The notes below the pieces were generated by a model. It was not told the origin of the DNA. It was given only the letters and a program-made list of their open reading frames with translations, and did no database searches. Positions 1 through 64,000 of a stretch of DNA of 64,000 nt are shown piece after piece. The stretch's first letter is position 1. Every line of letters begins with the position of its first letter. A program made the position numbers and the translations under genes. The DNA is taken from assembly GCA_000708835.1 (NCBI GenBank), contig DF237119.1:1-64000 (forward strand), given 5' to 3'. Source of the DNA: Klebsormidium nitens. Its lineage: Eukaryota; Plantae; Klebsormidiophyceae.

Positions 1-591
1 CGACATCGACATTGACATTGACCCGGGGCACTTACTGTGACATTGGGGTTACGTTGCAAACCTGTGACGGTTCACGCCAATCGACGAGCGCTTTGTTAGG
101 GTTACGCCATTTCCGAGTGACATTAGGGTTACTCACTGACAGTGACAACCGGGCAGAGTTCTTTTGGTTTTAGTGTGGTAAGCCATTTATCTGACCTCGT
201 TCCATCGTACTAGAAGCCGTACCGCAAAGTGTACGGTAAAACCTGACATTTCTGACGCATTTTTGATCAGTACGGTCCACGCGGATACCCTGTGAACCTA
301 TGATCTCACGTGTAAGATGTTTTCACACTTTTTTGGAGCCTGAGACACTAACAAAAGGAGTCTACTTCGTCGTACTTGCGCCAGTGACTCTGCGCTCTGC
401 CACTACGCTACGACCAAATCCCCCGGGCACAATGTTGTCCGCGGAAATTCGAGCCGAAGGGGGCTTTGTAGGGGCACGCCCACTTTAAAGTCGTCCCTCA
501 TGCTCAATTCGAGCAGAGTATCAGGACTTCTCTTATTACCCAACTTATCTCATATTAAACCCTTACATTCAGATCAGTTGCAGCAGGAACA

Positions 592-2472
592 GTGCAGCGC
601 CAGGCTACCATGGCTGACCTGGCAGCTGCATATGGTGTTTTCATCAGCTATTGCGGCGATGTTAGAAGGGACTTTGCTGTCATGCTGAGAGCGGAGCTGG
701 AGAGGGTTGGAGTCCATTGTTTTCTGGATGTTTCCAGCCTGATGCCTGGGGACAATGTTGACGAGCGGTTGCTGTTTGCAATGCAGACGGCTTCAATTGG
801 CATTGTCATTCTCTCGCCTCGTTTCTTTGAGGGGGAGTGGTGCATGATGGAATTGCACACATTTATGACCAGGGGAAACGCAGTCCCAGTTTTCTTCGCG
901 TCACTTGAGGACTTGAAGGAAGCCCGAAATAAAGCAGTGGCGGATCGCATATGGGAAAGGTTTGGACGGAGATTTGGAGAGATCACAGAAGAGCAGTACT
1001 TAGGGGCTGTTGATGGGGTGCTGAGAACCACTGGACTCAGGCTGGAAGCGCTTGATGGTTGGTGGGATGAGTGCGTTGAAAAAATTGTCCCTGTGGTGTT
1101 GAGAAAGCTTGACAGCAGTGCACGGTTATCAAACCACGAGCAGCTCATAGGCTGTCACGAGCATCTGAGCAATCTCAAGAGGCTGCTGGGAGTACCAAGT
1201 GCCGGGGTGTCCAAAGGAGCGGAGGCAACGTCCAAGGAAACCCTCCTGGTTGAGATCACGGGCATGGGTGGAGTTGGCAAAACGGCCTTGGCAAAAAAGT
1301 TGTACGACGAGGGGGATGTCAGAAAGTGGTTCGGCGGGAATGTGTGCTTCGTGTTCGTCGGTGGAAAGAGCACATGCAGCCGCCAGGAGCAGATTCTTCG
1401 GGAGCTCTGCGACGTAGATGTCAGTATCGAGAACCCTATGGCTGGTAGAGCGGCGATCAAGGAGAAGCTCCATCGCAGAAAAGTGTTTCTTTGCTTGGAC
1501 GATGTGACAAACGCAACAGAGGTGGTTCGGGTGGAGGATCTAGGGCCGGGCAGCCGGGTTGTGACCACGAGTCGGAGCAAGGAAGCCATATCCAGCCTCG
1601 AGTACAAAGTAGAGCTGCTGGACTCCGACGCTTCCTGGAAGCTGTTTTGCTGGCATGCTTTTGGTGGCAAGAATCCTCCTGAGGACTTGGCTCTCCTGTG
1701 TTCAGAAGTCATGAATTTATGTAAAGGCTTGCCCTTGGCCATCAAGGTTTTAGCCCGGCAACTGATGGCAGCAGAAGATCATCACAAGCGTCGCCTTTTA
1801 GAGGAAATTTTGAGACCTCGGGTTGAGGAGACCCGTCAAGAAGCATCAGACCTTCTTTGGGGTGGCTACAAAGCTCTGGAGCCGGCCGCGCTGCAAGACA
1901 GTCTTGTGCTCCTTGCTGGCATGTGGCCTAACTCCCGGGAGTTCAGGGAGTGCGAAAGTGTTGTGAGGAGTCTTGCGGCTGCTGTCTATGGGGAGGAGCC
2001 AGACGCGCGTTTGCGGCTGGAGGCGGCTAGGAGGGCCCTCAAAAGCCTTGTTGATAGAGGACTGATCCAGCTGGGTGGACAGAAAGACTCGCCTTGGGTC
2101 ACTGTTCACGATCTTGTACAGGAGGTTGCCCTGCGTGCCATAAAGGAAAGCATGCGGTTTTGCCGCATAGAGAAGGTGGCCAGTGCTCTTCCCCCTCAGC
2201 AACTGGGCGAATTGGGAGCGGAGCACGTAGTGCTAGAGCTGGGTCCTTCTGAACGACTCTCAGAGAGCTTCTTTGCTACAGTTTCTAGCACCAAGTCTTA
2301 TGTCCTGTTTGGCGGCCCAGGGGGCCACGTTCAATTGCCGAAGTTGCTCAAGCCTGGCCTGATCGGCTGTAGGCTCTTGAGCATTGGGGGTCTCCAAGGT
2401 GGAGCCCGGAGAAGGAGGTTGAAAAGGGAGCTCGTCAACCTCCAGTGTTTGAATGGCCAGCTTATCGGCAAG
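592..2472 (+). CDS. TIR-NB-ARC (NLR-type immune receptor), first coding exon
   Basis: 637-aa ORF. TIR: VFISYCG...FLD...IVILSPRFFEGEWCMMEL (catalytic Glu position kept). NB-ARC: P-loop GMGGVGKT, kinase-2 FLCLDDV, RNBS-B GSRVVTTSR, GLPL (KGLPLAIKV), MHD-like VHD. Strong donor AAG|GTGAGT at 2473; the unspliced ORF would stop at 2505. Confidence 0.93.
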
Positions 2473-2557
2473 GTGAGTATCAGGCTTAGCGGACATTCTG
2501 AATAGCAAGGGCCCATCTAATTGTAGAAACTACTCAACTAAATGTTTCAGCGTTGAG

Positions 2558-2687
2558 TTGATAAAGGTAGTGCCTTTGGGGTCCTGGACCTGCTTACGCC
2601 GATTGTTGGCCACGAGCTGGGCGAACAGTTTGCGCCTGGTGGAGCGGACCGGGGATGGAAAGCTGGCCGGACGGACGACCTCATCAA
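2558..2687 (+). CDS. Small probable exon linking the NB-ARC exon to the COR-like exon (acceptor uncertain)
   Basis: Donor CAA|GTAAGC at 2688 in the frame AFGVLDLLTPIVGHELGEQF...DDLI(K) is phase 2 and joins acceptor 3217 to give DDLIKALESKGIL. The 5' junction with the phase-0 donor at 2473 could not be made to fit this frame. Confidence 0.4.
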
Positions 2688-3216
2688 GTAAGCTGACAGC
2701 TTCTCTGTTTGTAAACGTCGTTTCTTGGCCCGGGCATCTGCTTCAAGTCCATCCGTCCAACTTTGTACGGGGTGAAAGATTCTGATCTGACTGCGGTCGC
2801 TTTTGGCATGTCTGCAACGTGGAAAGCAATTTTTCGAAGTGAATTTGAGTTTGGCTGTGCATTAATCTTATGAGCTTTTAGAACTCTGCATCATCACGTC
2901 TACACTTTGGAAGCTCCCTTGTAATTCTAGGCTTTCAATTGAACCATGGGCTTATCCTAAGTTGCAAAATGCTTATTGGAGCGTCACCACTTCTACCTAA
3001 GCCTTGATTGTTCTTACCGTTTAGGCCTTGATAAGGTGCTCCCATGCTGCAATAAGTTGCTTCTTTGAATTTCTGAGGATCTCTGAATTGGTTTGTGTAC
3101 GGTTGACCTTCAGTCTACAGCCGTGTTCAGGACACGGCCACGTTTTGGAGTCGAATGCGGTCTAGGACTTGGTTGGTTCGTATATTGCTGATTGCTCGCT
3201 GTTTTCTTTCTCCCAG

Positions 3217-4070
3217 GGCCCTCGAGAGCAAGGGCATCCTCTTCCACGACCTCCTCGACCTGCTGCCGGCAATTCGGAAGCTGTCGGAAGAGGGCTTCCG
3301 AGCCCCCGCAGACGAGCTAAAACAGTACGTCCTATACCTGCTCCGGAGTTTCGGACTTGCGTACCCAAGCCGGGACGACAGCTTCGACTACGTGCCCATG
3401 CGGTGCCAGGACCAGACGCCGGCCGACCTCTTCGGGGTGGGCTTCCCGCGGGCTCCGATGGCTGCAGAACCCCCGTCCGCCCAGCTCTTCGGAAAGCGGG
3501 TGCACTTCGAGTTTGGGGTTCCGGAAGGGTTTGCCGAGAACGTAGTTGTTAGTCTTCAAACCCAGCTGGTTCACCACTTCGGCGGGGAGGGCCTGCCCTG
3601 CATCGTGCAGCAGTGGGAGCACGGCACGCTGTTCCAGGCCTGCGTCCGGCCAGGGGGGGCGGCCGACAACCACAACGGAGCCCGGATCCGGATCCTGCTG
3701 CGCGTTCCTCAGGAGGGGGGTGCGCGGGACGTGTTCGAGCTCTTGTGGATGCTGTCGGAACCGGGCGAAGCTGGCAGCCCAACCTTCGTCGCAAGCGAGG
3801 AGCTGGCAGCCCACGTCAACCGCTGGCTAAGCCACTTCTTGGAAGAGAAGGTCGTTGGCCTGGTGTCAGAGGTCTTCTGCCCGTACCTCGTGCCGCTGTA
3901 CGAGGAGCTCGTTGGCTGCAAAGGGCAGGTTTTGGACTCCGAACCGGCGACGAACGGGGAGTTGGGCGGTCACAGCGCTGCCGGGAGCTTGGAGGAGATG
4001 TCGTTGGAAGGGATGTACACGTGGCAAAGAGACCAGAGGCTGAGTGCTAGAGCCCGGCAGCTGTCGACGG
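3217..4070 (+). CDS. Exon encoding a COR (C-terminal of Roc)-like domain
   Basis: Acceptor tctttctcccag|G, donor G|GTGAGT at 4071, inside ORF 3155-4231. Pattern GIL..DLL...YLLRSFGLAY...YVP...RVHFEFGVPEGFAENVVVSL...QWEHGTLF resembles the recalled COR consensus (G.L...L, LL..F.L, Y.vP, F.F.P.GF..RL.V.L, W..G). The exon is well supported; the domain call is moderate. Confidence 0.55.
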
Positions 4071-5115
4071 GTGAGTTTCGGCTTGATTATTGCGGTTTCC
4101 AGTTTGGCGTAGCAGATCATTACAGAAGAGGGCCTAGCTCTGTGTTTCTTAGGGAAAACTGTGTCCGATCCTTGTCAGTGCCAAGGCGAAATTGCGGTTC
4201 GATTGCTTCAATTCCCAGCCGCTTAGTCTGAAGAAAGCCTTCGGTTTGCAGAAAGCATGACCAGCCCGATTGCAATAGCATGGCATGCATATGCCAAGTC
4301 TCCAATCATACGACCTCATGCGAGTCGGTCCTTCTCCCTTTTCAGTGGTTCCCCTTCTAGCTTTCTCTGAAGGGCCTGATCTGAATCCGCACAGGGAAAG
4401 GTGGACCTGCCTCGCTTTCGGACCGAGAGCCGACTGTGAAGGACGATTCGCTCGGCTTCGAGGAGTCCCGGAGTTCTCAGATTGCTCAGGTAAGTGGTAT
4501 GCCGTCACGACTCTTTGCGGCGGGCCACTTTTAGGAGTCTCTGGCGGAATCATAGTGGAACATCGCCTCAGAGGCGTTTCTCTTTTCAGCTTGTCCGTCA
4601 AAAACTACTTATGTCTAAGTAGAGGAGCTCGAGATATCTTTCGAAGTGCTTTGAGCACCCTGAGTTTCGGAAGTCCACTTTTCCTTGGAGAAATAATCCG
4701 AAGCGCGCACTTCAAGGTGAAGGAGCATGAAGGAAGACCTTATAGGAAGTTCAATCCAGACAAATCTAGTGCCTCTTGCGTGCCACCTTGTAGCATAGCT
4801 TACTTCCTCTATAAGTTTCGAAGACACTTCGGACATTTGCAGGTCGACTCGGAGTCACAATTCGCTTAACATTCTGATGTCAAGATCTTTCCTGTCCAAC
4901 ATGGCAGGATCGATTCAAAGTTGCGGGTGGCAGGAGAGCGTCCCTTTCTGCTTTGCCCTGCCGTTCTTGGTATGGGATGCTTGTAACACTTTCTGATCAA
5001 GTGAATTGTATATGGTCGGAAGTTTGTGCGAAGGGACACATCAAAAGAGTGCGCTCTTGAGGGTCTGCTTTCGAGTCTCCAAAGCCGTTGACTAATTACT
5101 TTTCGTGTTTTCCAG

Positions 5116-6694
5116 GAATGGGAGCTGGTGCCAGACGATTTGTTGACCATGAAGCAGGGGCAACTAAATGTCTCCTTCACACGGTTGGGAGCCCGGCAGG
5201 CCGTCTACTTCAGCCACTTCTTCAGCAACCGGCTGGTCGAGCTGAACGTGTCGAACGCATCTTTGGGCGGTATGCACGTCGACCTCACGCCGAACCGCCA
5301 GTTGAAGATCCTCAACGCCGGCTTCAACAACATCTGCGTCATCCAGAAAGGCAATTGGACTCTTCCGGAGTCTCTTGAGAGCCTCTTCCTCTACCGGAAC
5401 GGGCTCAGCAGTGTTCCCGCGCACGTCTCCAGCCTACCCTCCATTGCTAATTTCAACGGTGATGGTAACGAGCTCGTCAGCTTCCCGGACCTCAACGAAA
5501 GCGTCAGGACCCTCTCTCTCAGCCACAATCGGTTCTCTTCCCTCCCCCAAAAACGTCTTCGACACTTCGGAAAGCTGAGCGTGCTCGACTTGAAGGGAAA
5601 CTCCCTAAGCAAGCTGCCCTCGGAGATCGGCCTCCTTGTTGCTCTTGAGCAGCTCCTCCTTAGCCAAAACCACCTCGAAGAGCTCCCTTCTGAGATCGGA
5701 GACCTGCCATGGCTTCGGGTTCTCGACGTCGCCTACAACCGCCTTCAAACCCTACCGGAGACGGTTGGGCGGTTGACTCAGCTTGAAGAGCTCTTCGTCG
5801 GGTATCAGGGTGTCAGCTTGCGGGCAAAGGGACAGAATGGACATCCGGGGGAGAAAGCGGGTGTGTCGTGGGGCCTCGTGGGCGGCACCGTGGCCTTCGC
5901 CCTGCCAGAAACGCTTGTCGGAGACGGCCTCAAAAGCCTCCGGGTTCTCGCCAGTCAACGCAACAAGATGGGCCCGTCCCTGCCCGTCTGGGTCTGCAAG
6001 CTGCGGACTCTCGTCGAGCTAGACGTCGAGGACAACAACCTGGAGTTTTTGCCCGACAACGACAGCTTCTTGAGCGGCCTTGTCGCTTCGGGGTCCTGGT
6101 CGTGGCGATCGGCATATATGGTTGGTGGGGGGCAGAAATCTAGGCTGGCCCTGCCGGCGCTCGAGATCTTGTGTCTGAGTCGCAACCGCCTCAGGAGTTT
6201 TCCGGGGTGGATCGGGGAGAGCAGGCAATGCAGGGTCATTGAAGCGAACGGAAACATGTTGGAGCGGATTCCGGTTGAGTTCCACCGCCTCCATAGGCTG
6301 GAAGTTCTGGAACTGGGGGGCAACCAGGAACTGGGGTTCGTCAAGGCCGTACAGGAGGGCCCTCACGCGGTTAGACGTGCCTGCCACCTCAGGCTTGTTC
6401 GGGCTAGGGCGTTCTCACTTTCCGCCTCCTTCCTCATGGCGCTCCTTGCGTTGGTATTCGCCAGCTCTCTCCCTCGCGCGCTCGGTCAAGGCGAGGCCTC
6501 CTGCGCAGCGCCGCGCGCCAGGGGCCACAGCGCGCATCCCGTCCCGCTTGACCTCCTGTCAGTGGGCCTGCTCTTCGTCCTCGTCTTGCTGGTGCGACTA
6601 TGGGAAGCAGTTGGCTGGGTAGCCCTTGGAGTCGCGCCCACCAGCTCCGGTGCCGCTCGCAACGCCGCCTCCAACCATCCCCCGGAACTGAGAG
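5116..6694 (+). CDS. Leucine-rich-repeat exon ending in two hydrophobic (TM-like) segments
   Basis: Acceptor gtgttttccag|GAA; ORF 5128-6780. Many LxxLxLxxNxLxxLP repeats (LSVLDLKGNSLSKLPSEIG, LEQLLLSQNHLEELPSEIG, LRVLDVAYNRLQTLPETVG). Then SASFLMALLALVFASSL and LLSVGLLFVLVLLVRLW. A small exon 4395-4489 (phase 1 in, phase 0 out) can join it in frame to the COR-like exon. Confidence 0.88.
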
Positions 6695-6741
6695 GTGAAG
6701 ACATCGAAATTGATTGCTGCCTGATTTCTAAGCATTTGCAG

Positions 6742-8440
6742 GGGTGCAAGCTAACCGACTCGGGGATGAGGCAGCCGTAGTGCTTTCGACCAGCCTTCAG
6801 AAACTCCGAACGTGGGTGCTGATATTTTGTCGGAAATCATTGAAGGTGCATGACCGCGAACAGTCGATTCCACCCATCCAGATCTGGAGGAGCAATCGCT
6901 TCATAATAGTGCAGTTTCTGTCTGTAGGTTATCATTCTCGATCGGTGATGCACGTCGATGGTGTCTTCTCTTTTTTGGAAGGGTCCGCAAACAACTGCTT
7001 TTCGTTCTCTGACAGACGAGGAGGAGGAGTGGCTGTTTCAAACACAATCGGGGTCTGCCTTTCCGGCCAACGACCCGGAGCTCCAGTCGCCACCGTCAGA
7101 GGGCCGGGTAAGCGCACTCTCTTAAGGGGCACAAGCCCAAATCCGTAAATATCATGGATGATGAAAGTTGAAAGTTTACGGGTTGAAATATCGCTTCCTA
7201 TACTGTTTAAGTCTTTACGCATCACGTGCAAACAGTTTTGTTGAGGTGTCCGCTCTGTCCATTTGTTTGCACGATGAACTCAGTGATTGTTTCTCGAGCA
7301 CGCAGCTACTTTGTGTCTGGTCTTCATGCAATCGAGCTTGCCACCTGGCAGCGAAACGAAGTTGTCCGTACTTTTTACCAAACGAAAGAGCGCCGAAGTT
7401 TTGCTGGGCAGACTCTTGACCACAATCTTTCTCAATCTTGAGGAGGCTTACCCGGGCCAAACAACCCGGGGGAAGTCCTACAGCATTGAAGAGGGCGGCA
7501 TTCCTTCGATGCAGGCCGTTTCGTTGGCGCCAATTCAGTCCCTGAGCGTCAAGCTTTCAATCAGCGCATCGGAACTGGCCCTAGAGGAAAACGGCGCGGC
7601 GGAGCTGGCGGCCTTCGAGTTTGACGGTAAGTATGTTGCTCGCTTCGCCGTTTCTGAGCAAGGGGTGACTGAGGAAACGCTCTAGTAGACTGTTTAAAGT
7701 GGGTGCATTTACACAGTCAGCTCGAGTCGGCAAATTCCTGTTGCTTATCATAAACTGCCCCCTTTCGTCAAGCGCTCGTGCAAAGACAAATCGGTGAAGA
7801 CTGGCTGAAGTGAAGCTACGAGCACGTCCAATCCTGAAACTCCACCTCCTCATGTCAAGGTGAGGACGAGCGTTCAGCTGCCAAGAACGACGTCGGGAGC
7901 AACGGTGGCGGCATGCACAAGCAGGGGAAGGATGCGGACCCCTTAACCAGGACTTCTGCTGGTAAGAATACTCGGAAAACAAGTCAGTGTTTTGAAAGTC
8001 AGCATTATGCAGATTGGGGATGCCAAACGTTCACAGAATGTGTCTTCGAGCTTTTTTTTGTCATGACAATATCAGGAAAAAGGTACGTGGATATATATTC
8101 CACGGCAAGTCCAGATCCGATAGGACATGATTTCCTGTAAGAGGGCATACTGCTCTTCATCGATTTCAATTGCTTTGTTTTTCAAGCAATTACAAGTCGA
8201 AAAGGTCGGTCATATAACGTCTCGAAACCGCATCCCGGGTGTGACGTACTCGTGCGGCCTCTTAAACGTTCGGCGTCAAAGAAGAACGAATGGCGCGAGC
8301 TAAAGAGCGGATTGTAGCACTCATGCAGCGCAGGTCTCCACAACTTGGACCCGCCACTTGGCGTTTCAGGATTTGTGCAGTTCATTCTCTGCCATTCTCC
8401 TCCTTTTGGTCCTTGCAAGATGCCTGGCCGGTCTTCTTGA
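6742..8440 (+). CDS. Probable terminal exons of the LRR/TM gene (6742-6811, 7412-7626, 8334-8440)
   Basis: Phases chain 1/2/1: GVQANRLGDEAAVVLSTSLQKLR|TLLTTIFLNLEE...AAFEFD|GLHNLDPPLGVSGFVQF...RSS*. The first intron would be only 47 nt (6695-6741), so the model is tentative. Confidence 0.45.
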
Positions 8441-9286
8441 CAAAGTTTAACGCCTGCAAGCTTTTCTGTAGGATTTGAGGTGTTCCAAAGGTATGATGGG
8501 CGACTTGCATGTAATATACCTCACTATCATGTTCAAGCCTACCTGAACATCACGCAGAACGCCTCGTCTATCGCCGTAATGAGTCTGAATAGGGGTTTGA
8601 AAGCCTGGAATTTGCTAACCACTATGTAACCCATTTTTGGTAGGTGGTGGAGACGGAACGCCTTTTGCGTTGGACGAGGGAGCGCGCGGCGAGGAGACGG
8701 ACCTCCTGCTCGCGGTCGAGAGAGCTCAGGTACGAAGCTGATTGTGGGACGGACTTAGCTTAAGATGGGCTCGTTTCAATGCGCAGACACAAGCTTCATC
8801 TTAAGCTGAACCTGCTGTCCGTGGCGGTTTCAGCATCGATATCAGCATGAAACTACCGCGGAATAAGCAGCATTACTCGCTCAATGGCAGTCACGCAATA
8901 GACGCCCCTGGAGGGCGTCAGTGAGGCGAATGTCAACGGGAAGATCTCTCAGGGCAGCCTCGAAGCCCCCTCTCTACACCGAGGATCTGAAAAGGGTGTC
9001 GTCCCGCTCTTGTGTGTCTGCTTCCTGTGTATAGTTTGAGCTGGTCCTATTAAAGCTTGGAGGCCGTCTTTGGCACTTCGGAACCTTAATTGCTCAGGAC
9101 ACTTGAAAACTCTTGACGTACATTTGCTTTCGTATTCCAGGCGTCTCATTCCTTGGTTTGCACCTGTTAAGGACTTCTCATTCAAGCGGATTGACATCTG
9201 TACTTGCTTAAGGTGCTGCTATTCCTTCTTAGCAGGCTGCTCGACGACTTTCCGCACCTGCCCAAAGAGGCGGAGATGCGGTCAAC

Positions 9287-12200
9287 ATGCAGTCCCCCAG
9301 CGAGCCTCAGGATCCGGATATGGGCCACCCTAACGGATGTGCTCAAGCTTTTGCAATCCGGCAAGAAGAAGATGGCTTAAGGTACGCTGCCCGTAGCTTT
9401 TTACGACATGCTCGTGAGCGGTTTTCTGTGAAAGCGGCTGTCTCCGGTGCTGGTGTGCTTGTCAGAAGGTGCCTCTCACAAGGACGACTTCAAAGAACCG
9501 TGCTTTTGGAGCTTCCTTTTGGTGTGGCGTCGTTGTCGATTAGCGGTGCTTGATTAAGCAGGCCAGAAACTTAACGTTGTGTCTTAATTTGACCAGGTTC
9601 GCGGCGCCCAAGAGACTCGCCATCTTGGAGGGCGGAGGATGCTGCACCCTGACCGCGTCCGGCCGGGAGGTATCTAAACGGCTTGCGCGTTCCGGCGAGG
9701 CACCAGCTCAGAGCGGTGCTACAAAACCAGAGAATCGTGCCCAGTCTGACGATGCCTCAGGTAATGCAATCAACAAAAGCGCTTTCTCTTGAGAAGAGAT
9801 TCCTTGAGTCACGCAAAAGGAGAGACGTTGAGCGTCATTATGGTACAGTACGAGTTGCGTGCGCTTACTCAGATACGCTCCCTTTCATTCGTCGGAGCAC
9901 TTGGATGCGGGCGCAAGGCTAGTTCGCTGACCACCCTGGGAAAGTTGGAAGGGCGCAACATCTGTTGACCGGTTCTGTGCTTCAACCACTCACATCTTTC
10001 ACAACAAAGTAAAGTTCCGCACTCCGCAGATGAGTCCCTACGGCCATAGTGCTTGCTAAACGGGGCCTCATTTGCTGTAAGACCTGTCGTAGTCATTCCT
10101 CGGTACATGCAGCTGCTGGTTTACTGCGGTGGTTCTCGGCACTTCCATGGGCGGCGCTTTTGACCTCCGCTAATCCCATTTTGTCTGTTCGCAGGGTGCA
10201 CTAACCGCCGGGCCAGCTTGCAGCAGCTTCACGATGGAGTCCGCCGGGCTCCGCAGCGCCCGCCCTGCGGCTTGCGTTCCTGCTACTCCTCGCTCTCCTC
10301 CCGGTCACCTTTGCAGACTCCCCGGTTCCTTCTGCGCTTGCGCTAGGGACTAGAGAATCAGCCCGGGTCGAGATCCACCTGTCTCTTGGATCAGCAGACA
10401 TCCACCTCTCGCTCACGCCAGCAGAGCTATTGGCCGGTCTCGCCATCGTCGTAAGTGGCGTCGTTGGCACAATCCTTGCTCTAGTGCTGCTTGTGACAAG
10501 TTCGCATCAGCCGGCCCCACCTCCAGCTCCCCCCAGTCCTGCCCCGTCCCCTAACCCCGCCGCGAGCCCTTCCCAAGACCCCGGAAAGACGGTAGGGCCA
10601 CGATACGTGCGCACTTTCGAGTGGCCGGTTACGCCTGACCAGAAGCCGGTGTGCCCGAAGCTGCACAAGGACGTCGCGAAACAAGGCAGAGTTGTGGATC
10701 GGGTCCTGCAGAAGCCCACTAGGGGGGGCGCTGTCACGGTGAGCTTCCGTGTCAAACGCTTCTGGAAGGGAGTCTTCTTCCGTGAACACGGGTATCTTTG
10801 GATACGATTAAGAGTGCGAAAGCGTCCAGCGTTCACCTCCGTTCCTGCAATCCGTTGGTCAAGAGCAAGATGCAATCGCTTCTAGAATGCGACTAGAACG
10901 CCGTAACGGCGTTGCCCAGTCATGGTTCTCGTCTGCTTGCGAGGAGCACAAGAAAAGCAAGCGGCCGCATGCATTTCGTGTGCTTCTCTCTTGACTTGTC
11001 GACTTGTGTGCAGGTGTATTCCACCTGCACCATCAACCATCCTGCGGACTTCAAAGAGATGGGCCAGCCGTTGAAGGTCGTCACAGTGACGTTGAAGGTG
11101 TATTCTCAGCATCACCGGCTGCCCGAGCTCCTGGGCGAGGACAAAGAGAAAGATCACGGCTTTTACCAGGTCAGGCTTCTTCTCATATCTTGCGCGCAGC
11201 CATGATTTGCGGAGCCGCACTGCGGAGAATTGGACGCGGGAGAAAATCAGCTTCTTGGCTCTCCTGGGGGCATCTTGAGACCACGTCGTAACCCGTCAAA
11301 TCCGGAGAAACAGTTTCAGATTCGGAGCCTCCGCGGGTACCTTGCCGTTTCGTTTACTGGGCGACCGACAAGCACGTTTGAGGATAGTCAGGTCGCCCTC
11401 TGAGGTCGTTGTGGACATGTTCTCTTACGCCCCATAATAATCATGCTGGCACCTCGCGATGTGACAAGTTTCTAGTATGCCGAAGCGCTGAATGAGAGAA
11501 TGACGGGGTTTACCGAGCCGTTCACTAAGTGCCGCTTCGCATGCATCTGCAGGAGAAGATGCGCGTCAACCTGCGGCCGAAAGATCCTCGGGGGTACAAA
11601 AAGCAGCCTGCGGTGCCAAACACCGACGATTTCCAGCGGCAGGTTGATCAGACTTGCAAAAATGTGAGGAAAATCCACTATTACAGCGGGTCTCATTGCT
11701 GGATCACTCCACTCTTGCCCTGGTACTCCTTTTCCGTCTTCTAGGCATCAGTAAACGGAGGCTCCAGCAAAAGGAAGCTCCCTTATCATTTAACAATTGC
11801 GAACACCGTTTCCTTGTTTGCAATCATCAATCTCAGCATCTCGAAAGTCGAATAAACGTTGCTTCCAAGGACCTTAAAAGTGTGGACAGACACCTCATCG
11901 GCTTTGCAGACACAAGGGATCGAGGCAAACGGAGTGCTGGAGTTCACGGGGGTGTTTCCTTTCGTGAAAGTCAGCGGCGGCGGTAAACGGACCTCCGCTT
12001 CGGAGGCTCTCACTGCGGTCAGGGAGCTGGAGCGACCCATCGTCGTCCAGGAGGAAGGCGCCGTGAGCAACAAGCAGGAGTTCACTTGGTCAATCTGCTT
12101 GGGCCGAGAGCACGAGCGGTCGGCCCTTCTTGCGAACGGGGAGGTCAAACGAAGGATAGTCCCGCCTGAGCAGGGCCCTATCGTGGAGGACTATTGCACC

Positions 12201-22258: not shown

Positions 22259-25200
22259 ATGCTGCGGTGGTGGGAGAGTTGTCTCCGTGGCATCCTGCAT
22301 TTGAGAGGAGCAGAAAGGTCTCAGTCTGATTCCATTCTAGCGGCCAGATTCAACACTGCAGCTTTCGCAAAGTCTTCCTCACATTCTGCTGAGCATACAT
22401 TTTGTCATTGTGGCAGGGGTCTTGCTCGCGGTAGCTTAAAGCATGCAGCAACATTTGACCAAGCCAGAGTCTGGCCAAGTCAGATGTCTCCTTTTTCAAA
22501 CCCCCTGAGAAGGAGTATTGTCCCCCTGCTATTCAGCAATGGGGCAGGAAGCGCTCAACGTGATGGCATCAGTAACTTTACTGCCTTAAGTGCGCTATCT
22601 TCACAATATTTGACAAAGTTCAGAGGACCTCTTCAGGTCAGCTTCAATGGTCAGAGGTACTACAGCACGGCAGCGCAGGTGGCGTCTTTAGAACCCCCCC
22701 CAACCGACAGCCTCCCTTCATGGGAGAGCGGCCCCCCCGCCGGCCGCTCCCGCTCGCAAACCAACTCTTTCTACGACGTCACAGTGGAGAAGTATGCCGC
22801 AAAACCGCTGTCCCCGCTCACTCTGAAGAAGATGCTCAGCTTCGGGGAGAGCATGGGGGGGGAGCAGCTAGAGCGGAAGGTCATCAAGAGCGCGCAGTTT
22901 GTGCAGAGCGAGCTGCCGGTGCGGTTGGCCAAGCGGTTACTGGATCTGCAGCTGTTGCCTTATATAGTGGTGACCAATCCGCATATCAAAAGAGTCTATG
23001 ACGCCTACCATCGCGCGTTTCTCGTGCTGAAGGACTTTCCGGAGGTGACAAGCATGGAGCAGAACCAGTATCTCACGGCACTGCTGACAAAGGTGAGACG
23101 ACTGAGGTTTTTGAGAGGAAGGGCCGAACTTTCACATCGCTGTGTCTTCGTGAGAGTTGCTCGAGCCAGTCTCTTACGACAGCCCCTTTCTTGGGGTGGA
23201 ATTCGATCCACACCGTCCTCTTGATTCTGAACAAGACGATCCTCTGTACAATAAGAAAGCGATGACAAATCTGAAATACGCAGTGGCTTTTATTTGAGAA
23301 GTCATGATCACTTCTTCAGTCCCCAACCAGTCTCCTGTCATTAACCGCCTTCTGGATAATCCTGTTTTAGAGCAAACGTTTATTCGAATTTGCAGTTGGT
23401 GGACGAGCATGGGCCACTGCTGACGAGCCTGGCCAAGGGCCTCAAGGAGTGCACCACGCGGCCCCTGGTTGGGCCTAGCCTCAGCCTTGACCCCTTCCTG
23501 GACAACATGTAAGCCACAAACGGTGAAGTACTGTCGTTTCGATAAGCAGACAGGCCCGTATTTATGTATGATGGCTTTTGATTAGCACTTGGCGGTGGGA
23601 ATATTTTGTACAGGGAAACTGTGTGAGTCATACGTTGCCGTGCGAAACCAAGTATGTTCAAAGCCATACTTAGTTTCGCACGGCAATGTATGACTCACAC
23701 AGTTTCCGTGTACAAAATCTTTCCACCGCCAAGTACTAATCAAAAGCTTGTTGTCTTCGTAACTTTTGTAGTCAGGTCAACTGAAGGTCCCTAGCCATGT
23801 ATCAGATCTTTTCGACATGTCAAAGTGGAAAAATGAAAAGAAGTAAACCGTCGGAATAGCTTCCCAAATTATTGACCGTGTCGATTGCCCCTAGGTTGCG
23901 CTCACGGATCAGCCGGCGAGTCATTGCCGAGCAGCACATCTGCTTCCAGCAACGGAGGGAGGGCTACATTGGCGTCATCTGCACTGAGGTGGGCGTCGAC
24001 TGCACACCATACGGCACCCTTCCATTCAGGATAGACACAAGAGTTCGCTGGTGGCAGGGTACACTCACAGTCCGTATTCATCGAATCAAAAGACACTTGC
24101 TCTGTCCACGTTTCCAGGTGGTCTTTGTTGATCTTTCTGTGGAGATATTTGGCTTATCCAAGTCGGGAGAGGGCTTGCAAATACCTTTCGTTCAACCCAA
24201 GGGACTTCTGACACGTCTGTCTCCTACAACGACCTACAGCTTTCGTATGCTAGTTCTCAAGCCGAAGGTTTTTTGCAGCTATCGGTGGCTCAGATACTGG
24301 GCGCAGCAATCGCGCGCACGGAGCAGGTGTGCCGGGACACATACGGCACACACCCGCAGTTCCAGGTGACGGGCGATGCGGACACAGTCTTCTCGTACAT
24401 TCCCGCGCACCTGGACTACATGTTCTTCGAGATCCTCAAGGTGGGGCATGACGTTATTTGCCACGTGGGCGTGCCTCAAGGTGGGGCATGACGTTATTTG
24501 CCGTGTGGGCGTGCCATTGTGGCTTTTGGCCGTGTCTAGCAGCGACGAGCTTCCTGCCGATTCCTTCTTGCCAACGCTTTGGAGTGGCCGCGGTCGCTTA
24601 TGCAAATAGATTCGCTCCCCCTCAGAGAGAGAAATCGCACAAATGGATTGAGTAAAAAGTAGTCAGCCTATTTTTCCGATTCGCAGTTTAAAGATCGGCA
24701 ACCTCCGCGATTGTAAGTAGAAGACCTCACGTGCTTTGTGGAATCGAACTCTGACCGCTCCGGGTATGGAACGGACTGAGAAGCAGATTCGCATCCGGCC
24801 GTGCAGAACGCATCTCGCGCTGTTGTGGAGCACCATTCTCGCATCGCTGGCTCGAGGGGCACTCGGCTGCCCCTCAAGTCCACGGCAATGCCACCGATCG
24901 TTGCGCAAGTGTGCAAAGGGACGAGGGAGGTCACGATCAAGGTAAGTCCAAGGCCTACTCGGTTTTCTTTCGGTCTAAAAGCAGAACAGGGACAGTTGAT
25001 ACTAGGTCCACTTGAGTTTGGTGGTAGCCTTTGAAGTGGTATCTAAGCAAGCTGATAAGAGGGACCGCCTGGTTTGAGAGGCAAGCTCATATTTGTAGGC
25101 ATCTTGATAAGTTAAAGTGCCAAGGTGCCTTCCGAAACTTGGGTTACACCAGCCTCCCTTCAATCCGTATCAGTCGATAATTGGTATCACCTGGTTATAG

Positions 25201-27193
25201 ACAGCGCAGTTTTACGAACGTCGATCTGATAGGGAAAAAGGTTTTTCTGAACCAAAATCGGTTACGCCTGATTGCAGATCTCTGACCAGGGGGGCGGGAT
25301 TGACGAAGAGGTTCAGCCAAAGGTAAGTCACCGTCTCAGATGTCGTTGGACTGATATTAAATGGCGTGCCACTGACGAAGGATGCCAATCGTATTCTGCA
25401 TTCGCGCATCTTGCAAGCATCACCGTTCACATCGGACTGCAGGAAGCGCCTTTGTATTTTTGGCGCGGGGACTTCTGCCAAACCGGAGAAAGCAAAAGAA
25501 TTGTTTATGCTATTTGTGAAGCTTGTTCAGGACGTTGCGTAGATGCAAACTCGTACAACGCGTTTTTGAGGAACAGATCGAGTAGATCGGACCCGACGTG
25601 CACTTTACCACTACCTCGACGAGAAAGAGCTGATAAATTTTTTGGGAAAGACTTTTTATACAGCACTTTGAGGCGTGTTCAGAGTAAATGCACGATATGG
25701 AGAAAGGAGAAGAACGAGTCAAAGAAAAGGGGATAAATTGTTAGGAACAGACTTTCTATGTAGCAAGTGAAGTGCATTCAGTAGATAGAAGAAGAACAAG
25801 TCAGAGAAAAGCGAAGAATCTGATTAAGGAAGACCTTTTGTACAACAACTTACAGTAAAGGCGTTTCAGTAGAATTGCACGATATGGAGAGAGAGATGAA
25901 CGAGTCAACCCACAATTTGCAGATCTGGAAGTACGGATACACTTCAGTGGACCCCACCATCTCTCTGGGCAGCAGTTCCGCATCGCCAGTGGCGGACTTC
26001 CGGACAGGGGGTAAGTATCACGGACTGTCCGAAAGCTCCTCCTAAACCGCGGAATGGCAGTGCTCAGAGAAGTTTGTCAAAGTGTTCCCCTCCGGGACAG
26101 CAGATGCCATATTGGGCGTTCTTCCAGATGACTCTCAGAGCGTCTTCTTTCCTGCAGCCCGTTGAATTGTGGCCACTCCTTTTGTCACTGTACTAGCCTC
26201 CGGACAGTTGCTTTCATTCTCCATTCTGCTGTTGCTCAGCTATTCCGCTGTTGTCAAGTCGAGATTGCTCTGAGATTGTATAGTTGCTCTGTGCATTCTG
26301 TGCTCGTGGAAGGAACACTCGAGTGCTTCTATCGTGGCCATGTAAGTTCTCAACAATTGCACAAACATTGAGGAACGCTTGGTATGCGTTCCGTAATTAG
26401 CAAACTCGCTTTCAGTGGTCATCGTGTCAGCCCATCACAACGTATGGTCGTCATAAGCAGTCTCAGATCTCATAGTCAGGCCTTACACCTTGCAGCTGCG
26501 ATGGATCCGATGGCTGGGCTCGGCTTTGGGCTGCCCGTCTCTCGCCTGTACGCTCAATATTTTGGGGGCAACATCGAGGTAAACTGTCCGGCTGAGCTGT
26601 TTTCCGGTTTCATCGCGGGCCTTGACTAGGCTGTGCAGGGTCAGATCTTTAAGCGGACCAACGAAAACGCACCGTTCGGAATACGCACCGTTCAGAGACA
26701 TCCGAGTCTTATCTTAGATCGTCGTGATTTCTGATGAGGGTGTGATCACAGTTTATTTAAGGTCGCGGGTGCTGCCGATTGCGCTGCTCCTATTGGCTAC
26801 ATACGATCCTCAAGCAACGAAGCCTTCGAGTAGTGCTTTGACGGGCTTCGGGAGAAGCAACTGAGACGACTCTGGAGGGTCTTGTTTTCGGGGGCCACGA
26901 CAACTTCAACATATTGGATTGTTGGTCAGGATTGCTTGGTTGCCCCGGCTAGCAGTTGGACTTTGTCACGACCGTCTGCCAAGAGGCCAGGAAGATTGCC
27001 TTTCCAAAAGTTTAGGGTTGATAGAAGCTCCGCCCCTTGAAGCTTCTTCTGCGGATTATTGTTCGAAAGGAATTCTCGCTGATGCGGGGGCGCACATGGT
27101 GGTGTGCAGCTTATGAGCATCCCGGGATACGGCACCGATGTCTACCTTCGGATACATCGGCTCGGAAACCAGTCGGAATACGTGGAGATTTAG
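22259..27193 (+). CDS. PDK: Mitochondrial pyruvate-dehydrogenase-kinase / BCKDK-family GHKL kinase, 9 exons (22259-23092, 23396-23508, 23895-23988, 24279-24440, 24807-24941, 25278-25322, 25923-26010, 26496-26578, 27110-27193)
   Basis: ELPVRLAKRL, N-box FEILKNASRAVVEHH, G1 ISDQGGGI, G2 MAGLGFGLPVSRLYAQYFGG, terminal SIPGYGTDVYL. All junctions are GT-AG and in phase. Long basic N-terminal presequence-like region. Confidence 0.92.
23574..23747. repeat. Near-perfect inverted repeat (about 83-bp arms, 8-nt loop) in PDK intron 2; candidate miRNA hairpin or foldback element
   Basis: Left arm gcttttgattagcacttggcggtgg…gtgcgaaaccaagtatg pairs with right arm catacttagtttcgcac…ccaccgccaagtactaatcaaaagc. 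Six differences by hand count; loop ttcaaagc. Confidence 0.9.
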
Positions 27194-28519
27194 TTTGGCA
27201 CCCTCCTCGCTCCCAGCATGCGGCGGGGTCGAGCAGATAGAAGGTCTCGGCAAGCAGCGAAAATCGGCTTCTGCATAGGTTATGTGTATTATGTTAGGTC
27301 AGCAGCAACTTTGGGAAGGCAAAGCGGGTGCTCTTGCAACTTTTTTTACTCATGGGCGGTATCTTATAGCTAGTTGGTCCAGTTCTTGCTCTGGGTAGCG
27401 TTCGGTGCCGTCCTATCTGGTCATCTCGGATTGATTGCTGTTGTAGTGTATGATCGGCCGCACGGTTTAGTAGGTCAAAATAGATATCAGATCGTTTGCA
27501 AGCGGCTCGCGCAGAATGCTCTTTTGAGGTGTGACGATAACAAGGGGCATTCATAGGTGGGTTGCACGGTCTGCGCAGCTCTGGCAGGCCGACAGTAGAT
27601 TTGCCTTTGAATCATCCCGTAGGAGTCCCCACACGATGTTGACGGATAAATAGGTCGTGGTGACCATGATGCTTTATTCTCACGATTGTAGATCAGATTG
27701 ATTTATCAGCGTTTACCTACATATTGCCCACAGCGGGCGACGTCATAGGCAGCCTGTTCTTGTTTCTCAAGAACTAGTCGAGAGCTGTAATTCTGCGTGA
27801 TAAGCCATCGCATCCGCGCATGCCGTCACGCTGCCGGCCTTGCAACGAGTTGGACATTGGCATGCGGACCATGCCTGGCAGCTAGCCATTGCATGATCGA
27901 TCGACGTGGGATACGGTTATCACGAGGCTTGTGTTAACATGCCCTCGACCAGATCATGCAATTGTATAGTATGAACGACAGTCTATTCTTTTGCTTTACC
28001 CAGTCGAAGGCCGGGCCGCCCCCATGCAATATTGGAGTGCGAGCTTGCGTGCGGAGCTAGTACAATCCAAGCTTCAAAGCAAGCATACATTGGCGAAGAA
28101 CTAGCTGCAAATATGTAGGGTTGTGCGGTCCAGCAACAGCGGCCACAGGGGCCGCGACTTTCAGATATCTTCCAAAACTTGCTAGCTCAAAGCTAGAGGT
28201 GTGATCGATGTATGGTGTAGGTAGAACGGTGAACACTAGTTTAAGTCCCTTCACTAGCTTGCGATTGCACTTATCTGTCAAGTTGACTCGACTGAAGCAG
28301 AAATCCAAATGTCCATAATCATAAGTGATCTTGTTACGTCATCCCCGGCTTTCCACGTCCCAATAAACCTATGACCCAATCGACATGAGCGAGCAATCGC
28401 TTTTCAGCTTTTCTATGCCTTGAGAAATCATTGCACTTAAGCCTAATGAGCAGACCGGAGCGCCAGCTCCACGCTGTCTTGCACACCTTTGATCGACCAG
28501 ATTCATCCCGTCTATGCCT

Positions 28520-31500
28520 CTACCCTCCTGCTAGCCGCGCAGGCGGCACGATACCAGTTATGTCCTCCTCGCCCTCATCCTCTTCTTCCTCCTCCCCCTC
28601 TAATTCCTCGTCCTCTTCTTCTTCCTCCCCCCCCCCCTCCTCCTCTTCTTCGTCTCCCCCTTCTAGTTCCTCCGCTTCTTCCCCACCATTTCGGTTCTCG
28701 TCTTCCCGCCCCCTCCTCCGCTTCTTCCCGGCTCTCCTCACCCGGCACACGATCACCGACACGTCGTCTTTGCTCCCGCCGCGCTCGCTCGCGCACACCA
28801 GGTCGCGGGCGACCACCTCCAGCTCCTTCTCCTGCGCCGTGTCGCCCCTGCACGCCCCCAACGGATCACGAACCCTAAGACGTCGTTGACGGGTAGATAA
28901 AAGCAATAGAGTTCGATGCCTCAAGTTGGTGTTTTTTGGAGCTAGTCCTCCTCAATTGCTTCAGCATCACGTATTGCAGACCGGACTTATCAAACTTGAC
29001 GCACTGAATTTGGAATTGCCTGCCGAGGGTGCTTACTACAAGGTTTCTCTGAACCGACAGGTCACTGACCTTTGAGTCCAGGGAGCCGCCTTGTCATCAG
29101 AAACGAAACACTGCCAGATCTCCTGCCAGACACAGTCTCTTTCTGACCCATTGATGACAAAGTCGAGCATCAACATCCTGCCAGGGACGGCTGCCAAAAC
29201 CCAAAGGAACGAGAGTAACACATGCAAACGATGGAAAGACGTTGCCTCCGGTTACCTGCTCTTCACCATTCGCGCCACTTCCAGTTCGCCCATTGCCCAA
29301 CTCAGACTTTCCAAGCCGACAAGACCGGGATGAGAGAGTTTCGCAACTTGATGAAGAAGCAGACACTACCGTGACTCGCCTGATCATCACCATGTTTGTG
29401 AATTCCAGATCACCATTTGCGCCGTTCTAGATCACCTTTTGCGCCGTTCTAGATCACCCGTCGCTGACATCGACAAGCAGGCTCACAGAGGCCAGTGAGA
29501 ATGTTCCTCAAGGCGCGAGGTCAAGTGCAAAACGGCCACTTGCCTGCTCATCACCATTTGCGCCACCTCTAGATCGCCCATCGCGTCCCAGAGGCCGTCG
29601 CTCGCGAGCACGAGGAACGAGGTTTGGCCCTCGGGGAGTTCCCCCGACCACACGTGCGGCTCCACGGTGATGTGGTCTGACACGTCCAAGTCTCCGAAGC
29701 CCCTGCAGAAGGGAACGGTGAAGGGAGGTGGGAACTAGGTGCGCGCGAGAAACAAGGTCCACTACGGGTTCGTACAATGCTTGCATGGGTCATATTGGCG
29801 TGTTGCGAGCTTAAGAGAGAATCTTCTGGGTGAGAAACTGGTTACAATTTTTGGGACTCTGAAGGGACTCGGGCATAAGTGATTTCACGCGTCTTCTCTG
29901 TTGGAATGGCAGGGTGCCTTTATACGTCCACCCTTTCCGTCAATCCGTCGTCCTTTCCGTTATGTTAAAATGGATGGAATGATGGAACGGAACGAGTCCC
30001 CAATTGCTGAGCCTTCCAGACGGACAGGCATACATACGGAGAGCATCGCACCTTTTGTCAGATACTCGTCGAATGTGAGTCGCCAATTCCTCAGGTAGCA
30101 TAAGGCCAACTCGCGGGGGGGCAGAGATACTACAAGCCCAAAGCAAGACACTTACGCGCTCCGCCCCGAACCCACCTTACCCAAGCCTAACACCACCCGT
30201 TTTCGGGCCACAATTGCATCCTGCATAGCCCTAACCTAATTTTAAAGGTCTATACTTGCCAGCATGAGGCACCCGGCAAACCCGCGTCTCTATTCTAGCT
30301 GCGAATCCTTTTCTCTTAACCCTGTCCCTTGAGAAGCGTTCTACTCTTCACACAAGCAAGCGCTACGAGGGACGAAGCGAAGGACAGAGAAGCGAAAATG
30401 CGCAACTCGCCGCACACCGCACGACAACACAGCGGAGGCACGAACGCACCTCGACGGCATCAGCCGCCCGTCGACCCGGCACACCCCGGTCTCTGGCTTG
30501 CAGACCACCTCCCCTCCGCGCGCGCGCACGCTCCGCGCCTCGCGCGGTTCGCTCGCGCGGTGCGTCTGTGTCAGCTCCTCGACCGTGACGTCCTCCTTGC
30601 AGAGGACCGCGCGCGCGTCGCCCGCGTTCGCGATCACCGCACGCGCGCCGCGGAACAGGAGCGCGGTCACGGCGACCGCGCCGCCGCGGCGGAGGTGGAG
30701 GCGCCGCTCCTTAAGCAGGATCTCCTGGTCGGAAGGGAAAACTTCGTGGTCGGAAAAGAAAGATTTACTGGTCGGAAGGATAAGACTTCCTGATTGGCAG
30801 AAAGAGAGGATGTCGAGACAGCCGGATAAGGCAGTCTGGCTAGATAATAAAAAACGCTGTGTTTAACGATACGTAAAGCTTCTGTGAACTTTTTTATTTA
30901 ACTTGATACTCTTTCGAACTACCTTTGTTTTCAAAGTAAGACACCCTTATATGCATTCCAGAAACATACGGTCGTTAACATCGTTCAACAACGGAGCCGC
31001 GTTCTAAACGATCCCGTGTCTTGATTGAGTAAGTTTTGAAGCCGGTCGGTTTGAGACATCTGGTGTCATCAACCTGGAATTTGCAACGGCCCTGCCGTCA
31101 CTAGAGTTCGTCTGATGTCGTTCAGGTGGCGCAAACACCTTCAACCTCGTCTGGATGTTTGTCAATGTCAGTTCGCATCGCTCGTGTTCGTCGTTCAAAC
31201 CAGCCAGGTTTTGAACCTGTCTGTATGATTCTCATCGTCTCTTTGTTGTTCGTTATTTGCTTCCTATGTGGTTAAAGTATTCGACCAAAGCGCTTCTCCG
31301 CCAGTCAAAGGCTTTCAGTTTTGCGGAGGGACGGGAACCAGATGTGAGTCTGCGTCAAACCGACTCAAGTCTCACCAGACTAGGTTTTGAAAAACGACGA
31401 ACAGTGACATCGTCCATGAGCTCTGAAGCTTCGAAGCGCTCTTTGATCTCTCCGCTTCTGTATGATTACAAACATTGACTTTGCTGCGAGCAGGAAATAT

Positions 31501-31987
31501 CTGCGAAGGAAATTGCGTCGCAAAAACTCTACTTGAACGCCATTACTCAAAGAGCAGAGCTCTCCGTCTCTAGATCTCTACTGCTTCCGAACCTAAACCC
31601 TTTGTTGATTATGCGGCAACTTCATGGGACAACTTGGGAATGAACGTATGTAATCTGATCCTTGGCTCGGATTTCAGGCGCCTACCCGGTTCATCTCCGC
31701 ATATGCCCGACTGAGTGCGTCCTCGTAGTCCCCCTCCTCAAACTCCGGCTCCTTCGTGACCTTCTCAAACAGGTGGTCCTTCAGATACTGCGACACGTGG
31801 CGGCCAGCGTGACCATCGTACACCCCAAACATGCCCACTTCCTGGCCGTTGATTTGCTCCAAACGAATCGCCACCGATCTTCGATGGGTTTGAGCGTGTG
31901 GTTGATTCCCGGGACGCTCGCCCACGCATACGTGACGTCATGCACGCGGCTCGCGCCGCTGCCGGACCGAATTTGCCTCTTGGGCAT
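28520..31987 (-). CDS. Protein phosphatase 2C (plant clade-F-like), 4 exons (31987-31686, 30724-30450, 29702-29544, 28847-28520), with an apparent 1-nt frameshift near 31875
   Basis: Motifs IED, FGVYDGHAG, IANAGDARAV, SRGFGD, LASDGLWD, GSKDDVSVIV; acidic C-tail. Exon 1 needs a frame switch between ORFs 31781-32116 and 31674-31925. Intron 3 uses a GC donor. Confidence 0.88.
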
Positions 31988-33760
31988 GGCGACTGAGTTT
32001 AGAACGAAGCGTGTGTGTCGCGTTCTTTGTCTGGTCTGTTCTTGTTGAGGAGATCTGCGTGTTGCAACGACTCTATGAAAGAGGGGCCTCGAAGTTACAA
32101 CAATTGCTCGTGACATTCATCAAAAGTCCCGGAAAGGAAGAGACCCAGAATGCTGCGCCGGAGCTTGTAGGCTACCTTGATGTTACTGAGTTCTTGATAC
32201 TGTTGCCTAAATCTGATCAGACGGTCCCGCTTGCGACCAAGCACACCTTTCCGCAAGTTGGCTGCTGTCCGAGAAGCAAGCTTTCCGTTTTCAAACTTTC
32301 CTCACGCAATCCGAAAGGTGAGTCGCAGTGTTTGGAGGACGCCTTGCGGTTTGGGTTCGTTCAAATACAGCTCTCCTCAATTGCAAGAATGCAGCTCAAC
32401 GGTCGGACTGAGCCGTGCTTGCATGCACGTGTTCAATCTGCACGTGCTTGAATGCAGCCCAGGTGGAGTTTGCGCCATAGAGCGGCCGCCCAGTGCGGCC
32501 TCTCGATGCGCGCGCGGCCGCGCAAGTGCTTCAGCGGCGGAACGATTCTATCACATGCAGGCAAATCACGCCTGTAACCTTTGCCCTTTGTTGAGATGCA
32601 GCATCGAACACCCCGTTTCTGGACTAGGTATTCGTACATGTGGTGGCCTTACCATGCCCGGTAGACCAGATTGGCAGTGGGCTTCAGCATTTCGAGCTCG
32701 ATCTTACTTGTAAAGATCGGCTTTCAGGCGAGCACAAAAGCATGAAGATCAATACATGCGCTGCCGATCGACACGTTATTTAAGATCGATCATGAGCACA
32801 TGTTCTGCTACTCATGCAGTGTGCAAAAACGTGAGGCAGACCCGACCCGACTATACATTACGGCACCATGATGTACGCACAAGTGAACGGCAGCAACTTA
32901 CTTCGGTAATTGCACCATGAGAAACCGTGTGGTCAAACCTCATCACACGGCTTGCTTCTGGCTCATGGTTCATGCCAGCAGGCTAAGTTGTGACGAACGA
33001 GCTCAGCATCCACGTCCTAGCTCTGGCCCCGGTGCTTTTTTTCATGCACATGGGCTCAGCTTTACAAGCTAAGCCTATATGGTTCAAATCGAACCGGCCT
33101 AATAATTGATGGCACGAGCTGGCAGTTTTGAAATTCACGTTAGTTGAGCCGGAAACACCTTGGCCCGGATCCCGATTGTGAACCAGCGTGCTACCTGTTC
33201 GTGAACCGAGAAAGTGACATGATGTATGCTGCGCATATGTGGTTGATCACAGATAAGCAGAATGGAGACGTGGGAAATCATCGTGAGAAAAACGATCGTG
33301 CAATCAGGAAAAAAACGTGACATCGTCGGAAGCCAATTTGGCATGAAGTTTTCGTGGTAACATGTGCCGTCCAAGCGTGTCTAAGCTAGAGGCTTATAGT
33401 CGGAACAGTGTACTTGTTCGCCGTAGCAGATCGTGCCTTTGCCCACTGTGTATAAAAGAACTCTTGACATAGAGAGAAGCTACTGCCATGCTCGATCACC
33501 GCTGGTTTCTGATCTCTGAGCCGCGTCCTTCCGTTGTTGCACGTATTTACAAACCAACTATATGGTGCAAGTAAGCTTTTCTCTGCACCAGCAATTTTCG
33601 TTAGAAAAAGCCCGGCAAAATTTTTCTACCCTGAAGGACATGCGCGCTACTAGCTTGACTAATTAGGCAGGGCCTTCTCTACACACTAGAGAAGGCCGGC
33701 TATCGTACATCGCCACGCGAGATATGTTACACCTGGCTCATCTAGAATATCTAGCAAGGC

Positions 33761-36700
33761 TTACGGGATGTACTTCTCCTCTCTCATCCTGTCAAAAAGC
33801 CTCGGGAATGACTTCTCGGTGTTCCGGAAACCGAGGAATCCGTGCTCCTTGCTCTGCGAGCGGAACAAGGTTGATCAGATCAACAAGTTGAGCCGCACTT
33901 CGTAGAGCTAATAGAAGGAAAAGACCCCGGCCAGCACCGGCCAGCATGGTCACGACAATTTGGTCAGATGGGTCGCTTAGCTTTTTTTTTCTGTCAACGA
34001 GAAGGAAAGAAAATAAGACAGAAACGAGATCGAGAGCAGATGGCAGACTTTTTGAGGAGGAAAGAATGGATCAGAAAAGGAGAGGATCAGCAGACGGCAG
34101 ACTGGACAAGACGGAGTTAAATTCGTTTGTGAGCCGCAAAACCGAGCAAGGACACAGAACGAGAACCGCCACAGACACCAACGGAGAAGAAGGGGAAAAC
34201 GTGCACCGGTCCCGAGAAGTAGAATGCGCGCGGGCGTGCACCTTGTGCATGTCGTTGACGGTCTCGACGGGGCAAGGGGGCGACCGAGCGTGGCACTTGG
34301 ATTTTTTGTTAAAAGCACGACGAAGAAAAGAATCACGAAGGGAGAAGCTCTGGCTCACAGCAAAAGAGAGCGCGCGCACTCGTGCACTTTGTTCATGTTG
34401 TAGAAACCTTTCAAAGAAAAATCGACCAAGAAAAGAAACAAGAGGAGAGCTCTGGCTCTTTAGAAAAGAGCGCGCGTGCAATCGCTTGTTTGTGTCGTTG
34501 ACGGTCTCGATGGGGCGGCCTCGCGTGGCGGTAAGAAACTCCTTTAAGAAAGACGGCAATGGAGGGAACCCAAAAAGCCTCAACAAAAGACCGCGCGCAC
34601 CTTGTTCATATCGTTGACGGTCTCGATTGGGCGGCCGAGCGTGGCGGTGAGGAACCACCAGGGCGCCAGCTCCTCGACGGGCACCTTCTTCAGATTGTGC
34701 TTCGCCACGATCTCCTCCCAGATAGGGCCCGCGTCCTTCATGTAGTCCGCCATGTCCGTCGGGTGACCGGGGTATTCCGCCGGCTGTTAAGAGGGTGGTT
34801 ATAGCTGTTAGGAAGAGGGGTTATGAACTTGTTTGTTAGGATCTCAAGTACGTTGTTAGATCAACAGGGAGGATGTATGGTGGAGCGATGGGGTAAGGAT
34901 ACAGACTCGTGCTTCGGTGGTCGGTCGGGTGGCCCTGGTACTTAGCCGTCTTCAATTATTTTCGTCAGAGAAATAAGAAGAAGTGTAAGCAGGGTTGAGC
35001 AACGGGGTTAGGGGAACTGATTCGTTGGTTTCCTGTGTCCGCTGGGTGACCTGGGCACTTCGACGCCTCCTCGAAAGCCGGCGAGGGAATGGTCAATCAG
35101 TGTTGAGCAGGGTACACGTCCGGGCTTGATGAAGGGGCTTTGTTCATGCTCTCGCCTTCCTTTGTGCTAAATACTCGTTCAAGCACTAAGAAGGTCAGCA
35201 CTGCCGTATCCACAGCAATCGCCATTCCTCTCCGGCACACCGCACGTCACTATCATGCGGTTACTTCTTTGCGGTATCCGACGTTGTCCTTCGACCCTTC
35301 TTTCAGCAACTTTGCTCCATTTTATGCGCCTCTTGCGGATTGGTGTTTGCCCTTCAACCCCTTCTCTCAAAAACTTTGCTTCACACTATGCCTCTCTTCT
35401 TGCAGAATGGTCCAAAACTTGGAGGCCTAGCCTAGCCTGAAGTGTCGCCACCCCCGGTGACTCTAATCAGTCCAGGCAGTGACACTTTCTCCGGGCCAAC
35501 GTGACGTCAGCTTTTCAATGAGCACGTACCTCAATGTCGAAGTACTGGGCGATGCGGCGCCACATCCGCTTGTACCGGAACACGTCGCCGTTGACCACGT
35601 TGTAGATCTCGTACTTGGCGCGGGGCTCGGTCGCCTGAGAATAACTTTTGGAATGTCAGACCCTTCGCTTGTCTCGTGGAGACGGAATCCCAAGGGGGCG
35701 CGTCTTTCCATTTGATTTCGGATCTGAGTTCATCGAGCGAGTGTGTGATCTTTCTATCGTGTGTTGTAAATTGTGATTTTGAAAAGTGTCTAGAGTGGTA
35801 TAACCTGTCCCTAATCATTCCATTTTGCGGTGTCGGAGTTGAAGAATCAGACCTGGCGTAGCACGCTCTCAAAGGGCGATACCGGATAAGTGTTTGCGTC
35901 AGAACCTGCCATCGAGTGTCTAGATGCTTGGAGCATGGTTCTTGACTTGCATGGAGCCCAGGGATTGGCATCCGACGGCTCAAACTGCGGACCGCATTTG
36001 AAAATCAAGATTTGAGTAGCAGCTTTCACGCTCAGAGTCGTGACATACGAAGGAGCGGCTTGGGCCCCATTCGTAGCTTGCAATCAGTACAATCGGGTCT
36101 GAGTCACCGAGCAGAGTTCGCGGTTCGTACCTCCCAGAGGTGGTGCTCGGCGATCAGCTCCGAGTCGCTCGAGTCGGTGAGGCCGTCCCACAGTTGCTTG
36201 CTCCCGGGGAAGATGAATGGCCGCCCCGTGTGCTTGCAGATAACGGCGTACACAGCGAAGCCCTGGCCCAGATTCATTACGTTGCCCGGGGCGAACCTGC
36301 CGGGGGTTAAAGCGAGGGTTAAGCGAGGGTTAAGGATGCAGGGTTTCAAGATTGCTTCCAGGGAAGATGAACGGGCGCCCCGTATGCTTGCAGATGACCG
36401 CGTACACAGCGAAGCCTTGGCCTAGGTTCATGACGTTGCCCGGAGCAAATCTGCCGGGGGTTAAAGCGAGGGTTAAGCGAGAGTTAAGGATGCAGGGTTC
36501 AAAAATGCTCCCGGGAAGATGAACGGGCGCCCGGTGTGCTTGCAGATGACCGCGTACACAGCGAAGCCCTGGCCTAGGTTCATTACGTTACCCGGGGCGA
36601 ACCTGCCGGGGGATAAGGCGAGGGTTAAGCGAGAGTCTAGGATGCAGGGTTCAAAGATTGCTCCCCGGGAAAATAAATGGGCGCCCCGTGTGCTTGCTAA

Positions 36701-39700
36701 TGACCGCGTACACCGCGAAATCCTGACCTAGGTTCATCACGTTGTCGGGGGCGAACCTGCCGGGGATCAAAAGCAAGATTTAAAGTGATGCAAGACTTAA
36801 AAGTACAACGGGATTCGACAGTTTCAAGAATCTGGAAGATGCAATTCCGATTACGAGTCCAAAAGCCGTGAGAGCGTCAAAATTACCTCGTTCTCCCATT
36901 GCAGCGGGTTTCCATCAGAAAGTCGAGGGATCCGGAACGGGAACCAACCTTGAAGCATGACGTCAGAAAACATAGCAGCCGGTTCGACCTCTGGCGACAA
37001 GTTCGGTATGGCAGATTTGAAGCCTTGCAGAAGCTGAACGCCAGCAACGTGGCTGGCCATCAAAAGTTGAATTACGTCCGAGCAAGTCAACCCCCCCGGC
37101 TTATATAAACGCTGACCGCCCGCACACATATGATCAACGTCGTCTGCTTTGAATTGTACGGTAGAATCGTTTACGTGAATATCGGGGAGTTGAAGCCTTA
37201 GGAGTACAAACTTCCAGAGCTTTAGGGTGTCCACGCTTCCCCTCACCCAATGATGTCAAGCGGGCGCGAGACGCTCCAGCTGAAGCCGTGCTTGCCCGCG
37301 TACTCGAAGGTGACGTCCTCCAGGTTGTAGTAAAAGTTTTTGACGGGCAGCCGCGGCATGTCCTCCTTGAACGGCGTCTCGATGGGCAGCTTGCCCAGCT
37401 GGTCGAACGGGCCCAAATAGTGCTTCGTGCCCGTCTGCAGGTTCAGGTGGCGCAGCTTCTGGGCGGGGACCAGGGCATCTGGAAACGGGAATCAGGCCTT
37501 AGAGGAGAACTTTTTTCGATTACGTCCGTTTTGGCAACAGCGTAAGGATAGCTCTGCTTATCTTTACTTTGACGAGCTTGTGGAACGATTGTTTCTGCTT
37601 TGCTTCGCGACTTGCCAGCTGTCGAAGGGACCCAGACAGCGCTTGAGGACTGCCTGCGGGCTCAGGTGGCGAGCTTTTGGGCGGGGACCAGGGCATCTGG
37701 AAGACGGGAACGGAAAACAATTGATCTTCTGCACGAACAGTTCGCGCTCTCGTACCCAGGATCCTCAAAGTGCGGGTCTCGGCACGCCAAGGTTTGCTAT
37801 ATCCATCTTCAGCGGACCGGGTACTAATAGTGCTTGGTGCCCGCCGCAGGTTCAGGCGCTGGAGCTTTTAGCTGGGAACCAGGGCTTTTGAAAGACGGGA
37901 ATGGAACGTCTGGTGTTTATTGTTCCACGCTCTCGTTTGCAGGAAGCTTGAAGTGCGTGTCTCGTTTGGCTATAAACGACTGCTTCTTCCGTCGAATCGA
38001 AGGGGCGCAGATAGTTCTTGATGCCCGTCTACAGGATTGGGTACTATAGCTTCTTCTTAGGGACAAGGCAGCTGGAGGCAAGTGCGAACCTATTTGCGAT
38101 ACTCATTCGAACTTCAACGTAAGCCGGACGAATCTACATTGAGTTGGTTGTCTCCTCGAATCTGAGGTGACCGATCTGATCTTCTATGTCAAAGTTGCTG
38201 GCAGTCGAGCTGAACCGGCGCTTATCCAGCTTTTTTTAAGGACTTTTCAACGTGAGAAGGGTCATTTGTCCTTGACTTCTCGGCCTTATGACTGCAAATT
38301 AGCTCGACAAAAGTCTCACATCTCTTTGACAGGCCCATCAATAATGCAAGGCAGACTTATAAACCAGGTCAAAGTAACCCTTCCGAAAATGCGCCTCACC
38401 AAGCAGGTTCTTGAGCATGGCCGTGTTGTCCTCGATGTTCTTGTCCTCGGACTCGCGCATCACCCACGTGACATAGAACACGTTGGTGACTTCGTCAGCA
38501 ATCGGGCTCAGCTTGGACTTTGTCTGCTCGCGGTCTAAGAGGTCCGTTTGGATGTACTTGACCCCTTTCGGCATGTTGTCCTTGGGCCTGCATTTGGCAA
38601 GCAAGATGCATTCAAGGGGCAGGGGGGAAGAAATCAATAACGAAGAGAAAAGGAGGGTAGTGGTTGGGCTTCGTATATGAGCTCCACAAAGGAAGCAGAC
38701 AATGAGCAGTTGCAACGCGAAAGATTAATGGTACAAATCAAGGCTACTTTGGAGAACACCAGAAGCAGGTTGTTCTTGCGTTCGTGGAGCACATTCGATG
38801 CCCCTATGAACGATACAGGGGAACCAACGTCGCAATTCGAAGTACAAAGCTCTATCTAATAAAAGAAAAAGTGCACTCTTGACGGTCTGATCAGCGATGA
38901 AACAATGATGACATGTGTGCGACACGCTGAAACGGAGACACTCTGCTATAAGGGGGCAACGCACCTCCTGGAGATGCCATACACTTTCCACCCGCCAGTA
39001 TCCAGCAGAAGCTCGGCGAGTGCATGGCCGACAATTCCTGCATGTAGAGAGCAGAGTCAAGAAGAGCACTTCACAGAAGATCCTGAGAGTCCATCTTCGA
39101 TCTATACCTTTTGCTGTTCAAGCTTGCAGTTAGGAGGGTCTCAAGTTGAAGCCAGCAAAGGGAGGATTCCGAAAGCTATTGAAAGTTTAAATGTGTCTGA
39201 AGGTACAACAGCAGCTGCTCTGAGAGATGGGGCTTCAACGGAAAGGAAGGCGCAGAGAAAGAGAGGGGAACTCTCAGACACAACGTGATGTATGTTAGCG
39301 TGCAATGGCCCCAGAACAACCCAAGCTTACTGTGCCAGCTTTCAGCGAAAATATTGCATCATCATGAATGCACATGCACGAACATGCAACTTCATTGACT
39401 TCCCAGTGCAAAGCAAATCAAGTCTGGCCAAGATTTGGTATTTCATGCACGGCGCACTCTCGTTAGTCATGCAGAAAACGTCCTGGGAAATCTTAAGGCA
39501 CCAATTGAGCTTGGGGGCTTGTGATAATAGGGATGGCCCCAAAGCTTGGCCATCGAGAAGTGGCCCAGCAGAGTCTACTAAAGCAGAACAGAACATTGGG
39601 AGCAGCTCTTGGGTCTGGGGAAAAAGTCAGAGTGATCTCTCTGAATCACTCCCCACATAAAATGCAGAGCCTTAGTAGCTCAATTTAGAAGTTGAAGAGC

Positions 39701-39977
39701 AGGTGGGCGAGTGCTGAGGTGGTGGCAAATCTTATTTCTCCAGGAGTTGATTAGCGGGGGTTTACGGCAGCTAGGCATGATCTAATGATCCAAGCAGATA
39801 GCAAAGACATAGACAGCACTTCCACCTTTGCATGTTGGTCAGCGAGTCAATCTGATGATTATCTTCAACCACTTGCAAATGCATCTGCATGTCCAGAAAA
39901 AAAACAAACTGGAACAAGCGCTTGCCTGTGACGCCAGCGATGAGCGCCACCTTTTGACTCGTCGCCCCAATGTCCAT
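33761..39977 (-). CDS. VEP1: VEP1 / PRISE (progesterone 5-beta-reductase/iridoid synthase-like) SDR, 8 exons (39977-39926, 39037-38965, 38587-38400, 37478-37247, 36296-36131, 35634-35530, 34783-34601, 33853-33761)
   Basis: VALIAGVTGIVGHAL, VTNVFYVTW, LQTGTKHYLGPF, NFYYNLED, WSVSRP, FPGS, NGDVFRYK, C-terminal SKEHGFLGFRNT. All phases chain; intron 1 has a GC donor. Confidence 0.93.
36190..36775 (-). repeat. Four ~153-bp tandem units = acceptor + first ~100 nt of VEP1 exon 5
   Basis: ccccggcag|(G/A)TT(C/T)GC… starts at 36296 (intact), 36450, 36602 and 36756. Confidence 0.92.
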
Positions 39978-40600
39978 CGTGCGCAGTGCAGACTCAACCA
40001 CTTCAGCCATGAAGAGAGGAAAAGGCTCGGCTCCGTAGGCGTTGTTGCAATGCCGCCTGTTTGATTCAATGGTGATCAACTCGTCTGATTGCTCGATTAG
40101 TAACTTATAAGCAAGACGCCCGCGCGCGCCTACGCGCCGCGCTTCAACATTCACGAGGTTTAGCAAGGGCTTGAACGTAAACAGGCTTCGGGACTGGCCA
40201 AAAATCACGTATTTGCTCCCGTAAAAGAGACGTCGAAACCAGCTTTACCTAAATCACCCGCGTTGCTTTCGATTTCGAAGCAGGAAAAGTCGCTTCAACC
40301 ATTTCCGAGCCGCCCTGCTCCTTCCCTTTTCCTGCTATCTAGCTTTCGAAACACGCAGGTGAGAATGGCGCCCTTCGTCGTCGGTGTACCTCCATGGTCT
40401 TTGACTGAGCTGTTCCAAGCCCTGAGCAGGTTTAGCCACCTTTTGCCAAGAGAACTTGCTTCTACTGGGAGAAAGGGGGGGGGAAAAGCACTGGGCTATG
40501 ACTTGGGCCAGCTTGTCAAGCGCTGATTTGTACTTTATGATTTGCAGGTGAATCAAGGACGTCTTGACAAGGAGGCAGTTGATTCTCACTGCTAAGGACC

Positions 40601-42325
40601 ATGTCGGACGGGTGAGTCAAGCCTAGGGTTTGAACAGGCAGTGGTAATGATCGTTGAGTGGATCATCTGATTGTTGACGCTCGTCTTCAGGGTTGTACGC
40701 TGGTTGTGACCGTCGTGCTTGTACCGTATTTGAAACACAGGTTAAAGCACATGAATGGATAAAGGGGTTCCTGCTCTTGTGCACGGCGAAATGCATAGAG
40801 TGGTCTGGCACCCATTGCTGGCGGCTGTGGTAATGGTTGGCACTTTATGTGGCGCCACTGAAGTTGGCAACTGTATCTTGCATCTAGGGCACAGTCATAG
40901 GGTTTCCACTTTCGGAACCAGATGGCCAGAGCGCTTGAATATATGCGCTGTGCCTTACGGAAAGCCGCATTTGACACCAAGTCAGAAAGATTGAAGGCAG
41001 ACAGTAGGCAGCGCCTCTTAGCCACTTGAGTACAGAAGAAGAAAACCGAAAAGAAGAGGCGCGCCAACACCTTTTTAAACAAGCCTGGCGATGGCAGCGC
41101 ATTCACTCTGACTCTCCCTCAAACAAACCTTGAAAATGCAACCGCTCGCTCTTCAGAGAGGAACCTGCCACTGATGTGTTGGAGGAGACTCCCGCCGCGG
41201 CGGCGGCCCCGGGGGAGCCCATGGACATCATGAGCGCCCTCCAGATGGTGCTCAAGAAGTCCCTGGCCCACGACGGCCTGGCCCGCGGCCTGCACGAGGC
41301 GGCCAAGGCGATTGAGAAGGGCTCCGCTCAGCTCTGTGTCCTGGCCCAGGTCAGAGCTGCTCTTTCGTCTGTAATTGTTGTCCGTCGTTGTGAAGAAGTG
41401 TTTGTTTTGTTGAGGGTGTCGTAGGGTGGCGTCCTGGCGCCCGGTGGTGTTGGCGGTGCTTCCGAATGTTCAGATTGCTTGGCTGGATTCATTCGGCAGT
41501 CCGTGCATCCGTGTTCGAAGTAGCACGAGGTGGATTGCTAACAGGAAGTGGGATGTTTCATGTGAAGCTGCTAGACAATCAGGGTGCTTCTTTGGGACTG
41601 ATGTTTTTTGGAGACAGTCACAAAGGGGACTCCCTTGTTCCTGCAGAGTCCATTCTTTGTAGATATGGGGACCAAAACCTGTGGGTGCATCTAACGTTCA
41701 GCGGTTGTGTGGAATATGGGGCGTGTTTCGGGGCGCACTACATTTGTTTAGAATCTTGCGTTCGAGCAGAGCTCAAGATGGACCTTTTGATTTTGACTTG
41801 GAGTCTTAGATCTTCTTGCCGCGCTCCTCCTGGAGGATTGTCATTAGTGCTCTTCTCTTGTTTTGCTCCTGGTTCATCCTTGTCAGTAGCACCGACCATT
41901 TTGACGGTTGCCACTTTGCACTTGTCCAGGAACACTTAACAACCCAGCTTCGAACATCTACAAAAGTTCACCACTATATCTACATCAACTCTTGGGGTTT
42001 CGTCTTTGCATCTTTTCGCACCTATGCAAGTTGATCCTGCCACATGCCACCTCAAGCAAGTCCCTAAGTCTGAGACCTTTTTGCTTTACAGGACTGTGAC
42101 CAACCCGACTACAAGAAGCTGGTGGAGGCGCTGTGCCACGAGCACAACGTGAACCTGCTGGCTGTGCCCAAGGCCAAGGAGCTAGGCGAGTGGGCGGGGC
42201 TCTGCAAGATCGACTCGGAGGGCAAGGCCCGCAAGGTCGTTGGCTGCTCCTGCGTCGTCATCAAGGATTACGGCGAGGAGACCGAGGGGCTCAACGTGCT
42301 CCAGGAGTATGTCAAGAACTTGTAG
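40601..42325 (+). CDS. RPS12: 40S ribosomal protein S12 (eS12), 3 coding exons (40601-40611, 41157-41349, 42092-42325) plus a probable 5'UTR intron (about 40359-40547)
   Basis: MSDGEE…[28 protein letters not shown]…LCVLAQ|[15 protein letters not shown]…[31 protein letters not shown]. Junctions are in phase. Confidence 0.97.
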
Positions 42326-43363
42326 AGAGGGGTGGACGTGTCGGCAGGGGACTTGAGAGCATTGCGTTGCGGCTTGGAGGGACCTCGTCCGATTGTTGAT
42401 GCTCAATTTCGCTGTGTTCTGGATCCGGTTGTCCCGACTCATCTCTGCAACTTGCGTTGAGTCGCAATCAAGCGTCTGTCAAACAGCGGTGCAGTGCATG
42501 GTGCGGATGCACAAAGCTATCGTATAGGCCATGACACTTGCACATTGAGATTTGCCTCATCCCACACTCATGGTCGCCCACAAATTGTAATATTAATTCA
42601 ATCTTTTAGATTAAGATTAGACAGCTTGAACCGCTCAAATACAGGTGTTCTTTGTGCAATGATGTTTTTCTATACCGCAGTGACCTCCGAACGTCTGTGC
42701 ATGTGACACATGATTCATGGCAGGCAGCGGGCTTCCGTGTACTCGAGTGAGACGGTTGCATCTGCAGCCAGTTGTGTCCATGCGAAGGCCCACAGGCAAT
42801 GTTGTATCCGGTACAAGAAATCTGTCCATCGCTACGATGATAATCTAAGTTTTGACCAAGTAAGTTGTTCCAATTGAGTCCAGTTCGACACAGTATATGT
42901 CTGCTGCAAGTGGGCCATGGCCAGATCGAAGATCTGGCGCGCGCGTGAGTCTGATGATCTTCAACTCTGAAAAGGGCGGATTGTGTGGAAGCCGAAGCAA
43001 GTGTCACAGTGCAGCTCAGATAATGACAAGCATGAGATGGCAGATCAGTGGAATGTACAAACGTGTCAAGTATGCACAGCCGATAGATAATGCGCACGAG
43101 TAATGCTTGGTCTTCGATAACCACAAGAACCAATGTTCTTTGCCCTTCAAAATGCCTTTTCCAGAATTATGGCGGAAAGAGCTGCAAGATCGATAACCCG
43201 CCAGATTTTATCGCGTGCATAAATACACTTAAGCACTGGTTAGCATTGACTTGTTCAGTCATCTGTGGCAATATTAGTGAAGGGCGTTGCACAATTAGAG
43301 CGGCATCAACCCTCTTATCTTGATTTCGAAACCAGGAATCTGCTGCTTTGAAAACCCGTCGGC

Positions 43364-46300
43364 TCAACTTGGTCGTTGTGATTGAGGGAAACCTTGTCGA
43401 AGAGGCGTTGCCATGACGGGCACACTTCTCCCAGCTTCTCGCTCCCTCCCTAGTTGGATGAGGTGTGCTCGTAGACTGCGTTCTTCAACCTGCACAATCA
43501 GCCAACTTGAGGAAACCAAGCCGCAAAAAAACACCGCTCAAAGAGGGCAGTTTCGGATCCGTAACACTCCAGGTAGCTACCCGCATGCGGACCGTACGAC
43601 AACAATTCCTAAGGGACTGACGACGAAAAGGCTTAGAGCATCACACGAAGTTGGTTTCCTTGCTACAAGCATTGCAAGCTCAAGACGCTGCCACAACTCA
43701 CAGGCTATCGCACGTCAAAGCAGCGCTTCGTATCCTCCCAGCATCTCTATCTCAGACAACAGTGTCTCGCCTGATCTCGGACAACAATGTCACGACACAT
43801 TCATGGTAAGAATGAGAAAAGAAGCAGTACCTCGAGCGTTGCAGCGCGCGCGAGCAGTTCCTGGCATTCTTTTAGGAGGGCCCGCTCCTGGGCCGCAGTC
43901 TCCGCCAGCTGGCTAAGCAGGGCATCTGCTTTGGCCGCCTGCAAAAAGAGCGATAACCCCGCTTTGTGCAACGAGAACCAGAAATAGAAAAGATTTAAAG
44001 GCTCACCAAGAGACTTGATTGTTAGATGTTTTCGCGAAGAGCATGAAGTTGGCGTCTCAACGGCCGGGCAAGAGCTCCAATTTACGGAACAGAGATTGCT
44101 TTCTGGGATATCCCCACCGTGGGCGTAACAGAATTGCATGCAGTCCTGGAGTCGTCGATTTACTTTAAAAAGCAAACGGAATAACAGCAGTCTTGTCTTT
44201 GTCTAGCTCCCAAAGCGTGCAGTCGACCTTCCTTGAGTGCCTAGGTCCTTGGTCAAGTGAAAGAGTCCCTACTTGGTTGACCGAGAGAGCCACTCCCTTT
44301 CCGACCGTCCTTCTTTTCTGGCTTGACTTCCGACGTGGCACCTGATGATGTTGAATACCGACAGTATCTGTGACCAACCTAGCAAGCGATTCCCGTCGCA
44401 CCAACTCGAAAGCATACGATCCGAAGGGAGAAACTGGCTTTTTCATGTAGACGGTTCTACGGATTTTTGCCGCCCACCTTCGGAAGGATCTCCTGCACCG
44501 TCGGCTCTGCCGCGCTGACGACCCGCGTGACGTCAGTGAGGGCCGAGCGCAGCCGCTGCGGGTCGACCGAGGCGCCGTTGGTGAGCGGGACCCGCAGCAT
44601 GGCGGCTTCGAGCGCGCCCATGGTCCCGGATAACGCGGATGTGTGCTCCTGCTGCAGAACCGCCCACCGCTCCAACCCGGGGGTCTGCACACAAGGAAAA
44701 GAATTTCCCTTTGAGCCCCGAGGAGTGCCCCCTAAGGAGTGAGATTTGGACCCCCTGGCTCGTTTAGCCCGATCATCGAGACTGGGTCACTCTAAACTTG
44801 GGGGATTGTTTTCGACGGAGACAGAACTGTTCGCAGGGCCCCAGAGAACAGATCCGAATTTCATCTGGGAGATCCTTAGCCCCATAGAAAAACAGAGACA
44901 GGTGGTCGTCGAATAGGAAACTTCCATCGCACCCGTCAAGCCAGGTCTTGTCTTCAGAGCTGGACAGCGTCTTGGCTTCTTCTATCGAAAGAGCATTGAA
45001 CGATTTTGCGCCAACAGAACCTCGGTTCGAGCCGCCGAACCTCCTCTCACGACACTCACATGGCGTTCTCCAAAACCCATGAAACGTCATCATTCTCAAT
45101 CGAAGGCGCAATCGGTGCCTACCTGTCCCGCCAGAAGCTGGTCCAGCGCCTGCCCGTGCGTCTCCCGGTGCAGCTGCACCTTCTGAGCGGCGACTGACGT
45201 CCGTAGGGTGGCCGTCGCTTGCCAAGCAGAGAGTAAAGACGCCTGCGAACCGTTGGAAGGATAGTGAGTCGCCAAACCGTCGCAGGCTGAGCTGATTGTG
45301 AACGTGGGAGACAGAACTCGACGGGCGGGACCGCAGGAACTACGAAATGGCTGGGAATCGGCCAACAAAAAGCGGAAGGGCGCTGCGGATGTCGAAACGA
45401 AACGCTCTGGAGGTATCGTCTGTGGTGGGTTAGCGTCGGTTCGGTAGTAACCACGTAAAGGAAGCAGTTCTGCCAAAGCTTGCGACATCCAGGCGCCACA
45501 TTTCTCTTTTCGAGACCGGGTGGCAATGCCGCGACTTTGAGCATCGCGACTTTGTACGAGGCGGCTCCTGACGGCTTGATCATCATCAGGGACAAATGGC
45601 GCTACAACTTGCTCGTACCCACTCGATTCCAACCGAGCAGCTCAGGCACGCGACCCAAAGAAGAGGCACTTTCACGGAGGGTTAACGAGACAGCTCTAAG
45701 AAGTAAAGGGAAAGAAAAGTTGTCACTTACCTCTGCTTTTCTCTGCTGAGCCTCAAGCGCCGCTTGCGCCTTCGCGTTGACAAAGCACCACTGGAGCCAC
45801 CGGTTGTGCAGCACCCGTGCAGCCCGCACCCCATTCGCTGCGCCCGACTTCAGCCCCCCCTTGCTCGGGCTCGTCCCCACCTTTCCACCCCCGTCTTCCT
45901 GCCCGCTCTGTTGCCCCCCTAGAGGGCGTACTCTCCCTCTCGAACTCCCCCGCGGCTTGGCGGAATCCGAGAGCTTTTTTGGACTGGCAGGGGCCGACCC
46001 ACCGCTTTTCCGGCGAGACGCAGATGAAGTGCGCTTCGGCGAGGCCGGAGCTGATACCGTCTCCTGTCGGGAGGGGGTCGCAGCACGCGACTCGGCAGGC
46101 GTAGTTGTTGACGAACCGGCCGCAGACCGAGTTGGTTTGAGGGGTTTGTGAGGGGAGGAGGGTAGCCAGTGACCGGCATCTCCGAAGCTGCTGAAGGGCG
46201 CTCGTTGCCTCGCTGGCGCGCCGTTGCTAACCGGCTTGCTAACCGGCTGGCTAACCGGCTGGCTAACCGGCTGGCTAACCGGCTGGCTAACCGGCTGGTT

Positions 46301-48874
46301 AACCGCAGCTACGGCTTTGCTCCTAAGCCCAGAATCGGTCGCTCCGTCAACACCGTTCGCCAAGGGTTTGCTCTTACTGCTGTCCAGCCAGACCCTCGAT
46401 GGCACCACGACACCCCGCGCCTTCTTCCCTGGCGTCGATCGCCCGCTGCTCGGCGCCTCCCCTTCCGCATCTCCGTTCTGCGACCCCTCTCCTGCGCTGG
46501 CCAAACTCCTCGCGCTGTCTTCCGCTTTCAGCTCCACATCGCCTCCCCGCTCTCGCAGCGCCACCAACCATTCGGACGGTTTTCGGACCCTCTGCACGTG
46601 GTCCGCAACTGCCCCCGTTGCTGCCCCCGGCTTGCCGTTCTGCTCCCGCAGAGCCGCCAACCACTCCGACTGCTTCCGCACCTTGGGACTGTCTCTGGAC
46701 GGAATCTGCCTGCTTCCCGTGGACCACGAGTTCTTTGCATCCTCCCGGGTCCACGACTTCGCACGCCTAGTTGTTGCCGCTTCCGCGCGCGTGCTCGCAC
46801 CCTCTCCGGACCCGGCTCTCTCTCTCCTGATCTCCTCATCCGTTTCGGACGCGTCGAGGGCCTCGGATGCTCCTCCGACCTGTATCAAACTCAACCGCTC
46901 GCGGACTGCCTCGAGAATCGCGGCCGCTGGCCCACCGAAACTGTCTGACGCCTCAAACGGCTCTGAAACGTGCCCATTCTCATGTGGGGTGACACCATCC
47001 TCCAAGGATCCGAGAGCTGACCCCTGGTCAACTGAAGCCAGTTCCACTGCATGGGGCTGCCCCTTCTCCGCGGCCGGACGGGATCCGCCGTCAGCACTGA
47101 TGTCAGCGCTGACATCAGTGCTCGAATCACGCCTCCCGCTGGCTTCCTTGCTCTCCTCGTTGCCTTTCTCCGCAACTCTCTCCCCTGCGTTTCCTTTCTC
47201 AACCTTCTGAGCAGCTTGCTTTCCTGCTATCCCTTTCACCCCCTTTTCGGCCGTCTTCTGTTTACTCACAACGACCACCGCTTCCTTTGACGTGGCCCCT
47301 TCTTTGGGCCGCTGACGGAGCAAGGAAAGACTCCGAGAAGAGCTCCCCTTCTCTCCCTTTGCAGCTTTTCCTCCTTTGGGAGAGCTCTCTACCTTCTTCT
47401 TATTGTCTACCTGCTTCTTGGTTGGGGGGCCAAGTGAGGGCTCTCGACGGGAGTCCAGCGAAGGCTGGTTCCGTGGTACCGAACCTGCCCTACCCGTCTT
47501 GGACTTGTTGCTGAAGAGCGAGTTGAGGAAGCGCGACTTGACTTCGCGGCCCTTTGCCACCTTCTGAGGTTTCACGCTCTCTGGAAACACCGACGAAGAA
47601 TGTTCAGAAGCTGAGCAGGCCTAGGCATGTTGTCCCAACAGTTTGTTAGAAACTCTCAGGACCAAATTTGAAGTGCAGAGTTGGTCAAAAGTGCCCCTTT
47701 TGCCATGTTACACAGCAACGTTTGCGATAAGATAACAGCGAACAAACGAAATGAAGGAGGCCACATGCGAGACTCCGCTGATACCTACTTCACCCTGACT
47801 TTATCTGGGGCCGCAACCTGGCTTGTGCCAAAGCTCTCCAACACTCATTCAAACTGAGGGGACTGGAAAGATACAATGTAGAGCTTGACTTACGAAGGCT
47901 CGTCTCTGACTGCAAAGTGGAGTCAGATGGCGAGGCTGATGTAGGGATGACCTCAGCAGGTCCAGGAGCAGCCGGCAGATCATCGCCCTGCTCCGGCTCT
48001 TGCTCTTCTTTCGAATCCAAAAACTCAGGCTCAGTACTCTGACTTGAGGCGCTCAGTTCTGGACCTAGCTGGTTGTTGGATGCTGCGGTTTCAAACCTCT
48101 CCTCAAGCTTCCGCCTTGACAAGGAACTGTTTTCTGCTGGCAGGGTCGCAGCAGGCGCCCCTTCTTTCTCTGATGCAGCCTCATCTGCAAATGCATCTCT
48201 TACCGTCAGCACTCGAACCTGGTCCTACTAAGCTGAAGCCATATTACTTCCCAGAAGGCTGATTTGGAAGAGAACATTCTCGTTCAATTGCTTGAAGATG
48301 TGGCAAATTGCCAAAACCACTAGTTGTTGTATAGCAGAGTATTATATTAACATTCATTTTGAAACCAGGATTGGGTAAGTCAGCTGCTCAAGAACTTTCG
48401 CAGCTGAAAACAACCTCTTGGTCTGCACAAAGAGGGGGATGCGCAGATCACCGATCCATCATATAAAATCCCAGAACTGCAAGCTTCAACAAGAGGTGGC
48501 ATGTGGCTGCCAGCTTTCAAAGAATGTTTTAGAGGGCTTGCGCGGTCCAACTATAGGGGCGGATGCAATAAGCTCCCATAAATATTTTCAATTTTCAACG
48601 TCCCTTCCTTAGGGCTTCCTTGCAGAATTTTCAATACCTTCTGACCAGGAGGTGACCTTGAGAGTAAGGTGGTAAATTGGATCTGCAAATGACAGCGAGG
48701 GTGCTGAAATGCAATCTCGAGAAGCACATTCGTTCACTTACCCTTTGACGGAGAAAAGGATAGCCTTTTTGAAACAGCGTCAGCGGATCCCCTCCTAGTC
48801 AGCGCTCTGAACAATCTGGAAATCGAACCGCCTGACTGCCGTCGCTCATCCCCTCCCTCACGCTCGGGCGTCAT
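43364..48874 (-). CDS. AUG8: QWRF-motif / augmin subunit 8-like (DUF566) protein, about 7 exons (48874-48742, 48184-47890, 47580-45731, 45242-45123, 44684-44478, 43938-43831, 43489-43364)
   Basis: LHNRWLQWCFVNAKAQAAL (QWRF-type motif), then LERWAVLQQEHTSALSGTMGALEAAMLRVPL, ERALLKECQELL and ERSLRAHLIQL, which follow the recalled plant QWRF C-terminal domain. Long Ser/Lys/Pro-rich N-terminus; the first two exons are less certain. Confidence 0.85.
46224..46285. repeat. 12-bp coding minisatellite (ggctaaccggct)n encoding QPVS repeats in the AUG8-like gene
   Basis: gctaaccggctt gctaaccggctg gctaaccggctg… about 5 units; the minus-strand translation is QPVSQPVSQPVSQPVSKPVS. Confidence 0.9.
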
Positions 48875-49278
48875 GGTGCCTGCTCTGAAATCACACGGCC
48901 TGCATTCTGCAGATGTTTACAGACCTTACAACATGTTGGCAACCTCTTTCATTTCTGTCGAGCACCATTCCTCCTCACACAGAAATGTAGCACTTCAGCC
49001 AGATGTCTCCGCTGCTCCACCCGCTGTGCAAATCGTTTGTTTTCAGAACTTTATGGCGCCAAAGAGGCGACTGTCAACGGTCCGCTGGGCGCTCAACGTT
49101 GTCTTCTTGCTTATGATCCAACACCGGGCCGGTTATTAACCCGGGCAGGAGCAACCGAGGCCTTCTTGCACGATCGAAACTTGGTCACCCAGGGAGCTTC
49201 GGCCAGTACACGGTAGCTCCACATAAGGGCTGCTGAGGGTTGTCGGATATGTCTTGAAATTACTCAAACTTAAGGTGG

Positions 49279-49890
49279 NNNNNNNNNNNNNNNNNNNNNN
49301 NNNNNNNNNNNNNNNNNNNNNNNNNNNNNNNNNNNNNNNNNNNNNNNNNNNNNNNNNNNNNNNNNNNNNNNNNNNNNNNNNNNNNNNNNNNNNNNNNNNN
49401 NNNNNNNNNNNNNNNNNNNNNNNNNNNNNNNNNNNNNNNNNNNNNNNNNNNNNNNNNNNNNNNNNNNNNNNNNNNNNNNNNNNNNNNNNNNNNNNNNNNN
49501 NNNNNNNNNNNNNNNNNNNNNNNNNNNNNNNNNNNNNNNNNNNNNNNNNNNNNNNNNNNNNNNNNNNNNNNNNNNNNNNNNNNNNNNNNNNNNNNNNNNN
49601 NNNNNNNNNNNNNNNNNNNNNNNNNNNNNNNNNNNNNNNNNNNNNNNNNNNNNNNNNNNNNNNNNNNNNNNNNNNNNNNNNNNNNNNNNNNNNNNNNNNN
49701 NNNNNNNNNNNNNNNNNNNNNNNNNNNNNNNNNNNNNNNNNNNNNNNNNNNNNNNNNNNNNNNNNNNNNNNNNNNNNNNNNNNNNNNNNNNNNNNNNNNN
49801 NNNNNNNNNNNNNNNNNNNNNNNNNNNNNNNNNNNNNNNNNNNNNNNNNNNNNNNNNNNNNNNNNNNNNNNNNNNNNNNNNNNNNNNNNC
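49279..49890. other. Assembly gap (612 N)
   Basis: Run of n characters. Confidence 1.
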
Positions 49891-51317
49891 CACCTTAAAG
49901 GTCCCTGACCTTGACTCTCAATCTGATGAGAAAAGGAACCTCAAAACTTTGGTGCCAGCGCTGGTGTTTGCAGAGCTACCGGGCGCATGCTGGCGTCAGA
50001 TGGAGCAGGCTTAGAGGACGCTCAGAGGGACCCCCCTGCCAAGTAGCCTCCGTATTTCTGAGATTGTTTAGGTAGAGGGCAGAGGCAGAGGGAGCGTGCC
50101 TCTGAGCGCACGCCTGTGGTTGCAGAATGGCGGTCACAGAGCCGTACAGAAAGTGAGAATCAGTCGTCCACTTTGTGGATGCAGTCAATCATCTGTCCCA
50201 CTCTCTTCTCAGAAGCTTGACATAATCAAACCTGAGCGGTGCTTTTGAGGGTGTGGGGGCTTTTTGGTTCAGGACTTCCGAAAGATTGTTGACCAGAAAC
50301 CTCAAGGGCGCCCTCTATTAGATTACTTTTTCAAGAAGCACTTACGTCACAGTTAGTGCCAGCTTGGTCTCTGGCCAAATCCGCTCGTATCTGTCACTTT
50401 GAAGTTGAAGTGAACAGAAATGAGGCACAGCATTGCATGTTTTCTTTAGTTCCCACCACCATCTTGTCAGCTTTGTCCAACTGACCTTTGCCTTCTGGAA
50501 CTCATCCTGGTGACGAGGGCAAAGATATACGCGTGGAGCCAGGCCATCCTGGTTATCTTTTTCCAACGATGTCCAGGCCTTTAACCAATCAATCTTGGAA
50601 AAGACAACAGAAAGGGCGGTTCTTGCCTGCGCTGGCAGGTTGTGCCAAACATGGACTAATAGCTGCACATCATCAGCCTGTACTTTGAAGCGCACCCTTA
50701 GACTAGAATTCGCTTGTTCTTAGGAGTGAGCTACAATCATTTTGGACTCAGCATTGGAAATTGAGCTTAGAACGTCGAGAGTGTTCCCTTTTAAAGAACA
50801 TGTACTTAGGTTCAAAAGTTTGCTGAGCCCCTCTCAGTTTGAAGCCAGGTTTTATCCTACCGAATTGCTTTGAACATGGGGATATGGTGACACTTCTTTG
50901 CCTAATGTTTGTGATCATGCTCTTCCCAGCTTATCACGCTTGAGTTCAGAGCCTCTTGTTGCAACAATTGGCCCCCAACAAGCCAAAAGAGGGGGCTGAA
51001 GAGATCTCCATCTCTCATGGACAAAGAGGCTCAAAAGATGTTCGATCGTGCTATTTGTTCCTCCAGCCGGCTCATCAATCTGTCCGCAAATGCGCTCTAC
51101 GAAAACGCACTGTGCTTCTGTGGAACAACTTTCATGAGGATTGGGAGCCTGCGAATTGAAAGAAGGGCGTCAGAGACTGGGCCTTTGTCATATACGCCAT
51201 TGGGGAAGGCGAATAGGGGAGGCTGACGAGCCGGGGGAAGAATGGAAGGGCGTCAGTAGTCCTCCTTTTCGTACTTCTCGAAGGCCCTTTTTTTGACACC
51301 CTCCCTCTCTTCCACAG

Positions 51318-54300
51318 GCTCATCAAACTGTATGCGCGGGCCTTCTACGATGGCGAGATGCTGGCGCCCAGCCCCAGCGACAAGCCGAAGAAGGGCAAGT
51401 CGAGCCGGGGGCTCGCCGTGGTCGTACTCGACACGCTGATGCGGCGGCAGTGGATCAAGGAGGAGGAGCTGGCGAAAGACCTGCAGCTGCACGCAAAGCA
51501 GCTCAAGAAGGTTCTCAAGGTGCTGCAGGACGAGGGCATAGTGGTGCGCGACAGCAGGAAGGAGGTAAGAGTCATCATTTTGCCCTCCTGCTTTGATAGG
51601 ATTCTCGGGCCGTCAGGCCTTTCGCTCCTCATGGTTCCTCCGAAAGCACGCGAAATGGCAGCAAGAAGGAGGTGGGGGTCTTCACTTTGCTTCTCGGTCG
51701 AATCGGGTTTGGCAATTTGTCTTGTCAAAACAAACGCAGAAGATAGTGGTGCACGTCAGGCAAGAAGGAAGTGAAATTATCGTGTCGTCGGGGCGAGTCG
51801 AAAGCAGTCGACAAGAGCATTGAGCTGAGTTTATCCTTTGCTCTGTCTGGGTATGGTTCTGTTGATCTTCAGTGGTTGTGAGGGTGAGTCGAACGAAGGG
51901 CCTGACGGATTACGTCGGGCTTGACTGCATGAGGTGAGGTTATCGTTTTGCAGTCTGTTTCGATATTATGTTCATTCTCTTTGTCGATTGTTGAGGCAAG
52001 CCGAAAGAAAGGCCACAAAGGGACCTGTTGTGTCCAACAGCAGGCAGGAGGCGTGGGCCATTGCTCTGCTTCTCTCGCATTGGTGTTCTTCGTCCGTCTG
52101 GGACGGGCATCAGGATCGGGGCCAGTCGAAACAAAAGTAGTAATGACCGAGAGACCACTGTTGTGGAAGAAAATCCAGGGGCCGATCGCCCCACTCGTAT
52201 CTTGCCAGGCTCAGTCGGAAATGTAGGCCATCGCTTTGATCGTCAGGAGACATTGTCTGGTCATTGGGGCCAGTTGGATGACGGACGCTAAGGCAATATA
52301 CTGCGACTTGAGGAGAAACTCAAAAAGGTCGCGGGGTCCTGTCAACCTGCCCCGGACTCGTAATGGAGCTGGTGAATTAATTCGTGACAACGGGAAAGTA
52401 GGAGGGGCCACCCCCTTTGGAATCACAAATCTTTCGGTCCCTTGACGGGGCAGTCGAGGACGGCAGTCGTGAAAATCTCGTGCAGGAGAGCAAGAAGGCG
52501 GTCTGCCCGGAACCGACGTTGTTTTACTTTGACACAACACAGAATCCGGCGCTTCAATCCCTGATCTAGTCCACCCCCTTGCGCGCAGACTGTCCTCAGA
52601 GACCCCTCCAAGCCCCCCCGAGGAGCCAAGCCCGACGACGTGAAGGCGGAGGTCAAGGCAGAGATCGGTCTCGCGCACGAACCCAAACCCCCCAAACCCC
52701 CTGGGGGTGCCGACGACGGAGAAGACGAGGAAGCGCCCAAGCCGAAGTACCACACGTATACGTATTGTTCGATCGACTACGCGCTCGCGCTGGACGTGAT
52801 GCGGTATCGGCTGCTGCGCGCGCGGAAAAAGCTGCGGGACGAGGTGGACGACAAGAACGTGGTGCAGGAGTACGTGTGTCCGGGGCCCAACTGCGGCGCA
52901 AAGTGAGCGTCAGCATCTTCGTTGAACCTACTCTATTGGAGTCGCAGGTTGGAATCAACATCATCACAATTCTGTTAGAACATGTAGGTTTCTACTTAGT
53001 GGTGTTCTTACCCAGCACCGGTGAATATATAGTCAACCTGCAGTAGCTCCCCACACTTCCTTCATGTGTACGTTTCCAAAATTTCGGGGGAAAGTGCGGA
53101 CCTTCAAGCACTGGTAAGCGGGTTCCACCATCGGATCTACTCAGAGTCCCTTGCTTCCTCTCACCTTAAAGCCATCATGGTTTCCCTTCTCGAGCAAGTG
53201 TGAAGTTCAACTTTTGAATCCGCTAATTGAGCGGTACAAGGGCATGTGTCTTCCTGCAGCAGTAGTCAATCTTAACGATGTGCGCACAGAAAGTATCGGG
53301 CTCACTTCGGTAATCTCCAAGCAGATTTAAGTCCCAGTTGCAAACGCATTCTTCGCAAGAGGGCGCAATGTCCAACCAGGCCACGCAGAAGTTCCATTCG
53401 TGAAATTTCCTTGATTAAAAGCCCCATTTGCATAGAAAACCGCCGTTTGCATGAAAATCATCATTTTGTACACACTCCGCTGACGCTCAGACCTCGTTCC
53501 CTCAGGTACATGGCCCACGACGCCGCTGCTCTGCTCAACTTTGGATCACGAGCTGCACTTTGCGAAGTGCGCTACAAAAGATTCTTCGAATTGGTTCTAT
53601 TTCTCCACATTGCCACAAGAGATGCGCATTGCACACAAAAACAACAACCGCCAACGATTTCCGCAGGCGCCGCTGCTCTGCTCAACTTCGACGACCACGA
53701 GCTGCACTGCGCCAAGTGCGACATGGAAAACTTCTCAATATGGTTTTATTCTTCCCACCTTGCCCTTCACAAAAATGCGTATTGCACAAAACTACTGCCA
53801 ACATTTCCCCAGATACACGTCTATGACGCCGCGTCTCTGCTCATCTCTGAAGACCATGCGCCAAGTGCGATCCTCAGCATCCTTCCAGGAAACAGTTTTT
53901 TGCGTATGAAGACCGCCGGCGTTCCATCCAGGTACACAGCCCACGACGCCGCGGCTCTGCTCAACTTCGACGACCACGAGCTGCACTGCTCTAGGTGCGA
54001 CACGGTGCTGATCGAGGACTCGGCGGACCTGGCAAAAATGGACATCGGCACCAAGGAGGACAACGAGCGGCGCCGCCGGCGGGAGGCCGTTAAGGACATG
54101 CTGGCGCGAATCGAGGTGCGTTTTCCTTTTCTTATCCTTTTGGAGGAGTGTCCTCACGGATCGGGTCCTCTTATCGGAGGTTTGTTTGCGAGGAGCATGG
54201 GAGTCCTGGTGCGTTTTGCGGGGTCGAGAAAGTGCTGACGCGGTTCGAGGTCCGTTTTCCGGTTCATATGTTTCGTGGGAGTCAGGGAGTATGGGAGTCT

Positions 54301-55568
54301 GTGTGCTTTTGATTGGCGCAACTCGATGTCCGTTTTTTGTTTCGTAAGTTGTGGAAGATTGTTCGCAGGGAGCAGTAAATCCCGTATGCTTCCAGGTTGC
54401 GTCTTGCGAAATAGAAAACAAGCTGGCCCAGATCAAGGTCCGTTTGCTCCTGTTGTGAGGCTTGTGGAGCGATAATGCGTCGTTTTTTGGGCTGTTGTTT
54501 GCGTCGAAAGGAGTGGGATGGACATATGGAAAATTTTGTCTCTTCTCAACCCCCAAAGCCGATTTTCCCTGAACCCCACAGTTGGGTCGAGGTCACCTTG
54601 ATTGTCTTTCCAATTGTATCTTTCCAAAAGAGAATGAGATAGCCGCGGTCTTGAGATTCTGGACCGTTCGAACGCTCCTCGACTTCCGCGACTGCAAGAG
54701 GATTGACTTTTCACTTAGTCTCGTAAGCGCTCTTTTCCGGTTGCAGTTGCAAATCAAGCCCCTCACCGACCAACTCGAGGTCGTCCGGAACCTGCCCCCC
54801 CCTGTGACGCTCTCCCTCAGCGAGTGGGTCCTCCAAAACAGCGTCATGCAGCAGACGCTCGGCTCCGCGGACGGAAAAGAGGACCGGAAAGGACACGTGC
54901 CGACCCACGTGCCCCTTCCGTTCATGGGCGAGACGCAAGTCAAGGTAGAAATTGCCGGAGCCGGGGGTGCCGCGCAGGCTGCCCCGCAGGAGGAGGCTGC
55001 CCCCCTGAAGCAGCTGCCGCCGTGGATGATTCGGCAGAGCATGACGAACTTGACAGCCGAGCAGCGGGGAGAGTATGCGCTGCCCCCGGGGGTAAAGGAG
55101 GAGTTGGTTAAGGGCGAACCGAAGCCGGAACCCGAGGTGGGGCAGTTTGCGGTGAAGCCGGAACCTGGGTTGGTTAAGGAGGAGCCCGCGGACCCGGAAG
55201 CGGAGCAGCGGAGAATACAGGAAGAGTATGCAAAGGCGTACTATGCTGCGTACCAAGAGAGCCTGAGGAAAGCGCAGGAGGAGGCTGCGGTTGCGGCGGA
55301 AGTCAGGGAGGATAACGGCGTTGGGTTAACGGCAGGGTTAGAGGCGAAAGCGGAAGAGGAAGGGATGGAATGGGAGGAGGGGCCTTCGGACGCTGGGGCA
55401 GCGGGGTTGGACGTCCGAATTCAGGAGCAGGAAGAGGGGGCGTACGATGATGAGGAGTGGGAAGAGGGGGGCACAGCAGATGCACTGCCTGGTCAGGACG
55501 TGGACAGAAAGCAAACAGAGGAAGTGCTACATGCAGAGGACGATCTGGATTGGGAGGAAGGGGGTTGA
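51318..55568 (+). CDS. GTF2E1: General transcription factor TFIIE alpha subunit (exons 51318-51564, 52589-52902, 53932-54115, 54747-55568; first exon not resolved)
   Basis: RLIKLYARAFY…LAVVVLDTLMRRQWIKEEELAKDLQLHAKQLKKVL (winged helix), TYCSIDY..DVMRYRL, zinc ribbon YVCPGPNC…ELHCSRCD, IKPLTDQL, acidic C-terminus ending DDLDWEEG. Confidence 0.92.
53490..53995 (+). repeat. Three degenerate copies of the acceptor + zinc-ribbon exon start, upstream of the intact TFIIE-alpha exon
   Basis: cag|…GACGCCGC(T/G)(G/T)CTCTGCTCA…CACGAGCTGCAC… with starts at 53506, 53667, 53813 and 53932 (intact). Confidence 0.88.
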
Positions 55569-56341
55569 CTGAACGGTTGTCTGGACCTAGGTTGCACAGC
55601 AGGTTCGCGTTCTCGTGCATCACTTTGCAGACTGGAAACGTTTGCATTCCTACGCAGATGTGTTTTGCTTCTCAAGTGCCGTTTCATGAGTTTGGCAGCT
55701 GCGTGTGAAATGACGGTTCTTGATCCAATGAGATCGACCTTACGAATGTACGGTTACCGTAAAGTCGATCTGGCAATGGAGGCGGCCAGCCTGCAATGGA
55801 TTGCATGATATATCTCAGGCTGGTGTATGCATATTGCCGACCTAATTTGGCGGAAACTTTACTGCGCGGCCGGTCGCAATGATGCCGCGTCGCATGCACA
55901 TTGATGTTTGGATTGAAAGATGGGCGCCGCATGGCCGAGCATGCAGGCCGAGGAATGGGTATATGCATTAAAGTGAGCCTTACCTGCATGGTACACATGC
56001 GGGACAACGGTAGTTTGATGATTCAGCGTGCCGACGATTCAATCATTCAACTCGTCTCTTTCATGTCATGTAGCAGGCTCCACCAGCATGTGGAGGATGC
56101 TAGCTTTGGGCAGTAACATGCTTAATTCACAGCTCGCACGCTGCTCTGTCTTTGAATCCTGCAATCTTGACCAAGGAACTCATGCGCCATAGACAAATGA
56201 GATACTTTCACCACACTTTTGCACACATACAACTCGATAAGGAGCAACCTTATTAGCCACCTAGTGATTTTTAACTCAGATCTGACGGACACTGAGAATC
56301 TGATCCTGTACTCAACAGATTTAGATTACTTGCGGGCGCTT

Positions 56342-57697
56342 CTACCGCTGCTTCAGGACCACGCAAGCTACCTTTGCAAAATCGTCCTGTATTAACAAAG
56401 CTATGTCCTTGTCAGGTGAACTTGGAAGTCTTATCTCTAGCACTTTTAACATCGGCAAAGCTCGGACCAGCAACCGCAACCGTAGATACGATGCATCAAT
56501 TCCTTTCAGCTCAACTCTCAAGATTCGTAAACTGCACGAAACCTGACACACGTGTGGCTGAATACTTTGGCCTCCTGTGACAAGTTCAAGAAAGCCTCCC
56601 CCCATGCAGAGAGTGTCTAGCTTCGGCGGTAGAGACCCAAGGAACTCTTCCAATAAAATGCTTTTTGGTTCGATCAACCCTTCGCTCTCCAGCCCTTGTC
56701 TGCATGACAATTCTAAGACCTCTAGACTGGACGAGAACTTGCTGACAATCTTTGAAATGTTGGGCCACCAGTTGCCAGTTCCCTCAATGTGTTCCAAAGA
56801 AAGTTGCCGCAGTTGAGTACCCGTCGTTGGCCCTTGGGTACTCAATGATACTCTCCAACGAGCGTCTATTGACAACTCTAGGAGGGCAGGTCCAAATATA
56901 GTCAGGTTCCCTACTCTGGCTTGCAGCTTCAGCAATTGAGGTGCGACCACCTTTACATTCAACCGTGAAATCACGGCAGATTTAAGCGAGCGCGAAACTA
57001 TCTCCAGAGTTGAAGAGTGTTGGTCCAAGTCTTCCTCCTTCAGTTCATTTGACACCTCAAGATGCTCCAAGAGACTGCAATTGGTGATGAGGCGTTTCAA
57101 ACTGCCCGTCTCAATCAAGGTGATGTCCTTCAAGACAACGACTTTCAACTGAGGTAATGGCCGGGATGGAAGTAAGTGCATGATTGTGAAGTCACAAAAG
57201 GACGCTGCTATCTGCAACTCTGTGAGCTGGGGGTTCCGCAGCAACGTGCTGACCAGCTCACTGATATCCAGGAGGGGTTTGTTTCCAACATCGTTCACGT
57301 TCTCGCCAGCATACAAAGGGCCGTCCTCGTTATAGCACGCCACATGTATGGTTGCCGGAAGCTTCCTCCTGACTGCGTTTGTAAAGATCAACTCAAGAGG
57401 CAGTTTCTCCAACCGCCGCCTACTCACAAAGAGCCTGAGAGTTGACAGAGACACCGCTTCGTGCTGGATAAAATTTACGAAACTGGCAGCTCTTGGGACG
57501 GTGTTCAGAGCCCAGTCAACCTCTTTGACGTAGTGTCCCAGCTTGCGCATTCTCCTACAGCTTCCAGTGGCCCGGAGAAAGGTGCGGACAGAACGGAAAG
57601 GGTCCTCCAAGCTCCACGTTGCCACTTTCTCCAAGATCCGCACAACCAGGTCATCTGACAAGCGATCGAACGGAGAACTTAGCGGGCAGCAAGCCAT
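56342..57697 (-). CDS. Single-exon F-box protein with LRR/FBD-like C-terminal repeats
   Basis: 451-aa ORF. N-terminal F-box PFDRLSDDLVVRILEKV…SCRRMRKL, then LxxLxL repeats (LTELQIA, LKVVVLK, LEHLEVS, LEVLELS, LKVLEIR). Confidence 0.85.
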   Translation of the reverse strand: MACCPLSSPFDRLSDDLVVRILEKVATWSLEDPFRSVRTFLRATGSCRRMRKLGHYVKEVDWALNTVPRAASFVNFIQHEAVSLSTLRLFVSRRRLEKLPLELIFTNAVRRKLPATIHVACYNEDGPLYAGENVNDVGNKPLLDISELVSTLLRNPQLTELQIAASFCDFTIMHLLPSRPLPQLKVVVLKDITLIETGSLKRLITNCSLLEHLEVSNELKEEDLDQHSSTLEIVSRSLKSAVISRLNVKVVAPQLLKLQARVGNLTIFGPALLELSIDARWRVSLSTQGPTTGTQLRQLSLEHIEGTGNWWPNISKIVSKFSSSLEVLELSCRQGLESEGLIEPKSILLEEFLGSLPPKLDTLCMGGGFLELVTGGQSIQPHVCQVSCSLRILRVELKGIDASYLRLRLLVRALPMLKVLEIRLPSSPDKDIALLIQDDFAKVACVVLKQR

Positions 57698-58495
57698 GCT
57701 AGCACCCAGTGACTTACTAAGCTTTCACAGGTGCAATCTATGAACCTTCAAAGCTCTGAGCATCGCGGCGCATCTGCATTCGCAACACTTGGAAAGTTCA
57801 ATGCAAGCATTCAATGGCGGGAACCCACTCTAAAACGGGTTAGCGCGGTGGTTTACTGTAAAGCGATCTAGTACAGGCCAAACCCGTAACCATGATGTCA
57901 TCATTCATGACAACTATAGCCGTCGATCGTCGAACTTCGAAGTCAGCTAGGCTACCGCGTCGGACCGACCGGCGGCCGCTGCCGCAGTCGACGGCCCATG
58001 GAGCGTTCTTCGGCAGGCAATGTACACCGTCCGAATACTCATCGAATGGCGAATTCGACTTGAAGAGTACCGCTGCTTTGAGAACCGCTTCCGCTACTGC
58101 CTCACACTCAGCCACGTCGTATAATCCGGCAGTCGCCCGGGATGCCCTACGCAAAGCCCTAGCCGCACAAAACGTCCTTGCTGTCAGACCTATGTACAAT
58201 GACATTTGAGGCGCTGGTTCCACGCAGCGCTGTGCTGAGCTAGGGCGTCCTTCTTCCACTGTCCAGGCCTCCTTCTTCCTTGCCTCCCCGCCATCACAAT
58301 GATACCTGGGGCGAAATATTAGCACCTTTCTCTTTTGGAGGATTCTGAATGAGTTGGGTAATCCTCCCTTTTATTGCCGGTGATAAGTGCGTACTGAACG
58401 CTGGAATGGAGTATCTAGGCCGGCTGCATTGTCCTCACAAACCTTGACCTGACCAGGGCAGTAAGCAAGTGGATAGCTAATAGCAGGGCGTCACC

Positions 58496-61400
58496 ATGCC
58501 ACCACATTTCAAGGAGGACGCTAGCATTAACCCTCTTTTTGATGCTGCAAAGAAATTGCAGGTAAGAAAATGCAGTGGGGACGTTTTTTTGGCAAATGAA
58601 TGGCAAATGCTAATTAGGAAGTCACCCTCAACCAGCACCTGGCACATTAAAGAAGATGATCCTCGATCAATCCTGACTGCTTTTCCAAGTCTCTTCATCA
58701 TCAGCATTTAGATAGTACTCCTGCCATCTACGATGTGAAAAGTCGCCATGATGCCTTCAGGATGTCCTGTTTGTTCCCCAATGGTTCACAGTGTAAGGGT
58801 TTATGTTGCTGGATTTTGCTGAAAACAACCATAATGTAATTTGCATTGGAGGACTTGAGCTGGCTAACAGATCATTGGGAACCCCTAAATTAAAACATGC
58901 CGCGTTCACATTGTGATTCATCACCAGTGGAATGTCAAAGTCACGTTTGTTTGCATTTACACCTTTTTCCCGCGGCTATGTTTCAGCTTTTTGTCTTTTG
59001 ATCCTGGTACATCCTATTATGAGACGGGTTCTGATCAGCATGCGGGTAAACTCTTGCAGGATACTCTTCTGGTTGCTAGTGCCTTCTCACTTATCATTGT
59101 TAGAGACTTGGTATTGCTGCGCGGGTTCTACCTAACTTGAAATCTCAAAGGTTTTGCATTTTGCAGTACATTGTTTGTATGTGAAGGCCTGGAGAAGCTT
59201 CCCTTTCTTAACCACCATTTAGCGCCCTGTCTTAGGTGGCGCATGCACAGCTTCTTGTGTGTAAGACTTCTTCAAACAAATTTTAAGGGGAGGTTGAGAA
59301 GAATCTTTGGTTACCATTTTCCAGCTAAATTGCCTGAAGCAGCTCCTGATGGAGATTAAGAACGGCTTGTTCTTTTCCTTGGAGCACATCCCTTTCATCA
59401 AAACCAGAGTCGCTGGGCCCTTTCAAGCGAGGAAAGGGGATAATCAGAGAAAGAATTGGAAGGGAACATGTTCCAGGTGCAGCGCCTAGAACAGCTTCTG
59501 ATGGAGACAATGGTGAAGGCCAGCATGCTCTTTTCTGTTTATTCAAAACCATCTCATCACGATTGAAAGCAAATCCTCACATAACACCTACAGGGAATGT
59601 AGTAGCTTCCTCTTTAATTGATTGCAGGTGAAACGCCGGAAGGAGCTCCTGATGGAGACGGCGGTGGAGGACAGTGGTGCTTGTTTCAGATTGGAACAGA
59701 CCATCTCATCTCACGTATGAAGTCTCCACATCCTCATACAAAACTACAGGGGAAGATTGATAGATGAGAGAGAAGATTGGTAGATTCCTGACTGACTCAT
59801 TGCAGGTGAAACGCCTGAAGCAGCTCCTGATGGAGACAGTGGTGGAGGACAGCGTGCTCTTCCAGTGTGATGACTTCAAACTTGATAAGAACCATCTCAT
59901 CACAGATGAATTCTCACATCCTCGTCTTACAACTACAACAGAAAATTGAGTAGATTCCTGGTTGAGTAATTGCAGGTGAAACGCCTGAAGCAGCTCCTGA
60001 TGGAGACAGTGGTGGAGGACAGCGTGCGTGCTCGTGACAGCAACGGCCGCACGGCGCTGCATTTTGCCTCGGGCACCGCCTCCTGCCAGTCTGCAGAGCT
60101 GCTCGTGGAAGCGGGGGCCGAGCTGGAATGCAAGGACATCGACGGTTACACACCACTACGTGAGTTCGTTCTTCCTAGTAATGAAAGTTGCGGTGCAGGT
60201 ACCCGCCCCTTCATGAGTGGTTCTCACGAAAATCAAAATCTCACTACTAGGGTGCCTGCAAGCACTGGCACCTTGCGTTCTGTTCATCATCGTACGGAGG
60301 GTCGAGGGCTGTTGCTGTTGTCAACAAAATGAGTGTCCAAATCCGATCCTAAGCACCTGCGTTTTTTTGGAAGTAGGCCCTACTTCATCTCAGGCAGATG
60401 AAATGTAGCTTGTCAAGATAATATTAATATGCTGTTGGGGGAGCATCCAACGTTGTATCAGCAGGTACAGAGCCGTGAGACACTGCTATATGTAGGCGCA
60501 ATCTCGTGTTCTCACAAACGCATTGCCATCGAGCATACTTATTACTCTTGTCTCATTGTTGTAGTCCCCTACAGGACCTCTTTGACGATTGATTACTTTT
60601 GGTACACTGTTCAAACTCTCCTTTTCCTTGTTCGACCATGCTTGCTCTTCCTCTTTCTGCACAAAATAAGCAAAGACCGGGTGCTATATCTAAACATAGT
60701 GGCCTGTTACTCTTCCCTCTGCATTTTCCCAACCGCACCTCGCCCTGATCCCCCATTTCAGACATGGCGGCCGGGTACGGGCGGGAGGATACCGTCAACT
60801 ACTTACTCGGCAAGGGGGCCAACCCCCTGACGGAGGACAATCTGGGGCGGAGCCCCCGGGAGCTTGCGCAGGAGATTGTTTCGCGGGGCCTGCCGAACCA
60901 GGGGGGGGTGAAAGTGCCCCGGGGCCAAATGGAGTTGGTCATTAAAGCGCTCATAAACGCCGAGGAAAAGTGGACAGAGGTTAGTACTCCGTCCCTCTAG
61001 AATGGGCGTGGAATGTGCACGTCCTTCTTTGATTCTCTTCGTTAATCTGCCTTCAATACCGACCGTCAAAGTTTTTGACGTTGTCAACAATGATGGCTGA
61101 CATCGGGCAGTCCTCCGTTTCATCTAGTGCTCGCTGCTTGTGACGGCTGCAGAAATGCAGTGGCAGGAGATCACGCCCTGCATCTAGAAACTTGTTGAGA
61201 CATTCCATCTTCTGTGAGGTGACTAGGGGGGTTTATCTGCTAGTAGGCCTCACTTTTCGGAAAGAGATGTGGGAAGAGGAGGGACGGCTATCCAACTCAT
61301 CTCCTGCTTTTGACAATAATGTCGGGATTCATTGAGGAAGTCCTGCTTTTGAGCAACGGACTTACGAAAAGGATTTATATGAATCTAGAAAATCCACGCA

Positions 61401-64000
61401 GGCAAAAGGGCTCGACTTGCACCGGATTGCTGCGATTCGTCTCCAATTCGTTATTGTATATCTAAAAATGGGGCGACATTCGCAATGCTTTGTTTCCTGA
61501 CAAGGAATCATGCCCATTCGGCTCAATAAGTATCTGTATTGGTTCTCAAGTCTCTCCTTTAACACCCCCCCAGGCCGGCTTGCCCACCCCTACCCCCGGC
61601 CCCACCGAGCCCTCTCCCAAGCGCTCACCCGGCAGCGCCCTGATTGCGGCTTCCTCAAAAGGCGACCTCGAAGCCGTAAAAGCCGGTGTTGAGTCGCTGC
61701 AGAAGAGCAAAATCAAGCGGAAGTCGGACGTCGACACAGCGCTCTCCAGCGCCAGTCGCAACGGGCATAAGGAGGTGGCCGCTTATCTGCTGGAGCAGGG
61801 TGCGGATGTGAACGCTTATGACCCGGATGGAGCGACGCCGTTGCTGGCGGCTGCGGATGGGGGGTCAGCCGAGTGAGTGGTTACTCTGATGTGCTCTTTT
61901 CTTTCAAAAGCAAATCATGGGGCAATTTTTTTTTTGGAAAACGGTCGTGTTTCGAACTCTGAACGCTGACGTTTGCTTGCGATTGATCAATTTTCTCATT
62001 CGAGAGATCTGTTGCTCGTATGTTTGTTCAACGTGAGTGCGTCTATTGCATGACGATCACATTGTAGGGCGGTCACTGCTTCGTCCAGGCCATCTTCTGG
62101 TCTCTTTGTAAGAAAGCACTAGTCAGAAGTCAACATCTTGTTTCTTTTCATGACTAGACAGGGACCAGAAAAAGCAGTTCTAAAACAAGCCGTAGCACGA
62201 TCTGAGGACTCGAGCTGCGCAAACTGCGGTCAAGCGACAAACTTCGATAATGAAAGCGGAACCCAACTCTCGACTGCAGGTGTGTCGAGCTGCTGATGCG
62301 CGCGGGCGCGATTGTGGATGCCAAGGACCGGGTGGGCGTTAGCGCATTGATTGCGGCCTCCTATAACGGACACGTGGACTGCGTCCGAAAGCTACTCAAG
62401 CATGCAGCGGACGTCAACGCGCAGAGCCACGGGGGCGTCACGCCGCTGATTGCGGCAGCGGAGGGGGGCAGCGAGAGCTGTGTACGGTTGCTGATTCAGG
62501 TAGGGTGATAGATGAAAAATAAATCAGGTAGTAAGCGAGAGACTTTAAAAGATCATGGCGGAATGAACTCTGTTATACCGAAAAAAGGTCCTTCCAGAAG
62601 CTCTCAAGACAGTAGTCTAGTAACCGTTTTGCGAGCAAGACGAGAGCGCCTTGGTGGTGCTCTACCTTTGACCGGTCAGGCTCACGCAGTGGCGTCCTGA
62701 AGAAGGTCTGAACTCGGTGTATCATACAGAGAATGTTCCCAACGCTTCCTAACTTGCGCACTTCAGTTCAAGTGCATGGAGCACTTGAGGAAGTCGGTCG
62801 GCTTCTTTGAACAACATCGGAAGGTAGAACACCTGTGCGCCCGAAGAAGATTACTGATCTGCTCATAAGTTGACTAGTCTCTCCTCTTAGTCCAATCCGA
62901 TGTTGTGGATTTCTCGTCGGCATATCTCGGATCCATGAGCAAACTTTACACCGCCCCTTCACCCTGAGTACTGGAAAGGTGGGACCGAAGACGTACCGTT
63001 AAAAACAAATCGTGTCTCTGCAGGCAGGGGGCGACTTGGAAGCCCGGACCGCCGAGGGGAAGACCGCCCTGATGCACGCCGTGGGCCAGAATATCACGGC
63101 CGCCGTCGAAGCGCTCATCTCTGCGGGTGCGGAGCTGGACGGAACGGACAACGAGGGGAGGACGGCGCTCCACCACGGCGCGAGGAAGCAGACGCCGGAG
63201 AGCTTGTGAGTAGCAGTCCACATTTGAATCTTTCACATGTGAGTGCACATGTTCGGATTCGAGGTTGTTATAGAAGGCTTTCCGAAATCACTTGAGGAGC
63301 TTTTCGAGAAAAATCTGGTCCTTTCTGACGCTTCAATTGAGTGGAAACCGAGGTGAGCTCACTGGTCTTTCAGTTGGTGTCTTTCTGGTCAAACTCGTGC
63401 TTCTTCTATGTTTCCAAGTTGTCGCTAGGGAACCGGTACTGCATTGCTCAGCTTTTACTTGAGTGCATCGATACACTTGGTAGTTCTGGTGGTATTGGGG
63501 TCACGAAAGCATTCTACATGTCCCATTATACACGAAGCAGCATTGAGCCGCTTCCATATCGTCCACGAGTATCAATGTCTTCAGTCCAATCCCGACCAGC
63601 CCTTTCTTCAGAGGCTGATGTAATTCCGTCCTAACAACATGAAATTCCCACCTCAGGAAAGCGCTGCTCAAGGCCGGGGCGGATGCCGCCCGCCGCTGCC
63701 GCCGGGGCCGCACGCCCCTGGACGAAGCAACCCCCCAGAGCGAAGCAGCCGCAATCCTAAGCGAGCGGTGGAAGGAGCTCGAAGTGGAAGCTACCCAGAA
63801 GCAGGAACGGCTTCTAGACGAGCTTCACGAGTCGAGTGCGGCGACCGCAAACGAAGGAGGGGTGTCGAGAAGCGCCAGGAAGAAGAGGGGGAAGAAAGCG
63901 CGCCGGAGGGAGAAAGGGGGGCCGGGGCAGGGCGAGGTGATTGGGGCCGGTTTTGGGGGAGAAGGAGACTTGGGTTTGGGAGAGAGTTTCGAGAAGGTTA
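58496..64000 (+). CDS. Multi-ankyrin-repeat protein with a cpSRP43-like N-terminal ankyrin module (exons 58496-58561, 59976-60159, 60762-60979, 61574-61872, 62280-62499, 63024-63205, 63657 to beyond window)
   Basis: Phases chain (0,1,0,2,0,2). Repeats GRTALHFASG, GYTPLHMAAGYG, GATPLLAAADGG, GVSALIAASYNGH, GVTPLIAAAEGG, GKTALMHAV, GRTALHHGA, GRTPLDEA, followed by coiled and basic tails. Confidence 0.88.
59315..60030 (+). repeat. Five 151-178-bp tandem units = acceptor + start of ankyrin-gene exon 2
   Basis: (t/c)cag or ttgcag|GTGAAACGCCTGAAGCAGCTCCTGATGGAGAC-like with starts at 59325, 59477, 59628, 59806 and 59976 (intact). Confidence 0.93.

Follow-up and report, generated by a model that had tools for sequence, protein, structure and literature searches.

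The first gene on Klebsormidium nitens scaffold DF237119.1 is an expressed, immune-receptor-like gene that is probably a Roc-deleted member of a family of membrane-anchored NLR-Roco hybrids, with five in-frame stops in its main mRNA. The hybrid family is so far undescribed. The Roco-derived, membrane-anchored ancestry of the K. nitens gene is supported by relatives that retain the Roc domain, by a remnant of a COR-A exon with a conserved exon end, and by a predicted anchor of two helices that the relatives share.

Gene organization and previous annotation

The 64,000 nucleotides analyzed here (the window) begin at the first position of the scaffold. The gene call on DF237119.1 spans 610-12425 on the + strand, and the deposited model, P0003, is a fused protein of 2,071 aa. 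Features of the locus are collected in Table 1. All matches of the relatives' sequences fall inside 595-6459, so a paralogue elsewhere in the window was ruled out. The preliminary description of the locus, made from the letters of the sequence, had placed the end of the gene at 8440, which is too short, as a further exon follows and the transcript contigs run about 2.1 kb beyond 7963. This exon has a donor (CAG|GTACGA) at 8730 and, if the donor is unused, a TGA at 8739-8741. No match among the relatives was found for the three acidic exons, and the exons from 9236 onward have neither a Pfam domain nor a counterpart among the relatives.

Table 1. Features of the K. nitens locus on DF237119.1
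Feature	Position	Strand	Basis
ORF1, 631 aa	ATG 610 to TAG 2503-2505	+	Pfam and PDB sequence matches
Unspliced intron-like stub	2473..2556	+	Contigs colinear in four runs; five stops in the ORF1 frame
Remnant of COR-A exon 3' end	2557..2687	+	tblastn against the relatives' COR-A exon ends
GT..AG intron, 529 nt	2688..3216	+	RNA: spliced in some transcripts, retained in more
COR-like exon: winged-helix end of COR-A and COR-B-like alpha/beta domain (by context and fold)	3217..4070	+	Context, fold
Small linker exon	4395..4489	+	RNA joints, frame
LRR exon (LRR to ~6340), then two hydrophobic helices	5116..6694	+	Pfam, relatives' LRR exons
Three small acidic low-complexity exons	7016-7107, 7515-7626, 7860-7961	+	RNA joints, frame
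Exon outside the span of the preliminary description	8644..8741	+	All four contigs have a loose end that maps to 8646
Seven more exons predicted in the 2,071-aa deposited model	9236..12425	+	Exon map of the model

Scaffold DF237119 presumably corresponds to kfl00170, to which we mapped it via the accession range. The entry kfl00170_0010, listed by Andolfo et al. 2019 (PMC7145615, Suppl. Table 3) as "TIR-NB-LRR; NEL; dynein LC1 domain; Transmembrane region", is probably the same gene model, being the first on its scaffold and fitting by its description. That study never mentions Roc and takes the fused model as the full-length protein. Our literature search found no account of a Roco link for the K. 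nitens gene and returned nothing for the accession numbers of the relatives, and the gene was not found in a K. nitens proteome supplement.

Domains of the two open reading frames

Pfam searches of ORF1 (592/610-2505) identified a TIR domain at ~637-912 (PF13676, 1.7e-15; PF01582, 2.3e-10) and an NB-ARC domain at ~1237-1794 (PF00931, 2.8e-26), followed by an ARC2 region with a VHD motif to ~2160. The catalytic Glu of the TIR aligns with that of the L6 TIR (3ozi, 3e-9; WCMMEL versus WCLMEL), and the NB-ARC motifs can all be read in the translation: a P-loop (GMGGVGKT), a Walker B (LCLDDV), GLPLA and the MHD-like VHD. The TIR with its catalytic Glu and the complete NB-ARC of the preliminary description were thus both confirmed. 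Among PDB sequences, the best solved-structure matches of the NB-ARC are plant NLRs. Homology between ORF1 and the relative L002 stops near residue 517, and the last ~114 residues of ORF1 have no match among the relatives.

The long LRR exon and the two hydrophobic helices reported earlier also stand. The ORF at 5128-6780 is an LRR (LRR_8, 9e-25) that is 31-43% identical to the LRR exons of the relatives, and two 19-residue hydrophobic segments (6409-6465 and 6538-6594) come after it. As two helices occupy equivalent places in all five relatives, the membrane anchoring that had been raised as a possibility is now supported by a conserved, predicted two-helix anchor.

The locus resembles plant TIR-NLRs (Roq1, RPP1 and, for the TIR, L6) in its catalytic-Glu TIR, its plant-type NB-ARC and the presence of an LRR further downstream within one transcription unit. 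It differs from them in that the main mRNA has no continuous TIR-NB-ARC-LRR ORF, the locus has no match to C-JID or a post-LRR domain, COR-derived exons lie between the NB-ARC and the LRR, and two TM helices follow the LRR. Another K. nitens gene, the TIR-NB-ARC-LRR-Sel1 kfl00295_0030 (PMC7145615), has Sel1/TPR as its C-terminal module, in contrast to the COR-derived part and TM hairpin found here.

Transcripts retain a cluster of in-frame stops

Four runs, each from a different study, supplied the spliced transcript contigs from which the transcript structure was read. The contigs contain seven GT..AG joints (2687>3217, 4070>4395, 4489>5116, 6694>7016, 7107>7515, 7626>7860 and 7961>8644), and a single frame is open from 2557 across all of them, which bears out the earlier proposals of in-frame splicing at every junction from 2687 on and of small terminal exons. 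Upstream of these joints the dominant mRNA is unspliced over 2350-2688, where it is colinear with the genome, with no mismatches, in the four runs. Therefore ORF1 ends at 2505, and the stop at 2503 stays in the mRNA together with four more in the same frame (2518, 2524, 2539 and 2554). An assembly error was ruled out, as genome and RNA have identical sequences at the stop cluster in all four studies. About 50 nt past the ORF1 stop, and in the same frame, lies a second ORF. It stays open for about 1,000 codons, from 2557 up to 8729 or beyond, and contains the COR-A tail, the COR-B-like domain, the LRR, the two TM segments and a tail.

With its five in-frame stops, the main mRNA does not encode one continuous protein, and the single TIR-NB-ARC-COR-LRR-TM polypeptide of the preliminary description is not supported: the LRR is not on the same polypeptide as the NB-ARC in the dominant mRNA, which keeps the stops over 2503-2556 in all four runs. 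Two separate transcripts, the outcome that had been named as contradicting a single gene, were not seen either, since contigs of two runs join the TIR-NB-ARC half with the downstream half; contigs are, however, no proof that a single molecule carries the two halves.

The second ORF shares its frame with ORF1 and is long and intact over at least seven introns, even though it has no obvious start codon of its own when spliced. These features argue for continued use and speak against our best explanation, and we weighed two ways in which the ORF might be used. The first is that the gene makes two working products that act as a pair, a TN protein and a membrane LRR protein started separately at the ATG at 3155, on transcripts that retain the intron or start internally. 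This in-frame ATG lies in the intron 2688-3216, which is retained in ~60-70% of transcripts (retained versus spliced depth, 123.8 versus 87.7 in X1 and 66 versus 31.4 in X2) when other introns are retained in 1-3% or less, and the depth downstream is slightly above that upstream (289 versus 247; 76 versus 60). However, contig depths are a coarse measure, and the long transcript has many AUGs ahead of 3155. We regard a pair of this kind as rather unlikely.

The second is a single fused TIR-NB-ARC-(COR-A tail)-COR-B-LRR-TM-TM receptor, in which a cryptic or conditional splice would remove the stops and the unspliced form would be a regulated, truncated isoform. The common frame, the intact downstream ORF and the contigs that join both halves are consistent with it, and in-frame GT/GC..AG pairs are available, including 2399>2566, as used in P0003, and 2473>2616/2628. 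Enumeration of such pairs over the stop cluster gave 108 formal solutions, none of which is present in the RNA; the intron that P0003 requires (2400>2567) is absent from all four runs. The stub itself begins with AAG|GTGAGT and has a TTTCAG at 2545-2550; the 78-nt intron 2473-2550 that these would define was rejected, as it would leave the TGA at 2554 in frame. A minor stop-removing splice could escape notice, since rare isoforms are lost from transcript contigs, but no such joint is found at depths of 55-290 at which the other joints and even 1-3% intron traces are visible, and the candidate acceptors lack pyrimidine tracts. We consider a fused receptor unlikely.

Truncated TIR-NB products are made in plants from TNL transcripts with retained introns, as for tobacco N and Arabidopsis RPS4. 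The K. nitens transcript is like these in that a retained intron adds in-frame stops after the NB region. It differs in that no form other than the unspliced one is seen, and its "intron" would be a stub left by a deletion and lacking a proper acceptor.

Relatives with Roc and COR-A

Data sets behind the relatives include SRR23617307, SRR14092358-60 and JGI 3300060285. The relatives L001 and L002 have the layout TIR-NB-ARC-LRR-Roc-COR-LRR-TM-TM. The K. nitens locus has homologous parts (TIR, NB-ARC, COR-B-like exon, C-terminal LRR and the two helices) in the same order and orientation, with tblastn identities of 36-57% per part. We infer that the modules of L001 and L002 form one gene in each from their co-orientation, their conserved donors and the K. 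nitens transcript that joins both halves. The Roc exon of the relatives is bona fide Roco, with matches to M. barkeri Roco2, LRRK2 and CtRoco (the Roco protein of C. tepidum) at 1e-13 to 1e-9. A word search with the Roc-COR-A exon of one relative returned only eight exons of this family, all unannotated.

The K. nitens locus lacks this region. Neither the window ORFs nor P0003 have a Pfam match to Roc or Ras, searching the window with the relatives' Roc exons gave nothing, and the window has no match to their LRR1, Roc or COR-A apart from the COR-A tail at 2581-2655. This tail matches L004 (60% over 25 aa, E 1e-5) and L002 (71% over 17 aa) by tblastn, and the remnant ends in ...DDLIK at the donor at 2687, the position and phase (2) of which are conserved in four relatives. 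Of the COR-A exon only the final 25-43 codons are left; no COR-A follows a Roc in the window, and PF16095 has no match there. As it lacks a Roc domain, the K. nitens locus is not strictly a Roco protein. The proposal that it is a chimeric STAND/Roco-derived locus holds by descent, given the Roc and COR-A context in the relatives, the COR-A remnant, the conserved donor and the fold of the middle exon.

The known Roco proteins include CtRoco, LRRK2, M. barkeri Roco2, the plant protein TRN1 and the brown-algal LRR-ROCOs (PMC11378527). The relatives are like these in having LRR-Roc-COR-A. The K. nitens window keeps the COR-A tail and the COR-B-like domain and has no Roc. Unlike the known Roco proteins, the family carries a C-terminal LRR with a TM hairpin, and some of its members also have a TIR-NB-ARC at the N-terminus.

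The middle exon

The exon at 3217-4070, called COR-like in the preliminary description, matches no Pfam or NCBIfam family, with no COR-A or COR-B match even at E 5. A profile search of PDB sequences gave chance matches only (a nodavirus capsid at 0.01), and an ESM Atlas feature search gave low recognition. Its homologues are found in six relatives in all, with no detectable sequence similarity to other proteins, and no further members turned up when the profile of six sequences was used in a word search; the exon is therefore not recognizably TRN1-like.

The support for the COR-like assignment comes mainly from gene context. In five of five relatives the homologous exon stands directly after Roc and COR-A and before the LRR exon with the two-helix anchor, and no other candidate for COR-B occupies that position. 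The predicted fold is compatible with COR. A first fold from three sequences was discarded (pLDDT 45); the model used has a pLDDT of 65, which is of medium confidence. It aligns with the COR of CtRoco at Z 8.6 (149 residues, 706-885) and of LRRK2 at Z 7.3 (157 residues, 1624-1806); over both COR halves the Z scores are 7.3-8.6 for CtRoco and 7.0-7.5 for LRRK2, values with which generic folds, among them KA1/START-like ones, tie.

These ties, together with the failure to match any Pfam, NCBIfam or PDB sequence, would fit a family-specific domain of other origin whose resemblance to COR-B is coincidental. In an unbiased fold search, DUF4468, METTL16 VCR and KA1 reached Z 8.1-8.8 and Roco COR 7.0-7.6. 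However, these rival folds span model residues ~78-220 only, and among the matches listed essentially only CtRoco and LRRK2 align colinearly over both halves (143-157 residues), in the longest alignments among those matches and at the COR-A/COR-B boundary. Given also the position that the exon occupies in the relatives, a separate origin appears quite improbable.

A deletion as the probable origin of the K. nitens gene

The layout of this small family would be a variable N-terminal module followed by LRR, Roc, COR-A, COR-B, LRR and two TM helices, the module of the K. nitens branch being a plant-type TIR-NB-ARC. We propose that an internal deletion, with one end in the intron behind the first LRR exon and the other within the COR-A exon, took all or nearly all of LRR1 along with Roc and the greater part of COR-A. 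The segment 2473-2556 would then be the leftover 5' stub of the ancestral LRR1-to-Roc intron; its phase-0 donor at 2473 is similar to the GTGAG donor that closes the LRR1 exons of the relatives, also in phase 0. Having no usable acceptor, such a stub would be kept in the mRNA with its five in-frame stops.

The opposite course, from a Roc-less ancestor to relatives in which LRR-Roc-COR-A was inserted, is very improbable, as the window retains a COR-A tail fragment with a conserved exon end and the Roc-COR-X-LRR-TM2 arrangement is found behind other N-terminal modules, a TPR in L003 and a TIR in L007.

Following the deletion, scanning ribosomes would yield mainly a truncated TN-type protein, with a TIR NADase and an NB-ARC switch and no sensor LRR, and the downstream ORF would be translated only from minor or internal-start transcripts, or never. 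In the intact form of the family, two switches, an ATPase and a GTPase, may be coupled to one TIR effector at a membrane.

Implications for the origin of plant immune receptors

NLRs and Roco proteins are two large families of LRR-coupled NTPase switches, both proposed as plant or algal immune receptors and treated as separate lineages. Loci with a plant-type TIR-NB-ARC ahead of an entire LRR-Roc-COR-LRR membrane protein would demonstrate that a single receptor united both switches near the base of the streptophytes. We tentatively suggest, as one possibility that may well prove wrong, that Klebsormidium-related algae have an as yet undescribed class of immune-receptor-like, membrane-anchored dual-switch proteins, with a TIR effector, an NB-ARC ATPase, a Roc-COR GTPase, two flanking LRR blocks and a C-terminal TM hairpin, and that the K. 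nitens gene is a natural, expressed Roc-deletion derivative that acts either by conditional splicing or as a split pair, with a TN protein and a COR-B-LRR membrane protein as its halves.

The K. nitens model has probably been counted as a TIR-NB-LRR in surveys of NLR origin. The present results correct the record in two respects: the fused ORF rests on an intron that is absent from the transcripts, and the "extra" middle part is Roco-derived, as judged mainly from its context in the relatives. Among the members of the family, only the K. nitens gene has RNA data and a public gene model, which makes it a concrete entry point.

Organization of the locus

Window base 1 is base 1 of NCBI record DF237119.1 (assembly GCA_000708835.1, Klebsormidium nitens/flaccidum NIES-2285), whose first gene, deposited as one product of 2,071 aa at 610-12425, is the locus studied here. 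A preliminary description had placed a possible single gene at 592-8440, encoding TIR, NB-ARC, COR-like and LRR parts, two transmembrane helices and a tail. Three long ORFs, all in one orientation, dominate this span (see the table). Its TIR and complete NB-ARC are borne out: the catalytic Glu of ORF1 is conserved in an alignment to the flax L6 TIR, the P-loop, Walker B, GLPL and VHD motifs are intact, and the best solved relatives of the NB-ARC are plant NLRs (NRG1-like protein, ADR1, Sr35, ZAR1, Roq1, RPP1). The long LRR exon is likewise confirmed by its LRR_8 match.

Features of the window and N-terminal modules of four related loci
Feature	Coordinates	Strand	Assignment
ORF1	592/610-2505	+	TIR PF13676 1.7e-15; NB-ARC PF00931 2.8e-26
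Middle ORF	3155-4231	+	no family match in Pfam or NCBIfam
LRR ORF	5128-6780	+	LRR_8 9e-25
Locus L001			TIR-NB-ARC-LRR
Locus L002			TIR-NB-ARC-LRR
Locus L007			TIR
Locus L003			ten TPRs + LRR

We take kfl00170_0010 to be, probably, the deposited model of this locus. Among the seven K. flaccidum NB genes in Suppl. Table 3 of Andolfo et al. 2019 (PMC7145615), kfl00170_0010 is described as 'TIR-NB-LRR; NEL; dynein LC1 domain; Transmembrane region'; Roc is nowhere mentioned in that paper. The K. nitens and Chara entries of Teng et al. 2024 (PMC11378527) are 'LRR-ROCO' only. No description of an NB-ARC fused with Roc-COR/Roco was found in the literature on algae and NLR surveys.

Transcripts and splice joints

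About 70% of the words of the stretch occur in 20 public runs, drawn from seven studies, as would be expected of transcripts that lack introns. Contigs of four runs, one from each of four studies, were placed on 2350-8349 (6,000 letters) and gave, without mismatches, the GT..AG joints 2687>3217, 4070>4395, 4489>5116, 6694>7016, 7107>7515, 7626>7860 and 7961>8644 (values after cut shifts). Introns other than 2688-3216 appear merely as traces at 1-3% depth, which identifies the four runs as RNA. A single frame is open from 2557 to 8729 across all seven joints, and thus the expectation that every junction from 2687 onward can be spliced in frame held; at 8729 the donor CAG|GTACGA stands before a TGA at 8739. 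The proposed gene end at 8440 did not hold, since contigs of 7.5-7.7 kb start at about 510-630 and end about 2.1 kb past 7963, so that the transcription unit is longer, and the last joint leads to an exon that starts at 8644. At window 7730 a low-depth intronic contig of one public RNA run (X7) has T against the genome's G, perhaps through an error or because the strains differ.

The stretch 2350-2688 is colinear with the genome in all four runs. The TAG of ORF1 at 2503 is therefore retained in the mRNA together with four stops in the same frame (2518, 2524, 2539 and 2554), which does not support a single continuous TIR-NB-ARC-COR-LRR-TM polypeptide. The deposited model spans the stop cluster by an intron 2400>2567 (...GGLQG|SAFGVL...), the sole junction among its first nine without RNA support; a minor splice might remove the stops, as contigs drop rare isoforms. 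The next intron, 2688-3216, is often retained: in two runs depth is greater on the retained path than on the spliced path (123.8 vs 87.7 and 66 vs 31.4), and the contig path of the other two runs is the retained form. Within this intron, 3155-3216 holds an in-frame ATG, which opens a short leader, hydrophobic and rich in Arg (MRSRTWLVRILLIARCFL...), running on into the COR-B-like exon; this ATG is a possible alternative start of the downstream ORF.

Relatives of the middle exon

Exons were searched individually, the deposited model (P0003) serving as query where a whole protein was needed and exon concatenation being used for frame bookkeeping only. When the middle exon (3217-4070) was compared exhaustively by HMMER with 1.84 billion representatives, only six proteins matched: one is the deposited model, and the other five are ORFs on eukaryote-like contigs that carry no annotation. 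In Pfam scans of these five loci, the homologue lies directly 3' of a Roc + COR-A ORF and upstream of a long LRR ORF in 5/5. The Roc is of Roco type, matching M. barkeri Roco2, LRRK2 and C. tepidum Roco at 1e-13 to 1e-9, and the N-terminal modules vary among loci. Two strongly hydrophobic 19-mers directly follow the C-terminal LRR in the window and in all relatives, so the two helices noted in the preliminary description are a family character.

In L003 (1-6115) ten TPR repeats and an LRR replace TIR-NB-ARC ahead of Roc-COR-LRR-TM-TM, and upstream of these the opposite strand carries MOV10-like helicase ORFs. In L002 one in-frame stop (2685-2687) separates the TIR ORF (2211-2687) from the same-frame NB-ARC ORF (2688-3854); a very small intron, a nonsense mutation or an error in the sequence of this metagenome contig could each account for it.

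In an AlphaFold model of the middle exon from the six sequences (pLDDT 65, pTM 0.62), a beta-alpha-beta4-alpha2 domain comes after two helices and a beta hairpin. Foldseek placed the C. tepidum Roco COR at rank 3 (E 1.3e-3, probability 1.00), and VIA-align superposed model residues 10-222 on 706-885 of 3dpt_B (Z 8.6, rmsd 4.6, 149 aligned) and the model on 1624-1806 of LRRK2 8txz (Z 7.3, 157 aligned). A fold search independent of Foldseek gave Roco chains at Z 7.0-7.6, whereas DUF4468, METTL16 VCR and KA1 domains reached Z 8.1-8.8, covering just the second half of the model. The predicted fold is thus compatible with, and not diagnostic of, the end of COR-A plus COR-B. The COR-like character proposed for this exon stands in part, the main grounds for the assignment being its conserved position, the conserved intron and a COR-A remnant.

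Probable loss of LRR1, Roc and most of COR-A

Identity between the window and the relatives is 36-57% for each of TIR, NB-ARC, the middle exon and the C-terminal LRR, and comparison with the relatives' first LRR block (LRR1), Roc and COR-A gave no match apart from 2581-2655. This segment shares its frame with exon 3217 and aligns with the final part of the relatives' COR-A exon (VLDLLTPIVGHELGEQF...DDLIK in the window, VVDLLKPI(V/L)GH(E/Q)L...(E/D)LI(R/K/Q) in the relatives). The window's exon and theirs stop at equivalent residues, and in four relatives a canonical GT donor occupies exactly the same position, also in phase 2, as the RNA-verified donor 2687|2688. ORF1 tracks L002 through ARC2 to about residue 517, its last ~114 residues giving no match in that comparison. 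Its frame arrives at AAG|GTGAGT (2472|2473, phase 0), the same kind of end as that of the relatives' LRR1 exons. The simplest reading would be that a deletion, with breakpoints that we infer, began in the LRR1-to-Roc intron and ended within the COR-A exon. What would remain is an intron stub of 84 nt that has no proper acceptor, and reading through this stub would be the source of the in-frame stops.

Products and proposed function

ORF1 of the main mRNA encodes a TIR-NB-ARC protein of 631 aa; after it comes another intact ORF, about 1,000 codons long, with the COR-A tail, COR-B-like part, LRR, two TM and an acidic tail. Ribosomes would make mainly the TN-type protein, and the downstream ORF may be translated just from minor isoforms, from retained-intron starts or read-through (in-frame ATG 3155), or never. 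That the downstream ORF is intact over at least seven introns speaks for continued use or a recent deletion. Intact members of the family are predicted receptors, in which LRR sensing would be relayed by an NB-ARC ATPase together with a Roc-COR GTPase dimer to a membrane-held TIR NADase.

Downstream sequence

Seven exons at 9236-12425, about the last third of the 2,071-aa model, have no Pfam domain and no counterpart in the relatives' loci; the deposited model may here have absorbed a separate gene. In an ORF at 10430-10885 the N-terminal stretch is hydrophobic, and there is a Pro-rich linker that the model skips. The next called gene lies on the minus strand from 13763 onward, its 1,141-aa product having a weak F-box-like match.
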